Source of the DNA: Octopus vulgaris
Taxonomy: Eukaryota
Reading direction: 5' to 3'
Length of the DNA stretch: 64,000 bases
Assembly: GCA_951406725.2 (NCBI GenBank)
Contig: OX597826.1
Coordinates: 57,660,001 to 57,724,000 of the forward strand
In this document: piece by piece, positions 1 to 64,000 of the stretch
Layout: every line of letters begins with the position of its first letter
How positions within the stretch are numbered: the first letter of the stretch is position 1
Translations under genes and position numbers: made by a program
The notes under the pieces: generated by a model
The model's input: the letters and a program-made list of their open reading frames with translations, nothing else
The model's database searches: none
What the model was told of the DNA's origin: nothing

Positions 1-170
1 ATTTTTGAGGGGAAGGGAGAGTTGCTTACATCAACCCAACTGCTGAAATGTTTCTTATTTTATCGATACCAAAAGGATAAAAAGCCAAGTCAACCTCAGC
101 ACCATTTGAACTCAGAATGTAAAACTGGAAGAAATGCTGTGTGCTAATGATTCTACTGGTTCATTGCCCT
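1..170 (-). mobile_element. Degenerate SINE, family B (old subfamily B2)
   Basis: Diverged match to the family B core 'ttatttaatcgaccccgaaaggatgaaaggcaaagtcgacctc..tttgaactcagaa' seen intact at 28596, 51292 and 60836. Further decayed B2 copies lie near 19030, 25310, 25760, 32605, 33335, 46580, 46790 and 56700. Confidence 0.7.
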
Positions 171-671
171 CAAGACATGGTTAGAATAAAAACTGTTTCT
201 CACTTTAAGTTCAAGACCAGATATCGGTGGAGGACAGGGGAAGATTTTTGACAAATTCTACTGCAGTACTTGACTGGTGCTTATTTTATCAAACCCCCAA
301 AAGAATACACTAATTCAGGATCAGAATTATAATAGGGAAGAGAAACACAAGACTGTGTGCCATCCATAGCTTTTTTTCAGAAGTAATAATGATGTAGGTA
401 AAGTAAAATGGCTAAAACTGGGAATTGAAACAGAATCACTCACACTTCTACCTACAACATTCGTTACAACATTCTGTTCGATGAATTAAAGTGAACCTAC
501 ATATATTGAAATATATTGATAACTAAACTATATGTCATATAATGAATATATCATATTAGCAATAGTTTTTCAGCTACTCAATTTCAGCACATTGTAAGCA
601 ACCTGAATATGCATGTATATATATATAAATACATAAGTAAGTTCCGCCAACAAAGAATAATGGATTAAATT

Positions 672-831
672 ATGTATGTATGGATGCATATATGCATGCA
701 CACACACACACATATATGTATATGTGTGTGTGTGTGTGTATGTAGATAAATGTGTGTGTGTGTGCATATATATATATGCATACATATATATATATATACA
801 TATATATACATATACATATATATACATATAC

Positions 832-906
<75 letters not shown>

Positions 907-961
907 CATACTTATACACATATATACATATATACACATATATAACAAGGAAAATACACAC

Positions 962-1014
<53 letters not shown>

Positions 1015-1060
1015 CATATATATATATATATGTGTGTGCGTGTGTGTACATGTATGTTAA
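672..1060. repeat. Compound (AT)n/(GT)n/(CA)n microsatellite block
   Basis: Directly visible. It generates the YIYI/VCVC pseudo-ORFs. Confidence 0.95.
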
Positions 1061-1915
1061 TACACACACAAATTGGAAATCTATTAGCAGCAAGAAGACT
1101 TCATTGCATTTTTATAGTTTTTTTTTCATTCTTGCTTATCAATACTAGCAACACTATGAAACAAACAGAATGCACCTTTTCAATCAATAAAGCATACATA
1201 TGCACACATTATTTTATATGTGTGTATATATATATATATGTATGTATATACAGGGCACACTGCTAAGTAATCCTTATATTACAGAATATCCATATCGCAA
1301 CAGTAAGGATTCTTGAGCTTAAAACTTCAAGATTAAAACAAAAATTTGAAATAATGCAAACTCTACAATTTCTTTTTTGTTGATAATTCGGTTTTTTTTT
1401 TGCTTTGCTATTGAATTGTATTTTTTATTTCATTTACTACATTTTTATGTATGCTTTATAAAATTACACTTTTTCTCTCAGCTCAAGTTTTTTTTTCTCC
1501 TTTGTATAATTCTTTTATTTTTTTTTTGGTTTTTTTTTTGGGGGTGGTGGGCAGGAACTTGGAAAGTGAGCTTAGTGAACAAACAATACAAAGAAGAATG
1601 AAGAGGAAAAATTGTAGAATTATGGTTCACTTCAAACTATATAACTGTATCAACTATATCTATCCATTTTCTTTCTGGTAAGTCTACTTAGTTCCAAAGA
1701 CATATGCTCACTCTTTCTTTCTGAAATTTTCAACCACATACATCTATAACTATATATATGTGTTCAAAATATGCACATATGCACACATATGTGGTTTGGG
1801 GGTACATGCACACACACACACACACACCTGTATGTATGCAACCTACAGAAAGCAGGAAGAAAATCTAGTGATAGGATGTGAAGGAATGAAACTTTTTTTT
1901 ATATGGAGAGTGGGA

Positions 1916-1959
<44 letters not shown>

Positions 1960-2830
1960 TGCTGAAATATTCTTGCTCTATTTATAAGTATTTTTTTTTA
2001 TTAAAAAATTTGTTTTCTTTTCTTTCTTCTTTTTATTACATTTATACTATTTTCAAAAATGGAAGTCTGTTTTAATGAAAAGTAGGAGAAGAGATAAGAA
2101 ACTATAGAACTATACTTTGCAAAAATTTTCAAGTTATCAGTACTGAATCTAAATAACAGAAATGTTAAAGAATTGTTGTTGTTTTATATATATACTAGTT
2201 TAATATTTTTTAAAATGTTTTATATTCTTGTTTTAATTTCTTGTTGCTCATATCTTTTCTTAAAGATTATCCTAACATATTCCAACTATCTTTCAATTCA
2301 AATAAGAATCATGTGCATTTACATAGTAGAAGCTTACTGCTGTCAACAGCCAAAATGACCTAGCATTGCTTCCTGTTCCTACCACCAGTTTTATATGCTT
2401 GTCTGGGCTTGGATGCCTCTAAAATTTTGAATACTTCCTAGCATTTATCAACAAGTGTTTCTATTACTAAATTCTTTGTTGGTATCAGTATTTTAAAACT
2501 AATTTTTAGAAATAAGTTTAATGCAAGTCAGTCACCTCGTTTAGTGCCACTAACCAGCTCTTGGGTGCCTTTTAGCAAAGTTTACTCTACTGTAGGTATT
2601 TAGATCAGGTAGCAGCAACCCTTATAATTTGAAGGAAGGATTTTTCTTCCTATTCCTTTGCCCACCTCAGAGAGCCTGCATAAGAGTATTTGTGGAGAGT
2701 GGTCATGGAAGAAGCAAACAGTACGCAGTTGCAGCCTTTTGGAGTCGGCCTTGTTGGTGTTGGATAGAGAGTGAAACCCTGGCAATAGATAACCACTTAC
2801 AAAAGAAAATATTTTTCCTCAAACTTATGC

Positions 2831-2866
<36 letters not shown>

Positions 2867-3201
2867 AAATAACAGTAGTTTTCTACCTAGCACCACTAAC
2901 TGGTGGCGACCTCTGGCATGAAGTAAGTCTGAAGAGATGACAGATAACGCTAAGAGTTATTATGTCTATTATATATTAAGCAGACCAGTGTTGCATTAAA
3001 AAAACAAAAAAAAAAAAAAAAACAAGAAAAAGAAAAAGAATAAAATCAAATAAAAATCAGTAATGTTAAAGAAACAAAAATTTAATTGCTTAAAGATGTA
3101 CGATTAGCTATATGCATATATGTTGGCTTAGAATTTCAAGTAAAATAGAGAAACTATTACGATAGTACTTAAACATAATTGAACCAAGCAACATGATGGC
3201 A

Positions 3202-3232
<31 letters not shown>

Positions 3233-3357
3233 AACTATGAAAAAATATTTTTTATAAAAAAAAAAAAAAAAGGAAAGCAGAAAGTGAAGATTAATCATTA
3301 ACATTCATCCATTTGAGAACAGACATTTTATGCAAATCTTACAAATATGTCCATGTT

Positions 3358-3393
<36 letters not shown>

Positions 3394-3654
3394 ACACACA
3401 CACACATTTATATACACATGTGCAAACTCATTAAACTGTGTAAACTTGCTGCCATGATTGATACAAAACTGGAAAACAGAAATTATCAATATGAAGAAAC
3501 AGAGAAATAAATTCACATTAAAGACTTCCTTCATATTTATAGATATTGTTTTGTTTGCTTTATAATTAGTTTGAAGTTTATTGATATTTTACACCATTCT
3601 ATTTGTTAGTAATTAATATTTATATTTTGTTTGTTTTTATCTAAGTCCATTTAT

Positions 3655-4010
3655 TCATAATCGTGTGTATTGTGTATATATATTTGTGCATGTGTACATA
3701 CACACACGCATATATATATATACATATATGCATACATATATATACATACACACAAATATATACATACACACACATATATATATATACATACACATATATA
3801 TATACATATATAAATACATACATAATATGCACATATCTATATATAAAGACATACATATGTATCTACATATATACATACATATATACATACATACATACAT
3901 ACATACATACATACAAACATACATACATACAAACACACATACATACACACATAAACATACACCCGTCCACCCACCTACACACCCACACACACATATAAGA
4001 GAGATAGAGA
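3655..4010. repeat. Compound AT/AC/ATAC microsatellite block
   Basis: Directly visible low-complexity repeats. Confidence 0.95.
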
Positions 4011-5318
4011 GAGAGGGGTTGGGGGTTGGAGAGTGCATGTATCAGGATGCTTAACAAGCAAATGTTGAGACCATCTTAACAAGTCCTAATCTCAACTAAT
4101 CTTTGGAATGGTGAAAAATAAGCTCATTCAAAACTGCTAAAAAGCCTAAACCATTACAGATGTAGAAAGTTTAGTTTGAAATAACACTACTGCACATCCT
4201 GAGATCATTTCCACCATCATTTTGGCAATCAAATAAATTTTGTCTCAGGAATATTCATGACATTACATATACACATATGCACACACTCATATATATATAT
4301 ATATATATATAAGCTTTTTCTAATATATCTCCAGGGACTCAAATTTAGATTTAGTGCATTTGTTTCTAAGTGCTCCAAAATTTTTATTCCTTTTTGTTTT
4401 TACTTAAAATACATTATTATCATTATTATCATTGCTATTATTATTTTTATTATTATCATTACTGTTGTTATTAGTTTTCTAGCACAGGAGATGTTGAGAA
4501 CTTAATTTAAATCTGTGGCAATGTACTATGGACATGTGTGGGTTGGAGAGTAGACAAAAGGCAGTTACCCCCTTGAGCAGTTAACAAAAAATATGTAAAG
4601 AGAGAACTTGCACATGATCAGCAAATTAAGACATATGCAATAAAATATTATTTACATTGTTTAACAGCAGCAAAAATATAACAACATAGAAGAAAGTAAA
4701 CATACAAATTGGTAATTATTATTAGTGAGATATTTCAATTAATTAACTAACTGTAAAACGTGACTCAGTTAGGGTGTCGGTATAGTTGTGTGGTTAAGAA
4801 GTTTGCATCATGACATAGTTTAATTGGTACAATTTCAACACCAAAGACAAGTGACTTCTACAACAGCTACTGGTTGACCAAAACCAGATGAATAAATTTT
4901 CACTGAAGGAATCCTTATAGAAGCCCAGGATGACCATTTCTGTTCTTGGGTGAGAGACTTAATCCAGTCATCCATTTTAAGACCATTATCTGAGCCATGA
5001 CCACCTATGGCAAAATGTACTCTGTCAGAAGTATTCAAGCCAAATTTCTCTTTTCTTCTGGTGGAAGTATTCAAGACAGTCTCCTCTCTTTCTTCCACTA
5101 GTTAGAGAAACTCTGAAAAAGGACTAGACCACTGTGCCTCTTCCTCTGTCTAAGGTATACAAACGTTCTTAAACTTAATTTATTTGCTGAGCAGTGGACC
5201 CCTAAAGGCATCAAATCAGCATAGTGTTCGATAGAATACCTCAAGATATTTGTTCTGACTCCCTGGACTTTTGAGTTCAATTTTTTGTCAACTTTGCCTT
5301 TCAACATTTTAGGGTTAA

Positions 5319-5539
5319 ACCTTTTGATACCAACCTGGCTGAAACCACCTCTGGTTCTGTAGTACAAATGTCTTGTTTTCAAAAGTTTTGATTTAAAATC
5401 TTCCACCAAACCTTAGTTACAATTTATGTTCCTAACACTAGCTTAATGATAACTAAGTTATATTACTAAATTCTTTGTTATATTTGCGGTAATTGAAAGA
5501 AAGACAGAGCATCTCAACAGAAATACAGTAACGAAAGGG
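5319..5539. mobile_element. piggyBac-type MITE, family D, inserted in an old B SINE
   Basis: TTAA at 5315-5318 and 5540-5543, with imperfect TIRs 'accttttgatac' and 'gtaacgaaaggg'. Homologous copies at 28583, 33893 and 44491. The flanks rejoin into the B core (gcctttcaacattttagggTTAAtaaaaaaaagtacc). Confidence 0.75.
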
Positions 5540-6081
5540 TTAATAAAAAAAAGTACCAATCCAGAGTGGTGAACTTGAAGAATTGTTAGATAATCAGGCA
5601 AGATGCCATGCAGTATCTCTTCTGACAACACCAGTGCCAAGCTATATTGGTAGCCTTTACTTTGGATAAACATTGATGGCATGAAGAGGGAAGACTTTCA
5701 TGCATGAATGTGCAGGCAAGGACAAAATTTTAAGGAAGATTAGTAGTTGCCCATGCACACTGACTGAAAAAAGGCCTATAGTGTGCCACTGATTTTTAAT
5801 AATATACAAAAATCCTAATGCAAAATTTTTCTAATGTATATGCTTGTTGAATGATTATAACAAAATAAATGCCTTATGTTACACAATGGGCCTTTTATGC
5901 ACGTAGTTTCTATCATGCCTTGGTTGCAGAATGTATGTATGTGTGTGTACTTACACATGCACAACTTACAGGGACTAGTAACTGTTGAGCTAGTTCTAAG
6001 ATTATATTCGAATCAATAAAGTAAAAACAATGAATTTTCTTTTAGTTCTTCAATATATGAAGTTTTTTTTATATATTAATA

Positions 6082-6489
6082 GGCGCAGGAGTGGCTGTGT
6101 GGTAAGTAGCTTGTTTACCAACCACATGGTTCTGGGTTCAGTCTCACTGCGTGGCACCTTGGGCAAGTGTCTTCTGCTATAGCCTCAGGCCGACCAATGC
6201 CTTGTGAGTGGATTTGGTAGACGGAAACTGAAAGAAGCCTGTCGTATATATGTATATATATGTATGTGTGTGTATGTTTGTGTGTCTGTGTTTGTCCCCC
6301 TAGCATTGCTTGACAACCGATGCTGGTGTGTTTACGTCCTCGTCACTTAGCAGTTCGGCAAAAGAGACTGATAGAATAAGTACTGGGCTTACAAAAGAAT
6401 AAGTGCCGGGGTCAAGTTGCTCGACTAAAGGCGGTGCTCCAGCATGGCCGCAGTCAAATGACTGAAACAAGTAAAAGAGTAAAAGAGTA
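6082..6489 (+). mobile_element. Full-length young tRNA-derived SINE, family A
   Basis: A box (tggctgtgtgg), B-box-like ggttcagtc, central AT/GT microsatellite, 3' hairpin cagtc-aaat-gactg and (gtaaaaga)n tail. Near-identical to six other copies in the window. Confidence 0.92.
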
Positions 6490-6514
6490 TTAGTATCTCA
6501 AGCAAAAGTCATAT

Positions 6515-6820
6515 TATAGCTTCAGGCCAATCAAAGCCTTCAGTGTAGATTTGGTTGATGGAAACTGAAAGAAGCCCATTGTATATACATACATATAAGT
6601 GTGTGTGTGTGTGGGGAGTATCTATGTATATGTGTTCATCTCCCACCACTACTTGACAACAGGTGTTGGTTTGTATACATCCCTGTAACTTAATAGGTCA
6701 GCAAAAAGACAGATAGAATAAGTACTACATTTAATAAGTACTGGGGTCAATTTGTGTGACTAAACCCATCAATGTGATGCTCCAGCACAGCCACAGTCAA
6801 ATGACTGAAACATTTAAAAG
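6515..6820 (+). mobile_element. Older 5'-truncated family A SINE
   Basis: Diverged match to the family A body and tail, directly downstream of the young copy. Confidence 0.8.
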
Positions 6821-8082
6821 ATGTGTGTATGTGTGTGTGTGTGTGTTTTATATAAAATGATGAATTAAGTACATAGCTTATATACATACATACATGTATG
6901 GATTCATTCACACATCTATCATACATAAACAAGGTGGTGCTGTAGCATGGCTTTGTCCATGATAGCTTAAGCAAAATATAAAACTAAAAAAAAAAATTAA
7001 AGGACTTAGTTACTCATCAACCTGCTACTACATTGTATACATATACAACATACTGACAATCTATATACTACATTGACACATATTTGTCTTTAGTGGTGCC
7101 CAGCCAATGACATGGTTATTCAGATTAACTCCCCCTTACACATCCCTACTCTCTCGTTTACTATTGGGCATGCAACAGCTGGTGAACAAGAGCCACTTAA
7201 AAGTGAAAGCTGTCCCCAAATACATTTTGCTGCAATGACTACAAGTTTGTGCTCTCTCTAATGATAAGCCCACAAAATTTCTACTAGTATGAAACAGGGA
7301 TACAGCTAATTTACTTCTTCCCCAATGTACCACTTTCACACACACACACACACAAGATATCAAAAAGACTGGAAATATTAAGCGTAGATTTAATAAATGG
7401 TAGTATGTCAGATGCAGTCAGCTGTGTTTGGGGTACTGGAAAGAACCACAAATGTTACATAGAAAATTAAGCATCAAAAATAAAATAGGATAAAACAGAA
7501 ATGCTACCAAGATAATTTTGACAGTAAAATAGAAGTGTATTAATTACAAACTTCCACTGGAAGCTTACAAATGGTGAATTAGTTGAATGTCAAAAGGTCA
7601 TTAATGGTTGGGTATTATTTTGGTAAGCGACAGATTATCAGATAGTTTTAATAGTTTCTTTTTCTTTCCTCATCCCCTGCCACCAGTACCACCACCTCCA
7701 TTAGATAAGCAAAAAGAACAGAAATAAGTCTTTAACTTTTGGAAAAATAACAAAAAAAACAACTTTGAAAGTATTTTCTCTTCTCTCTTTGTGTCTAATG
7801 AAAATTAAGAGGGAAGAAGCTTTCATTTCACTCAGAGATGAAAGTACCTATCTATTGCGATTTTAAAAAAAAACTTCCTTTTTCTTCCCTTCTATTTTTA
7901 GACAACAGCCAGATAACCAGATAGCTCATGTTAGGATTCTTTTATTTATTCATTATCGTTATCTATTTTTTTTCATATACCATCATCATCATCATTTAAT
8001 ATATTACTAATGAACTTGTATCACATTTAACATAACAAACACTGAAGTAAAAATGTTGATGAGCAAACCACACACACACATG

Positions 8083-8116
<34 letters not shown>

Positions 8117-8689
8117 ATTAAGAATATATAAGAAGTATAGTAAACATCTTGTGCACCAGAACACTACTAATCTAAACTGACAGTTTATAGGGAAAAATTC
8201 TTCCAAACACCAATCAGTGACTCCGTAGTTTAGTGGAAGACTTTGAAAAGTACCTTTTATGCAAGAAACATTACTCTTCATATCTTTGGATTTATCCAAA
8301 ACATCATCCAAAATAAACAAGAACTTTCCATGAACAACCACTAAAGTTCAGCAGAACCAGCAATGGTGATTTTTAGACATTTGTGCAACCTACTGAAGTA
8401 GCATCCATATATTCAAGCCAATGAGGAGGTTTCTAAATGACCACTTGACCTACTATAAACAGTTACCAAATCTCCCACACTGAACCAAGAAGGTTCACAG
8501 ATAGAATGTCACTGGTTATAAATCTGTTGGATCAAAACTCTTCAATAGTAAAACAACAATAACAACCACTGTGTCACATAACATGCAGTGTAATCTTAGT
8601 CCAGTCAGGATAACATATCTATGTTGATGGACATGTGCATTGCTTCCTCTCTATAACAGATCTAGTTAAACAAGAGAAATATAGTCATA

Positions 8690-9270
8690 CCATGGCATGT
8701 AGTTCATGGCTTTGTTAGGCTGTTGGAATCACAATCATAAGATTGATGTTTAGATTCCTGACCGGGCAATGCAGTATGTGCTTGAGTAAAACACTTTGTC
8801 TCGCATTGCTCTAGTCCACTGAGCTAGTAAAAGTGAGTAATCCTGTGATGGACTAAAAGGAACACTCCATCGATTACGATGACAAGGGTCCCAGCTGATA
8901 CGATAAACAGAACAGCCTGCTTGTGAAATTAACATGCAAGTGGCTGAGCAATCCACAAACATGTGTACCCCTAATGTAGTTCTTAGGGAGATTCAGTGTG
9001 ACAGAGTGTGACAAGGACGGCCCTTTGAAATACAGGTACAACTCATTTTTGCCAGATGAGTGGACTGGAGCAACGTGAAATAAAGTGTCTTGCTCAAGGA
9101 CACAACGCATCGCCGGGAATCGAACTCACAACCTTACAATCATGAGCCGAATGCCCTAACCACTAAGCCATGCGTCTTCACTGTGATGGACTAGTGTCCT
9201 GTCCAAGGAGAAAATATATGCACCACAGAAACTAGAAAATTGGCTCTGAGTCCGTATGACATGGGAAGAA
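8690..9270 (+). mobile_element. Old tRNA/CORE-like SINE interrupted by the younger element at 8856-9180
   Basis: Degenerate head and 'cttgagtaaaacactttgtctcgcattgctctagtccact' core. The sequence resumes after the insert as 'ctgtgatggactagtgtcctgtcc'. A related decayed copy lies at ~31190-31460. Confidence 0.6.
8856..9180 (-). mobile_element. tRNA-derived SINE, family H3 (head 2 + CORE-like segment + tail 1)
   Basis: Minus-strand head 'gcatggcttagtggttagggcattcggctcatg..gagttcgattcccgg'. Perfect 13-bp TSD ctgtgatggacta at 8843-8855 and 9181-9193. Confidence 0.88.
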
Positions 9271-10288
9271 TCTAACATAGTCAAACCATGCAAAAATATA
9301 TGTCTTGTTATATAGTTCATACCATATGAAATGTAAAAAATAGAATATAAAATGGTGATTTATATAAGGCCTCTATTGGTCAAACTTGACCATGCAGTTG
9401 CACATGAGTGCACAGGCCAGGGTGGTATTTTTTTTAAAGCAGAACTGATAATTTCTCATGCATGCAAGTTTTTCTCATTACCACTAATGCTCATTCAAAG
9501 GAAAGGCTGCCACTTTGGGCTGATACAGATTGGTACCAATGATGTGCAGGTATCACTGTCAGAACACAAATAGCTAGAAACAGATACCACAAGATATCTA
9601 GTCCCTCTCTCTCTAACAGTTCCACCAATCTACTATCCTGGACTGATACCTTTTCCATTAATCCCGATAGAATGAAAAGCAATGTTGACTTCAACAGTAT
9701 ATGAACTCAGATCTCAAAGAATTGGAACAAAAATCATAAAATACTTAATGATGATAAATAAATAACAGAAACAGAATAGACAAATCATAAATCAAATTGA
9801 TAAAATATAAAATTAATTTGAAAAAAATAATATGTTAATATTTCTCCCTAAAAGCTTAAAGTTTTCTGTGACACATGAACATTATCCATTTTATAAAACT
9901 TAATTAAATTTAAACAGAGATTGATGGTAACAAGCTAGATGCTAAGTAAAGCACAAAAAACTCAAACCTATCTCTAAGCATGTGGTGTGTGTAACTTCGA
10001 TTTATTTTACAAATGGAAACATTTTACAAATGAAAGATATTATTATTATTTTATTAAGAAATTCTATGTAATTCTTATATATGAATTGTTAATAAATTCT
10101 AATTTTACCATCAGTTGTGATGCCAGCAGAAAGAAGAGAGAACTTTGTGTGATTCCTTATCAACTTGTTGCTAACTGTAACATCATGTTAAGAAACCACT
10201 AATGAAGAATCCATATAACAGCAACATTTTGAAACATTAAGATATTTATTTAATGAATTGTGTATTCAGACAGCTTCTGAATGTATGA

Positions 10289-10292
<4 letters not shown>

Positions 10293-10340
<48 letters not shown>

Positions 10341-10463
10341 TGTGTATATGTAAACATATATATGAGCATATATATATATATACAGTGTATATATATATAT
10401 ATAAACATATATATGAGCATATATATATATACTGTGTATATATATATAAACATATATATGAGC

Positions 10464-10495
<32 letters not shown>

Positions 10496-10739
10496 GCAAA
10501 CACAATTTTGCATGTGTGGTGTGCGTGTATATAATACATATACATGTATATTTTTATGAATAAATGTACATATAAATTCAGATATGTGTACACATACACA
10601 ATTTATATGTATGAGTACAGACACACACACAAACACAATTTTGCATGCGTGGTGTGTATATATAATACATATACATGTATATTTTTATGAATAAATGTAC
10701 ATACAAATTCAGATATGTGTACACATACACAATTTATAT
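10293..10739. repeat. (AT)n-based minisatellite plus a ~110-bp direct duplication
   Basis: Three 'aaacatatatatgagcatatat' units, followed by 10498-10608 repeated at 10631-10739. Confidence 0.9.
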
Positions 10740-11021
10740 CTGTTGTGGGTGGAAGGAGGATTTTGGTAATGACTGGAATGCCAGATCACATGTTTGGTTG
10801 TTGTTGTTCTTTAAAAAGAAGTATTCAGGTTAATTTGTTCAACTAAAACCCTTCAAAGCTGTGCTCCAGTATGGCTGTAGTCCAATGATCAAAATGTCTT
10901 TCACTGAAATTGTGTTGGACTATTTCCCCATCTTTATACAAAACTGTTCTAAATTGCAGGGTAAAATTTTCAATTGAATTAAACCATTTCTGTTATTCTG
11001 TGTGTTGTGTTTATTAAATAA

Positions 11022-11396
11022 CTAGCAGTATCGCCCGGCGTTGCTCGGGTTTGTAAGGAAAATAACTATAAAGCATTTTTAGAGAGTTATAGCCAAAAAA
11101 CAGCAAAAAATGCATTAAAAATGGAAAAAAATTATGGTAAATTTTTTTAAAAATCGTTGACTCATCGTAGACATTTTTAGAGAGTTACTTTCCTTTATTT
11201 AAAAAATATGCTTTAAAATGGAAAAAAATTATAGTAAATTATTTTTAAAATCGTAGACTCATCAGAAGGGCTCGATATGAATCACGACTATAAGATACCC
11301 GGTTTTGGTTAAACTACACTGCAAAATGTGGGAGTAGTTAGGAATCTAAATCATAGGAGACAGACACTCACACAACTTCACTTTTATATATATAGA
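11022..11396 (-). mobile_element. Non-autonomous Helitron
   Basis: The minus strand starts TC(tatatatataaaag) and ends with a GC-rich subterminal hairpin (cccgagcaacgccggg) followed by CTAG. It sits between A and T with no TSD and has an internal ~55-bp duplication. Confidence 0.8.
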
Positions 11397-13029
11397 TATA
11401 CAGGATTTACAAAGTTACAGAAAACACAAATGGTGTGGATTAAGAGGATAAACCTCATTGTGACTGGATGATAATTTACTACTTTGCAAAATGCTTTGCA
11501 GAACATTAAAGAAAGTTGAAAATGCTTGAAAAAGAAGTTCAAAAACTTAGATTCACAACAGTTCCTTTGTTATTATGTCCATCAGGTCATGTAGAGGGAA
11601 CAAAAGAAAGGCAAGGTAAAATAGCTCCTTCAGAAGAGAAGAAATTCTCATTTAAAGAACTCCCAAGCTGAACATGATATTGTCAATAGTAAACTACTGG
11701 ACCGTGATTATTTTTGGACTGATCCACCTTCAGTCAAAATTGCAGCCACATATTCTGTTATTTCAGTCATTGCTATTCCATTCAAAACAAGAACAATATC
11801 ATTCAGAAATTCGAACCATGAGATTATAAGTTTTTTCAGTGGAAGGAATGGTGGGTGAGAGAATGAATAAAATATATAGTTTATGAATCAGCTAGCTCTC
11901 AGTTACGGTTGCCAAATATTCAGAATAAATCAGACACTTGAAACACCTTTAAGAATAGCCAAACATGGCTCGCCAATTATCTTAGATAATTACAGAGCAC
12001 AACTGTTCAACTTTTTATGTATTAGCTATGCAAACAGAGTGGCTATTGTACTATCTGTCATCAGCAAGGGTAACAAATTATTAACATATTACAGAGGAAT
12101 CTAAGCAGAGATAAAATTGATTGTTATATGAATGCTGAATTGAAGAATCAGTGGAGTAGAGCAGATCAGCTGTAACCTTATTACATATCCAGTGGCCTGA
12201 CAGTGCAGAATGGGACAGTGGTTAAGGGGTACCTACTAATGAAAGAATAGATTCGGACAATTGTGATGGTATTTAGTACACATCATTAACAATGTTACTA
12301 CTGTATCGGTACTACTAGCATTAGGTGTACATAATTACTGCCTACCAGCTAAAATACTAATGGAGTTAAATCGGTTATCTGTAACAGGATACACAATTAC
12401 CTTAATTACACAGAGGAGTTTAGTGTAGCAACATGGTAGCTCTTTTAGAATACAAATTAAGAAGGGTCCCATAAATAAAAGGAAATACCAATAGGGACCA
12501 ATTTTTAAAATGCCAGTTGTGTGAGTGATTTGGGAGAATGTTGTTTGGGCTCTAGACCCACTACTAACTTCTGTATGGTAACAGATATATTTCAGTGACA
12601 CATTTTTAGTCATTTGTATGCATAAAATAACTGATTAAAAGTATGGTCATCGTTGGTATTGTTTAGCCCTCAATTAGCCTAGATCAAGCAACCTTATGTT
12701 AAAAAAAATTGAAGCCATGACCCTCATATCTTTATTTTAATGGGATTTAATTAAAAAAAAAAAAGTAATGTTGTAGATTGTATTATTCAATATGGCATTT
12801 TTTTACAACACAAGAGGCATCGGTAATGTTATGTGACAAGAAGTTTGCTTCTCAATTACATAGGTCCAAGTTCAGTTCCACTGCATGATACTTTGAGCAA
12901 GTGTCTTCTACCTAGCCCTGGGTCAACTACAACCTGATGAGAAGATTTGATAGATGAACACTGAAAAGAAGCCTATCATATACATATATATATATATCAT
13001 CATCATCATTTAACATCCATTTTCATGCT

Positions 13030-13231
13030 AAATGTGACTGCGTGTGTACCGTTGGCGATTTTTTTTCCTCTGTCTTCCCTTCTCTGGATCTTTCCTTCTC
13101 CTATGTTTCCGACAAAGAGCTCCGCTCGAAACGTTAAACCCCTCCTTCTTTCCTGAGCGTCCAATAATACTATATTTGTTCAACGTCCTTGCGTTGTTGT
13201 GTCTTTTTGTGCTTTCATGTTTGGATTAACT
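13030..13231 (+). mobile_element. Penelope-like terminal-repeat unit, family C1
   Basis: ~200-bp unit repeated at 17911 (+) and 55827 (-), bounded by (AT)n. Contains a hammerhead-like motif at 13105-13139. Confidence 0.65.
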
Positions 13232-13257
13232 TATATATATATATATATATATTGTGA

Positions 13258-13452
13258 GAATTTACATAAAAACAAAAGACAAAGACAGGTGTGTAAAGAA
13301 CAAATAGATGTATTAGTTTAATGCTCAGGAAGTGAGAAAGTCTTATACATTTCGAGCCTACGCTCTTCAACAGAAAGGAGCACAGAAATAAACAGGGAGA
13401 GAAAATAAAAAAAGGTTTAGTGGCTAGCAATCAATCATGGTCAATGTTGGAC
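13258..13452 (-). mobile_element. Penelope-like terminal-repeat unit, family C2
   Basis: Homologous to 53873-54082. Minus-strand hammerhead-like motif at 13341-13378. Confidence 0.6.
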
Positions 13453-13984
13453 GTATGTATATATGTATCTATGTGTGTATTTTGGTGATTGTTCCCTAAT
13501 GTCACCACTAGTGAACTGGTGTTGCTTTGTTTACACCCCTGTAACTTAGTCTATTGGTTTCTTTTGCCAAACAGCTAAGTACTAGGCTGAAAAAGTACTG
13601 AGGCTGATTTGTGTGATTAAACTATTTGAAGTGGAGCCCCAGCATGGCTGTAGCCCAATGACTGAAACAAGTAAATGCTAAAAGATAGCACAGTGAATGT
13701 GTATTGAGGAAGAACAGGGTACTATTGGGAGTATCATGGGGTAGAGCTAGTCTGCAGAATTGTAGCATGGTTTATCAGATAGTATTGGTATTGTAGAGAA
13801 TTATCTTGGAGGATGATGATGATATCTGTACAGTATCATTCAACTAACATATATTGTTCCATAACAATTACTTAGAACTAGAAGATGATTTGTGAGATGG
13901 AAAAGATCATTTTAACCAATTTACAGAATTACAGAAACATTCAAGACAGATCAGCTTAGTGCTGCAACAAATATATTTATATCA

Positions 13985-14022
<38 letters not shown>

Positions 14023-14208
14023 ACATACACACACACAAACAAAGGCTCCAAGAAACTTATATAAAAACCTTGAAATATAAAAAGAAATATCTAAACATTT
14101 CTTTGTCAAGTTACATTTCAAACTAAGATATTACATACATATGCACAGATAGATACATAAATAAGCATATCTATATAGATTTATAGATAGATACATACAT
14201 ACAAAAGC

Positions 14209-14243
<35 letters not shown>

Positions 14244-14577
14244 TATACATAATAGATTTATATATATGTATATACATACACAAAGAAAGAGTGACACACA
14301 CACACACATATGTAAATGGAAATATTCTGAATGGAAAACACCTACTTAAAGATGCTCTTAACAAGGAACATATCTCTTAACAAGGGACATATCTCCCAGT
14401 GTTAAAATGCTATATTCATGGTTTCCTGCCATTTTCACCAACAAAGATATATTCTCAGGCTACCATCTTGTTTATTGTAAGCCACTACGAGAGGGAAAGA
14501 GATGGATAGATAGAGAGATAGAGATAGGGGAGGAATGAGAGCAAGATTTATTGATCCTTTAATATATTTATAAATAA

Positions 14578-14668
<91 letters not shown>

Positions 14669-14884
14669 TATATATATATATGTGTATATATAGACACACC
14701 TAATGGATGAGGCAAAAATTGCTAACCCATCATAAATAGAAACAAGGAGAAATACAATATGTTTAATTAAGATATAGTGCAAGTAAAAATGGGAAAAAAA
14801 AAAATTTGAAGTAATAGCTGATGTGATATGCAGTATAGTCTCTAAAATATAATTCACATACATATTAAATATATGTATATGTGT

Positions 14885-14931
<47 letters not shown>

Positions 14932-15337
14932 CATATGTGTGTATGTGTGTATATATATATATATATTATTCATATATACTATCAATTTGTGACACACAGA
15001 CACACACACACACATGGGTGAGTAGATGTTTAGCAAATATGAAGTTTTGCTTAGTTTACTCTAATTTGCTAAAATAGAGTAATAGCTAATATATTTGTTA
15101 CAGACTAAAATGAATAGTCTTGTGCGTGTACATGTGTATAGTGTGATCTTAAGTTCAATCTCAGTATGTCTTTAAGTTCAATCTCAGAAAACCTGCCTCA
15201 ACAAATTCCATCAGACTTATTCAAGAATAGATATGTGTACATTAAGCAATGATGATGATTATGATGATGATGATGAAGAGAATGCATAATTCAATCAACT
15301 TTTTTCACATCTCCTTCACCATACTCCAGAAAAGTAT

Positions 15338-15396
15338 TTTTTTAAAAATTTATTTTATCTAGTTTCAGCTCACGAGCTGTGGCCATGCTGGGGCAC
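15338..15396 (-). mobile_element. Very short retroposed 3'-end fragment, family G
   Basis: The minus strand reads gtgccccagcatggccacagctcgtgagctgaaactagataaaa. The same unit is at 55747 (+). Confidence 0.75.
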
Positions 15397-15720
15397 AGTA
15401 TATTACATAAAGTAAATAAAGTTGTTATTATTGTTACTTATGTGTACCAGCTTTAGGTCAACTCTGGGCAAACAGACATACAGTACACAGGTAGTTGTTC
15501 AAAAGACCAAGCGAGGCCCACAGATCTGTTATTCCAGATATCATATTCTTTTAACAAATTGAGAACCGTGATGCATTCAGTGACATGCAGTCACTAATCA
15601 CACAGGGTGCAGTGATGCAATAGGGACATATATTCTCTACATATTATATTCTTAAGTTCTACAGTTTCAGAAATGGCAAATATTTTGATTGTCTGTGAGC
15701 AATAGACAAACAAACAAATA

Positions 15721-15895
15721 GGCGCAGGAGTGGCTGTGTGGTAAGTAGCTTGTTTACCAACCACATGGTTCCGGGTTCAGTCCCACTGTGTGACACCTTG
15801 GGCAAGTGTCTTCTACTATAGCCTCGGGCCGACCAAAGCCTTGTGAGTGGATTTGGTAGACGGAAACTGAAAGAAGCCCGTCGTATATATGTATG

Positions 15896-15930
<35 letters not shown>

Positions 15931-16135
15931 TTGTCCCCCTAGCATTGCTTGACAACCGATGTTGGTGTGTTTACGTCCCCGTTACTTAGCGGTTCGGCAA
16001 AAGAGACCGAGAGAATAAGTACTGGGCTTACAAAATAATAAGTCCCGGGTTCGAGTTGCTCGACTAAAGGCGGTGCTCCAGCATGGCCGCAGTCAAATGA
16101 CTGAAACATGTAAAAGAGTAAAAGAGTAAAGAGTA
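15721..16135 (+). mobile_element. Full-length young family A SINE
   Basis: Near-identical to 6082-6489. Confidence 0.92.
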
Positions 16136-17910
16136 AACCAGTTAATTTTATTTTCAAGAAATCTAGTGATTTATATCAAAATCTACACATCTATTTTACA
16201 GAAATGTAATATAAGTGAATCACAACACTGCAAACACACCAAACTATCCAGTTTCCACTTAATTCAATACTCAACCAAAAACCAATCAGTGTATTTCTAT
16301 CTTTCTTTATTTATCTGTCTACCTATCTATCTATTTATTTATCTATGTATCTATCTATCTCTCTTTCTTAAACTGTCTTTCTCCCTCCTCACTGTTTTTA
16401 TCAGCTGTATTGACAGATGATTTTGGGAAAAGAATACTTAGCCTTCTGTTCAGGACAGATCACAGTGCTAATGTTGGGATATGAAACCATAACCCTTCTG
16501 GTAAAAGAGGTGATATATTCATTTGGCTATTGTAGGTTCTCCCTGACAGTGATATTGATCCAGTTGAGTAGTAGCATCAACACAAAACGGCTACAAGTAA
16601 TCACAGCTCAACATAAGTTCTTTTATGACTTCCATTTATGAGAGAGAGGACAATTTCAGTTTAGAAATAGAAAAAGACAGGGATCATTTCAGCATGCCTA
16701 GCATCAAGCCACACAATGAGATCCCACATTATATGCACTAAGCAACTGCATCTCATAACCATAAATAAATACAATACCCAAGGATATTTGCAATTATTTC
16801 TGAATGTGCATTTTGACGATTTAATGAAAAGCATGAATCTAAAAAAGGTTTGTACGCCAAGTAATTTTGTAAAAGCTTTTGTTCTGAATGTATATATTAC
16901 TGTATATGGCAGTATATATTACAGTCAGAATTGTGTTGCTCCACCAGTTGCTTGCTGTGAGCAAATCACATCTGAATTAAGTAGCCTTTTCCTTGCTTTG
17001 TACATCATGGTATTTTGTTATGAGAGCATTCATAGAAATTCTATACACGTTGAATCCTCAATTGAAAAACCAATAGTTAGGGGACTAAAGATGTGCTGTA
17101 TCTATTGTGCATAGTCAGATTAGTGGAACAAGTGATATTTTAAGGTAGTCTATGACCAAATGGTGTGGTTTTTCAGGACCAAGTATTTTATTCTATTTGT
17201 CATGTGGTTAAACTAAATCTAAATATATTGTTGTGCTCTCTAGATCCAATTGCTAACAGTGGAATTCTGGCATATCTGCATGATTTCTCTAGCGATCAGC
17301 TATCAACAAAGACAAATGGAAGGGATTGTTGTTGTCGTCATTATTATCATTATTATTATTATTATTATTATTATTAGTATCATCATTATTATTATTATTA
17401 TTTAGCCATCTCAATAAAAGTCTTTTCAACAACTTAGCAAAGGCAATCCTTCATTGTGTAGGATTTTGCATGAGCATGGCCAAAGCACTGAACTTTAAAT
17501 TTCATAACCATGCTTCCTACTTCTCCTCCTCCTCCTCCAACTACTACTACTACTACAACTCTTTCCTATTGAACAAACCATACATTCCCAGTTTTATTAG
17601 AGTTAAATGCTTTGCCTATGGATTTTCACATCATTAGTGATGGTGTATGATCACATGGTACACGATCCAATATTAAAATTGCATAATTGCATCTGCAGTT
17701 AAATCAATATATTCCCTTTTGGAGAAATAACAGACGGAATAAAAAGAAACTACAAAAATATATACATAAATGCAAGCATGGCTGTGTGGTTTAGCGTTCG
17801 ATCCCGCTTCATTCTAGTTTTGTGCAAGTATCTTCAGCTGCACCTTTAGGCTGACCAAAGCCTTGTGCACAGAATTTGATGGAAACACTAGGAAAGTCCA
17901 CTGTATATAT

Positions 17911-18117
17911 AAAATGTGACCTCGTGTGTACCGTTGGCGATTTTTTTTCCTCTGTCTTCCCTTCTCTGGATCTTTCCTTCTCCTATGTTTCCGAAGAAGA
18001 GCTCTGCTTGAAACGTTAAACCCTCCTTCTTTCCTTCTTTCCTGAGCATCCAATAATACTATATTTGTTCCACGTCCTCGCGTTGTTGTGTTTTTTTGTG
18101 TTTTCTTGTTTGGATTA

Positions 18118-18121
<4 letters not shown>
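17911..18121 (+). mobile_element. Family C1 Penelope-like unit following an old family A 5' half (17770-17905)
   Basis: Homologous to 13030-13231, with (AT)n on both sides. Confidence 0.65.
17987..18021 (+). ncRNA. Minimal type I hammerhead-ribozyme-like motif (U4C variant)
   Basis: GTTT-CCGAAGA-A-GAGC-TCT-GCTT-GAAAC-GT-T-AAAC. Stem I is GTTT/AAAC, stem II is GAGC/GCTY, and stem III is the loop-less palindrome ACGT. Confidence 0.55.
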
Positions 18122-18173
<52 letters not shown>

Positions 18174-18319
18174 AATATCAGACAATGAGAATGATTGTTC
18201 AACACTACATTGATAGATAAAATTTCTTTATTTGTGTATTAAGGCTACCATTGTTTCCAAGTTGAGAAAATTATCTTAATATCCTAAGTTTTCATCCCAA
18301 ATGGAGGAGAACATCATAA

Positions 18320-18630
18320 TCCCAGGTTGACCAAAGCCATATGAGTGGATTTGGTAGATGGAAACTGAAAGAAGCCTGTTGTATATGTGTGTGTGTGTGT
18401 GCGTGTTTGTGAATGTTTGTGTGTTTGTGCTTGTCACCCCAACATAGCTTGACAACTGATGCTGGTGTGTTTACATTCCCGTAACTTAGCAGTTCGCCAA
18501 AAGGGACAATAGAATAAGTACTAGGCTTACAAAGAATAAGTCCTGGAGTTGATTTGCTCGACTAAAGGCGGTGCCCCAGCATGGCTGCAGTCAAATGACT
18601 GAAACAAGTAAAAGGAAGAATAAAAGAAAG
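18320..18630 (+). mobile_element. 5'-truncated family A SINE
   Basis: Matches the family A body and tail. Confidence 0.85.
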
Positions 18631-20739
18631 AATATATATATATATTGCATCATGAACACCCACTGCAGAGGATGCAAATAACCAAAAGTGTGAAATGTCA
18701 ATAGGGAATAAATGGTATAAACTGCATCTTGTATTTTCCATACCTTTCACAAACATATCTATGGTTTTGCTTTGCAATGCAAACTAGTACTAGTACTAAA
18801 TTACATTGCTTTATGTCAAAAGTTTAAGTTTGTGGTTTGTCAGGATAAGTAGCAAACAGAAATGAGTACTAAGGTTAATGCCATGCCATAGCTCCTTAAC
18901 TTATTATGAGTTACAAATATGCTGTTGTGACATTTTTTTATCTTGGGCATTTTTAGACTCAGCAGACCCGTCCCTTTGCAGATGTGACCACAGTCAATTT
19001 CTTACAGAAAGAGACAGACAGGAACAGTAAGAGAAAAGGAAGAATCAACCCTAGTACAGTACTGATACTTTATTTATTGACCTCAGAGAACGAAGGACTT
19101 AAGTTGACCATGGCAAGATTAGAACCCAGAGCTCGGAGAACCAGAACAATTACTGCAAAGCATTCAGATTCTTTAACAAGGCTGCACTGCTGAGGTTAAT
19201 ATGATTGATTAAAAGCTCTGAATGTGGTGCTCCAGCATGGTTGCAAGCCCAATGACTAAAATTCGTAACAAAAAAAAAAAGGGCAAAAAAAGTATTGATC
19301 ACAGAACATGGAATCATTTTACCACCCTACTTTATAAGGAGAACTGTGATATGACTTGGAACACTTTAGCACTTTACTGAATACTAGAAAATAAAAGGGT
19401 TATACACATTTTAATATGTTAACACCACATGTATAGAGATTGACTTTAAAAGATATGAATGAAGTTAAATAGAAGCTGATCAAAATCAAAGTCTCACAGT
19501 GAAGATTTTGATGACTAACAGTGATTGAAAAAAACTCTTTAATGATTAGATCTGCTGTTTTGAAGCTATTGTTCTGCTTACACAATTTTTTACCTGATTA
19601 CTGTTTGTGATCAGCTCATCTTCAAAATTAATTTCTCTTCTTTTATTAACAATTTCTTTAGCCCAACAAATCCGAAACAATTTCTTTTCTTGTATAATTG
19701 CCCTTAAGCTTTGCAGATCTGGTAAATATACACTAAAGTTGTTTTCCTGTATAGGTAAAATTAATGTCTTGATGCACTTCTAAGTGGAGTAAATTTTATT
19801 TTGATATTGTTGCTATTGTTATAGTTGCTATTGTATTTGTTGTTCAATTCTTTGTTTTACTTTTTATTCTGTATATCAGAGCTTTTGTTTTCTTTTGTAT
19901 TGTTTTGTTTCTTCTTCCCCAGCAAGAGATTCATCAACACAATTGCAACTTCAATGAAAGAGATAAATAAATATTTTCTGCATCTGTGACTGGGCTTTCT
20001 TTCATACAACACGCTTCAACATGTTTGCATAGACTGGAAATTGCAAGCTTTGTATTTTAACATTTTGAACAACATTTGTACTTATCAAAACTCTAAATAA
20101 CTTCCTTCAGGCCATTTTGGTTTTACTAGCCATTTTCCCAGCCATTATACATGTCAATCAAAGACATATGTGAACCAGTCGAATGAACAGAGAGGATATT
20201 ATTGAAGGTCACTAACTGAAAGATTTCTGCCAGATTACACTTTAACAAATGCAGCCCAAGAGCAGTACTTATCTCTCTCTCTCTCTCCTTCTCTCTCTTT
20301 CAAGCGCTTCCTTCTTCCTCATCACCTCTCCCTCCCTCATTTCCATTTCCGTTTGCTTTCTCCCCCTCTCTCATAAAGATGGTATGTAATAGTCATACAC
20401 CAGGTAGTACAGCTTGCATACAGGAACAACTTCAAAATTGTTTAATATATATAAGAGAATCTGGAAAGAAAATCTACCTTCATTTCCTAAGCTTATAAAA
20501 TTACAATATGAGAACAGACTTCAGCACTTCATGCACAAAAAATATTTGTTTTGTGGGGTTTTTTTTTTTCTTATAAGAAGAAAAATACATTTAAAAAAAA
20601 AAATGTAAAAATGAACAAAAAATGGAAAGAAGAGAATATGAGAACCATTCAGTAAGTAATTAAAATTACTTCCTGACCTTGCAGCACCTTCCAGTCAAAC
20701 ATCTGCACAGTTACATACAAAAATATAGATCTTCATGTA

Positions 20740-21001
20740 TACATATGTGTGTATCTGTAAATATATACACATATACATACACATATGTATGTATATACAT
20801 ATGTATACTCATATATATTATATATATATATATATATATACGCACACATATATACGTATGCATATATGTGCGTATATATATATATATATATGTATGCATA
20901 TATGCGCATACACATGTGTGTGTATACACACAAGTATCTGTGAATGTATATATATATGAATGTATAGATTTGTGTGTATATATATATATATATTTATGTG
21001 C

Positions 21002-21039
<38 letters not shown>

Positions 21040-21078
21040 ATGTATTTATGTGTGTGTGTGTATATATATATATAGTGG

Positions 21079-21124
<46 letters not shown>

Positions 21125-21130
21125 CACATA
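20740..21130. repeat. Compound AT/GT/(GATA)n microsatellite block
   Basis: Directly visible. Confidence 0.95.
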
Positions 21131-21706
21131 TACATATGATACGCTAGCATGCGTGTGTGCATGTGTCAATGGAACAACTAATGAGCGAGAGGATAATATG
21201 CATTATAAAAAAAAAAAACGCCAAGTGATAAATAAGTAGGATGTAATTATAAGTACAATAAAATTTGTGGTATAGACTTTTATGGTACTGTGCATTGTTA
21301 TAACTTAACATTGGGCATTTCTACACACCATTGAAATCTATTATATGTAGTAAAGAAAGAAACAGGCTTTCTTATGATTTAACATAAAATAGCAGTAATG
21401 TGATGAACATATGGCAGTGGTTGTAATTCTTGCTTAGAGTGCTTTCACTCATTGTGTCTATTCCATTGGGAAAGCCAATAAAGCCACAATTTCCAATTTC
21501 TTCACTATGTATCCATAATTCTAACTCTCTATGCTTACCAAAAGAAGAAAATACAAGAATTCATAGTAAAACAATGTTGACAGCCTTTATATGGGGTAAA
21601 AATGTATGCAGAAAAAGGGTCTATTGTGTGCAAACATGTGTATTTGTGTTGTACATATACATATATACACATACATACATACATACATACATACTATATA
21701 TATATA

Positions 21707-21768
<62 letters not shown>

Positions 21769-21788
21769 CACACACACACACACACATA

Positions 21789-23055
21789 TTGAGCCATCTC
21801 ATAAATAACGCGTGTTTTTTAATACTTTTATGTTTCAAAATTAAGATAAACAAAATTTTTTTTTTAATCTAAACTATACTCTCCTTCATTTTCTACAATG
21901 CCCTTCCATATAATCTGGTAGTCTTGCAAGGCCCCTCTTCCAAAATTCACTTGTCCGTGATGAAAAATACTCCTCCAGTACTGCTCTGACCTCATCTACA
22001 GAATTCATATTTTTTCCGTCCAAGTGATTTTGAAGACTGCGGAATAAATGATAATCAGATAGGGCAATGTCTAGCAAATATGGTTGGTGGGGAATTGTTT
22101 CCCATTGAAACTGCTCCAGCCTTTTGAATGTCATCTTCACTGTATGTGGCTGAGCATTATCCTGATGGAAGAAAACCTTTTGTCTTGACACCAAAGATGA
22201 TCGTTTTTCTTCTCGCGCTGACTTAAGCCACTCAAGCTGCCCACAGTAGATCTCCTTTGTTATCATTTGGTTTGGGTGATTAAACCTCTCATATCCCACC
22301 AAACAGATAACAACACCTTATGTGGGTGAAGACCTTCTTTAGCCTGGGGTTCCAGTGTTTCTCCTTTCCCTACCCACTGTCTTTGGCGCTTGACATTTTT
22401 ATAGAGAATCCATTTCTCATCACCAGTCACTCATTCAGTTCAAAAAAAGGTTCATGTGTGCGATGTGACAGCAAAGAAGAGCACACATTCACTTTCTGCA
22501 CACTATTAGACTCAGAAAGTTTGCGAGGAACCCATTGACCCAATTTGCTGACTTTTCTGATGGCATGCAGATGTTGAAGAATGGTAGAATGACCAAATCC
22601 AAGCTTCCCAGCTAGTTCCTCAACTTCTACGATTTTTTTCCACCAGGGTTTGTGGGATGTCCTTGTTGAGCTCTACAGATCTTTGAGGATGAGGCTCATC
22701 TTCTAGGCTGTGAGTTTTGGCTCAGAATTTCTGGAACTACTATTGACACTTGTCTTACACTCTTTGTCTGATCCCCATATTCTGCATTAACATTCCTCAC
22801 ATTTTCCATTGCATTGTTGCCTATATTGAACTCATAAAATAAAATATGCTGAATATGCTCCTTTGTCACTTCCATTATAGCTTTGAAAAAATTAACTGTT
22901 GAAATTGAACTGCACTCTTCAAAGTTTGCACTAAGAATAAGGAACAAGGTAAAATTACTACCTGCTTTCATAGCAAGTCGATGCAGGTATTTTATCCAGT
23001 CCCCCTCTGACTTTTAGTTCATGCAATTTAAAAAAACCACATTATTTATGGGATA

Positions 23056-23060
<5 letters not shown>
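21789..23060 (-). mobile_element. Full-length mariner (Tc1/mariner, DD34D-type) DNA transposon, inactivated
   Basis: ~1.27 kb with imperfect ~30-bp TIRs (gagccatctcataaataacgcgtgtttttt and aaaaaaccacattatttatgggatagccat), TA flanks, and transposase motifs inside. Confidence 0.9.
21886..22875 (-). pseudogene. Frameshifted mariner transposase
   Basis: N-terminal HTH 'MEVTKEHIQHILFYEFNIGNNA'; 'KLGQWVPRKLS' (WVPHEL motif); 'VTGDEKWILYKN'; 'FHQDNAQPH'; 'PYLLDIALSDYHLFRSLQNHL' (YSPDLAPSDY motif). The motifs are spread over several frames. Confidence 0.9.
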
Positions 23061-23094
<34 letters not shown>

Positions 23095-23097
<3 letters not shown>

Positions 23098-23260
23098 CTT
23101 TTATCTCTTTCAGTCACTGGACTGTGGCCATGCTGGGTTTTTGCTAAACAAAGCAACCCCAGTACTTTTTTAAAAGCTTGGTACTTATTCTGTCAGTCCC
23201 TAATGTCATACTGCTAAGTTGCAGGGTGTAAACAAATCCATACTGGTTCTCAAGCAGGGG
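23095..23260 (-). mobile_element. Degenerate family A 3' half
   Basis: 'tttcagtcactggactgtggccatgctgg...cttattctgtcagt...ctaagttgcaggg' matches the family A reverse complement. Confidence 0.65.
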
Positions 23261-24354
23261 TGGTCAAACTACCACCACTTAAAACACACGCATATGCACA
23301 CACAAATACACACACATTTATTTTTCCTTTTGCCTTTTGAAATGCTGTTTAATAGGGAAACCAGTGCAGTGTATGTAAATGTTATATGGGGTGCAAAAGA
23401 TAAAGAAAACTGAAAACTTGGGACTCAACAAATAGTATGGCTAAAAATAACCTCTTCCATAGCCACAGAATAATGTTGCAAAAGCCATCGCATGATAGAA
23501 AATTTTACAACAAAGCAATCAATAATTAATTGACTGATTTATTAGTTAGCAACATAACTGAAGTAAATGACAATCATTGCATGTGTCTATTAACAATATG
23601 ACCCTCCCAAAGTATATCAATAAGAACAAGTGTGGCTGTTTATCAAAAATGCAGAAATCCAGAACAACATCAAATGATAAAATGTAGTAACTGAGAATCT
23701 GAATAAAAAGAGTTTTTAGTGAAGAACTGGATTGAGTTTCTTTAATAAGTATAACTGTGCAAAAGAAAGCAGAAGAAACTTTATTGCAATGGTTTGAATT
23801 CATAACTTCAAAAAAAAACAAGAAAATATTAAAAAAATTAACTGAATGTTTGATTGTTTAACTTTTCTTTTCATGTTCAACGAAGTAATTTCTTTCTTTC
23901 AAGAACTCTTAATATCTTAACAAATATGCATGCTACATCACTGAAATATGTTACATTCTCTTGAATCTTTCTCTATCATTGCCAAAAATCTCAAGATCAA
24001 ACCACCATGAAATAATTGCTTACCATTATAGATACCATGCTCCAAAAATAATAATGGTTGCAATGTATGTCAATTTCCCCCAGGAGAAATTTGTTAGTTA
24101 AAAGAACTATTACTTATAGAGGAGTTTCTGTAATTTAACCATAATAGAGAAGTTAGCAAATTCCCTTTGGTAACATAGTAACAGCAGTCTCACTTGAAGG
24201 CGACATGATTCTGAAATTGAAATATATAACACATATGGGGATAGTCAAATTTTGTTTTTGAGACAGACAAAAAAAATTAAAAGTCTGTTTCGAAATTTTT
24301 TATGGATCAGAATGTGTGAGCAGGTGTGTGTGTGTGTGTGCGTGTGTGTGTGTG

Positions 24355-24388
<34 letters not shown>

Positions 24389-25430
24389 CATGGATGCCTC
24401 CACATGAGAATATACACAAGTGTCAACATGTTTGATTTTATGTCTGTCTGCACTACTAGATGTATGTATGCTTATATCTGTGTGCGCGAATCAATTTACT
24501 GAACAATTCTACTTGTTGTACACCAATGTCCATGAAATTTGATCAAATCTAGACTCAACTCTTATCGTGTTAGAAATAACAGTTGAATATCAATCAAATT
24601 CCATCCTAATCAATCAAATTCTGTCCTATCATCTTAAAAAAAAAAGAAAGATAAATTGGATTACATAGTCTTAAATACGATATGACTGAAAATAAAGGTG
24701 GAAAATTCAGAACATCTTTGATCTATTCAGAAGAATTGAGCTGAATAGCAACTTCCAATTATTCTTGTACAAAATATCTCTTCCTCATTCCTACAACAGT
24801 TCCTCTGTTATTTATAACACACACCAAACTCTCGAACCAATAGCAGATGTTATCAACTCAATCATCTCAACCTCTCTTCATGACTGATGTATGCAGACCT
24901 TCTTAGCACTGATACACCTGATAGAGAGGGGAAATTATAAGCTTTTCTGATTTACCTGAACTACTTAGTATCCACATCTCTAACACCTCAGCACCCCAAA
25001 CATGTTTTCTCATCTCCAAATCCAACTAGTATTCAACCATTAGTGTCACTGCCTCACTGAATAATCTCACCTCTAAATAACCAAGGTAAATTACCACAAA
25101 TTAAAATAAGAGAATCAGCCTTGTAAACCTATGTGAGTGTATGGCAAGAAACACATCAGGTAAAGAGAGATATCAACAGCAGAGAACTTCGATGATCAAT
25201 AGGTGGTAACTGTATAAAAAATAATGATTGTGAAAGTGGTCACATCAATCACAGATGGTGGTAGTGGTAATGCTTTATCAGCTAAATACTAAGTATTGAT
25301 TATTAACAGAGGCACAAGTCAAATTTGGGAGAGAATTATATTTGATTATATTGATTTCAGTACTTGATTTTATTGACCTAAGAAAGATGGATGGAAAGTA
25401 AAATTTGTCTCAGCAGAATTTGAACTCAGA

Positions 25431-25727
25431 ATCATCATCATCATCATCATCGTCGTTTAACGTCCGTTTTCCATGCTAGCATGGGTTTGACGGTTCAACT
25501 GGGGTCTGTGAAGCCAGAAGGCTGCACCAGGCCCAGTCTGATCTGGCAATGTTTCTACAGCTGGATGCCCTTCCTAACGCCAACCACTCCGTGAGTGTAG
25601 TGGGTGCTTTTTACGTGCCACTGGCACAGGTGCCAGACAAGGCTGGCAAACGGCCACGATCGGATGGTGCTTTTTACTGGCGGCACTGGCTACGGTCACG
25701 TTCAGATGGTTCTCTGACATGCCACCG
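25431..25727 (-). mobile_element. Family E retroposon with an (ATG)n tail, RTE-related
   Basis: (cat)n-cgtttaacgtccgttttccatgctagcatgg..ggatgcccttcctaacgccaacc. Copies at 35486, 44973, 46330 and 60585; decayed ones near 38960, 39660, 41040 (+), 50220 and 58935. Confidence 0.85.
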
Positions 25728-26614
25728 TGATTTTTTAATTTTTTTTACATAGACATAAGGCCACAAATTTGAGGGAAGGGAACAGATGATTATATCAGCA
25801 GATAGTTTGTGTCAAACTTGGAAGCATAAAAAGCTAAACTGGTCATTGTGGGATTTGAACTCAGAATGTAAAGAGATGGAATAAATACTAGCAATTTACT
25901 TCCTCAAATAAAAAGTACTGACTACCAAAATTTGTAGACAAAATACTTGAAAAGAAACAGGTGATAGTGGTGGTAATGTAGAGGGTAGAGTAGAATCTTC
26001 ACTTTGTACTAAGAAAATATATGAAATAATGACTTTTGAAGAAGTATATGAAGGTGGTTATGATGATGGCAATGCTGAAAATGATAATGAAGGCAATAAT
26101 ATAAGTGATAATATTGAAGATGATGATGATGTCTATCATTACAATGACTATAAATATTGAGATTAATGTGGATAAAAATAATTGAGTACCATCACCTCCC
26201 CACAAATGACCTAACAACCACACAGTAGTAAATTATAACAACTTCGCATCCATTCACTAATAGTCCTTGGCCTCTTCATTGAAGCATGCGTTTGCCACAC
26301 CATATGGGTCCAGCTTATAGCAGTTACAAGACATGACATCAACGCACTATATGATCACATTACATTTATAATAAGATACATGAACAAATTAAAAATACAG
26401 TTGGTGGCCTTCTAGGCAGTAGTGAGGGGGTGATGCCATACAGTAGTGACTGGAATCTTTGGAGCAGTTACTGTAGTGAGAATATTGGTATTTTGCAACG
26501 GACAAATGAATTAACTAAAATGTGACAGATTTAAATCAGAAACTGTGATGGTGATTGCTTCCACAACAATACATTTAAACTATAAACGAAAAAGAGAAAA
26601 AAATAAAACTTTAA

Positions 26615-26833
26615 CCCTTTGGTATTTAAACCGACCATATCCGGCCAAAATATTTAATCTGTTTTATGTTCAAACTGACCAGATCCAGGCCCTCACACCT
26701 ACCCTACAATGTTATTCTACATTAAGTAATTACACCATCAAGATCTTGAAGATATGAGATAATGCATGATTAATTCAAATCAGTGTGAATCAATAAGCAT
26801 TATGTTTGATAGAATAATCAGAACACTAAAGGG
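26615..26833. mobile_element. piggyBac-type MITE, family F
   Basis: TTAA|CCCTTTGGTATT...AACACTAAAGGG|TTAA, with TTAA at 26611-14 and 26834-37. A second, interrupted copy is at 63196. Confidence 0.8.
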
Positions 26834-27519
26834 TTAAACAATCCATGCTAGGTAGCCTGCAAGTGGACATGTAGGAGAACAAATAGTCCAAACATGAAAT
26901 AAATAATTAAATAATCAAGTGAACAAGAGAACAAATAATCTAATAAAAAATTAATGAATAAAATAAAAAATATAATTTAGTATCAGTTCACAGCTCCAGT
27001 TATCCTATAGATTTCTCAAACATTTTAAATACTTGAAGGTATTATTGTCTTAGGGTTTAAGCAAAATGCCAAATTATTTTTAACTTATATTACAGCTCCT
27101 CTTTATTATCCAATTTGGATAAAAGAAAGATGAAAATAATGAGCAATATAAAAAAAGGGAAGACTCCTTTTATTCTTTCAACGCCTTTTGAACTGGGCTA
27201 CAGAAATAGGCACATGTGTTCAACAGAAAATCGCAAATTATTACAATGTTAACCAATTTGCCTCTAGTTGTTCAAATTACTACAAAAGACATTCCACCCA
27301 CTCACTGGGAAGGCAGTTGATGAGAAATTGGATCAAAGCAATAAAATGATTTTATCAGCAGCTATTGGGTCAAAATAAATACCACGACCAATTAAACAAG
27401 TGCATTAGTCTATATTATTTTCCTATTACCTAGATAATCTACCAGAAACTCACACACACAACAACAACAACAATTGGTATTAAAGAGAATGTAATAAAAC
27501 TCCAGCTTCAGTGATACTG

Positions 27520-27800
27520 ACATCATCATTATCATCATTATTATCATGTTAACAATAATTTTTTTTCCATCCTGACAAGGGTTGGATGAGTCTGCTGTAT
27601 AGTCAGTATATAGCTAATCATTGTGATTCTTTGTCATGTTGTCTGTGTGATCCAGCATCCTACAAGTCTGGCCTTACCATCTCTTTTCAAGTATGTTTCA
27701 GTCTTCCTTCCACATACACCATGTGTCATTTATGTCTTTTAAGCCTAGCTTCTCTCCCAGTTCTCTTGTGGTGTGTCTTTCATAAAGTTTATAATGACAT
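27520..27800 (-). mobile_element. Highly degraded RTE-like LINE 3' end with an E-type tail
   Basis: The minus strand gives broken 'RELGEKLGLKDI', 'GRLKHT*KEMVRPDL' and 'MTKNHND', resembling RTE ORF C-termini. It ends in 'ccaacccttgtcaggatggaaaa..gttaacatgat(aat/gat)n'. Confidence 0.45.
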
Positions 27801-28582
27801 ATCCAATAGATCATATGAGATGTATTTTTTTAACAACCTCTGTAAGTCTTCTACATTCAATACTCATATTTCACTACAATTCAGTAATGTGCTTGTTATA
27901 TATAAATATCATATATTTTACTTTTGTGTAAAGAGAGAAATATTTGGTCACCAACAATTCCTTAAATCTCTTCCAACCTTTTATTTATCAACAACCTGTT
28001 TCATTTGCTATAACATGCAAAAACCTACACAAAACAGAGCAAATTGCAGACGTTGTGCTAATAGTTTTTATTTATCTAAACAAGATATTTCTGTTACAAA
28101 ATGCTCAAGTCCTTCAATACTTAATTGTACTTTGCTGGGAAAATACTACACAAATATAAACATCAACCTTTGCTGCTTTTCATTTTTGTGCTTAATTAAC
28201 CAAATTGAAGCAATTTCCTACTTTGTGCAACTAATGCCCAATTATAAACCCCAAATAGTCAACACTGCCAGGCATCAACAAATCTTAACTTGACTGCTTT
28301 TATCTCCAGCCTCCTCCTAAATGTGCAGCTCATACTAAAACATGTCAGACAGGAAACTGAATGGAATATTTCCAGACTACCACATTTCATGGTATGTAAC
28401 TCGATTCCAAACCTAACTAAAACATGCCCCATTTGCTTATTACACACAAGAATTTAATCTCTATACTATATATCTGTTACTGAAAAAATAAATGGAACTA
28501 ATTAATAATAATGGCTAAATTTAAGCAGAAAACATTAGTTGGATAATTTTGAGAAGTGTGGACTTTACATAAATTTCATTAA

Positions 28583-29043
28583 CCCTTTCGATACCTATTT
28601 CTTTACTACCCACAAGGGGCCAAACACAGAGGGGACAAACAAGGACAGACACACGGATTAAGTTGATTATATCGAGCCCAGTGCATAACTGGTACTTATT
28701 TAATCGACCCCGAAAGGATGAAAGGCAAAGTCGACCTCGGCGGTATTTGAACTCAGATCATTAACGGCAGATGAAATACGGCTACGCATTTCGCCCGGCA
28801 TGCTAACGTTTCTGCCAGCTCACCGCCTTTGATACCAACCTACCAAACACTGCCTCTATTTCTATGATCAAACTTTCTATATTAAGAGATCCAAATTAAA
28901 GTTCACCATTAAAATTACTTGTTAATTTATGTTCCAATTACCAGCTTTGTAACGACTAAGATATTTTACCAAATTCTTTATTAATTTCAAAATTAATTGA
29001 AACAAAGGCAATGTAGTTCAACAGAAATATAGTAACAAAAGGG
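28583..29043. mobile_element. Family D piggyBac-type MITE interrupted by a B1 SINE
   Basis: TTAA|CCCTTTCGATACC ... GTAACAAAAGGG|TTAA. The body is homologous to 5319-5539. Confidence 0.78.
28596..28826 (-). mobile_element. Young SINE, family B1
   Basis: Minus-strand tRNA-like head (gagctggcagaaacgttagc..gagttcaaat), core gcctttcatcctttcggggtcgat..aagtaccag. TSD cctttcgatacc / cctttgatacc. Confidence 0.9.
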
Positions 29044-29425
29044 TTAAACATATTTTAGCTGTCATTCTTAAAACTAACGATTCAACTGTGAAGCAAAAAA
29101 AAGTTGACATTTTACAGCTAAACTTATAAATGTTTGCTATATTACACTTCATTTAAAGAATATATTTCTAAAACAGTAGTGATGTTAGAACTTACAAAGA
29201 CTGGATTCAGCTTCTTCACTTATAGTTTATTAATAAAATAAAAATTTAGAACAGACTTTATAGTATGCTTATATAAGTTTTGAAATATCGTTGCATGTAT
29301 ATATGTATAAATGTGTGTTTGTATAGTTTAAATGTATGTGGGCATGTGTGTGTGCATACATGGATACGTGTGTGTATGTACAAGCATCATTTGGTATATG
29401 AGCGTGCATACCTACATATGTGAAT

Positions 29426-29853
29426 ACTCTTTTACTCTTTTACTCTTTTACTTGTTTCAGTCATTTGACTGCGGCCATGCTGGAGCACCGCCTTTAGTCG
29501 AGCAAATCAATCCGGGACTTATTCTTTGTAAGCCCAGTACTTATTCTATCGGTCTCTTTGCCGAACCGCTAAGTGACAGGGACGTAAACACATCAGCATC
29601 GGTTGTCAAGCAATGCTAGGGGGACAAACACAGACACACAAACATACACACACACACATATATATATATATATACATATATACATATATACGATAGGCTT
29701 CTTTCAGTTTCCGTCTACCAAATCCACTCACAAGGCTTTGGTCGGCCCGAGGCTATAGTAGAAGACACTTGCCCAAGGTGCCACGCAGTGGGACTCAACC
29801 CGAAACCATGTGGTTGGTAAGCAAGCTACTTACCACACAGCCACTCCTGCGCC
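29426..29853 (-). mobile_element. Full-length young family A SINE flanked by ~162-bp direct repeats
   Basis: Reverse complement of family A. Flank 29264-29425 is repeated at 29854-30018. Confidence 0.92.
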
Positions 29854-31643
29854 TATGCTTATATAAGTTTTGAAATATAGTTGCATGTGTATATGTATAA
29901 ATGTGTGTTTGTATGTGCATATATATGTTGGCATGTGTGTGTGTGTGCATACATGGATACATGTGTGTATGTACAAGCATCATTTGGTATATGAGCGTGC
30001 ATACCTACATATGTGAATGTGAATTTTTTTAAAAATAAATTTTACTGATAAACAAATCAGACGCCCACTCTCTCATCCGATGGTTCTAGTAGCAGTATAG
30101 GGTTAAGATCAAGCAAAATCAAGACTGGACTTGAATCTATATTGAAAAATAAATGAGTAAACAAAATAAAATAAAACAAAAAAAAAATATATAATCAATA
30201 AATAAATAAATAAAACATAATATGGAGTTAACATTGTTGGCTATGTAATTTCTTTGAGACATTATAGTGTAATGGAGCAGCAGCCCATAGCCTTTAAATC
30301 CTCACTGATGCCAGGAGATCAGATGGAAAGTGATCATTTATCCAAAACATTAATTATATATTCAAGTCCTTGTTCAAGTATTAGGCTGTGCTTGCTTTCC
30401 TCGTTGCTTGCTTTGCTCATTGATTTTTGTTTTTCTGTAGTAGATATGTTATTGGTATTGCTCTTGTTGTTGTTATTGTTGTTGAATAGAAAAATCTAAG
30501 AAAAATAATCAAATATAAAATGATTTACTTTAAACAGTCTGAGATCAACAGAAGCTCAATATCGAACAATTTCTTTCGGCCTTCAAATGAGAGAAAATTC
30601 AATTCACGTAGACAAATTGTTTGGCACGAAAACCCAACAACTATTCATAGCAAAACGATATTTTGGATTCCGTTGAGTGTGAATGAGGAGATAGGGGGGG
30701 GGTGAAGAATGGTGGTGGTGGCGGTGGTGGTTGATGATGAGATGATGGGATGAGTACCTAAATATAATGGATAAAACAGAAGACGGACTTCAATCTTATC
30801 ATCTAATTTGTCGAAAGTAATTTATACAGTGTACAGTGATTGAACTTAAGCTTCGAAATTAAACAATTCTGAATAGCATTAAAACCCAATATTTGGAATA
30901 CAAATATATAATTTGTGTATATCTGCTTACCTCTCGCTTTTTCTTCTCTCTCTCTTTCTCTCTCACACACACATACACATTTAAATCCACTTTTCAATGA
31001 ACACAGCATGGAAGTGAAACCATTCAGTACACCGAAGTATATTTGTATACATCTGCTTTGCCATACTGATTCCATTTATTTATCCAATTCATGCTGTGCT
31101 CGGTGTAAAGAGACTATTTTGTGACTATTTTAATGGTAGTCAAACTTGCACCAATATGTAAATTAGTTTGCATATAACTGAATTAAAAGCACATGGCTGA
31201 GTGGTTTGGCTGTTGGAATCTCAATTATTAGGTTGTAGGTTCAATCCTTGGACTAGGAAAAACACTGTATCCTAAGCAAGGCACTTTATTTGATACTGCT
31301 CTAGTTCAGTCACCTGGAAATGTGTACCTGCAGTGACCAGGAGTTTAACTCTGTGATGGAATCATACTATTTTCAGGTGTCATGTGGAGTTTTGTACTCT
31401 CAGTCTCTTAAAAGACTTGAAAATTTGGCTAAGTTCTGGCTTCATGAGCCTGTATACCTAAGGCTGACTTTGCATGAAAATAAAGTAGAGTTTTCTACAT
31501 TATTTTAAGCTATTATCTTTTTGGAGAGTGGAAGATAACAAAAACTTTCAATTCTGAAATCATTCTTTCCACAACCAAAATTCTTACATAGAGTGTAACC
31601 TCATTAAAATTCCTTTAACGAATAAATAGAGTGTAACCCCATA

Positions 31644-31964
31644 AAGGCACATTGATTAGTGGTTAGGGTATTCGGCTCATGATCATAAGGTTGTGAGTTC
31701 AATTCCTGGTGACATTTTGTGTCCTTGAGCAGGACACTTTATTTCACATTGCTCCAGTTCACTCAGCTGGCAAAAATGAGTAGCACCTGTACTCTAAAGG
31801 GCAAGTCAAATAAATAATCTGTGTCATGCTGAATCTCCCTGAAAACTACATTAAAGGTACATGTGTCTTTGGAGTACTTTGCCACATGTACGGTAATTTC
31901 ACAAGCAGGCTGTTCAGCTAATCAGATCAGCTGGAACCTTCGTTGTCATAACCGACAGATTGCC
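31644..31964 (+). mobile_element. Family H3 SINE
   Basis: Homologous to 8856-9180 and flanked by repeated agagtgtaacctca.taaaatt. Confidence 0.85.
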
Positions 31965-32564
31965 AGAGTGTAACCTCACTAAAATTTATTCAATAATAAT
32001 TTCTCCTACATTCGTTCTGTATATCATAACTAGTAATACCACTAAGTATAGTAGTATCAAAACCACCCTACTGGAAGCAAACTGTATGATGATAATCTAA
32101 GCAGAGCTCTAAGCTCAACAGCACCAATCATACATCTAACTGTAGAAACAAGATATATACTGTATTAAAAAATAAAATCTATATTTCATACAATAGGAAA
32201 CAGAATTGATTAGCGTGAAAAAAGAAAATTCATTATTTCGCTTTTATCACATAGCTAGGGTGCTAAAAATATTCAATCTCAATTACGTTCATTTAAGCTG
32301 TGCAACAATTGATATGTAAATAGCTTATTGAAATATTTTATTGAAATATTTTGTATAGAATTAGTTAAATATTGTTTTCAAAATTAATAAAGATTTTGTG
32401 AGATAATCAAAAATTATTCAATATTACTGAATTTCCAAGAAAAATCTTAAGTAATCAAATATGTAATTTCTCCTACAGTATGTTTAAAAAGTATAAGTAT
32501 ACTTCAGCATATTGAATATTTAAATATAGTTATATTTGTTCAAAAGCATGCATGAATTAACTAA

Positions 32565-32603
<39 letters not shown>

Positions 32604-32778
32604 ATATTTATCACTTCAGTGCTTATTTTATCAAACTTTAAAGGATAAAAGGCAAAGTCGACTTCGGCAGAATTTGAACTTAGAAATACTACTAAGCATT
32701 TTGTCTGACATGCAAACAATTCTGCCAGCTCACCACCTTACAACAACATCAACAACTACTACTACTACAACTACTACA

Positions 32779-32822
<44 letters not shown>

Positions 32823-33095
32823 AGAAACTAAAGGAAGCCCGTCATATATATATGTATGTATGTATGTGTGTACATGTTTGTGTCTCTGTGTTTGTCCCCC
32901 CAACATCGCTTGACAACTGATGCTGGTATGTTTACATCCCTGTAACTTAGCAGTTCGGCAAAAGAGACCGATTAAATAAGTACTAAGCTTACAAAGAATA
33001 AGTCCTGGGGTCGATTTGCTTGACTCAAGGTGGTGCTCCAGCATGCCCACAGTCAAAGGACTGAAACAAGTAAAAGAGTAAAAGAGAAAAGAGTA
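32823..33095 (+). mobile_element. 5'-truncated family A SINE abutting an (ACT)n array (32750-32822)
   Basis: Matches family A from 'gaaactaaaggaagcccgtc' through the tail. Confidence 0.85.
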
Positions 33096-33892
33096 CATCA
33101 CATGCCTGATACCTGAGAAAAGTTAGCAAATGAAGCTACTTCTTGCATGAATACTTCACCTTCAAGAAAGAGCAGCCAAATCCCACCAAAACACATCCTA
33201 ACTGTCTTAAAAAAGACACATTAGATTATGTACTTTTAGATATACTACAACACACTGATCAAGATTTGAACATGGAATATAGAGGAATAGGACAAAGTAC
33301 GGACATAGTGCCACCCTAGACACATATATTGATTTCTAACATAAACACAAGGTTGCAAATTTGGGTAGATATAGTCAGATATAGGCTGACTCCATTATTT
33401 GACCGGTACTTATTTTATTGACCTTTGAAGGATGAAAGGCAAAGTTGACCATGGTAAGGTTTGAACTCAGAATGTAAATGGCAGTAACTAAATGCACTCT
33501 AATGACTGTCAATCTCTGTCCTAATATACTGTCTTAATACTAACATACTGAAGAATGATAACAATTAAGGAGTTCCTCTGCGTTGTTGTTGAGCTGAGTT
33601 AACAAGTAACACATTTTTATCTATACACACAAACATGTACACACACACACAAGGGCAGACAAACACGCACACAAATACACTCAAAGAAACAGCTGAACAA
33701 CCCAATACTTCAGTATAGGAAAAGTATTCACTTTACAAGGGATAGGTGAAATGTAAGAACAACGTATAAACATCGTATTGTTAATTCATAGTGATGTGTT
33801 GAAAATCAACTTTGAAATTAATTTCCATTTATCACAATTATTTTTCATTGTTCTTAGATTGAGTCATTAGTCATTGTTCTTACACTCAACAA

Positions 33893-34114
33893 CCCTTTCG
33901 TGATTATATTTCTAATGAGTAGACTGCTGCCTATGTGTTTCAATTAATTTTCAATTTGGAGGGATTTAGTAAAATATCTGTAACTTTATATATTGGTAAA
34001 TTATGGATGATATCTCACGATATCATTTACTTCATAATGAGATTTTGTTCAGATTTTAATTTAGATATGAATACTTTAGTGCAGGCAGTCTCAGGTGGGT
34101 TAATATAAAAAGGG
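33893..34114. mobile_element. Degenerate family D MITE in inverted orientation
   Basis: ccctttcgtg ... aaaagggTTAA. The interior matches the family D reverse complement. Confidence 0.6.
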
Positions 34115-34899
34115 TTAACTCTTTTGTATAGCCTAATTGCAAATTCTATATGGCGATATTATTTCCTTGTTTAAACAGGTTTCAATTATACATTAAGAAT
34201 TGTGTTGACAGCTTAAAGTTACAAACAACAGTGAAATTTCAAAGTAATTTGTATAACAACATTATTATAATTATGTATATTAGGAAAGGTGAAATGGCTA
34301 AATGAATATGATATCAATGATTAAGTGAAGATTTATAGCTTTTCCTCAACATTTCAATGAAAGAATTTATTGCCCTGCTCACTGAGCTGTAAAGACTATG
34401 CACTAAATTTTTTGGCAATGATAACTCTAATAGTGTGACATCACAGCCAAGCAGTAATTTTTCCTTTTATCTCACATCTATTTCTATGGCTACACATAAA
34501 TTAAAGAAAAAATAAAATGGAACAACAATAGACATTTTGCATTGTGGTTTTTTCCTAGAAACCAAAACCCAAGGCATGCTGTAACATCAAGATGTCCTCA
34601 GGTACTAGTTTTACTTGAATGCTAACAACAGTGAAAGCTCTATTAAAAGCACTCAAGGAACAAGTGGTGCTATCAACCCAAGTGATGAGTTAAGTCTATC
34701 ACACCAAAACTCATACAGATCATTTTTAAATACATATATTATTATTATAATCATCATTATTATTATTACTACTATTATCTTTATAGGTGCAGGAGTGGCT
34801 GTGTGGTAAGAAGCTTACTTCTCAACTACCTACTGCGTGGAACCTTGAGCTGAGTGGATTTGGTACCCAGAAACTGAAAGATCATCATATATAAAAAGC

Positions 34900-35066
34900 A
34901 GTATTTCATCTTGTTGTTACATTCAGAGTTCAAATTCTACTGAGGTCGATTTTGCCTTTTATCTTTTTGAGGGTTGATAAATTAAGTACCAGTCGAGCAC
35001 TGGGGTCGATGTAATTGACTAGTCCCCTCCCACCAAATTTCATGCCTTGTACCTTTTGTAGAAAGG

Positions 35067-35128
<62 letters not shown>
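34900..35128 (+). mobile_element. B2 SINE with an expanded (ATT)n tail
   Basis: gagttcaaattc..gccttttatctttttgagggttgataaattaagtaccag..gaaagg(att)n. Confidence 0.8.
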
Positions 35129-35139
35129 CTGACAAGCGT

Positions 35140-35485
35140 GAAGGCACATGGCTCAGTGGTTAGGGCATTGGGCTCACTATCATGAGATAGTGAGCTCGAT
35201 TTCCGGACCGGTTCATGTGCTGTGTTCTTGAGCAAGACACTTTATTTCATGTTGCTCTGGTTCACTCAGCTGTAGAAATGAATTGCGAAGTCATGGTGTC
35301 AAGCTGTATTGGCCTTTACCTTTCCTTTCAATAATATTGGTGGTGTGGAGAGGAGAGACTTGTATGCATGAGTGACTGCTGGTCTTCCATAAACGACCTT
35401 GCCCAGACTTGCACCTTGGAGGGGAACTTCCAAAGTGCCATCCCAAGGTAATTCATGACAGAAGGCAACCTTTACCCTTCCCTCT
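35140..35485 (+). mobile_element. tRNA-derived SINE, family H4 (head 2 + CORE-like segment + tail 3)
   Basis: Head and core as in H3 (cttgagcaagacactttatttcatgttgctc..cactcagctg), followed by an unrelated 3' half. Confidence 0.75.
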
Positions 35486-35643
35486 ATCATCATCATCATC
35501 ATCATCATCGTTTAACATCTGCTTTCCATGCTAGCATGGGTTGGACGATTTTGACCGAGGGCTGGCGAACCAGATGGCTGCACCAGGCTCCAATCTTGAT
35601 TTGGCAGAGTTTCTACAGCTGGATGCCCTTCCTAACGCCAACC
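35486..35643 (-). mobile_element. Family E retroposon, truncated
   Basis: (cat)n tail and ggatgcccttcctaacgccaacc. Confidence 0.85.
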
Positions 35644-36304
35644 TCTATCTGATTAATAATATACTAATCTAACAAGGAAGGGTTGTAAGTAGGCTGTAAT
35701 GTTTCTTTTTATCTCTCATCTATTTCTATGGCTACACATTAGCTAAAGAAAAAAAAAAAAATGGTGCAGCAATAAACTTTTTGCATTGTGGTTTTTGGAA
35801 AGAAACTGAAACTTATGGGATGCTGTAACAGCCCTTTAAGATGTCCTCAGACCACTGGCCTAACTTGAATGTTAGCAACAGATTAAGCTCTGCTAAAGGC
35901 ACCCAATTATTGTTGTTATTATAAGAAGGTTTGGAGGAAGCACATGCATTGGGAAGAAGCTAGAATGAAGTTCATTTCTATAGAAGAAGAACTGAGCAAA
36001 ATGCATAAGAGAAAAGAGTGATGGACAATATGCCAGTGTATTATTAATAATTTCTTCTGCACTGTCTAACAAAATACTTAGTGGTATCTCCTTACTTTCC
36101 TTTAAGTTACTAGTTCAAATTGACCAAGATTGTTTTTTTTTTTTTTTGCCTTTCATTCTTTTAAGATGAATGAAATGAGTATTAGTCAAGCATTGAGATT
36201 GATATAATTGACTAACAAAATTCCTCTGCTTATCATAACTGTAGGTTTTCCATATTTGATGTATTTCAGTTTTAGAATAGATACAGCACATCCTTGCTTG
36301 TTAT

Positions 36305-36690
36305 GGATATGGAAGCACTCCGTCGGTTACGACGACGAGGGTTCCGGTTGATCTGATCAACGGAACAGCCTGCTCGTGAAATTAACGTGTAAGTGGCTGA
36401 GCACTCCACAGACACATGTACCCTTAACGCAGTTCTCGGGGATATTCAGCGTGACACAGAGAGTGACAAGGCCAGCCCTTTGAAATACAGGTACAACAGA
36501 AACAGGAAGTAAGAGTGAGAGAAAGTTGTGGTGAAAGAGTACAGCAGGGATCACCACCATCCCTTGCCAGAGCCTCGTGGAGCTTTAGGTGTTTTCGCTC
36601 AATAAACACTCACAACGCCCGGTCTGGGAATCGAAACCACGATCCTACGACTGCGAGTCCGCTGCCCTAACCACTGGGCCATTGCGCCTC
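36305..36690 (-). mobile_element. Full-length tRNA-derived SINE, family H1 (head 1 + tail 1)
   Basis: Minus-strand head ggaggcgcaatggcccagtggttagggcagcggac..ggtttcgattccc. Perfect 16-bp TSD catccttgcttgttat at 36289-36304 and 36691-36706. Confidence 0.92.
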
Positions 36691-37471
36691 CATCCTTGCT
36701 TGTTATAAGGGATTGGTGACAAAAAGGACTTCTGCTACAGGAAATTCTACTCGACATATGCCAGCTTAGAAAATACAATGATGACAACAACACTGATGAT
36801 GATGTTGATGATAATGATGATGATGATGATGATGACAACTATGATGAAGATGATGATGATAACGATGACAATGAGGAAGAAAGATGAGAGAAGGCAAAGG
36901 AAGAGGATAAAAGCTAACAAAAATATTGGTAAAATATTGAACTGAAATTCCACTGTGTTAAGTTTTATTTCTATGTTCTGAGATTAACTTCACTCTTCCT
37001 CATACTAAATCCAATTCAGTTGAGAGCTCTCCCTATCTTTACACATTTGATTCTTGGTGCCAATATAAGAAAGAAATCACTACTGCTATTGTTATGATCA
37101 ATGTCATATTGCAGTAAACTAGCTCCATGGACTTACTTGTGCCATATAGCTGACAATTATATCAGTAGATTCTCCTTTTTGATCTTCGTCAGTTTTTTTT
37201 TTTTCTGCATATAACTAATACAAAGAATTTAAACTGATAAGGTGAGAAGTTATTTTTTTTTTATTTATCTATTTATTTTTGTTTCATTCCTGCTGGAATA
37301 AGAATAACATTTTTAGAAATATAAGTTGTCAACCCTTTCAAAACAACCATTTACATATTATAAAAGTTTTCTTTATCCTATTCCATTTACATGAGGCAAA
37401 CAATTTTTTTTTTTTCCTTACTGAATGAATCGAGCTTATCTTAATGCACATCAGAGTGGTTGCTTGCTTGC

Positions 37472-37514
<43 letters not shown>

Positions 37515-37679
37515 TGCATGTTTGTGTGTGTTTGTGTGAGTGATTTTTAGTTAAAGAGACAGACAGACAAATGCATGGTGCAGTTGTGAGAAGTGTTTGT
37601 AAACATGTGTTGACATTGAATCTTTGGAGAGGTTAAGTTGACTTTACTACTACTACTACTACTACTACTACTGCTACTG

Positions 37680-37716
<37 letters not shown>

Positions 37717-38089
37717 GTTGATGACTAAAATCGACATTTCAACCTCATACCTACTGATATAAGTAAGACACATAACTATCAAAGTAGTGTCAACTGTTGA
37801 CATTCTTTACAAGTGAAGAATATTGAACAAATAACACAGCTTCTTTCTATTAGAGCACAGAAATGTGTTAGACAATATGGTTTTTCACCTATGTACATAC
37901 ACAAACACACACATACACATAAACAGAAATACAAACACACTAATCCAACAGTTCGCACAACCATAAACATTTACAAACACAAGCATACATGCTGAGACAC
38001 ACAACCATAAATACACAAACATACACTAGAGAGCCCGCATATAAAACCATAAACTTATAACAATAAACCCACACAGAAACAACAACCTG

Positions 38090-38143
38090 CATACACACAC
38101 ACACACACACACATACTCACACACACACACACACATACACACA

Positions 38144-38197
<54 letters not shown>
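38090..38197. repeat. (CA)n microsatellite
   Basis: Directly visible. Confidence 0.95.
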
Positions 38198-38202
<5 letters not shown>

Positions 38203-38552
38203 CAAAATGTGATAAGACTTTACTGCTGTATATTCTTAGAAAAATAAAAACCTCACTGTAGATTAGAATGTTAAAATGTTATTATTCTCACTATTATTAT
38301 ATAACCAATACTATTATCATCATCATCATCATTGTTACATTATCGTCCATGGCAAGGAAATTTTCAACATGGAAAGAGAAAATGTAAAACATTCAGGAGG
38401 AAATTTGTTTAAGCTAATGTAATCAATATTCTCTGATGTCGTCTTCATAATCAATGTGAAATGATGTCTTAGAAAATTTCATGTACACCGTTTTACGTGG
38501 ACTATATCACTTGGGGTTTGAGACCAGTGATCTGTTTCTGTAGTAGCTAGGG

Positions 38553-38830
38553 GATGACAATGTTATTGATAATGATGATGGAGGTAATGATGAAGATAGC
38601 GATAATGATGATGACGACGACAACGAAGCTAATGACAATGATGATGACGATGACAAAAATGATATTAAGGATAGCAATGACATTGATGAGGAGGAGGATG
38701 ATGATGATGATTACAGTGTTGACAAGGATAACAATGAGGACATTAATGATGATGATTATGATATTATTGATGATCACAATAAAGATGATGATAATAGCAA
38801 TGATGGAGACAATGATGACAACAATGACAA
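38553..38830. repeat. Degenerate (GAT/GAC/AAT)n trinucleotide tract
   Basis: Directly visible. It explains the Met-rich and Ile-rich ORFs. Confidence 0.9.
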
Positions 38831-39046
38831 CAGTGGCAAATTCGATGGTAAAGAGGATAACAGGGGTAATATGAGAAATTGCAGATTAACACAGCTATAG
38901 CTAAAACAAATGCTGTAAATGTTTATATCATGAGAAAAACCGATTAAATCATAAACATCCTCATTGTTTTAACATCTATTTCACCATGCTTGCATAAATC
39001 AGAGAGAATTTGTTGAGGTGGATTTTCTGTGGCTGGATGGCCTTCC

Positions 39047-39593
39047 TATTTCTTTATTGCCCACAAAGGGCTAAACATAAAGGGGACAAACAAGGACAGA
39101 CAAAGGGATTAAGTCGATTACATCGACCCCAGTGCGTAACTGGTACTTAATTTATCGAACCCAAAAGGATGAAATGCAAAGTCGACCTCAGCGGAATTTG
39201 AACTCAGAACGTAACGGCAGATGAAATACCTATTTCTTTACAACCCACAAGGGGCTAAACACTGAAGGGACAAACAAGGACAGACAAAAGGGATTAAGTC
39301 GATTACATCGACCCCAGCGCGTAACTGGTACTTATTTAATCGACCCCGAAAGGATGAAAGGCAAAGTCGACCTTGGTGGAATTTGAACTCAGAATGTAAC
39401 GGCAGACGAAATACCTATTTCTTTACTACCCACAAGGGGCTAAACACAGAAGGGACAAACAAGGACAGACAAACGGATTAAGTAGATTATATCGTCCCTA
39501 GTGCATAACTGGTACTTATTTAATCGACCCCGAAAGGATGGAAGGCAAAGTCGACCATGGCAGAATTTGAACTCAGAACATAACGTCAGATGG
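39047..39593 (-). repeat. Tandem trimer of headless B1 SINE units (~184 bp each)
   Basis: Units start at 39047, 39231 and 39416. Each internal junction reads gaaatacc|tatttcttta. Confidence 0.9.
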
Positions 39594-39946
39594 AACCATG
39601 TGGTTGGTAAACAAGCTACTTACCACACAGCCACTCCTGAATATAACCACAAACAAATATGTATCATCATCATCATTTAGCATCCAGTTCGTCAGGATCT
39701 GGCAGGTTAGAGGACTGTCAAGTCCCACTGTCTGTTTTGGCATGGTTTCTATGGCTCTGTCTCTCTCTCTCACTCTTTCTCTTAATATATATACATACAG
39801 ACATATTAATGTGTGTTTGATGTCAAGTTATTTAGAGCAAGCAATTTAACATTAAGCTGAAGAATTAATACTTTTAGTAGAGTACATATTTATCAACTTT
39901 TATAAGGAAAAAGTTGACAGTCCATCATTATCATTTAATGTCCATA

Positions 39947-40357
39947 GGCACAGGAGTGGCTGTGTGGTAAGTAGCTTGTTTACCAACCACATGATTTCGG
40001 GTTCAGTCCCACTGCGTGGCACCTTGGGCAAGTGTCTTCTACTATAGCCTCGGGCCGACCAAAGCCTTGTGAGTTGATGTGGTAGACGGAAACTGAAAGA
40101 AGCCCGTCGTATATATGTATATATATATATGCGTGTGTGTGTTTGTGTGTCTGTGTTTGTCCCCCTAGCATTGCTTGACAACCGATGCTGGTGTGTTTAT
40201 GTCCCCATTACTTAGCGGTTCGGCAAAAGAAACTGATAGAATAAGTACAGGGCTTACAAAAGAATAAGTCCCAGGGTCGAGTTGCTCGATTAAAGGTGGT
40301 ACTCCAGCATGGCCGCAGTCAAATGACTGAAACAAGTAAAAGAGTAAAAGAGTAAAG
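39947..40357 (+). mobile_element. Full-length young family A SINE
   Basis: Near-identical to 6082-6489. Confidence 0.92.
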
Positions 40358-41178
40358 AAAGTGACTTTGAAGTTTTGGCTTACCCACCTTCATCATACAA
40401 TTGCTTCCTAAGGTTCTTTTTGTCTCTATAAAGTCTAGGTAAAAAAGTTTTGCATGTGTGCATGCATGCATATATGTTTGTGTGTGCACACTTGCATACC
40501 TATCTATAGCCATTTTCCTATTTACCTTGACATTAATTAATCCTTTAAGTAATTAAAATGATGATGAGCAAATTCTAAATGTTTTTGTACTTAGTGCCAA
40601 TAAAACAAGCTGGTTCAACTGTTTTCTTTCATAACCTGAGGGCAAATAGTGTTGCTGTGTGGTTAAGAAGAGCATTTCTCAACCATTTCGTTTCAAGTTC
40701 ATTCCTTCTATTTGGCACTGTGAGCAATTCTCTTCTCTTATACCCTCAGACTTACCAATGTTCCATGAGCAGAATTTGAAGATGCAAATTGTAAAAAGCC
40801 CCATCTGTGCATGTGTGTTTTCTTTTTGGTGTGTGTGTTTGTTTTCTTTTTGGTTATGTGTGCATGTGCATGCATGTTTGTGCATGTCTTCCTTTTGTTT
40901 TGACATTGTATACTGCATAGACAATGTCACCATCGTATAAACAAATGCATTACATGCATGTATTGCAAAAGCATGTCCAGTCACTGAGCTGTTCATCATT
41001 CAAAAACCCAGTGAGAATAGTATCTCACTTGGAAACAAATGAGGCTTGGTGACAGGAAGGACATCCGGCCATAGAAAAATTGCTTCAATAAGTCTTGACT
41101 AAGGCATTCTGGCATGGAAAAGTGAATGCTAAAACAAGGATTATGATAAGGATGATAATGATGGCATGTGTGCATGTG

Positions 41179-41240
<62 letters not shown>

Positions 41241-43814
41241 TTTATGTGTGTACATGTACCCAAGAGTGCTTGTGCATGAGTAAATATAAATATATGTTTG
41301 TAAGTGGTTCTTTACTGCATTGGATCAATATTTTTACAGAAATCTGTAATATCACATTTCCCAGGTTCTCAAGATTCAGGATTCAGCTGTCCAGATTATT
41401 AATCTAAATGTATAAAAATAATATGTTTTCAGCAAATCCAAATGCTGCGATAGCCAAATTGAGCAAAACTGCAGTCTGTTGTGTGTTTCTGAAATTAATT
41501 GCAATGTAATAATGTTTAGCCAGTGTCTAGGATGAGGCAGGAAGTGTTAAACAACTTGCCTGAAGACAGTAATACCTTCATGGGATATGAATCAATGACA
41601 AATAAGCTGAGAAGCTAAACACCTGACCCATTTGACCATGGTGTCTTTGCTCACCTAGAGAGAGAGAGAGAGAGCGAGGTAAGTGGGGAGGAATAATATA
41701 ACCAAGGAATGACAGAGAGAGAGGAGATATACAACAGAAGTCTAATGGTGGGTGTTGGGTAGAAGAATGAATCAAAACAGGGGACGAAAAATGACAGTAA
41801 AGTAGGACAGCAGAATGAGAACAAGGCGGCAGGATAGGAGTAGAAGAGCAGAACAAGTGTAGTTTAATGACACTAGAGTTACAAATTAGACAATATATTT
41901 ATAGAGAAACAAGAAATAAATATATAAACAGAATGAAACAAATGATTGAGTAAAAATGTGAAATGATGCAAAATTTTAAATTCATAAAGAAGTGGCATTT
42001 TTAATACTTTTACCCACTGAAACTGAGAAGGTAAGCTTTGTTAGCTGTGACTATAAACTGCTATTGATTCCTTGTTACATTGGCAGGGGGATTCCTTAAG
42101 CTCCTTGGCTTTAATTATATTCTTGGCAAAGAACATGAATATCACAATTTCTCATTCCTTTCCTATTAAGAATCTCAAACACCGTGACTATATATGCACC
42201 AAGATTATGTTATATAAGTCTTACAAATAGCAAAGTGTTCTGACTAGCATGAAGAATATATATATATATACAAAAAATATGTTTTTAAGAAATAATTTTT
42301 TTTTATATGATACAGACTTGTGTCTTCAATATTTTTTCTGGTAGAAAGAAAAAACAAAAAAACTAATTTCACAGAATGCAGAGAAAATATGAAGAATAGT
42401 GATTTTTTTACAATGATTTATACAATGGTGTACTTGGAGTGATATGGAGGGAATGGGATGAGAGAAGCAAATAACTAGCCACTTCCTCTGGCCATGAATC
42501 CATTAAGTCAGCCAGTGTTTCAATCAGAGAATCTGCCATTTATATTCAATAAATTCACCCACTCAGAATCATAGGAGATGGTTTCTGAAATTTCCATCCC
42601 AGAACAAATATTGAAAGAAAAAAAAATGGTGTAGGTGGTGGTGGGTCAGAAAGAAAGAAAGAAAGGAAGAAAGGATTTGCTCACAAAGATATGATTTACA
42701 ACAGAAATGTGCATGTGTGCACAAATGATTGGGAGTGGGTTGGCAAAGAATGTTCATGTCCAATAGCTCCTGGCTATGTGGAGTCATGGAACAAATTGAC
42801 CAGTACAAATTACAGACATTGGTCAAGGAGATTATGACAAATGCTGCTAGGATTTTCAGCTGCTAAAATTGTGATTTGTAGGCATGTGAACTAGCAGTAA
42901 GAGAGAGAGAGACAAAGAGAAAGAGAAAGAAAGAATAGCCATTACTAACTATCAGACCAAAGAAAATAAGTAGAGGGGCACTAACTTACCAAGCTAATTT
43001 AGACCCTCTCACCAAGAATCTCCAGCCTCAAGTCAAAGTGTCAGGATGCCAGTTACTAAAACTAACTATTAAATACTGCAAGGTCTCTAATTTCATGACT
43101 CACCTGAGCGATGAAAATTCACAAATAAGCTTTCTACTAAGAATGAAAACCACACAAATGATCACATGGTAAACACATCCACATACATCCACATACATAT
43201 ATATATACACATATGCATGCACATGTACACATACACACACACACTATATTACCACTTTCTTTTATTCCTGGTACAAAGAACATTCAAACATAGATTTTTG
43301 ATTCATTTTCAGATTTAGAGTGAAAGCCAGCCAATTAGCAAAGAGTTATGGTTAGCTTATTCTAGCAATTTGAAATATGTTCCTAAGTGCATGTATGTGA
43401 AATATGTGTGCAAGTGAATGCATATGCATGCATGCATGCTTGTGAGTGTTATGTAGAAAATGGAGAGAACACATTGAAAACAACTTTTTACAGCAGTGCC
43501 ATCAAGATTGTTCACCCACAAGTCTGGATGGCTTAATTTTGGAAAAGGTTTTGTTTTATTTGATTACAAGGTCAGATCCAAGATGATGCAGAACAACCCT
43601 GGCAAATATTAATTTCTCAGTGGTGCAGCAATGAACACAAGCTTAAACATCATTTAAAATACAATCAATTATTGAGTCTGCATCATGTGGACAACAGCTC
43701 GTTAATATATTCGTTTTTATTTTTATTTCACTGACAACATTCTTTGCAATATTGGTGCTCTTCCATTGCTCATTTCAAAGCTATTATTACTACAGAAATT
43801 GCCATCATCGCCGA

Positions 43815-43831
43815 CAATAATAATAATAGTA

Positions 43832-43907
<76 letters not shown>

Positions 43908-43952
43908 CAACAACAACAATAATTTCATAAATAAATTATTATTATTATTATT
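43815..43952. repeat. (AAT)n/(AAC)n/(ATT)n microsatellite
   Basis: Directly visible. Confidence 0.95.
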
Positions 43953-44490
43953 ATTGCAACCATTACTACAATTATTATGAATATTATAGTTGTTGTTGTT
44001 GTTGTTGTTGTTTTACAAAGCCATAATAAAAACAGCTAACATTATTTAATAGAATTCACTTTTTGTTAATTTTAAAAAATATGATAATAATAAAAAAAAA
44101 AAAAGAAAACTAAGAAGCACATAAGAAGACAATATTTTCACTTTAACAGCTTCTCTGATAACTCATTGTGAAAACAAAGCATGTACTATACTATTCACCA
44201 ATTTCAGCTAAAAGAGGGGGAAAAAAAATGCAATATTACGTTTTCGTAGAATTTTTGCACTGAAGAAGAGAAATGAATTCATGACAAATTGAATATTTAT
44301 CAGAAAATGCAGATAATATTTAGACAGGTAATAACTAAACTTAAACTGGATAGTTATCTTCAATAAAATCATTATTTATTCTATGCATATAGAATAATAA
44401 CTCAGTTGAAATTCTGTCATATTAATACCAGTAGTATGATGAATATGGGGCCTACATTCAGCTATGTCCATCTTTATCCTTTGTGATTAA

Positions 44491-44719
44491 TCCTTTGAAA
44501 CCAGCCTGCCTCAGACTACCCAAGGTTCTGTGATATAAACTTCCTGTTTTAAAGTGATCTAAATTAATTCTTCCCATAAAAACTTTTGTCTCACACACTA
44601 GTTTAATGATGATAAAGTTATTTTACTAAATTTTTCAGGATTTCACAATTAATTGAAACAAAGTGGTGTATTTCAACAGGAATCGTTTAACGTCCGTTTT
44701 TCATGTGGTAATAAAAGAG
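44491..44719. mobile_element. Family D MITE containing a ~24-bp E-tail insert
   Basis: TTAA at 44487-90 and 44720-23. The body is homologous to 5319-5539, and 'atcgtttaacgtccgtttttcatg' near the right end matches the family E 3' end. Confidence 0.65.
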
Positions 44720-44972
44720 TTAATCAAGATGGCAGAAAGACGAAGGAGTTGCAATCATCATCATCATCATCATCATCATTTAACTTAAGGTACCAAGTGA
44801 CAGATTAAGCCGACCACCACTTGTTCTTATTTGTTCCTGTTAGGAATTATACTCAAAATATGACAAGGACATAACTAAATATTGGTTTTAAATTTTGGCA
44901 CAATGCCAGTAATTTTGAGAAAGGGAGTTAGTCAATTACATCAACCCCAGTGATTGACTGGTACTTATTTTA

Positions 44973-45270
44973 TCATCATCATCATCATCATCATCGTTTA
45001 ACATCCGTTTTCCATGCTAGCATGGGTTGGACGGTTCAACTGGGGTCTAGGAAGCCAGAAGGCTGCACCAGGCTCCAGTCTGATGTGGCAGTGTTTCAAC
45101 AGCTGGATGCCCTTCCTAACGCCAACCACTCCATGAGTGTAGTGGGTGCTTTTTACATGCCACCTGCACAGGTGCCAGACGAGGCTGGCAAACGGCCACG
45201 ATCAGATGGTGCTTTTTACATGCCACCGGCACGGGGGAAAGATGAGGCTGGCAATGGCCACAATCGGATG
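44973..45270 (-). mobile_element. Family E retroposon
   Basis: Near-identical to 25431-25727. Confidence 0.88.
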
Positions 45271-45282
45271 GTAGTTATATTA

Positions 45283-45495
45283 AGGTGAGCTGGCAGAATT
45301 GTTAGTGTGCTGGGAAAAATGTTTAGCAGTGTTTCATTTGTCTTTACGTTCAGAGTTCAAACTTCACCGAGGTCCACTTTGCTTTTCATCTTTTCAGGGT
45401 CGATAAAATAAGTACCAGTCAATCACTGGGGGTTGATGTAATTGACTAACTCCCTTTCTCAAAATTACTGGCATTGTGCCAAAATTTAAAACCAA
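45283..45495 (+). mobile_element. B2 SINE, full length
   Basis: ggtgagctggcagaattgttagtgtgctggg head, B box gagttcaaac, and the B core. Confidence 0.82.
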
Positions 45496-46329
45496 TATTT
45501 AGTTATGTCCTTGTCATATTTTGAGTATAATTCCTAACAGGAACAAATAAGAACAAATGGTAGGTGGCTTAATCTGCCACTTGGTACCTTGAGTGCCTTA
45601 GTGGAGTCCACTCTCTTACAAGCATTCCAGGACTCAGGTTTGAGAATACATTTCTCCCTCTCCCTATCACCAGTTTTGGTGAGTTGTAAAGAGTTATACA
45701 TATGGCCTTCCCACTCGATAAAATAAAAAATAAATAAACTAGGATCAATTTATCTACTATACCCCTCCCTAGAAAGTTATAGTTTTATGCTAAGATCATC
45801 ATTTAAATACATTCATTTAAAAACATGCTGCCATGCACCCATCTGGGTTTTTTTTTACTGCTCACTTTATTTAGTCAAATACAGTACAAATATATAACAC
45901 AATATCTTACTATCCAATGTGATAGCACCCTATATGATATTTTACATATTTACTATTCATATTGAAATAAAGTTACATATGTGTTATACACTAAACTTTA
46001 AGCCATGTAGCTTTCTGAAACAGACCTCCAGTTTGAAGATCTGAAAAGGGTTACAGGTACTTCCCTACCGAAAGCTATAAAATAGAAGAGGTCAATAGAG
46101 GTTTTGATAGCCTTAAAAAGGGATTCAACAGACACCATGAGGTAAACCATTAGTGAAAGTGTTTGGAGAAGATCACTGTGAAGACTGCTCACATCTTGCG
46201 AAAAGCTTCACATGTGGAGTAATAATTTTATTAAGACTAGATTGCTTTATTGTGACGCTTATTAAGAAATAGTAATTTTATATATACTGAACTATATACA
46301 ATGAAATGTGAACAACAGTAGCTATAATA

Positions 46330-46520
46330 ATCATCATCATCATCATCGTTTAGCGTCTGCTTTCCATGCTGGCATGGGTTGGACGGTGCAACTGGGGTCT
46401 GGGAAGCCAGAAGGCTGCACCAGGCCCAGTCTGATCTGGCAATGTTTCTACGGCTGGATGCCCTTCCTAACGCCAACCACTCCATGAATGTAGTGGGTGC
46501 TTTTTATGTGCCACCGGCAC
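46330..46520 (-). mobile_element. Family E retroposon, truncated
   Basis: Matches family E and sits in an (AAT)n context. Confidence 0.88.
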
Positions 46521-47719
46521 AATAATAATAATAATGATAATAATAATAATAATAATCATCATCATCATCATCATTATTTGCAATATAGATACATGGTTTG
46601 AAATTTTGGGGGAGGAGTTAGTCAATTATATCAACTTTAGCTTATTTCATCAATCCTAGAAGGATGAAAGGTAAAGTTGACCTCAGCAGGATTTGAACTG
46701 AGAATGAAAAAAGCCAGACCAAGCATTTAGTCCAATACTTTAATGATTCTGCTAATCCACTACCCTAATTATAAATAGTAATAATAAATGTTTCTAATTT
46801 GGGCACAAGGTTAGCTATTCTGAAAGGAAGGAGTTAGTTGTTGACATCAGCCCTAGTACTTGGCTGGTATCTTATTTTATTGATCCCTCAAAGAATGAAG
46901 GTCAAAGTTGATCATGGCAGGATTTGAACTCAGAATGTAAAGAATTGGAACAAACAACACTGTACAGCATTTAGTCTGAAGCTCTAATAATTCTGTGAAT
47001 CAAACTACCTCAGTTATAATAATAATAATAATCATAATAAGGATGTTTGACTCAGGCACAAATCCAAATTCTTCAAGTGAGGGTGCAATTTTCCATAATG
47101 ACAAGTAAGTCAGCATTTATTAATTGACCTCCAGAGAACAAACAAATAAATAAAGAATAAATAAGACAATCCCAAAATGATTTGAACTCAAAATTGCATA
47201 GCACACAACTAAATAATAATGACAGAATATATTTATCGTTCTGTGCAATTATGAAAGCTACAGAATTTTGGAACTTAATTTAAATTGTTTTTTTTATCTC
47301 CTGAGATGATAATAACAATTCGAAAAGTGACAAATATTGATAGATATTTAAATATTAAAATAGTTTGTTTTCTTAATATATATATTTGAAAATTCAATTG
47401 CTTAAACATAACAGACACACAAGTGCATGTATGCACACACATACATGCATGCATGCATACACACACATATGCATGCACACACTTTGTTAAGTTGGCATCA
47501 GCTGCTTTTTTCATATGACAGCAAACTGGAGTTAAGCAAGCTCTGACAAAGATTAATAAATCTGAAACTGTGTAGTTCAATATGTACACCATGTTAATGA
47601 GAACTTGGGACATATTCCCAAGTTCCATTTCTGTTAGCATATATATATTTTTAAATGTAATCTAGTGTACTAAACTGTGTGCACACGTGTGTGTGTGTGT
47701 GTGTGCAAATATAAGAACC

Positions 47720-47900
47720 AAAAGTGCTTCATAAATGTCATGGAGATTATTTCTTTGTTGGAAGATGAAGTCTTGCTCTGATGCTATTTAGAGTACTGTA
47801 TTACTAGTACACTCTTCAAGGCACCTTGTAGAGTGTAAAAATAATGAAAAACTTGTGGTAGCTATGGAGTGGAGCCTCAGCTTCTGGTAAATATGTACAT
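47720..47900 (-). pseudogene. Possible degraded Tc1/mariner (maT/DD37D-like) transposase fragment
   Basis: Minus-strand 'HIYQKLRLHSIA', 'RCLEEC' and 'DFIFQQ' recall the 'LRLN..Y..CLEEVV.PW...YVWQQDSAP' segment of such transposases. Recognised from memory only. Confidence 0.35.
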
Positions 47901-48204
47901 ATACCACATTGTAAAAAATGAGTACATATATCATGTGACAGTTCATAAAAAAAGTGTCCGTTGTTTCCAATCTTCTTTTAAAATATGTCCAGCCATTGAA
48001 AAAATAATTGCGTTGCTAAAAAATAGGCAAGGGTTGATGACAATAAGGGCATCAGAATATTGAAAATTTGCCTCAATGAATTCTATCTGACTCATGCAAC
48101 CATAGAAAAGTAGACATTAAAAGACATTTACAATTACACACAAACAATTACATTTTGAGACAAGTTTCTTTTAGACTTAAAATGAATACATATGTAATTT
48201 AAAA

Positions 48205-48254
48205 AAAAATTTAATTGCCTTTTTGCTATCTATATTTATTTCTTTTAGGTAAGC
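48205..48254 (+). other. Candidate recursive splice site (3' splice site directly followed by a 5' splice site)
   Basis: ttgcctttttgctatctatatttatttcttttAG|GTAAGC, with no other AG for ~70 nt upstream. Confidence 0.35.
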
Positions 48255-50459
48255 TATACTTGTGTCTCCTGAGTTTAGAATAGATACACTGTATTCCTAT
48301 GTGTTGTAAGAGGCAGCTAAAAGGGTTGGCAATAGGAATGGCATCTATCCATAAAATACTGCCACAGAAATACTGTCCAATTCATGCTAGCATGATGATT
48401 TTATGAAGAAAGCCAATTTCTTCTTTGCCTACTACAATCCATATTCTACATACATGCATGTGTAAAAATGATGAGTGTTGATGGTAAATGAAGAAACATG
48501 TAACCGATAACTGAAACAATTTTCCACACTGGCAAAGGCTATAAAATTCTTAGACAAGGGAAGTGAATCGAACCCAAGTATATGACAGGTACTTACTTTA
48601 TCAACCCAGTATTGTTTGAAGCGAGGGTGTAAAAGAAAATAAAAAACTAAATCCTACAAATATGCATCTTGACATTTTGCCGTTTCTGACACTCCTCTAC
48701 TTGAGACGTGACACTCTTGATATAATATATTGTTATGAATATAGCTCTCGACAGAATATTTTCATTTGAAACCACTGTAGTAGTTGCACTGAAAATAATG
48801 ATAATGGTAACATGCAACAATAATGAGTTAATCAAAAATAACAAAATGTGTATGTCAGTAGGTGAATAATAACCGAATATCTATTTACATAGCTTGGTGT
48901 GTGTTTGTCTCTTGATATAGTTGCGTAAGCATTTACCATGTATCTATGAAAGTGACTTACGTGCATGTGTGGCAGGGTATTGTTATATATGCAATCATCA
49001 GGTTACATCATGAATGCAGTGTGTATGACTATCTATGTGTGTATAAGGTTGTGTCTGTACTTCTGTAAATTAGTGTGTGTTTGTGTGTATGTGAGCATGT
49101 ATTACTGTATGCATGTGTGTATTTGAGCGAAAGCACACGCACTTTTTTATGAGTGTGAATTTATATCAGTCTGAGCATGTATGTTTCTGTGCATGCCTGC
49201 ATGTATTTATGTGAGGCTGTGTGTATATGTCTATAAAAGTGACCATCTATGCATCTGTGTATCTTGCCTCAGGTTAGTTCCAATCAATCATAATTATGGT
49301 CAAAGGTTCTCCAGCCTTGACTATCTCATCTTTCATTAAAACACAATGAATTTCAGACTACATCATCCAAAGTGTTCTTCTTATTTTGTAGTTTGAGGAA
49401 AATATAGCTGCTATTTCTAGCAGGCCATGAAACCATGTAGAAGCATTCCCATTGGCTCATATTAGTTATGTAAGTGTGAAAGAGGTCCATAGAAGTGTCT
49501 CCGCTGACAAAAATGCCATGCATAGGGATGTGGAGGAGTCAGTGTGTACATGCATAAGTGTTTGGTTGTTGTAGGTGTGTTTACACATATGTGGTGTGTG
49601 TGTGTGTGTGTGTGTGTATTAGTGACCATATGTGCATAGTATGTGCATGTATATTTCTCTGTATGAGAGCTTGTGTGTATGTATTTTTATGTATACAATT
49701 GAGTGCATGCACACTTTTGTATGTGTACCTGAACATCATTGTATGTGTGCATATTTGTATGAATTTGAGTGTGTGCATATGCAATTATGTTTATATATGT
49801 ATATATATAAATATATATGCATAATATTGCATGTGTATGTGCATGTATATGCATGCAAGGTTCTCTGCATGTGTATGTACATATAAGTGAGAGTATATAT
49901 GCATATGTACACCAGCTTATGTGTCTGCATTCATTTATGTATGCAAGCATGTATAAAGTATGTGTGCATATGTATACAAGCATGTGTGTATACATATATA
50001 CACACACACCTGCATGTGTGTATGTGCAGTGTACATTATGTCCAAATAATAATTTGTGTGTATGGTATGAAAGTGGGGGTGGCCAATAGAGTTAAAGTTA
50101 ATTGCCCTTTAAGTAGGCTTCTAACATAGTTGGTACTGAAGAAAAGTTACCAATAAATGTCATCCATGATCAATATATCAATATCTCTGTCTCCACAACT
50201 CTCTCTTTCTATGTATCAGCATCAACATCATCATCATAGTGTCTGCTTTCCCGCACACATATGGGTCAGACAGAATTCACTCAGGCAAATTTTCTATATC
50301 CATATGCCCTTCCTCTCACCAACTTCCATCTGGTCCCAAGCAAGGTAGGAAATCTCCATGGTTAGATGTGTTTTCATTGAAGGTTGAAAACAAAGGACAT
50401 AGTTTATTTACAACTGTCATAAATGTCAAGACAAGGAGACATACACACACACACACACA

Positions 50460-51195
50460 TCTTTTATCTTTTACTCGTTTCAGTCATTAGACTGCAGCCA
50501 TGCTGGGGCACTGCCTTCTAGAATTTTTAGTCAAATGAATCTACACTAGTTCTTTTATTGTTAAGCCTGGTACATATTCTATTGGTTTCATTTCCTGAAA
50601 CACTAAGTTATTGGAACATAAATGCACCAATATCGGTTGTCAAGTAGTAGTGGGGTATGAACACAGACGCTTATATACACATAGGCGCAGGAGTGGCTGT
50701 GTGGTAAGTAGCTTGCTAACCAGCCACATGGTTCTGGGTTCAGTCCCACTGCCTGGCATCTTGGGCAAATGTCTTCTACTATAGCCCCAGGCTGACCAAT
50801 GCCTTGTGAGTGAATTTGGTAGATGGAAACTGAAAGAAGCCTGTCGTATATATGTATATATATATGTATGTGTATGTATATGTTTGTGTGTCTGTGTTTG
50901 TCCTTCTAGCATTGCTTGTAAAACCGATGCTGGTGTGTTTACGTCCCCGTCACTTAGCGGTTCAGCAAAAGAGACCGATAGAATAAGTACTGGGCTTACA
51001 AAGAATAAGTCCCGGGGTCGATTTGCTCGACTAAAAGGCGGTGCTCCAGCTTGGCCACAGTCGAATGACTGAAACAAGTAAAAGAGTAAAGAGAGTAGGC
51101 TTCATTCAGTTTTCACTAACTAAATCTTCTCACAAGGCTTTGGTTAGCCTAGGACCAAAGAAGAAGATACTTGGCCAAGTTGTCATGTAGTTGGC
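50460..51195 (-). mobile_element. Old family A SINE split by a young antisense family A copy
   Basis: Segments 50460-50680 and 51098-51195 join into a minus-strand family A copy. Confidence 0.75.
50684..51097 (+). mobile_element. Full-length young family A SINE
   Basis: Near-identical to the other young copies. Confidence 0.92.
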
Positions 51196-51291
51196 CTGAT
51201 TCCAAAATAATGGGGTTCCTGGTTCAGTCCCTACCCATCTACATAATCATGCCTGCTTGCATGTGTGTGTATGTGTTCCATAAACTATGTA

Positions 51292-51519
51292 TATTTCTTT
51301 ACTACCCACAAGGGGCTAAACAGAGAGGGAACAAACAAGGACAGACAAACAGATTAAGTCGATTATATCGACCCCAGTGCGAAACTGGTACTTTATTTAT
51401 CGACCCCGAAAGGATGAAAGGCAAAGTCGACCTCAGCGGAATTTGAACCCAGAACATAACAACAGACGAAATACGGCTACGCATTTCGCTCAGCGTGCTA
51501 ACGTTTCTGCCAGCTCGCC
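51292..51519 (-). mobile_element. Young B1 SINE
   Basis: Perfect 14-bp TSD ccataaactatgta at 51278-51291 and 51518-51531. Confidence 0.92.
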
Positions 51520-53389
51520 ATAAACTATGTAGTTGACCCCTTTTCCAAAATTGAGAACTTGTATGAAATACATTGGCCAACACCCTCCCTGCCTTATAAT
51601 CCAGAGAAAAGGGAAGTGTGGTTGTAATGATGGTAGCTGAGATGGGTGCTAACTCTATACTAAGCTTTCAATTCTAAGGGGAGAGCAATGTCATTGCTTA
51701 ATGTTGCTGTTACTGCTGTTTCTGCTAATTGGAATTTCATTTCACTATATTTTAGTTAATTATAAAAGCCTATTTTCTCCGTAGAAGAAAAATAAACACA
51801 AACACATACACTAATATAACACATGCGACATAACTCATCATAAATACACAAACACACATACACACTCTCATATAAAACAGAGCACACTCACAACATCTAT
51901 CATACTCTCAACACATTCCACATATCACTACTACACACCACACACACATATTCTAAAACTTCTCGGAGTGAACAGTGCAGAGAGTGAGGTGGGTGGTAGA
52001 GGATGAGGTGGTGTTAAAACAACATTAACGTAACAAAGTATTTCAGTGCAATTATGCATCACCACCTGCCCACACACCCAAAGGAAAAAGAAAAGAAGGG
52101 TGGATATGGAGAAGGGTATTTTCAACAAGCCATTTCTTAAAGGCAAGATAGTATACAATATTTTATTGTTTGTCTAGAGGTTTTGCTCTCAAACAACCAC
52201 TTGATGATCTGTCAAATGTCAAGTGCATTTTTCCTTTTGCTCAGTAAGGACAAACCCCAAGCGACATAGCACATGGCACATAGACCCCCAGTCTACCAAT
52301 CAAGCAGCTGATCTACTGCCATCGGGTGGGGTGGGGGGAGACCCACAACCATCATTACCTACATGATAACAATGTAGTCAAGTTTCTTCCTGACAAGATG
52401 TTAAACAAAATAAAAAAATTGCTTAATTTTTGTTCTGTTTTTTCAATCAATGAACTTATAATTAGCATCTAAAGAGTCAATAAGGTCAAGTGTTGAAATT
52501 CTATTTGAAAAGAGGTTAAGTGTTTGTAAAGGACTATCACAGAATCTTAGCAGTATAACTTCACCAGGTGGATATCAGACTCTAGAGAGCAATAGTAAGA
52601 AGAAACACTTTTTTTTAAATACTAGGTAATTTTCTGACATTTGACTTCACCTATCTTTAAAGAAAGCTCTCTGTGAATCTGAAATTCTTTATATATATAT
52701 ATATATAAAAAAAAAGCTCTTCTGGCTATACTAATTCAAGACTTCAGTATAAGATATAAGTTTAATTATGGTTGGCAGTAACTCAAGTATATGGATTTCA
52801 AAATGCTTCAGATTTTTAATCAGGAAATCAGAAATAATAATCCTCATACCCGGCTAAAACCAACTTGCTTCAGTAAAGTAGTAATGTACTTGAGAAAAAT
52901 GCATGGAAACTCCTGTGATCCTGCTAACATAATTTATTACACTCCCAGTTTTCAACATCACTATTTTTCTTTCATAATATTTTTTTTAATGTCAAGTCAG
53001 CAATGTGAGCATGTGTGTGTGTGTGTATTATACATTTATGTATACAAACAGAAGAGCATGCAATACATAAAGCAGATTTTAAATTCACTGTAAAACAGTC
53101 AGTGGAATGCACACCATTGTTACTCAGAGTTTCAAGCAATTACTCACACAAGAATGTAAGTGAGATTTTTCAGACAAAATTGAAAAATATGGCAGATGTT
53201 AAGTCCATAGGTTCACTTGGTAAACTTTGCATAACTGAAAAATGTATTCCAAAATTCCAAGATGCTCAAACATCAGAGTGTATAAATAACTGGCTCTGAG
53301 AAAAACTACCTCTAAAAATTCAACTGCATCTTTTACATTGTAATTTCTCTCGAAACTAACCTGAGTTACCTTCCCTTACAGTACACAAG

Positions 53390-53872
53390 TGTGCTTAGAG
53401 TGTGGCTTTACAGATTGTATCTAGTCTCACTAAATGATCGTCCACTCGTGACCGAGGAAGACCATTGCCGACCTTCAGGAACATTGTGCCCTCTAGGACT
53501 AACTTATATTTTGCATTTGCGGCTCCGTTGGTGGCTAATTAGCCCTGCTCTTGACAAGCATACACGACTGCAAACATTGTAGACCAAGCTTTCCCCATTC
53601 ACTATACGAGCTGTGCGCTTTCGCACAGCTCGCTTAAGTTCTTCATGCTGGATACGTGCTCTCTCAAAAGTGTCGATCCCCTCCTTAACCTGCTTTCTCC
53701 ATCTGTGGTGATGACAGGCATTGTTCTCCCAGTCAGTGTCCTGTATATCAAAAGCCTTTAACGAGGACTTGACACAGTCCTTAAATCGTAGCCTTGGTTT
53801 CTGCCAGAGTCTCCTTCTATTCACAAGTTCTCCATAGAGCATCTGCTTAGGAATCCTTCTATCCTCCATTCG
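53390..53872 (-). mobile_element. 5'-truncated RTE-clade LINE (ORF C-terminus and 3' UTR)
   Basis: ORF 53504-53872 reads 'RMEDRRIPKQMLYGEL..KPRLRFKDCVKSSLK..DW..RWR..CSRVCLSRAGLISHQR', the typical RTE C-terminus with a Cys/His motif. The first ~17 aa of the listed ORF come from the adjacent C2 unit. Confidence 0.88.
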
Positions 53873-54082
53873 GGAAGGTTTACGAAAATAAACAAAAGAC
53901 GAAGGCAAGTGGAGTACAAACAAACAAATGTATTAGTATAGCGCTCAGGAATAGAAATAGAAAAAGTCTTTTACGTTTCGAGCCTATGCTCTTTGACAGA
54001 AAGATACACAGAAAAAAACAAGGAGAGAAACAAGGAGAGAAAAAAAAATGCATGTAGGAGCTAACGCTCTATCATGGCGTCC
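53873..54082 (-). mobile_element. Family C2 Penelope-like unit
   Basis: Homologous to 13258-13452 and abuts (AT)n/(GTAT)n. Confidence 0.6.
53967..54004 (-). ncRNA. Minimal hammerhead-like motif (C2 variant, probably decayed)
   Basis: The minus strand reads TCTTT-CTGTCAA-A-GAGC-ATAG-GCTC-GAAAC-GT-A-AAAGA. Confidence 0.45.
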
Positions 54083-54083
54083 A

Positions 54084-54119
<36 letters not shown>

Positions 54120-54983
54120 TGTATGTATGTCATTATTCAGTTTTACTTCAAGATTTCTTGGCAATAGAGTTTCTAACCTAGATCCCAGGCTCCTTCATTG
54201 GAATTTAAATATCAACAACAGGGTATTTTTGTATGTATGTATATGTACATGTAGATTTGTATGTTTTGTTTTATGTATGTCTTCTCATGCATTCACTGTG
54301 TGTGCATGTATGTATGAAGATGAGAGAGCCACTCCAAAATTCAAGAATCCAGTGGTTTGGTTAGGGGAGCTGTCAACTGACTTGGTGTATTTACACCTGT
54401 TTGTCTACAGTAAGAAGTTTTCTCCATGAAAAAATATGAGTGGCTTTCTCACAGGTTCAAATATGCTTGCTAACAAGTTTGTATTTATACACATAACTGC
54501 TTAGCACTCTCACTTCATGTTCGGCCAAGCCTGAACTTTCCTTCTTGGTACCATCCGTGCAACATCTATATTCCTCCCTGTGCCTGTCAAATCTTATGTC
54601 CCTGCCGTAAGGCTTTACTTCCACACAAGCCAGCTTAATTTAATTCGTCCTTAATCGAAAGACACCTGTTGCTATGTCCTGTTATTTGCATTTGTATTTG
54701 TGTAACAATTGTTCGCTTTTTCCATCCTTGTTTTCGTATACATTCGCTGCTTTCTTCCAAGGAATCTAATGCTCTTAGCTTAGTTTTTCCTTGGGGTTGG
54801 CCAGATTAGAGCAATCTCGAGTATTACCAGCCGAAATTGTAAAGATAATCTGGAACTCGACTGAGGAAAGAAAACTCCAAATGACCCATCCTTGTTTCCT
54901 TTGTATTGTCTGTCTGGATGTTTTGTTGTTCCTTTTTGTATCACCTAACTGTCTGGATGTTTTGCGTTCTTGTCCCATTATTG

Positions 54984-55037
<54 letters not shown>

Positions 55038-55038
<1 letters not shown>

Positions 55039-55339
55039 GAGGCGCAGTGGTTAGGGCAGCGGACTTGCGGTCGTAGGATCGCGGTTTCGATTCCCAGACC
55101 GGGCGTTGTGAGTGTTTACTGAGCGAAAACACCTAAAAATCTCCATGAGGCTCCGGCAACGGGTGCTGGCGATCCCTGCTGTACTCTTTCGTCACAACTT
55201 TCTCTCACTCTTTCTTCTGTTGGCCTGCTCGCTTAGCCAGCGGGGTGGCTTCATTCGAAGGCTAAAACAATGCGAACACATTGTGACCAGCGTTGTGTAA
55301 CAACATCTGATGGTCTGGTCGGTCACGTGATCACGTGAT
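55038..55339 (+). mobile_element. tRNA-derived SINE, family H2 (head 1 + tail 2)
   Basis: The first ~180 bp match H1. The 3' half is different, ends tcacgtgatcacgtga, and is embedded in GT/AT repeats. Confidence 0.85.
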
Positions 55340-55707
55340 ATATATATATATATACACACATATATATATGAATGTATGTATGTATAAATAGGTAAGCAGA
55401 CAGATTGATTGATACACATATGTATGCATGCACACACACACACACACACACACACATGCACGTACACATGGATCACATATTGTTTTATTCTTTTACTGGC
55501 TTCAATCAGTGGACTATGGCCTCCTGAGGCACTGCTTTCAAAGGTTTAAGCCAGTCATTTTGACTTTAGTATTTATTTAAGTCTAATATTCATTTCATTG
55601 GTGCCTATTTTTGCAGCTGCTAAGTTACAGGACATAAAGGGACAGACCTTAAATAACAACACTGATTTTTGAACCACTTTAAATCAAACAAATATGCACC
55701 CCTACCT

Positions 55708-55746
<39 letters not shown>

Positions 55747-55750
<4 letters not shown>

Positions 55751-55793
55751 CCCCAGCATGGCCACAGCTTGTGAGCTGAAACTAGATAAAAAA

Positions 55794-55810
<17 letters not shown>
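55747..55810 (+). mobile_element. Family G short 3'-end insertion with poly(A)
   Basis: gtgccccagcatggccacagcttgtgagctgaaactagat(a)n inside (AT)n. Confidence 0.78.
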
Positions 55811-55826
<16 letters not shown>

Positions 55827-55827
<1 letters not shown>

Positions 55828-56057
55828 GTTAATCCAAACATGAAAACACAAAGAGAAAACACAACGCGAGGAGAGGATGTGGAACAAATATAGTATTATT
55901 GGACACTCAGGAAGGAAGGGAGGGAGGAAGGAAGGGAAGAAGGAGGGTCTTATGTTTCGAGCGGAGCTCTTCGTTGGAAACATAGGAGAAGGAAAGATCC
56001 AGAGAAGGGAAGACAGAGGAAAAAAAATCGCCTACGGTATACACGCGGTCACATTTT
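55827..56057 (-). mobile_element. Family C1 Penelope-like unit inside an old minus-strand family A SINE (~55480-56228)
   Basis: Reverse complement of C1, with a decayed hammerhead motif at 55948-55983. Family A halves lie on either side. Confidence 0.65.
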
Positions 56058-56286
56058 GATATATATATATGATAAGTCTTTGCATAGTTTCTGCTTGCCA
56101 AATTCCAATCACAAGGCATTAGGCAACCCAATGCTGTTGTAGAAGATACTTGCCTAAAGTTGTGACATGAGAGCAAACCCTAAACCATATGGTATTAAGT
56201 GGACTTCTTAACAACACAGCCATGCTTGGAAATGTGTGTGTGTGTGTGAAAGAGAAAGAGAGACAGAGACAGAATGCATATGAGTT

Positions 56287-56320
<34 letters not shown>

Positions 56321-56963
56321 TATATATTCAAATACGTACATAGATACACAAAATGGCTTCTCTCCAGTTTAAATGTAATTCAATTAGAAACATGTATTTA
56401 GAGTATCTCCTCCTTGGCTCCCGTTGAGAACTGACAAGTTAGATCATGCAACTCAGGTTAGTAATTAAATTGAGTCCTTCACCATCATATTATCCTCAAA
56501 TTGTGAGGCGCAAAACCAAACAGCACATATTCATGGCTAGAAAGAACTATTTCTTCAAACAGGATGCTGTTGAGTGAAGGAAAGCTGTCAATAAACTTCA
56601 CTGTGCTAATGGAACTTAATTGTAATGAGGATCTTCCTTTTCAGTTACACTGTTGCCGTGTTAGTTTGATTAGGAAACGCGTAATATTGATTCCTTTGAA
56701 CCAGGCATAAGGCCAATTTCTATAGAAGAGGAATATAGTTGATTGAATCAACTTCATATTATATAACTTAACTAATACTTGGTTTACTGACCCCTGTAGC
56801 ATGAAAGGCAACATAGTCAGTACTGGTAGGGTTCGAACTGTGAATGAATGTAGAGGGACAAGCTTAAATAAAGCATTTAGTGCAACACTCTACAGTTCCC
56901 TATCAACTGCTACCAAGGAGATAAATATGTTCAGCAACAAGATGAGTATATGGTTCAGTGAAT

Positions 56964-57382
56964 TTACTCTCTTTACTCTTTTACTTGTTTCAGTCATTTG
57001 ACTGCGGCCATGCTGGAGCACTGCCTTTAGTCGAGCAAATCGACCCCGGGACTTATTCTTTGTAAGCCCAGTACTTATTCTATCGGTCTCTTTTGCCGAA
57101 CCGCTAAGTGACGGGGACGTAAATACACCAGCATCAGTTGTCAAGCAATGCTAGAGGGGCAAACACAGACACACAAACATATACACACACATACGTATAT
57201 ATATATATACACATATATACGATAGGCTTCTTTCAGTTTCCGTCTACCAAATCCACTCACAAGGCTTTGGTCGGCCCGAGGCTATAGCAGAAGACACTTG
57301 CCCAAGATGTCACGCAGTGGGACTGAACCCGGAACCATGTGGTTGGTTAGCAAGCTACTTACCACACAGCCACTCCTGCGCC
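56964..57382 (-). mobile_element. Full-length young family A SINE
   Basis: Reverse complement of family A. Confidence 0.92.
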
Positions 57383-58145
57383 TAATTACTGGTACTTATT
57401 TTATTGACCCTATAGAGTATTATCAAAGTAAGTGGGATTTAAGGTGTAAAGCAACAAAACTAAATACAAGGCTTGAAAAAACAAGGAGTGGTGACAAAAA
57501 GTGCACACAGCTGTAGAAAAATACCCAAAGTCTTGTCCAATATACACCAGTATGGTAAAAAAAAAAAAAAAAACGGATGTAAAAACAATGATAATGGAAG
57601 CATTTTGTGTGATTCTCTTACAGTTTTTCTGCTTCACCAACTTCAGTTTTATTTGTTGTTATTGCTATTATTATTATTTGTATACATTTAAACATCTGTT
57701 CCCCATATGAACACAAGCCAGAAGACATTTCAAATAGATATTTACATGGATTGTTTGAGCAGATGTTTCATAATGGCTTTATGCTAACCACTCGAGTATG
57801 AAGTGGAAATGGTAATTAATTTTGAGAGAAATATGCTAAGCCAAGGAGTGTAATGTACAATGCTCAGGGGCTTAACACAATACCAACTGTCTGAGTTGAA
57901 ACTGTGACTGATGGATAAGTATTTCAGTGCTTTAAGCAGTCAAGCCATCATTTCAGCAACAACTGTTTTTGTTTGGAAATTAAGTACATCTTAAAATTTC
58001 ATTGTTATGTACCTTAATACTTATAATGATAAGATGTAATGCAAGATATATACATAATTAGCAAACTTGCTAATTAAGGTGATTTGTGGCATATAGTCTG
58101 ATGCCACACATTCCAAATAATGTTCTACGTATTTTTAACAGAACT

Positions 58146-58607
58146 AGTTGTTCTGGTTGTTGTTTAGCCCTTGGTCATACCTGATTAAGCTGACATATGA
58201 TCAAAGACATACCAACTATGACCATCCCATCTTTTTTCTATGTGAAAGTACCATGGTACCACAATTTCCAATGAGTCCTTTTTGTAAGACAATGTGGTGT
58301 GATATGAGGGAATTTTGACTGATATTTTTGGCAGGCTGAACTACCACATAGAGACTCCCTCATTTGACTCAAAAGAACCACCAGTTGTTCTGGTTATTGT
58401 TTAGCCCCTGATTAAGCTGAAATATGATCAAAGACATACCAACTGTGACCATCCCATCTTTTTTCTATGTGAAAGTACCATGGTACCACATTTTCCAATG
58501 TGTCCTTTTTGTAAGACAATGTGGTGTGATATGAGGGAATTTTGACTGATATTTCTGGCAGGCTGAACTATCACATAGAGACTCCCTCATCTGACTCAAA
58601 AGAACCA
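58146..58607 (-). repeat. Tandem duplication (~237 and ~225 bp) of a family I repeat with an (AAC)n tail
   Basis: 58146-58382 and 58383-58607 are highly similar. Dispersed diverged relatives lie near 12655, 24640, 33140, 49265 and 63113. Confidence 0.85.
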
Positions 58608-59189
58608 TCGTTAAAATAAGGTTTTCTACATATATGGAAACAATGAAATAGAAGTGACATATTTGAGATTATGAGCCATTAGCAGGTAGTTTCAATACTT
58701 TATCAATTAAGCTATCAATTCAACCACACAGTGGGTCAGGAGTCAAACTATAAGATCAAGCAGTTACACAGCACAATGAGACTTTAGATTTATAGATAGA
58801 TGCCAGTCCAAATGGAGTTTAACAGAATGGTGTTCTCAATACTGCTATTACATGAACATATCATATTGTATAATAAATGGATTCATAATTCTTCACTCTT
58901 CTTAAATACACTTCAGTAGAATAGCAGTAATTATCATTGTTTTAACGTCCATTTTTCCATGCTTGCATGGGTTGGATAGGATTTGTTGAGGCAGATTTTC
59001 TATGGTTGCATGTTCTGTCCACCGGCCCTTACCTGTTCCTAAGAGAGGAATATTTCCCCTTCTTGACCAAATGTTTTCTTAGAAGATTGGAAATGAATGA
59101 CAATGCTTGCATGACAGTGGCACCCATTTATGATTATTAAGTGAAATCAAGGTAAGAAGGCAGTAAAACACACACACACACACACACAC

Positions 59190-59348
59190 ATAGAGGACAG
59201 GCTTCTTTCAGCTTCCATCTACCATATCCACTCACAAAGCTTTAATCAGCCTGGGACTACTTGCCCAAGGCACCATGCAGTGGGACTGAACTCAAAACCA
59301 TGTAGCCAGGGAGTTAATTTCTTACCTCACAGCCATTCTTGTGCCTAT
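59190..59348 (-). mobile_element. Old family A 5' half
   Basis: Diverged reverse complement of the family A head and body. Confidence 0.75.
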
Positions 59349-59522
59349 CAATGGGTATTTTAATTTCCATGTAATTATTAATTTAAATATGACAATCACA
59401 AAATATGTACAATTAACTAAGATCTATGAAATTAACAGCTCCAAAATAGACACCTAAGATTCATATAGAAATTGAGGTTGTTTTACATGAAAGTTTGACC
59501 TTTAATTATAAAGCTGAAAACA

Positions 59523-59937
59523 AGGAGTGGCTGTGTGGTAAGTAGCTTGTTTACCAACCACATGGTTCCGGGTTCAGTCCCACTGCGTGGTACCTTGGGC
59601 AAGTGTCTTCTACTATAGCCTCGGGCTGACCAAAGCCTTGTGAGAGGATTTGGTAGACGGAAACTGAAAGAAGCCCGTCGTATATATGTATATACATATA
59701 TGCGTGTGTGTGTTTGTGTGTCTGTGTTTGTCCCCCTAGCATTGCTTGACAACCAATGCTGGTGTGTTTATGTCCCCGTTACTTAGCAGTTCGGCAAAAG
59801 AGACCGATAGAATAAGTACTGGGCTTACAAAAAGAATAAGTTCCCAGGGTCGAGTTGCTCGATTAAAGGCAGTGCTCCAGCATGGCCGCAGTCAAATGAC
59901 TGAAACAAGTAAAAGAGTAGAAGTGTAAAGAGAGTAA
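59523..59937 (+). mobile_element. Young family A SINE lacking the first ~5 nt
   Basis: Near-identical to the other young copies. Confidence 0.92.
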
Positions 59938-60584
59938 AGTGAGGACTGATGCAATTGCTACCATCTGGTGCTTGAAGATTAAATAACTCTGATATGTATG
60001 AAAATTATTATTTATAAGTAAATTATTCTTATTAGAAAGAGGTGACTTAAAAGAGTAAGTGAAGTGTGAGCACTATGAATTAGTCAGCAGCTGTATTTAA
60101 AATGAAAAAAAAAAAAAGGAAACTGATTCCATATTAAATTATTCCAGCTTGGGATCAATAAGGAAATGTGTTGCTAGTATTAGCTGACTTTCTGTAACAG
60201 CTAGATAATCAAATAATATCATCTACATAATTAGCAAAATTTAAAATTCAAGAAATTCTTTTCTTCAACAAAATAAGACAATAAGAATCCAAGTAACAGA
60301 TCCAGTGTTATATTTGGTGGAAGGGGTGGACATTTGAATGCATTCTAGAAATGATGGTGCTAATTAAAAATTGAAAGGCATATTCTCTTCACTATTATAT
60401 ATATGTTGTGATGTAAATAATTCACAAAGATATAACAACAAATGTTTTAAATGAAGATCTGTTATATAACAGACAAAATACAATATATAACAAAAGGTTA
60501 AGGAGCTCTTTGACTTTATGAAGCTGTAAACCATCTTGTCTTCTGGACTGCAAACACTCACTGTCCCATCTCGTTAGATGTGTG

Positions 60585-60621
<37 letters not shown>

Positions 60622-60796
60622 TTAACATCTGTTTTTCCATGTAGGCATGGGTTGGACAGGTTGACTGAAAACTGGTAAGCTGGGGAGCTGCACCAGGTTT
60701 CAATCTGATTTGGCTTGGTTTCTAAAGCTGGATGCTCTTCCTAACCACTCTAAGAGTGTAGTGGGTGCTTTTTAGTGGCACTGGCATGGGTGCCAG
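60585..60796 (-). mobile_element. Family E retroposon
   Basis: (cat)n tail and family E body. Confidence 0.82.
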
Positions 60797-60835
60797 TTGT
60801 GAAACACCAGTGTGTTAATAATCCTTTCTATTATA

Positions 60836-61066
60836 TATTTCTTTGCTGCCCACAAGGGGCTAAACATAGAGGGGACAAACAAGGACAGACAAAGGGATTA
60901 AGTCGATTACACCCCCCCCCCAGTGCGAAACTGGTACTTTATTTATCAACCCTGAAAGGATGACAGGCAAAGTCGACCTCGGCGGAATTTGAACTCAGAA
61001 CGTAACGACAGACGAAATACCGCTAAGCATTTCGCCCGGCACGCTAATGTTTCTGCCAGCTCGCTG
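60836..61066 (-). mobile_element. Young B1 SINE inserted in the tail of an older B2 copy (which extends to ~61275)
   Basis: 13-bp TSD cctttctattata at 60823-60835 and 61067-61079. Confidence 0.9.
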
Positions 61067-62897
61067 CCTTTCTATTATAAGCACAGGACTTGAAATTTTG
61101 GAGGAGAGGACTAGTTGACTACATCAACCCCAGTGTTCTACTGGTTCTTATTTTATCGACTGTAAAAGGATGAAAGGCAAAGTCGACCTCAGTGGAAATT
61201 GAGCTCTGAATATAAAGATGGACGAAATGTTGCTAAGCATTTTGTCCTGTGAGCTGATGATTTTGCCAGCTTGCAGCTTTTGTGTGTGTTAACAATGAAA
61301 AATCATAAGTAATAACAGCATTGTTTCTTATCTTAGTTATATACAAATATAAGAGAGTCTTTGAATTGTCTTACAGAAATGAAATGAAATGCAGCTTCAA
61401 GCATTTTGTCTACACGTCTAGCACTTGAGAGTCAATCTTCATATCTCTTAGACAGTATTCCATTTCCGTAGGGAAATTCAAAACCCTTTTATACCTGTAT
61501 ATAAACCAAGAAATGATACTTTCATTGCTTCTGACTAATTTTTCTTTTCATTATTAATAATAATATATTATTCTGAACACTACCAAGAACTTTTCAGTTT
61601 TGTATATATGTGTGTGTGTGTGGGGGGGTGTATATGTGTGGGTGGATGTGAATGTGTGTATGCAGTGTACACATGTTAGAAGGGAAACATATTCAGACTG
61701 ATAGTTTTGAATTTCATATTAACAGTTTCCTATTTCTCCACAACACTATTATCTTCACAATATAAATTATAGAATTCGGAACAATAATAGAACAGAATTT
61801 TCACCTAGATGGTCAATTCTATTCTACACTTTGAAATTCACCTGCTAACCAAAAATGATAAAATACTTTTCTGTTGCTTCTTTTTTTTTTGTTTTTGTTT
61901 CCAATTTCCTTAGAAGCTAGTTATCATAACAGTAAGCAATACAACTGAATATAACAGAGAGAGACAAAAGAAAGCAGAAAGAGATCATAGCTAAAGAAAC
62001 GGATCATAGCTAAAATTACTGAATAACAAAAATATATACTTTAAAATTTCAATCTCATATTCATGTCATAATTATAATTAAAATATACTTTATGGCACAT
62101 TTCACTGAACCTAGATTTTATTTGTTATTTATTTATTTGTTTGCTTTTTTTACTTGATATAAAAGTAATTTTGAATATATCAGTCAATAAGAAAATAATA
62201 GTTATGTTTTTGTTGTATAAATGCTTTTAAAATGATTTTCAGTTTTATCTCAGAATATAAGCATCTGAGTAAATTTTAAGACAGAATCAGTAGTAACAGT
62301 AGATTCAGACTTGTACAGTACTAACAATAAATTTCTCTCTATTTTCACCACTTGTGGTTGCAGCTCATTGAGGAAAAAAACATGTTTAAAAATAGAAAAC
62401 AAAAGAATCAAGGAAAAATTTATTATAGTACATACATGGTATTTGTAACATTTTATATACATTAATGGTAGGAGGGGAAAAAAATCAGGTTACATACAGT
62501 ATTTTATATAAACAAGATATATTGAATGTTGACAACTGGAGGTTGTTTTAAGACAACTTCAGGCAACATGAAAGAAGATAAATTGTGTGTTAAGCATCAA
62601 AATCTTACAAAAATCAATCAGATTAAAAATAGAGAATATATATCTTTTCAATCACAGTCTTTAGTTTATCAATAGTTTAGCACTTCTAACAATACAATAC
62701 CTTGCAATTTAAAGTTAAAATGTCGATAATTGTCAGACATTTTTATTATCTGTGCTAATTTTATGGCATTACTACCTAAAACATTAGTATGTTTATTAAG
62801 AAATTAAAAGAAGTGAAAGTCATTAAGTTATACAATTAAAGTTTGAAAATAATAGTCTTTTTATGAGGAAAAAACAAAATAATCTGTATATATATAT

Positions 62898-63016
62898 GCT
62901 TACGGCCATATCACGTTGAAAGCACCGGTTCTCGTCTGATCACCGAAGTTAAGTAACATCGAGCCTAGTTAGTACTTAAATGGGTGATTGCTTGGGAAAC
63001 CTTGGTGCTGTAAGCA
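62898..63016 (+). pseudogene. 5S rRNA-derived sequence (119 nt)
   Basis: gcttacggccatatcacgttgaaagcaccggttctcgtctgatcaccgaagttaag...gttagtacttaaatgggtga..gcttgggaa..ggtgctgtaagc. The terminal helix gcttac/gtaagc is intact. Confidence 0.9.
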
Positions 63017-63088
63017 TTCCTCATTCAGCGGTGGTGCCCCAGCATGGCCGTGGCCTTCGGGCTAAAACATTTTTAAGGATTTAAGGAT
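62898..63088 (+). mobile_element. 5S rRNA-derived SINE (SINE3-like)
   Basis: A complete 5S-like sequence with no T-run terminator directly after it, fused to ggtgccccagcatggccg-hairpin-aaaca and a (tttaagga)2 tail. Confidence 0.72.
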
Positions 63089-63195
63089 ATAGCAAATTAG
63101 AGAGACTGTATATTGCCACTCAATCAACTTGAAATGGTCATCATATACTCTCTGAAATCACACCCTACTATTTTTAAAATGAAGGGCTACATTAA

Positions 63196-63628
63196 CCCTT
63201 TAGCATTTAAACCTGCCATATCCAGCCCACTTAGTCTCCCTGTTTTATGTTCAAACCAGCCAGATCAGGCCTTTTACATCATCCCTACAATGTTGTTCTA
63301 AAAATAATTATCTATTTCTTTACTACCCACAAGGGGCTAAACACAGAGGGGACAAACAAGGACAGACAAACGGATTAAGTCAATTACATCGACCCCAGTC
63401 CGTAATTGGTACTTAGTTTATCGACCCCGAAAGGATGAAAGGCAAAGTCGACCTTGGCGGAATTTGAACTCAGAACGTAACGGCAGATGAAATACGGCTA
63501 CGCATTTCGCCCAGTGTGCTAACGTTTCTGCCATAAATACCGAAGCTATGAGACAATGCAAATTTAATTCAAAACATTGTTAATAAATAAGTATTACATC
63601 TGACAAAGTAATCTGAATACTAATAGTG
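63196..63628. mobile_element. Family F MITE interrupted by B1 and itself nested in a family I repeat (~63113-63730)
   Basis: TTAA|CCCTTTAGCATT left end. Both halves match 26615-26833; the right TIR is decayed. Confidence 0.72.
63313..63533 (-). mobile_element. Young B1 SINE
   Basis: Near-identical to 28596 and 51292, with a possible imperfect TSD ataattatc / ataaatacc. Confidence 0.9.
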
Positions 63629-64000
63629 TAATCTGAGATATACAAACAGATGAGATAGTCACAGCTAGAAAGCCTTTTAAAATATATGTTTGATCAGGAC
63701 CGACTTAGGGTTAAATAACAACAACAACATTAACAATTGTATACCTACAGCAACAGCTGGCTATGTTGATTGTGTTAGAAGCAACTTGGCAAAGGAGTCG
63801 ATAATTCCTATTCTGTGATGAAAGATGTGCTATATCACTGAGAACTACATTCAACTCTAAATGACCTGATCCACATAGCTATAAATAGGTACCATTGATA
63901 TGAATGTACAATACGCTCCTATAAGTAGCGGAGGTACAATATAGTACTTTACTAGGTTTGTAAATCATGTGTAAATCTTTATATATGCTAAATAACTTTG

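What the first reader, a model, noticed from the sequence alone, without database searches (positions are those of the whole stretch)
13030..13452. Two families of minimal variant hammerhead ribozymes in Penelope-like units, here arranged tail-to-tail
Seen: C1 has 3 copies (motifs at 13105, 17987, 55948 minus) with consensus GTTT-CCGANGA-A-GAGC-tcc-GCTC-GAAAC-GT-T-AAAC. C2 has 2 copies (13341 minus, 53967 minus) with consensus TCTTT-CTGTYGA-A-GAGC-rtag-GCTC-GAAAC-GT-A-AAAGA. Stem I covaries between the families, loop II differs, and stem II, GAAAC and the loop-less ACGT stem III are retained. Established: minimal type I hammerheads with a palindromic stem III occur in Penelope-like element repeats and cleave as dimers. 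Inference: these are octopus variants with non-canonical cores (U4C in C1, A6U in C2). The individual copies here carry extra mutations and may be dead.
Basis: partly seen in the sequence, partly recalled or inferred. Interest (0 to 1): 0.72.

Follow-up and report, generated by a model that had tools for sequence, protein, structure and literature searches.

The report
Jumping genes with detuned hammerhead ribozymes
The five motifs are the cut-short tail ends of two very abundant Penelope-type jumping genes, each carrying that group's known small self-cutting RNA shape but with one core letter changed even in the youngest intact copies, which is predicted to slow the cutting and offers a natural test of whether these elements need to cut their RNA at all.

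Summary
All five motifs are real. They are 5'-truncated 3' ends (pLTR stubs, about 200 bp) of two sister Neptune-type Penelope retrotransposon lineages. I traced both to intact RT + GIY-YIG elements in head-to-tail arrays (C1 6.2 kb, C2 4.5 kb). The variant cores are family traits, not decay: C4 in 34 of 34 C1 motifs and U6 in 30 of 30 C2 motifs around long ORFs; 7,720 exact U4C matches and 15,272 C2 matches (96 of the first 100 with U6) genome-wide. U4C arose once from a canonical subfamily that is still in the genome. Between subfamilies only positions 4, 6, 7, 17, loop II and stem I change, so the fold is under selection. Cleavage is untested: inserted 3' ends run 95-110 nt past an uncut site, and insertions do not start preferentially at the cut site (control inconclusive). 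The tail-to-tail layout is incidental, most likely from a shared (TA)n target. Three window copies have lost G8 or G5. Minimal PLE hammerheads are published; the fixed U-turn changes are the new part, and this scan noted them before elsewhere in this genome.

The parts
13030..13230 (+). C1 pLTR stub: 5'-truncated 3' end of a Neptune-type PLE (main U4C subfamily)
   Evidence: 93-96% identical to the 39 best other copies among 2,925 first-look candidates; 90% to the 3' end of RT + GIY-YIG element L091; ends
13105..13139 (+). C1 minimal type I hammerhead motif; predicted cut after 13135; this copy has G8A and is predicted dead
   Evidence: sequence
13150..13159 (+). Conserved downstream motif TTCCYGAGCG, shared by C1, C2 and family E; role unknown
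13231..13252 (.). (TA)n tract shared by the two 3' ends; likely insertion target
   Evidence: sequence; terminal copies of intact elements also end in TTATA joined to (TA)n
13252..13452 (-). C2 pLTR stub of an old C2 subfamily; the 5' end near 13446-13452 is approximate
   Evidence: 86% to L215 and 79% to L269; among old subfamilies in the flank tree
13341..13378 (-). C2 hammerhead motif with U6; C15.2U and A1.1U weaken stems III and I
17912..18119 (+). C1 stub; motif 17987-18021 keeps the family core, with C11.1U (G-U pair closing stem II)
53871..54082 (-). C2 stub (main subfamily); motif 54004-53967 has G8A; its 3' end abuts a LINE-like fragment instead of (TA)n
55828..56056 (-). C1 stub; motif 55981-55947 has G5A and G16.2A, predicted dead

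Best explanation
The motifs are the 3' ends of two sister Neptune-type Penelope retrotransposons whose hammerhead fold is kept by selection but likely cuts only slowly, as a dimer and probably with help from the element's protein. Shown: each intact unit is pLTR - RT/zinc-finger linker/GIY-YIG ORF - 3' UTR - pLTR, with one motif per pLTR; inserted copies end at an internal TTATA about 95-110 nt past the predicted cut site and are joined to (TA)n; 5' ends are variably truncated. Inferred: the endonuclease nicks (TA)n, the RT starts inside a more-than-unit RNA whose 3' hammerhead has not cut, and early termination leaves thousands of stubs. Because an uncut RNA is what gets copied, changes in the CUGA turn (U4C in C1, A6U in C2) cost little and were carried by successful master elements. 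The pair at 13030-13452 likely arose when the younger C1 stub inserted into the TA tail of an older C2 stub.
For: ORF link: L091, L096/L097; intact arrays; Pfam RVT_1 and GIY-YIG, the RT of P0002 above the curated cut-off, the others below; C1 and C2 proteins 68% identical over 729 aa. Variant cores at intact elements: C4 in 34 of 34 C1 motifs in 17 regions chosen by RT similarity; U6 in 30 of 30 C2 motifs in 20 stretches, 2 of which had no motif. Selection on the fold: over 11 comparisons of 12 subfamily majorities (flank change sums to 1.13 per site), 20 motif positions never change, position 17 changes 6 times among A, U and C and never to G, position 7 changes 3 times. U4C is one clade (99/88) inside canonical relatives. 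Literature: in the anole PLE, RT starts internally, hammerhead mutants insert normally and cleavage needs the protein (PMC11167929); U4C lowers activity in vitro yet allows viroid infectivity, and natural A6C cleaves at under 0.1 per minute (PMC3088659).
Against: No cleavage was observed. In a deep mutational scan all CUGA-region mutants except the C-G swap had low activity (PMC9901934). No excess of insertions starting at the cut site: 20 of 96 C2 truncations fall in the three positions that could be the cut (p 0.46) and 26 of 85 in the four for C1 (p 0.74) (hand counts); TA microhomology blurs both and the canonical control was inconclusive. The youngest C1 has a U-U mismatch in stem I, and its dimer fold scores -0.9 against -22.3 kcal/mol for the best dimer structure; even canonical subfamilies sit 11-18 kcal/mol above it. 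Loop II is also nearly invariant, which cleavage alone does not require. Copies were collected with a motif filter, so part of the invariance is built in.
Confidence: 0.55

Rival explanations
1. Same elements, but the variant motifs no longer cleave; the sequence is kept as a protein-binding or promoter element of the pLTR.
For: No cut-site footprint; 3' copies always uncut; stem I decays AAAC > AGAC > ATAC in the C1 line that is now youngest; loop II and a downstream motif are conserved too; hammerhead mutants insert normally in vitro; Naiad PLEs thrive without a canonical motif.
Against: The positions that vary are those a hammerhead leaves free (7 and 17), and 17 never becomes G in 6 changes (about 0.09 by chance, my estimate); G5, G8, A9, G12-A14 and the ACGU palindrome are fixed; C2 keeps a perfect 5-bp stem I in its youngest copies.
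Confidence: 0.3
2. The variant cores are fully active in vivo because tertiary contacts or the element's protein compensate, and cleavage of the upstream pLTR makes unit-length or circular templates.
For: Strong conservation of the motif; head-to-tail arrays put two or more motifs on one transcript; protein-assisted cleavage is known for one PLE.
Against: Efficient cleavage should leave many insertions that begin at position 1.1; none in excess. Full-length copies examined either carry a whole upstream motif or start at scattered places.
Confidence: 0.1
3. The tail-to-tail pair is a functional unit, for example a heterodimeric ribozyme or one composite element.
For: Both motifs share the ACGU palindrome, so a mixed dimer is possible on paper; other tail-to-tail pairs exist (L029, L177).
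Against: Opposite strands; different ages; all orientations occur among 7 close pairs; none of the 29 other C1 loci repeats this C1-C2 junction; the C1 copy has lost G8.
Confidence: 0.03

Closest known systems
Minimal hammerheads (min-HHR) in pLTRs of metazoan PLEs (Cervera and de la Pena 2014, PMC4209133; read: main text parts 1-2 of 4, supplement parts 1-2 of 3)
   Same: Type I topology, short stem I, extra base between A9 and 10.1, G10.1-C11.1, loop-less palindromic stem III, one motif per pLTR, mostly single truncated copies. The Acropora digitifera Neptune motif in Fig. S3 is nearly the same design.
   Different: All 56 representatives in Fig. S3 keep U4-G5-A6 (their descriptor required it, apart from the U3-A8 swap). 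Here C4 or U6 is fixed in young, intact families.
Neptune clade of EN+ Penelope-like elements (definitions from Craig et al. 2021, PMC8557442 and its preprint; read: passages and supplement search hits)
   Same: C-terminal GIY-YIG with CCHH, CX4CxxC linker, DKG motif, (TA)n targets, tandem arrays. By eye the proteins follow the Neptune rows, not the Hydra rows, of their alignment.
   Different: No tree with reference PLE proteins was built, so Neptune against Nematis rests on motifs. C1 has a 3' UTR of about 2.9 kb rich in (CA)n.
Anolis Poseidon element PAc (Frangieh et al. 2024, PMC11167929; read: parts 1-2 of 4)
   Same: Internal RT start downstream of an uncut hammerhead, AT-rich targets, no ends found at the cut site.
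   Different: Other clade; the paper reports no change in the CUGA turn. Here the RT start coincides with a TTATA that matches the target, whereas PAc starts at a site unlike the target.
Natural hammerhead core variants (Perreault et al. 2011, PMC3088659; read: section 8 and passages)
   Same: U4C is known from a viroid and A6C from a phage, both with reduced activity.
   Different: Those are rare single cases; here each variant stands in thousands of copies. A6U is not named in the passages read.
Lunse, Weinberg and Breaker 2017, dimer-cleaving PLE hammerheads (not held; seen only as a citation and a summary in PMC6765202)
   Same: Short stem III, dimer cleavage, PLE association.
   Different: Unknown: its large collection (recalled) may already hold U4C or A6U examples.

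Membership tests
EN+ Penelope-like element, Neptune type | Single ORF with PLE RT followed by C-terminal GIY-YIG | tested here: met
   Parent elements P0001 and P0002; no coding sequence of these elements in the window itself (tblastn blank)
EN+ Penelope-like element, Neptune type | CX2-5CxxC linker, CCHH in the endonuclease, DKG motif | tested here: met
   Read against the definitions
EN+ Penelope-like element, Neptune type | pLTRs formed by tandem or partial tandem copies; 5' truncation; (TA)n targets | tested here: met
   Arrays with periods of 6.2 kb and 4.47 kb; fixed 3' ends and variable 5' ends
EN+ Penelope-like element, Neptune type | RT phylogeny inside Neptune rather than Nematis | not tested
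   Only a by-eye comparison with printed alignment rows
Hydra clade PLE | DKT instead of DKG, no CCHH, CxCX5C linker | tested here: not met
Minimal type I hammerhead (min-HHR) | Stem II closed by G10.1-C11.1, GAAA, palindromic 15.2-16.2, NUH triplet, extra base after A9 | tested here: met
   All 12 subfamily majorities
Minimal type I hammerhead (min-HHR) | Canonical CUGANGA core | tested here: not met
   C4 in C1 and U6 in C2; met by older sister subfamilies
Minimal type I hammerhead (min-HHR) | Stem I of at least 3-4 pairs, with covariation | tested here: inconclusive
   5 pairs in young C2, 4 in older C1, 3 with a U-U mismatch in young C1; one compensatory swap between C1 and C2
Minimal type I hammerhead (min-HHR) | Self-cleavage after H17 as a dimer | not testable with these tools
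   The indirect genomic test found no footprint and had no working positive control
Non-LTR retrozyme | Non-coding tandem repeats of 150-1000 bp with one hammerhead per unit | tested here: not met
   The stubs are dispersed single ends of coding elements; tandem units are 4.5-6.2 kb and hold an ORF (definition)

The most novel reading that the evidence does not exclude
Two sister retrotransposon lineages each weakened their own ribozyme at the same CUGA turn (U4C, A6U), and selection favoured it because only RNA with an uncut 3' hammerhead serves as template; the canonical relatives that remain are older and fewer, and C4 was kept although it is one CpG deamination away from the textbook U. 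The pLTR hammerhead would then be tuned for slow, protein-gated cutting, and A6U would be a new functional natural core.
Probability: 0.25. Interest if true: 0.65.

Novelty: new variant of a known kind. Interest (0 to 1): 0.42.

Why it matters
What hammerheads do for Penelope elements is open: Craig et al. call the function unclear, and in vitro mutants insert normally. This genome holds a natural series: canonical and variant cores in sister subfamilies, one letter apart, with intact young elements that supply the matching protein. That makes the question directly testable. It also shows that searches with a canonical core miss many PLE hammerheads: about 23,000 matches to the two variant-family patterns here against 14,106 for a canonical pattern. 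The window copies themselves are inert debris.

Tried and rejected
Rfam: no hammerhead match. General repeat finder: swamped by microsatellites. Decay as the source of the variant cores: rejected, they are fixed in intact young copies. CpG decay as the only source of canonical C1 copies: rejected, 20 CTG against 3 CCA in the first 100 of 10,419 matches (p 0.0005) and a separate canonical group in the tree. Cut-site footprint: none found, and the control on family D was mostly intact copies, so the power of the test is unknown. Expression: no RNA holder listed; only contigs were available, which cannot show ends. Other organisms: contigs of organisms B, C and D cover both motifs, but the difference tables missed variation at positions 4 and 7 that the genome shows, so I draw no conclusion on core conservation there. 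Alternative hairpin between the downstream GAGCG and stem II: predicted probability 0.02-0.76 across 12 subfamilies, and one relative with another stem II keeps AGCG without the matching change (L262), so not supported. tRNA scan of family D heads: 0 genes in 8 loci. Lunse 2017 could not be read. Literature searches: 'hammerhead ribozyme' + 'octopus' gave 5 papers, 4 listed, none on this by title; 'hammerhead' with U4C or A6U showed one hammerhead paper with U4C and none that I could tie to a natural hammerhead A6U, from the listing only; one search gave 0; the 2026 Octopus vulgaris repeat annotation has no occurrence of 'hammerhead' or 'ribozyme' in its main text. bioRxiv supplements were closed and were not seen.

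Full report
Observation. The fuzzy motif occurs 5 times in the window and 0 times in 60 shuffles. At 13030-13452 a C1 unit on the plus strand (13030-13230) and a C2 unit on the minus strand (13452-13252) meet in a 22-base TA tract. Rfam has no hammerhead match here.

Copy number and shape. The window lies in a 2.8 Gb genome. The C1 and C2 units gave 2,925 and 2,210 first-look candidates (lower bounds). An exact 29-base C1 pattern with C4 has 7,720 matches against 0 for the reversed control. The C2 pattern with positions 6, 7 and 17 free has 15,272 matches against 0; of the first 100, 96 have U6, 2 A6, 1 C6 and 1 G6, and position 7 takes all four letters. Copies share a fixed 3' end followed by (TA)n and have variable 5' ends, the usual mark of target-primed reverse transcription that stops early.

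Parent elements. Walking 5' from longer copies led, for C1, through a long CA-rich 3' UTR to a broken ORF with YIDD-type RT motifs, a cysteine linker and GIY-YIG (L091), and for C2 to a second such ORF (L096/L097). RT searches returned 150 scored hits each, many with identical scores and open frames of 800-1,200 codons. From these I chose 20 stretches per family, favouring long frames and tandem spacing. C1 forms head-to-tail arrays of 6.2 kb units with 883-1,008-codon frames; all 34 C1-type motifs in the 17 regions read CCGACGA. C2 forms arrays of 4.47 kb units; all 30 C2-type motifs in the 20 stretches have U6, and 2 stretches had no motif. The two proteins are 68% identical over 729 residues and match RVT_1 and GIY-YIG, only the C2 RT above the curated cut-off. 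DKG, a CX4CxxC linker and CCHH fit Neptune and exclude Hydra by the definitions of Craig et al.. The window holds no coding part of either element.

History of the cores. A tree on flanks only (170 rows; 6 C2 rows were dropped by my filter, and 10 of 186 for microsatellite flanks) puts family E and 23 canonical C1 copies outside a clade of 69 rows (support 99/88) in which 63 have C4 and 6 have U4, as expected from CpG decay. The youngest intact C1 is nested inside that clade. Canonical C1 is a real subfamily: 20 CTG against 3 CCA in the first 100 of 10,419 matches, and its copies are somewhat more diverged (0.035 and 0.057 against 0.028 and 0.009). All 72 C2 rows of that tree have U6. A second tree (61 rows) places three A6-bearing C2 relatives among old U6 subfamilies; whether they are ancestral or reverted is not resolved. 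The outgroups have A6, so U6 is inferred to be derived.

Selection on the fold. Copies decay neutrally after insertion, so I compared majorities of 12 subfamilies (two are single copies). Over 11 comparisons flank change sums to 1.13 per site; 20 motif positions (C3, G5, G8, A9, the extra A, stem II, GAAAC, G16.2, U16.1) never change; position 17 changes 6 times among A, U and C; position 7 changes 3 times; positions 4 and 6 change once each. This is the pattern of a hammerhead under constraint. The caveat is that copies were gathered with a motif filter, although the young and main subfamilies were first found by protein or DNA similarity. Stem I covaries between C1 and C2 at one pair, and in the C1 line it decays from AAAC through AGAC to ATAC against an unchanged GUUU. 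Other families in the genome have quite different stems I and II around canonical cores (14,106 matches against 7).

Does it cut? Not shown. Published data predict low rates: U4C decreases activity in vitro but supports viroid infectivity, natural A6C cleaves at under 0.1 per minute (PMC3088659), and mutants in the CUGA turn were poorly active in a deep scan (PMC9901934, passages). Even canonical minimal PLE motifs cleave weakly and only as multimers (PMC4209133). Terminal copies end at an internal TTATA 95-110 nt past the cut site, while internal pLTRs read through it into the next unit, so the copied RNA had an uncut 3' motif, as in the anole element (PMC11167929). Following a lead from earlier scan notes, I looked for insertions that begin at the cut site. 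By hand count, 20 of 96 truncated young C2 copies (100 of 105 matches listed, 4 set aside as intact or rearranged) and 26 of 85 young C1 copies (87 matches, 2 set aside) fall in the positions compatible with the cut, no more than an even spread gives (p 0.46 and 0.74). Both sites overlap TA or ATA, which matches the target, and the control family gave few truncations, so this is weak evidence against efficient cleavage. Computed dimer folds lie above the best alternative for all subfamilies, most for young C1.

The pair. Among 7 pairs of stubs within 600 bases in my loci, 3 are tail-to-tail, 2 head-to-head and 2 tandem. The C2 stub belongs to an old subfamily and the C1 stub to a younger one, so the simplest history is insertion of C1 into the TA tail of C2 (inference). 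On opposite strands they cannot form a dimer from one transcript. Per copy: 13105 and 53967 have G8A, 55948 has G5A and G16.2A, 13341 has C15.2U and A1.1U, and 17987 keeps the family core with a G-U pair closing stem II.

Verdict. A known kind of element and motif. The new part is that two large, recently active sister families are fixed for different changes in the CUGA turn, with canonical relatives in the same genome. I did not find this in print in my searches, but I could not read Lunse 2017, and earlier notes of this scan report U4C and A6U families in this genome. Hammerhead numbering and the roles of G8 and G12 are from established knowledge. Interest 0.42.

Noticed in passing
window 62898-63016 (+): 5S rRNA match of 100.5 bits over the full model; an isolated copy, perhaps a pseudogene or the head of a 5S-derived repeat.
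   Followed up: no
L179-L206 (family D; 19 of the 30 loci): An abundant repeat with a canonical hammerhead (5-bp stem I, 6-bp stem II) behind an (AAT)n tract and a head that looks tRNA-like by eye; ARAGORN called no tRNA in 8 loci. A recurring subtype has GAAATTTT in place of the ACGT palindrome.
   Followed up: partly
position 17 of the motif, all subfamilies: The cleavage-site base changed 6 times where about 1.1 is expected from the flanks (p about 0.001). It may reflect tuning of the rate or errors at a cut-and-rejoined site; unexplained.
   Followed up: partly
window 13150-13159 and all C1, C2 and E copies: A conserved TTCCYGAGCG 10-25 nt after the cut site; it could pair with stem II and GAAA, or be a promoter or protein site.
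   Followed up: partly
L128-L139, L146, L147: Young C1 copies show recurring open frames of 884 and 1,008 codons; in the 884 class the likely start codon is out of frame with the RT, at a C-rich tract. Frameshifting or homopolymer errors; not examined.
   Followed up: no
L262, L265, L266: Further pLTR-like families with canonical cores and other stems, one with compensatory changes in stem II.
   Followed up: no
window 53700-53870: A LINE-like RT fragment directly abuts the 3' end of the C2 stub at 53871 (seen by eye).
   Followed up: no
window 6079-6378, 15718-16017, 39944-40243, 50681-50980, 59515-59814; and 28596-28816, 39047-39636, 51292-51512, 60838-61268, 63313-63533: Two abundant short dispersed repeat families, probably SINEs (D13 and D12).
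   Followed up: no
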